This document shows positions 1-12,012 of a stretch of DNA of 12,012 nucleotides, piece by piece. The notes under the pieces are model-generated. The model saw nothing but the letters and a program-made list of their open reading frames with translations. It searched no databases and was not told the DNA's origin. Source of the DNA: Tubiluchus corallicola. Taxonomy: Eukaryota > Animalia > Priapulida. The stretch's first letter is position 1; each line of letters opens with the position of its first letter. The translations under genes and the position numbers were made by a program. The stretch covers positions 356,671 to 368,682 of the forward strand of contig JAQGDQ010000107.1 in assembly GCA_030141605.1 (NCBI GenBank), read 5' to 3'.

Positions 1-1931
1 CTATGTAATCAGGCTCAGTTATGCACTATATAAGTACTACATAGACTATTTTTATTTATACTAATACTTATTTACAATAATATTACAAGGTTAGACATAC
101 ATGTTGAATGACAATAACAGTACAAAATAAAGATTAGACGTCACATTGGTTTACAATAATAATTGCTAGTTTCTATGTAATCAGGCTCAGTTATGCACTA
201 TATAAGTACTACATAGACTATTTTTATTTATACTAATACTTATTTACAATAATATTACAAGGTTAGACATACATGTTGAATGACAATAACAGTACAAAGT
301 AAAGATTAGACGTCACATTGGTTTACAATAATAATTGCTAGTTTCTATGTAATCAGGCTCAGTTATGCACTATATAAGTACTACATAGACTATTTTTATT
401 TATACTAATACTTATTTACAATAATATTACAAGGTTAGGCATACATGTTGAATGACAATAACAGTACAAAATAAAGATTAGACGTCACATTGGTTTACAA
501 TAATAATTGCTAGTTTCTATGTAATCAGGCTCAGTTATGCACTATATAAGTACTACATAGACTATTTTTATTTATACTAATACTTATTTACAATAATATT
601 ACAAGGTTAGACATACTTGTTGAATGACAATAGCAGTACAAAATAAAGATTAGACGTCACATTGGTTTACAATAATAATTGCTAGTTTCTATGTAATCAG
701 GCTCAGTTATGCACTATATAAGTACTACATAGACTATTTTTATTTATACTAATACTTATTTACAATAATATTACAAGGTTAGACATACATGTTGAATGAC
801 AATAACAGTACAAAATAAAGATTAGACGTCACATTGGTTTACAATAATAATTGCTAGTTTCTATGTAATCAGGCTCAGTTATGCACTATATAAGTACTAC
901 ATAGACTATTTTTATTTATACTAATACTTATTTACAATAATATTACAAGGTTAGACATACATGTTGAATGACAATAACAGTACAAAATAAAGATTAGACG
1001 TCACATTGGTTTACAATAATAATTGCTAGTTTCTATGTAATCAGGCTCAGTTATGCACTATATAAGTACTACATAGACTATTTTTATTTATACTAATACT
1101 TATTTACAATAATATTACAAGGTTAGACATACATGTTGAATGACAATAACAGTACAAAATAAAGATTAGACGTCACATTGGTTTACAATAATAATTGCTA
1201 GTTTCTATGTAATCAGGCTCAGTTATGCACTATATAAGTACTACATAGACTATTTTTATTTATACTAATACTTATTTACAATAATATTACAAGGTTAGAC
1301 ATACATGTTGAATGACAATAACAGTACAAAATAAAGATTAGACGTCACATTGGTTTACAATAATAATTGCTAGTTTCTATGTAATCAGGCTCAGTTATGC
1401 ACTATATAAGTACTACATAGACTATTTTTATTTATACTAATACTTATTTACAATAATATTACAAGATTAGACATACTTGTTGAATGACAATAACAGTACA
1501 AAATAAAGATTAGACGTCACATTGGTTTACAATATTGCTAGCTTTCTATGTAATCAGGCTCAGTTATGCACTATATAAGTACTACATAGACTATTTTTAT
1601 TTATACTAATACTTATTTACAATAATATTACAAGATTAGACATACATGTTGAATGACAATAACAGTACAAAATAAAGTTAGACGTCACATTGGTTTACAA
1701 TAATAATTGCTAGTTTCTATGTAATCAGGCTCAGTTATACTATATAAGTACTACATAGACTATTTTTATTTATACTAATACTTATTTACAATAATATTAC
1801 AAGGTTAGACATACATGTTGAATGACAATAACAGTACAAAATAAAGATTAGACGTCACATTTGTTTACAATAATAATTGCTAGTTTCTATGTAATCAGGC
1901 TCAGTTATGCACTATATAAGTACTACATAGA
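1..1931. repeat. 172-bp tandem satellite/minisatellite, about 11.2 near-identical copies, open at the window start
   Basis: CTATGTAATCAGGCTCAG recurs at 1, 173, 345, 517, 689, 861, 1033 and so on (period 172). The first 8 units differ only by scattered substitutions; small indels appear in units 9-11. The array ends after TACATAGA at 1931. Confidence 0.98.
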
Positions 1932-2146
1932 GAACATTATAAAATGAACCTCTATGTAACCATATATGGGGAAAAACCCGTACCTAGTATTTTACAACCC
2001 ACTCGGGTTTTTTTCAGGGAACTATCCCCTGCCTTTTGCCACTTATCATATGCATTAAGCGATTACGTAGTTCATGAGCCGGAGATAAAAATCACTTGGC
2101 CTTAAAGTTAATCGTTATACAATTAATCTGCAGAAGAGAACGTTCT

Positions 2147-2212
2147 TACTATGTACAGAACACTCATATACTATGTACAGAACACTCATATACTATGTAC
2201 AGAACGCTTATA
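2147..2212. repeat. 22-bp tandem repeat, about 3 copies (TACTATGTACAGAACACTCATA)
   Basis: Units start at 2147, 2169 and 2191; the third diverges at its end. Confidence 0.9.
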
Positions 2213-2245
2213 GGCTTATGGTAGGACAAATCGGTTCTTTGGTCA

Positions 2246-2475
2246 GACGGTTTAGTCTAGTGGTAATGCGTCTGCTTTCCGTCTGGGAGGTCGTGAGTTC
2301 GAACCAGCAGTCAGGTCGTACCAAAGACTTTAAAAGTGGTACGTGCTTTGCTCTGCCTGACGCGTGGTATTTAGGGTAAAAGTGGGGTATTATAGGCGGC
2401 GATAATAGCTCTTTGAGCTAATTTTAATTGTTGACCCAAAAGCCGACTTTAAATAAAGATTATTATTATTATTAT
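2246..2475 (+). mobile_element. tRNA-derived SINE (SINE2), possibly with a Meta/MESC-type core
   Basis: A-box TAGTCTAGTGG (2253-2263), B-box GTTCGAACC (2297-2305), central GGTCGTACCAAAGACTTTAAAAGTGGTAC segment, and an AATAAA plus (ATT)n tail to 2475. The core-family assignment is from memory, not from a search. Confidence 0.8.
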
Positions 2476-2640
2476 CTAGTGTTAACTTTATAGATACACA
2501 ATAAATGTCCCATCAGATATACGTTTCCGACAATTGAGATTGTGAGAAATACCCATGTTGTTCTCAAGCGCATTAAAATTCCAGTGCTGTCAGTTTAATT
2601 TCTGAGGCTGTGAGCAGCATATGAAACAGGTCAAGATCGC

Positions 2641-2654
2641 GGGGGGGGGGGGGG
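2641..2654 (+). repeat. poly-G tract (G14)
   Basis: Uninterrupted run of 14 G. Confidence 0.9.
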
Positions 2655-3066
2655 CAGACCTTTACTGTTTTAGACTACCTTCAGTATGCTGAGATTAGTT
2701 GCAACTGCCGAAATTTGATTGTAGTATACAAGTGTCCATTTTTCTGCCAATATTTTTATACTGTTACTGACATTAAGGCTGGTGTTATGCCACCTGGGCA
2801 CAGATTCTGTCAAATTATTTAATCGACAGAAGACAAATTATATAATATATGTCTGTGCACGTGAAAAATTAAATATTTTATATGTCTCGCAGAGCCCATT
2901 TTTTGGTAGCCAATATTCCCTTGAATGTAAATCAGGGTTTTGGCCGCTGCATTTATGAAATTATATAATACATTACATAAACTATTTTCGCTACATCATG
3001 CTAATTTAATTTTACACATAAAATATCTATTTCTCTGTGAACTTTTATTTGTTCATTGTTTTCCAG

Positions 3067-3986
3067 GAGACGCTGTCTGAAATTCCATCTCTGGCGCAGC
3101 TGGTGTTTGACGAATGCGAATGTGCTACAGACATTGCTCTGCACACCTTCCTGCAGTACCTTAACCCAGAACTACGCTCCTTCTGCGCTCGAGAGACGCC
3201 CCTCAACAATGCTGCCATGGAAATGATCACCTCTCATTGCCACATGCTACACAACGTCAAGCTGGTCGACTGCCATATGACCAATGAGAGAACCTTGAAA
3301 ATGCTGGGCAGAAACTGCAAGGAGCTAAAGTCCTTGGGGATTTTCTTCACAGAACCATCAGAAGCATGGCTTGTCGAGGACATTCTCAGCATCGTGGTCA
3401 AGTCGATATCCTCTGAGCTCGTGTCCCTTTCGCTTGTGGGTTTCAATAGCATACGCGATTACAGCGTCGAGTACCTGTCGGAATGCTATAGCAATACCTT
3501 GTGCACCATAGACCTGAGCAAATGCCGGACGTTGAGCGACAGTGGCCTAACAGCACTCGTCACCAACTGCAAATTCTTGAGAGACATTGGCATAAACGGG
3601 TGTGACGTGTCCGATCAGGGCGTGAAGACATTGGCAGACAAATGTAACAGACGTCTTCATGATCTAAATATCGGTAATACGCGAATTACTGATGCAGCTG
3701 TGATACGAATAGCAGAAAAGTGCATCAAACTGGCTGGAATTAACTGTGATAATTGTAGAAACATATCAGACGCATCCTTGCACGCTCTGGCGAAACATTG
3801 TCTGCTGTTAGAAAGCATAAACTTCAGCAACACGCTTATTGAGAAGATACCTGTGCTGGTGATGCGCTTGCAGAGACTTCGAAGACTGGTGATATCAAAC
3901 TGCAACAGCCTTTCTTATCCGCCAAAACAGTTTTTGACGTTGGAAGGCATCAAACAGTTTTACAGTGATAGCCAGCTGGATTATCG
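3067..3986 (+). CDS. Internal coding exon A of a Roco-family protein: cysteine-containing (FBXL/AMN1-like) LRR array plus pre-Roc linker
   Basis: Acceptor ttgttttccag|GAG (phase 0) and donor TATCG|gtaggt (phase 2). Roughly 26-aa repeats such as LCTIDLSKCRTLSDSGLTALVTNC, LRDIGINGCDVSDQGVKTLADKC, LHDLNIGNTRITDAAVIRIAEKC and LAGINCDNCRNISDASLHALAKHC. Ends with LSYPPKQFLTLEGIKQFY, resembling the LRR-to-Roc linker. GC content is higher than in the flanks. Confidence 0.92.
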
Positions 3987-4150
3987 GTAGGTAAATCGCC
4001 AACAACATTTTAATTTAAAGCCGATTGAAGTTAAGTATCATATACAACTAAGGTTCCGCTTATGTTTGTGTTACGATTCTTGCGATGATTCAGTGATAGC
4101 TTTCTTGCTTTTATGTGGGTTTGGCTGTGTCTTTGTAAGATGACCGTATA

Positions 4151-4357
4151 CGTAGTACTTTATGCGTACAGTATGCGTAGTACTTTATGCGTACAGTATG
4201 CGTAGTACTTTATGCGTACAGTATGCGTAGTACTTTATGCGTACAGTATGCGTAGTACTTTATGCGTACAGTATGCGTAGTACTTTATGCGTACAGTATG
4301 CGTAGTACTTTATGCGTATGCGTAGTACTTTATGCGTACAGTATGCGTAGTACTTTA
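4151..4357. repeat. 25-bp intronic minisatellite (CGTAGTACTTTATGCGTACAGTATG), about 8.4 copies
   Basis: Units start at 4151, 4176, 4201, 4226, 4251, 4276, 4301, 4321 (preceded by a 5-bp deletion) and 4346. Confidence 0.96.
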
Positions 4358-5009
4358 CCATGTTTATCTTCAAGTCACTTGACTTGCTTTGCCGTATTTT
4401 GGGGATTTTAGGCATTTAGATTAAACAGCTAGCTAATTCACATCATCACTATTAAATTCATTGTTTTGATGAGCATATTGCAAATTTTTTACTGCGTCCG
4501 CACTAAAGCAGCTTACTCCTTGGACTTTTATATAATATTTGCTTTATCTCAACTGTCTATTTCACCGAATTTAAATTTGACTAGTTTATTCTCTTGTACT
4601 TTCTTGTGCCTGGCAGCTATGTAGATTTACGAAAATCTTTAAAACTATTGTTGCCATGAAGAAAGTTTATAGCCCATGTTATATAGGTGTTTTATAATAT
4701 AGGTATAATTAATGCACTGAGCCCGAGTGAAAATTTATAACGCAATAAATCACTAAATTGTCTTAGGCGGACAGACATTTCGCGCCATCGACCTTCCAAA
4801 GAAATTTGAACGATGTAGTTCGAACAAGTTACGTACTTGTATGACAGTTTAAATTACAATAACAACGGGTTATTTTAGCGTTTTCTAGACGGAAACGGCC
4901 TTTTTGGTCACTTAGCCGTTTCGTTCCAAAACACCTCGGTGTTTTATAACTTCTCGACCTTGAAATATAATTCTAAGATGTTTACGTATATATATACGAT
5001 AACACAGAT

Positions 5010-5468
5010 ATTATTATTATTATTATTATGAGTTTATTTCGTATAAAAATATACAGTTACAAAGATAAAGATGTTAATAAAACAGGTAATGCGATGTTAG
5101 TAAAGTAACATATCTACAGACATTCAACTTTGTAATAACCACAAATTGTAGTTCCCTTGCAATTATATTACATTATACAGTGTTGTAAGGAGCTATAATA
5201 GATATCTTAAAACATAATCTTTAAATGAGTTCTTAACCTTTAATTTTACATTTTCGTTTAGATCTACAGTACAACCATATTTAAATCTTAAATTTACTCG
5301 ACTGTTATTTACATAATAGCATAGCTTTGGAATTCTCAATGTGCAAGAGTTTACAATTTTTCTCACAAAGTTTAATTTTCGACTATCTATTAAATAATTC
5401 GCAGGCATTGTGCCACAAAAATACATTAACAATTTGACGCTTTCATTTTGTCTAAAACCGAAAACCGA
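5010..5468 (-). mobile_element. 5'-truncated non-LTR retrotransposon (LINE) 3' end with (TAA)n tail
   Basis: The minus-strand frame reads VFGFRQNESVKLLMYFCGTMPANYLIDSRKLNFVRKI... to the stop at 5193, resembling a LINE ORF2 C-terminus (RTEX-like, from memory). It is followed by a 3' UTR, AATAAA (reverse complement of 5034-5039) and (TAA)n (about 5010-5029). Confidence 0.6.
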
Positions 5469-5550
5469 TTATTGAAATTTAGAACAGTTTTAAGGAATTT
5501 TAGGGTACTGTGGGCTTATAAATGTAACAAGTGTGCTGTGCATATTTTAG

Positions 5551-5696
5551 GTTGAAAGTGATTGTAATGGGTGCGTCTATGAGCGGAAAGACCAGCATGG
5601 TTTCCTCCCTGCTCAATGATCGTCCCACTCAGGTGGAAACCCCAACACACGGAGTAAATGTCATAACATGGAGGTGTTTCAGCGAAAATGGAAACG
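5551..5696 (+). CDS. Coding exon B: Roc GTPase P-loop (G1) and switch I (G2)
   Basis: Acceptor atattttag|G completes CG+G = Arg. Reads RLKVIVMGASMSGKTSMVSSLLNDRPTQVETPTHGVNVITWRCFSENGN, with GxxxxGKT/S and TxGV. Donor AACG|gtacat (phase 1). Not in the ORF track. Confidence 0.92.
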
Positions 5697-5831
5697 GTAC
5701 ATAAACTGTTTTGCTTTTATCACACACCACAAGCGCGCAGTAAATGGAGTAAAATATTGGGGTGTCACATTTTTATATGACATTAAACTCAGTATGAACT
5801 GAAAATAGACAATAAAACAAGACATCACTGT

Positions 5832-6847
5832 CAGGGCTAGATTATGTCCTTTCGGGGCGCCTATGCTAATGAAATTATGGGGCCCCCTCAGACGGAGCCA
5901 TCCTCTAACTCGCCCGTCTTGAATATTTTTTACTCGTGACATATTTCAGCCACATTTACACAGCCTGACGTAAACTTACTGCAAATTCAATATATAAAGT
6001 AGAATAAAAATTCAGTAACTTTTGTTTGTCAATAAAAACATTCTTTAAGAAATACATCTACTTTGTTTGAATTATGAATTTATTCCACAGCAACTCAAAC
6101 ATGCATACAAGTTGTTATTACATTGAAAAAGATAAACTATGCGAGTTACTGTGAGGAGGGGAAGGAGCATTGAGCTTTTGAGTCCTCCTCCAGATAAGTG
6201 AAACAATTGACAATTAACATTGCATTTTCATCAGTTATAACGTACATTAGAACAAAATAAGTTTTGTTAGTAAGTTAAGGTCAGGATGAGTAAAATTGTG
6301 AGTTAATTATACCGTTGTAGTAAGTAATTCTTTGATGCTTTTTTAAATTGATAAAGATTAAGAGTTTTCATTTCACGCGGAATTGATGACCATATTTTAA
6401 TAGCATTATATTTTGATGACTGTTTCATTATATTTGTTTTTGGAAGGGGGAGTACATAGTTCCCGACTGAATATCTTGTGTAATGATCATGTTGATTTGA
6501 AACTGGACTAAAGTATGACTGAAAAGCTGGTGGAAGTAGTGAATTATGATACTGATACATGAAATGAAGACAATACATGTCATATATTTCTTTCACTTTA
6601 AGAGTTTTAACAGACAAGTAAATTATATTTGTGGGATGGTCATACCTTACATGATATATTAGTTTCAGAATTTTGTTCTGGGTAATTTTGAATTGCATTC
6701 GAAATACTATTTATTGCAAATCAAATTAGTTCATATTTCAACGTAACCGTAGTGAAAAAACACATTTTTTTCACCAAGTGTTAGCAAAACTTGAGGCCCC
6801 AAGCTTGAAGCGTCCTAGGCTGTAGCCTGCAGGGTAATCCAGTCTTG
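5832..6847. mobile_element. Degenerate non-autonomous hAT-like DNA element (MITE) interrupted by a LINE
   Basis: Imperfect TIRs CAGGGCTAGATTA (5832-5844) and TAATCCAGTCTTG (6835-6847; 10/13 match). Subterminal GGGGCGCC/GGGGCCCC/GAGGCCCC motifs. Partial 8-bp TSD ATCACTGT (5824-5831) vs ATCACACA (6848-6855). Confidence 0.6.
6070..6698 (-). mobile_element. 5'-truncated LINE (CR1/L2 group, Crack/Daphne-like): ORF2 C-terminus plus 3' UTR
   Basis: ORF 6303-6698 contains FMYQYHNSLLPPAF..HDHYTR..KYNAIKIWSSIP..FKK, the typical post-RT C-terminus (HxYxTR, WNxLP-like). Minus-strand AATAAA at about 6079-6084. Confidence 0.85.
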
Positions 6848-7049
6848 ATCACACAGTGCAGTATAATACAATCCATTTATTAACCCAATCAAATATTTGA
6901 GATTTTTATTCTTTTTGCCACAGTCTAACAAAGCCGTAACTGAAACTTCATTTACATAATAGCATTTTAGAACACAGCAAGTTAAATTGTAACACGGTTT
7001 TCGAATGGATATTTGTGAATAAGAACAAACCACGCTAAGGATTCTGCTA

Positions 7050-7602
7050 GGGCTCCGACGTTTTTATTTAAATACATCAACAATATTAACACGCCCTTCA
7101 TCAAAAATAAGCTTCCACTCCTCTTGGAGCCAACATTAAATCCAAGAACACACAATATTAAACAAACACGCACTAATAACAAATACGGCAACAATTCTAT
7201 CACTGAACAAGAAGTTCAGCTTTGGAATACCCTGCCATCAAATTTAAAACAAATCAAGTCTTTCGACGAATTCGAATCAAAATTAAAAATACATACATTA
7301 AATCGTTTTGAAAACCCAACATACGTAAACGATAATATATATTCATCCACAAATTTTATTTACCCGCGTCCATTTTAAATTGTATGTATATATTGCATAT
7401 AGTCTATTATAATTTCCGTGTAATATTATAATGTACATTTTGTTTTAAATTTTTGGCACAGTAGTTTTTAGTTTCCACTGGACTCATTTGCCTTTAACAG
7501 TTGTGTGAATTTTATTCTCATGCTGCGATGTTCTTTTATGCTTTTATAATTATGAATATCGATTTTTTATGGCAAATAAAGTTTATTATATATATATATA
7601 TA
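7050..7602 (+). mobile_element. Degenerate 5'-truncated LINE (CR1/L2 group) 3' end
   Basis: ORF 7124-7378 contains RTNNKYGNNSI..QLWNTLPSNLKQIKSFDEFESKLK (WNxLP motif). T-rich 3' UTR, AATAAA at 7575-7580, then an (AT)n tail. The 5' boundary is approximate. Confidence 0.75.
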
Positions 7603-7664
7603 TCCTACTAATCCTACGATTGTTGCTGCTTTTATATGTTTTTTCTTTTCTGGAAATTTTTCAG

Positions 7665-7858
7665 CAAGCTTAGTGGGTCGTTCTCTGACGCAGTCCGAAA
7701 GAGAGCTAACCTTGGAGATATGGGACTTGTCAGGAAGAGAAATTTACCAGGGTGTGAATCAGTTTCTTCTTACACAGGGAGCACTCTTTGTGGTCGTATT
7801 TAGCTTGACCGATGGTCATCATGCAATTGAGCAATATATAAACGCCATACAAGCCAAG
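7665..7858 (+). CDS. Coding exon C: Roc switch II (G3) region
   Basis: Acceptor aatttttcag|CA completes G+CA = Ala (phase 1). Reads ASLVGRSLTQSERELTLEIWDLSGREIYQGVNQFLLTQGALFVVVFSLTDGHHAIEQYINAIQAK, matching the Roc WDxxG....F.T..AL...V pattern. Donor AAG|gtaaaa (phase 0). Confidence 0.93.
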
Positions 7859-7980
7859 GTAAAACAGGTGAATGGGGGACTTGCAATTAATAAATATAAA
7901 GTCATAATTATAGAATTGGGCTTTATTAATTATTTATAATCTTAATTTCAAGTTTATTATTAAAGATTGAAGAAACCTAC

Positions 7981-8092
7981 ATACATTTTGACATCAAACT
8001 CACTCGAAAGAAAGTCGGGACAAACCTAGATTTGAACCAGGGTCCTCTCGCTTACAAAACGAACATCGTGACAATCAGACAACCATGCCCCC
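7981..8092 (-). pseudogene. tRNA-derived element or tRNA pseudogene (TGT anticodon-like loop), copy 1
   Basis: Reverse complement reads GGGCATG..GTC..GAT..TTCGT-TTTGTAA-GCGAG-AGGAC-CCTGG-TTCAAAT-CTAGG-TTTGTCC. T arm and anticodon arm pair; the D-loop lacks GG. Confidence 0.65.
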
Positions 8093-8301
8093 AGTGTCAG
8101 TAATCACTGACGTAACCCACTCGGTGTAGTCTGCCAGCAATTCAGCATTTCTAAGTCAGTTGTCTCATGGTAGGTAATTACGAATCAATCAAATTAAGTA
8201 GTTCTAATTATTTCAGTAGTAAATAAATTCCAAAAAATAATCAAATTAACCTATATATTATATATTATATTATATTATATATATATATTAATAAAAATTA
8301 C

Positions 8302-8304
8302 TAC

Positions 8305-8337
<33 letters not shown>

Positions 8338-8342
8338 CACGT

Positions 8343-8378
<36 letters not shown>

Positions 8379-8380
8379 AT
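8302..8380. repeat. Compound (AT)n/(TG)n/(CG) microsatellite, fully alternating purine-pyrimidine
   Basis: tacatatatatatgtgtg...gtgcacgtgtgtgcgtgtgcgcgtgtgcgtgtgcgtgtgtgtat with no break in R/Y alternation. Confidence 0.9.
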
Positions 8381-8633
8381 TGTTAGGGGGGCAAAATGCC
8401 ATTTATTTTCGACCCCCTCTACATTGTGATGGTTCGATCCATTACGAAGCCATTGCATATCAGCATTGCATAGCAGCTATAAGTAGCTGGTATGGAATGG
8501 CCTCGGCGGTAGTCAAGATCAGCATGAGAAATTCAGGAAAAGATTCTTGCTAGTTTTCATCTTAATTTTCTGTTTAATTTTTTTATATTTCTTCTCTATT
8601 TTCACATCTACAACATTTGTCTGCAACATGGTT

Positions 8634-8664
8634 TGGCTGATCCAGATTTGAACCCTGGACCTCT
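8634..8664 (-). pseudogene. Fragment resembling the 3' half of a tRNA (B-box)
   Basis: Reverse complement AAGAGGTCCAGGGTTCAAATCTGGATCAGCC resembles the variable loop, T arm and acceptor 3' strand of a tRNA-Pro-like body. Confidence 0.4.
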
Positions 8665-8769
8665 TAGCCGCCTCCGCAACAATATGTAGCATGAAATACA
8701 TTAACCGACGAATTGATTAGCCATCAATAGGGATTGAAATCATGGAATTAACATCCGTCATGATGACCA

Positions 8770-8898
8770 GGGCATGACCGAGTAGTGGTCATGACGCTTC
8801 GCCTTGTAAGTAAGAGAGATTCCTGGTTCAAATGCAAGTTTGTATCCCAACTTTTTCACATATCCTTTCTTGCGGGAGAGCTTGGTTTCAAAATGAAT
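8770..8898 (+). pseudogene. tRNA-derived element or tRNA pseudogene, copy 2 (inverted relative to copy 1)
   Basis: GGGCATGACCGAGTAGTGGTCATGACGCTTCGC-CTTGTAA-GTAAG..CCTGGTTCAAAT..TTTGTATCCC followed by T5 (8852-8856). Downstream TTTCTTGCGGGAGAGCTTGGTTTCAAAATGAAT matches the reverse complement of 7981-8013. Confidence 0.65.
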
Positions 8899-9439
8899 CA
8901 ATTGCACATTTATCCCATCACTTAGGCGTTGTTTTCTATAATTTCCTACTATATTTTACTCATTTCATTGTGGGCCTCCGCATTCCATTGTTTTCATGAA
9001 CCAAAACACATGCAAACAGAAATGCAATGTGTTCTTATATTTGCTTGCTTCACACAACTTTGGGAGGCTACCTCAATTAGTTAATGATAACAATAATTTG
9101 TATACAATTGTACACAACGTTACACTGTTTTACTTCACCACTTGTATACAAAGTTACGTTGTTTTACTTACGTCGAATCTCGTACATTCGTGTTCTCATA
9201 TTTGGAAGCAATCGTACAAAATCTGTAATAACTGCCAAAGTTATTATTAGAATTCGTGTAAAATACAAATCTGCTTAGAAAAGGTAGCCACAGCGTGAAA
9301 ATGTTAAGACGTTTCCTGGAGAGAAAAAAACCGCTCAAACGATATGCATAATTAAGTCATAAATCATTATAACCAGCAGCGCTGCAGCTGCCACCTAGTT
9401 ATAAGTTTGCGCCGCTACATATAAAACTCACTGCAAACG

Positions 9440-9484
9440 TTTATAGGACACGTAACCTATCAATAAAATGATATAATTATTCTC
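9440..9484 (+). repeat. 45-bp partial copy of the 9725 repeat end
   Basis: TTTATAGGACACGTAACCTATCAATAAAATGATATAATTATTCTC matches 9725-9769 with 2 mismatches. Confidence 0.85.
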
Positions 9485-9724
9485 ACAACGCGGTTAGTTT
9501 TATACTTTGTCTCAGGTCTCTTATGCGACAGCAGATAGAGAGATAATAATTGCATTTAAACAGCAAATGCATTTAAAAAAAGCTCACTGTAACAGAGGAG
9601 AAACCACAATGTAGAGGTTGTGGCATTTTTATATTTTTTCCGCATATATATATATAACGTTATATTTATGAGTATGAGTATGACTAACCAAGAGAACTAA
9701 TATGAAAGCCTATACATATATTTA

Positions 9725-9773
9725 TTTATAGGAAACGTGACCTATCAATAAAATGATATAATTATTCTCTCTC

Positions 9774-9844
<71 letters not shown>

Positions 9845-9905
9845 TCTATATGTAATATATATAATATCTAATTAGTTTCGTAGGGGCAACAAAACTTATA
9901 TATAT
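9725..9905 (+). repeat. Left arm of a long inverted repeat, containing (CT)n and (AT)n microsatellites
   Basis: CAATAAAATGATATAATTATTCTC-(CT)n(AT)n-TAAATCTATATGTAATATATATAATATCTAATTAGTTTCGTAGGGGCAACAAAACTTATAT is the near reverse complement of 11762-11895. Confidence 0.85.
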
Positions 9906-10511
9906 ATATGTAGAGCATCTCATTATATTTCATGACATTAAAATAAATATATTTAAACGCGAAATGCTTGAAACGTTTTTTAGACAAATTTAGTTGATCA
10001 TTAATAGTAAAATATTTGGTTAAAGTCTGTTTATTCTTGTGGTTAATGCTGCTTGCTGATTATTGTTGTTTATTGTGCGGCGTGTGAGGTAGCCACGATG
10101 GGCATAGCAAACTATAGCCGGTCGAACATCAGCTGGTCACGTGATGCCACACCTAACTAGGCTTCTATCCACGACGATAGTTTAATCTTGCATCGTCAAG
10201 CATTTAATCTTGAATTATTAATTTAATAATTTAATCACCAATTTAATCAATATCATTATTTAACACAGCTTTGCTTTAGCTTAATCGATTCCTTCTTCCC
10301 TTTATCGTCTGAGTCTGACAGCTTTGCGTCGGTCTCAACTTGATTAAAATAAGAAAAATAATGACTGTAACGTCGTTATGAATTTGTAAATCATCTGTTG
10401 GAATGTACGATCGAACTTTCACGTGATTACATTTATGACGTTCCAAAATATGCAGCTTCCCGTCTTTGCAACTGCACAATGTATCATAACATATTCTGGA
10501 CTATATTAAAT

Positions 10512-10791
10512 AAATCAAATCAAATCAGATCAGATCAGATCAAATCAAATCAAATCAAATCAAATCAAATCAAATCAAATCAAATCAAATCAAATCAAAT
10601 CAAATCAAATCAAATCAAATCAAATCAAATCAAATCAAATCAAATCAAATCAAATCAAATCAAATCAAATCAAATCAAATCAAATCAAATCAAATCAAAT
10701 CAAATCAAATCAAATCAAATCAAATCAAATCAAATCAAATCAAATCAAATCAAATCAAATCAAATCAAATCAAATCAAATCAAATCAAATC
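10512..10791. repeat. (AAATC)n pentanucleotide microsatellite, about 56 units
   Basis: 280 bp of CAAAT repeats with three CAGAT variants at 10526-10540. Confidence 0.98.
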
Positions 10792-11043
10792 ATTTGTTTT
10801 TCATCCCAAAAACAATACAAAGAAAAATAGATATAAATAAAAAAAGCCAAACAAATGGGAAGGGATGGCGAAAAACATTAGTTATCAAATCAGCCGCCAC
10901 AAACCGAGTATTAAATCAGTATTATGCATTGCTGTAATTACATATTAATACATAAAACATAAAATACATTCTATACATAAAATTTTCTTATTTTTAACTA
11001 AGAAAACGGAAATAAAATTACCAGAAACCAACAAAATTGTTAC

Positions 11044-11295
11044 TATAGGTTTTACACGTCAAATGTAGACCTACGTTAAGTCAAATGTAGATTTAGGTAA
11101 TTCAAATGTGTCTTGGTAACTCAAATGTAGCGTTTGGTAGTTCAAATGTGTTAACAATGGTTTTCAACAAATCTTAAGCGTTTTCGGTAAGTCAAATGTA
11201 GACACATGTCAAGTCAAATGTCCTATGTCTACATTTGACTTACCTAAGTCACATTTGAACTTTCCCGTGTCTACATTTGACGTGTAAAACCTATA
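11044..11295. mobile_element. MITE with perfect 27-bp terminal inverted repeats (including flanking TA) and 10 internal TCAAATGT motifs
   Basis: TATAGGTTTTACACGTCAAATGTAGAC (11044-11070) and GTCTACATTTGACGTGTAAAACCTATA (11269-11295) are exact reverse complements. No coding capacity. Confidence 0.88.
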
Positions 11296-11761
11296 TAATA
11301 TTGACTTAAATATTAATATTTCATTTCAACTTGAAATAACAATATGAAAATATAACTGTTTATGATATCATGCAAATCATGTTACAGATCACTACAGAGC
11401 CGCGTTATATAAAACTGTGTTTGAAGAGAATTCATCGCAAATTGCAAGGTAGAAAAATCTAACGAATTATAGGCTAATTAAGTATCAACTGACGATGGAA
11501 TGCTGTCATTATTCTTGTTTAAATTTTACTGATAGCAACTTGTGCAAACATCCCACTCGCTAGTAATTAGATACGTAATAGTTAAATATGCAACCAAGCA
11601 GGAAGATCTGCCTCTCATCGTTCTGTTATTTGGGGCGGGTGGCTACTTGTCTGCTGTAGCCTATAGGCTTCACCGCATCACTGCCAGAACATGTCACAAG
11701 TGTGGACGTAGGGGTGGCGGCAAAAAATACTTATGTATAAATAAACTTATAAGTAATATAA

Positions 11762-11893
11762 ATATATAAGTTTTCGTTGCCTCTACGAAACTAATTACAT
11801 ATTATATATATTACATATAGATTTAATATATATATATATATTATATATATATAGAGAATAATTATATCATTTTATTGTTGTTTTACGTGTCTA

Positions 11894-11895
<2 letters not shown>
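11762..11895 (-). repeat. Right arm of the long inverted repeat (pairs with 9725-9905)
   Basis: TATAAGTTTTCGTTGCCTCTACGAAACTAATTACATATTATATATATTACATATAGATTTAA-(TA)n-GAGAATAATTATATCATTTTATTG..ACGTGTCTATA. Confidence 0.85.

Positions 11896-12012
<117 letters not shown>

Follow-up and report, generated by a model that had tools for sequence, protein, structure and literature searches.

The 12,012-nt stretch of Tubiluchus corallicola DNA analyzed here (the window) carries three exons of a gene that we interpret, with moderate confidence, as encoding the LRR and the initial two thirds of Roc in a member of a bilaterian family of kinase-less Roco proteins, which would serve as prenyl-anchored, GTP-controlled scaffolds whose LRR holds a fixed partner. 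The family likely represents an old bilaterian form of group-1 Roco that acts as a prenylated, kinase-less GTPase scaffold.

Exon structure of the window gene

Splicing the three exons listed in Table 1 yields 1260 nt, corresponding to 420 codons with no stops, and the two other frames of this product contain 31 and 22 stops. Each exon is bounded by a pyrimidine-rich AG acceptor and a GT donor (phases 0/2, 2/1, and 1/0), GC content is 0.45 to 0.48 in the three exons versus 0.32 in both introns, and exon 3 ends at a phase-0 donor immediately 5' of the G4 strand. An alternative donor at position 3990 was rejected because it leads at once to a stop codon. The Pfam matches to Roc in exons 2 and 3 both exceed the cut-off of 27, and together these exons supply G1, the switch-I Thr, and G3.

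Table 1. Features of the window gene
Feature	Position	Strand	Phase	Evidence
Large coding exon, 920 nt: LRR repeats 2-12 and pre-Roc cap	3067..3986	+	0 / 2	Pfam LRR_4 and LRR_6 matches; family profile; locus L001
Intron 1, GT..AG; contains a 25-bp tandem array and high-copy repeats	3987..5550	+	2	Splice sites; position kept in relatives
Roc exon, 146 nt: G1 (GASMSGKT), switch-I Thr (PTHGV)	5551..5696	+	2 / 1	Pfam Roc (PF08477) 30.4 bits, model positions 1-43; aligns to 4/4 long relatives
Intron 2, GT..AG; contains remnants of high-copy repeats	5697..7664	+	1	Splice sites
Roc exon, 194 nt: G3 (WDLSGR)	7665..7858	+	1 / 0	Pfam Roc (PF08477) 30.3 bits, model positions 51-103; aligns to LRRK2 residues 1384-1428

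When any of the four long relatives is used as a tblastn query, the three best matches are the three window exons, in order, and the spliced product aligns to these proteins at 29 to 39% identity over 380 to 419 columns and crosses the first junction ungapped. The position of intron 1 is conserved: 7 of 18 relatives stop at the same Arg, and a genomic locus, L001, has a phase-2 GT donor there and large-exon boundaries identical to those of the window. Junctions 3986^5551 and 5696^7665 are supported through this homology, and the single 420-codon LRR-Roc frame put forward in a preliminary description of this DNA is borne out by the splice sites, the phases, and the co-linear relatives, as well as by the Pfam matches of exon 1 to LRR and of exons 2 and 3 to Roc. 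A sequencing run guessed to be RNA and a DNA run of the same label do not cover the exons, and over the stretch compared, which stops short of exon 3, no contig joint among those listed matches either intron, a result that speaks neither for nor against the junctions.

Neither the first coding exon nor the exon carrying G4 was found in the window. All nine ATG-to-GT phase-0 candidates 5' of position 3040 score -0.25 or lower against the relatives, which score 21 to 26 against one another; the most tempting of them, at 2621-2683, was rejected as a first coding exon. Downstream, tblastn over 7859-12012 gave no convincing match, five AG/GT candidates lack similarity to the relatives, and the 12,012 nt yielded no G4/G5, COR, or CaaX for the gene. 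The missing first and fourth exons could indicate that these exons are parts of separate genes or of a truncated or dead gene, but the open frame, canonical splice sites, co-linearity with four relatives, and conserved intron position make this extremely improbable. Moreover, the window introns span 1.5 to 2 kb and the first intron of L001 spans 3.5 kb, such that the missing exons can fall outside the window. Sequence variation is also biased toward silent changes, in that 7 of the 8 exon 1 differences listed for a second sample (X3; contig total, 9) are silent (P of 0.0002 to 0.003 versus a 22 to 29% expectation).

An FBXL-type horseshoe in a widespread animal family

The LRR region of the window comprises repeats 2 to 12 of a horseshoe predicted, partly from a model of the relative P0012, to have 12 repeats; its central repeats are of the cysteine-containing 26-residue type and its last two are nearer to the typical class, an MFHAS1-style LRR_1/LRR_8 array being otherwise absent. 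The LRR fold is nearest to those of FBXL2, FBXL17, and Rad7 (VIA Z of 33.9, 31.2, and 28.3, respectively; rmsd of 2.5 Å over 305 residues for FBXL2), ahead of SDS22 (22.4) and the LRR of the C. tepidum Roco (22.1), and the same three proteins are its best sequence matches. The earlier assignment to the FBXL-type class therefore holds, as does the proposed switch to a Roco-style cap within a single exon, and the expectation that annotation would label such a gene FBXL is matched by the names of its relatives (“F-box/LRR-repeat protein 20-like” in Saccoglossus and “F-box/LRR-repeat protein 15-like” in Hypsibius). A special kinship with FBXL2 is unproven: FBXL2 is also the top PDB match of the distant protein P0042, and its rank thus reflects LRR class rather than kinship. 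An LRR tree of 23 rows leaves 13 of 20 inner branches open and gives no verdict on monophyly.

The combination of this LRR class with Roc is not unique: cysteine-containing LRRs also precede Roc in P0126, P0042, and P0011, and nontypical RI-type LRRs were already known from brown-algal group-4 ROCOs (PMC11378527). P0126 and P0042, which we read as eukaryote-like, change to typical LRRs before Roc, as does the family, and P0126 terminates in a CaaX; P0011 is bacteria-like (COR-A, 44 bits), and a prokaryote genome scan with it was negative (0/81). All three differ from the family in their near-identical expanded repeats, in the Gln after G3, and in having only 21 to 24% identity to the family member P0012, and they are likely independent assemblies.

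Co-linear relatives of the window gene are present in a hemichordate (Saccoglossus), two annelids (Owenia and Lamellibrachia), a nemertean (Tubulanus), and a tardigrade (Hypsibius), such that the gene, once suspected to be a lineage-specific chimera, has counterparts in Deuterostomia, Spiralia, and Ecdysozoa, with exon boundaries shared by L001. The family stands clearly apart. Against an LRR profile (built from 15 of the family proteins, with the window excluded), 28 of the 187 proteins retrieved reach 224 to 425 bits in a single stretch, the window likewise reaches 294 bits, and the next protein scores 114. All four spliced gene models continue from the LRR into Roc. Only an index-free search recovered the family; with exon 1 as query, word-index searches missed it and gave 7 and 2 generic LRR proteins. 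Metagenome scans yielded no relatives among 383 matches to Roc-COR patterns, and an LRR pattern gave, from 30 matches, two loci, the family member L001 and an unrelated LRR gene, L002; NCBIfam gave weak generic matches only. No description of the family was found in the literature searched, although animal surveys (e.g., the Marin papers, Fig. 2 of PMC11378527 with about forty animal domain combinations, Fig. S1 of PMC13345514, and supplements) could include members.

Three gene models and L001 begin 17 to 22 residues 5' of the large exon, and this piece folds as LRR 1, which in the tardigrade relative is preceded by about 95 low-complexity residues. This N terminus leaves little room for the F-box that had been thought possible upstream, and no F-box was detected in 16 family proteins (most of them single-exon ORFs) or in a second scan of four members.

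Roc, COR, and C terminus

In PDB searches, exon 3 is best matched by the LRRK2 Roc, and a family Roc profile matches LRRK2 (E of about 1e-18), the C. tepidum Roco (5e-13), and LRRK1 (2e-6). The Arg after G3 aligns to the R1398/Q61 position of LRRK2, in a register set by the LRRK2 alignment; it is present in 5/5 family Rocs, including that of the window, and Gln occupies the position in 4/4 outside Rocos. A 2026 preprint reports an R1398-type Arg for LRRK2 only among 20 UniProt Rocos (PMC13345514), a view that the family contradicts. Models of the relatives predict a two-helix hairpin of roughly 55 residues between G4 and G5.

Certain members depart from a canonical GTPase, with G4 reading SRRN in Tubulanus and the switch-I Thr missing in Hypsibius. 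Together with the highly divergent COR and the very low GTPase activity of MFHAS1 (PMC6337361), this would suit a degenerate, poorly hydrolyzing or pseudo-GTPase that binds nucleotide and whose Roc-COR is chiefly a dimerization platform for a membrane-anchored LRR. We regard this as unlikely, given that G1 and G3 are intact in all five members, G4 is THAD in two of three, and three superphyla share the switch-II Arg.

The two full-length relatives, P0020 and P0169, consist of an LRR, a Roc, a likely but divergent COR, and a long tail, in which a basic patch and low-complexity sequence follow COR. Pfam COR matches are below cut-offs (COR-A, E of 0.007 in P0169; COR-B, E of 0.013 in P0020), and the region has a pLDDT below 50 in both models, but hhalign pairs the family profile with a Roc-COR-kinase protein (probability 98.4, positions 173 to 876), and Foldseek alignments of 730 to 850 columns extend to LRRK1, the C. 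tepidum Roco, and LRRK2 (whole-chain rmsd to solved Rocos, >20 Å); a divergent COR is thus likely present. Neither protein contains a kinase, death domain, TIR, or other effector (Pfam, E up to 10), nor WD40, ankyrin, or armadillo repeats. The absence of a kinase and the presence of a CaaX are taken from these two gene models because the window's own distal exons were not found.

In both full-length relatives, a poorly conserved tail leads to a terminal CaaX (CNIM and CNIL). Of the 185 other proteins retrieved, one, itself an LRR-Roc protein, has this pattern at its terminus, a rough control in that many of the background sequences are truncated ORFs. From Roco and CaaX biology, the expected modification is farnesylation for CNIM and geranylgeranylation for CNIL. 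A Ras-like lipid tail is unexpected in a Roco, as Roc domains usually occur within large proteins that reach membranes via Rab partners, and no CaaX-anchored or farnesylated Roco turned up in the literature.

A CaaX terminus and the LRR fold are both features of FBXL2/FBXL20, and FBXL2 is prenylated at its CaaX beside palmitoylated cysteines (PMC9988375). Tubulanus has a Cys two residues upstream of the CaaX Cys. Given that the LRR is matched best, in both fold and sequence, by FBXL2, FBXL17, and Rad7, the family might represent an FBXL-derived ubiquitin-ligase receptor with a GTP switch, in which Roc-COR was inserted between FBXL2/20-like LRRs and the CaaX tail, or an F-box-less Rad7-like adaptor. 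We hold this to be very unlikely: FBXL2 and FBXL20 have an F-box, but every family member scanned lacks one and there is scant N-terminal room for it, the family has Roc and a probable COR, and the FBXL2 match is shared by the distant P0042.

Relationship to known Rocos and proposed role

Group-1 Rocos have the order LRR-Roc-COR without a kinase and include vertebrate MFHAS1, plant Tornado1, and the C. tepidum Roco (PMC6337361). The family probably has the same order, with the LRR in the window and both kinase and death domain absent from the two full-length relatives. In the ESM Atlas, the nearest clusters of P0020 are MFHAS1 (0.95, 0.95, and 0.94; so identified by cluster name only), bacterial Rocos, and Tornado 1. 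MFHAS1 clusters nevertheless have typical LRRs (LRR_1/LRR_8 in 97 to 100%), whereas FBXL-type repeats, together with a long tail and a CaaX, mark the family. The family resembles LRRK2 in its Roc and its switch-II Arg but differs in its LRR class, in the helical insert between G4 and G5, in lacking the ankyrin and armadillo repeats, and in its predicted lipid anchor, LRRK2 being recruited by Rabs (PMC6337361). The kinase and WD40 that follow COR in LRRK1 and LRRK2 have no counterpart in P0020 or P0169.

Since the relatives lack a kinase and F-box and carry a predicted lipid-anchor signal, the gene likely encodes a membrane-tethered switch common to distant animal groups. The prenylated C terminus would tether the protein to the membrane, nucleotide sensed at switch II may drive a conformational or dimer-monomer cycle of Roc-COR, and this cycle could expose or hide the binding face of a horseshoe that holds a fixed protein partner, in which case the output would be partner binding or release at the membrane rather than phosphorylation or SCF ubiquitination. 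The only moderate conservation of the LRR strand positions counts against this reading; the single-exon, conserved LRR array and mostly silent variation fit a stable partner. The array and the silent variation also argue against an intracellular innate-immune sensor, with an LRR that recognizes a foreign molecule and a Roc-COR that transmits the signal: such a role has been proposed for brown-algal LRR-ROCOs (PMC11378527), which share the group-1 layout, and Aplysia has TIR-bearing ROCO proteins (PMC9334734), but with repeats 2 to 12 in one exon, a repeat number fixed across phyla, and effector domains missing from both full-length members, a sensor is distinctly unlikely.

Reviews place LRRK and DAPK in protostomes and MFHAS1 in deuterostomes only (PMC4104024), whereas this family occurs in protostomes as well; its conservation without a kinase from annelids, a nemertean, and a tardigrade to a hemichordate would enlarge the animal Roco inventory given there. 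More tentatively, the family may be an ancient lineage of its own, the fifth among animal Rocos beside LRRK, DAPK, and MFHAS1, self-anchoring, prenylated, kinase-less, bearing an LRRK2-type switch-II Arg, and overlooked through its F-box/LRR labels. LRRK2 is the Parkinson's protein, and R1398H is a protective variant. If this placement is true, the family would be a natural kinase-free system for testing the LRRK2-type switch on membranes, including whether an R1398-type Arg senses the gamma-phosphate, a question that bears on the protection afforded by R1398H in Parkinson's disease.

A spliced LRR-Roc gene and its family

The window is AT-rich, animal-type DNA carrying satellites and high-copy repeats (see table below). 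All three exons are bounded by pyrimidine-rich AG acceptors and GT donors, and their concatenation yields 420 codons with no stops (the other frames contain 31 and 22). GC content is 0.45 to 0.48 in the exons against 0.32 in the introns, and exons 2 and 3 each pass the Pfam Roc cutoff alone, covering consecutive parts of the model. An alternative donor at 3990 was ruled out, as the reading frame breaks immediately. Seven of the eight listed exon 1 differences between the window and sequencing sample X3 are silent (expectation, 22 to 29%; P = 0.0002 to 0.003, even with a ninth, unlisted difference scored as a change), and we regard a dead or split gene as highly improbable.

Word-indexed searches with the window sequence returned generic LRR proteins only. 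In an index-free phmmer search, 15 of 150 rows align to exon 1 as one continuous stretch, and the clusters include proteins of Saccoglossus kowalevskii (P0010), Owenia fusiformis (P0012), Tubulanus polymorphus (P0020), and Lamellibrachia satsuma (P0159). A further member, from Hypsibius exemplaris (P0169, 1247 aa), came from a profile search; the named matches comprise no cnidarian, sponge, arthropod, or vertebrate. An LRR profile of 15 members, from which the window was left out, scores the window at 294 bits and 28 of 187 fetched proteins at 224 to 425 bits; the next protein reaches 114, a gap that marks a discrete family.

In each of the four spliced gene models the LRR continues into Roc, matching the register of the window splice. 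Among 18 relatives compared at the end of exon 1, three are spliced models, seven stop at the window exon's Arg, and eight continue into sequence that is not Roc-like. At L001, the genomic locus of a family member, the LRR exon has a phase-0 acceptor and a phase-2 donor, as does exon 1. On this evidence, the gene and the intron after exon 1 are likely older than the protostome-deuterostome split. For the window gene, the splice sites, the reading frame, the motifs of LRR and Roc, and family membership are established, and we infer the three-exon splice from its sites and from homology. Together with the Roc matches and co-linear relatives, these make the spliced LRR-Roc gene of the preliminary description real; its possible restriction to one lineage is not supported, given the members in Saccoglossus, Owenia, Tubulanus, Lamellibrachia, and Hypsibius.

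The first coding exon may lie beyond the 172-bp satellite. A candidate at 2621-2683 (21 codons from an ATG, containing a run of 14 G and followed by a phase-0 GT donor) was rejected, scoring at chance level against the relatives' first exons. The ORFs within the intronic repeats, which have no Pfam match, resemble remnants of LINE reverse-transcriptase tails. The tRNA-like heads are probably tRNA-derived SINEs; ARAGORN found no tRNA genes in the window.

Positions of exons and repeats in the window and of exons at locus L001
Feature	Sequence	Position	Details
Exon 1 (LRR)	Window (+)	3067-3986	
Exon 2 (Roc, G1)	Window (+)	5551-5696	
Exon 3 (Roc, G3)	Window (+)	7665-7858	
Satellite	Window	1-1931	172-bp unit, 11.3 copies, 98% identical
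tRNA-like heads	Window	~2245-2370, 8010-8120, 8630-8680, 8770-8850	By eye
Tandem array	Window	4146-4357	25-bp unit, 8.7 copies
High-copy intronic repeats	Window	4982-5470, 5797-6774, 6938-7560	Summed contig depth thousands to >20,000 in sample X1
ORFs within intronic repeats	Window	6306-6710 (-), 7019-7375 (+)	
AAATC microsatellite	Window	10508-10792	57 copies
First coding exon	L001	336-389	18 codons, ATG start, 3.5 kb upstream of large LRR exon
Large LRR exon	L001	3941-4875	Boundaries as in window exon

LRR class and its pairing with Roc

In fold comparison the LRR model scores highest with FBXL2 (Z score of 33.9), FBXL17 (31.2), and Rad7 (28.3); SDS22 and the LRR of C. tepidum Roco come well below, at 22.4 and 22.1, so the assignment to FBXL-type repeats was correct. 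Yet the distant protein P0042 likewise has FBXL2 as its top PDB hit, and the rank of FBXL2 therefore reflects LRR class, not descent. The suggested link to ubiquitin ligases is not supported: Pfam detects no F-box in 16 family proteins (mostly single-exon ORFs) or in the long gene models. The Owenia, Tubulanus, and Saccoglossus models begin 17 to 22 residues upstream of the big exon, and in the AlphaFold model of P0012 (pLDDT mostly 80 to 97 over the LRR) this piece folds as LRR strand 1 of 12; the Hypsibius N terminus differs, with about 95 additional low-complexity residues. A ligase adaptor resembling FBXL2, itself described as lipidated (PMC9988375, PMC7729025), is decidedly unlikely.

When all fetched proteins were scanned with the family Roc-COR profile, cysteine-containing LRRs preceded Roc in three distant proteins (P0126, P0042, and P0011), two of which, P0126 and P0042, share the late change to typical repeats. 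Brown-algal group-4 ROCOs are described with a different non-typical LRR class (PMC11378527), and the repeats of Tornado 1 clusters are of the LRR_TMOD-LMOD/LRR_6 kind. On these grounds, exchange of the LRR class before a conserved Roco cap is a recurring event.

Three fetched proteins merit separate mention. In P0126 (Logan, 1395 aa), the cysteine-containing LRRs are expanded and are followed by Roc and a COR-like region; the protein ends in a CaaX with a neighboring Cys and is possibly a second, independent prenylated Roco. P0011 (ENA), a bacteria-like Roco, carries some 19 cysteine-containing LRR units and has a clear COR-A; a GTDB genome scan found no relatives. In P0073 (ENA), cysteine-containing LRRs, typical LRRs, and a Roco-style cap recur as a block, with Roc absent.

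Roc, COR-like region, and CaaX tail

Exon 3 aligns without gaps to LRRK2 1384-1428, placing the Arg after G3 on R1398. This residue is Arg in all five family Rocs and Gln in all four outside Rocos examined. A 2026 preprint reports Arg here in LRRK2 alone of 20 Rocos from UniProt and, in its model, gives this residue the role of gamma-phosphate sensor (PMC13345514). The family Roc also finds its best PDB match in LRRK2; the shared Arg could reflect either convergence or common descent.

The N terminus, G4 and G5, the COR-like region, kinase absence, and the CaaX are known from relatives only. A two-helix hairpin is predicted between G4 and G5 (residues 465-519 in P0012), and about 400 residues beyond Roc are common to the relatives. 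Weak Pfam matches (COR-A, E = 0.007; COR-B, E = 0.013), an hhalign probability of 98.4 to a Roc-COR-kinase protein (positions 173-876), and Foldseek alignments to LRRK1, LRRK2, and C. tepidum Roco that are long but have poor rmsd are individually weak but consistent with COR. Pfam finds no kinase, death, or WD40 domain in either full-length member (Tubulanus and Hypsibius). Both carry a run of lysines behind the COR-like region and, following poorly conserved tails, end in a CaaX box (CNIM, CNIL), where X = M generally favors farnesyl and X = L geranylgeranyl. As a rough control, many of the proteins being truncated, the pattern ends one of 185 other fetched proteins, P0126, itself LRR-Roc.

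The Tubulanus G4 reads SRRN and Hypsibius lacks the switch-I Thr, as a degenerate scaffold might, a reading that we consider unlikely; an immune sensor is slightly less likely still. Reviews give protostomes LRRK and DAPK1 and confine MFHAS1 to deuterostomes (PMC4104024), and the TIR-bearing ROCOs described from Aplysia differ in architecture (PMC9334734). No published account of the family was found in the literature searched (article text, mostly outside subscription journals); it is probably a new group-1 Roco variant, distinguished by being a conserved bilaterian family with CaaX and Arg rather than by the LRR-Roc pairing itself.

We infer prenylation, a GTPase cycle, and partner binding, and judge it somewhat better than an even chance that these proteins are prenylated, membrane-tethered, kinase-less Rocos. 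Nucleotide state, read at switch II, would alter the conformation or dimer state of Roc-COR, in line with accounts of other Rocos (PMC6337361, PMC13345514), and this change would control whether the LRR horseshoe is accessible to a fixed partner.
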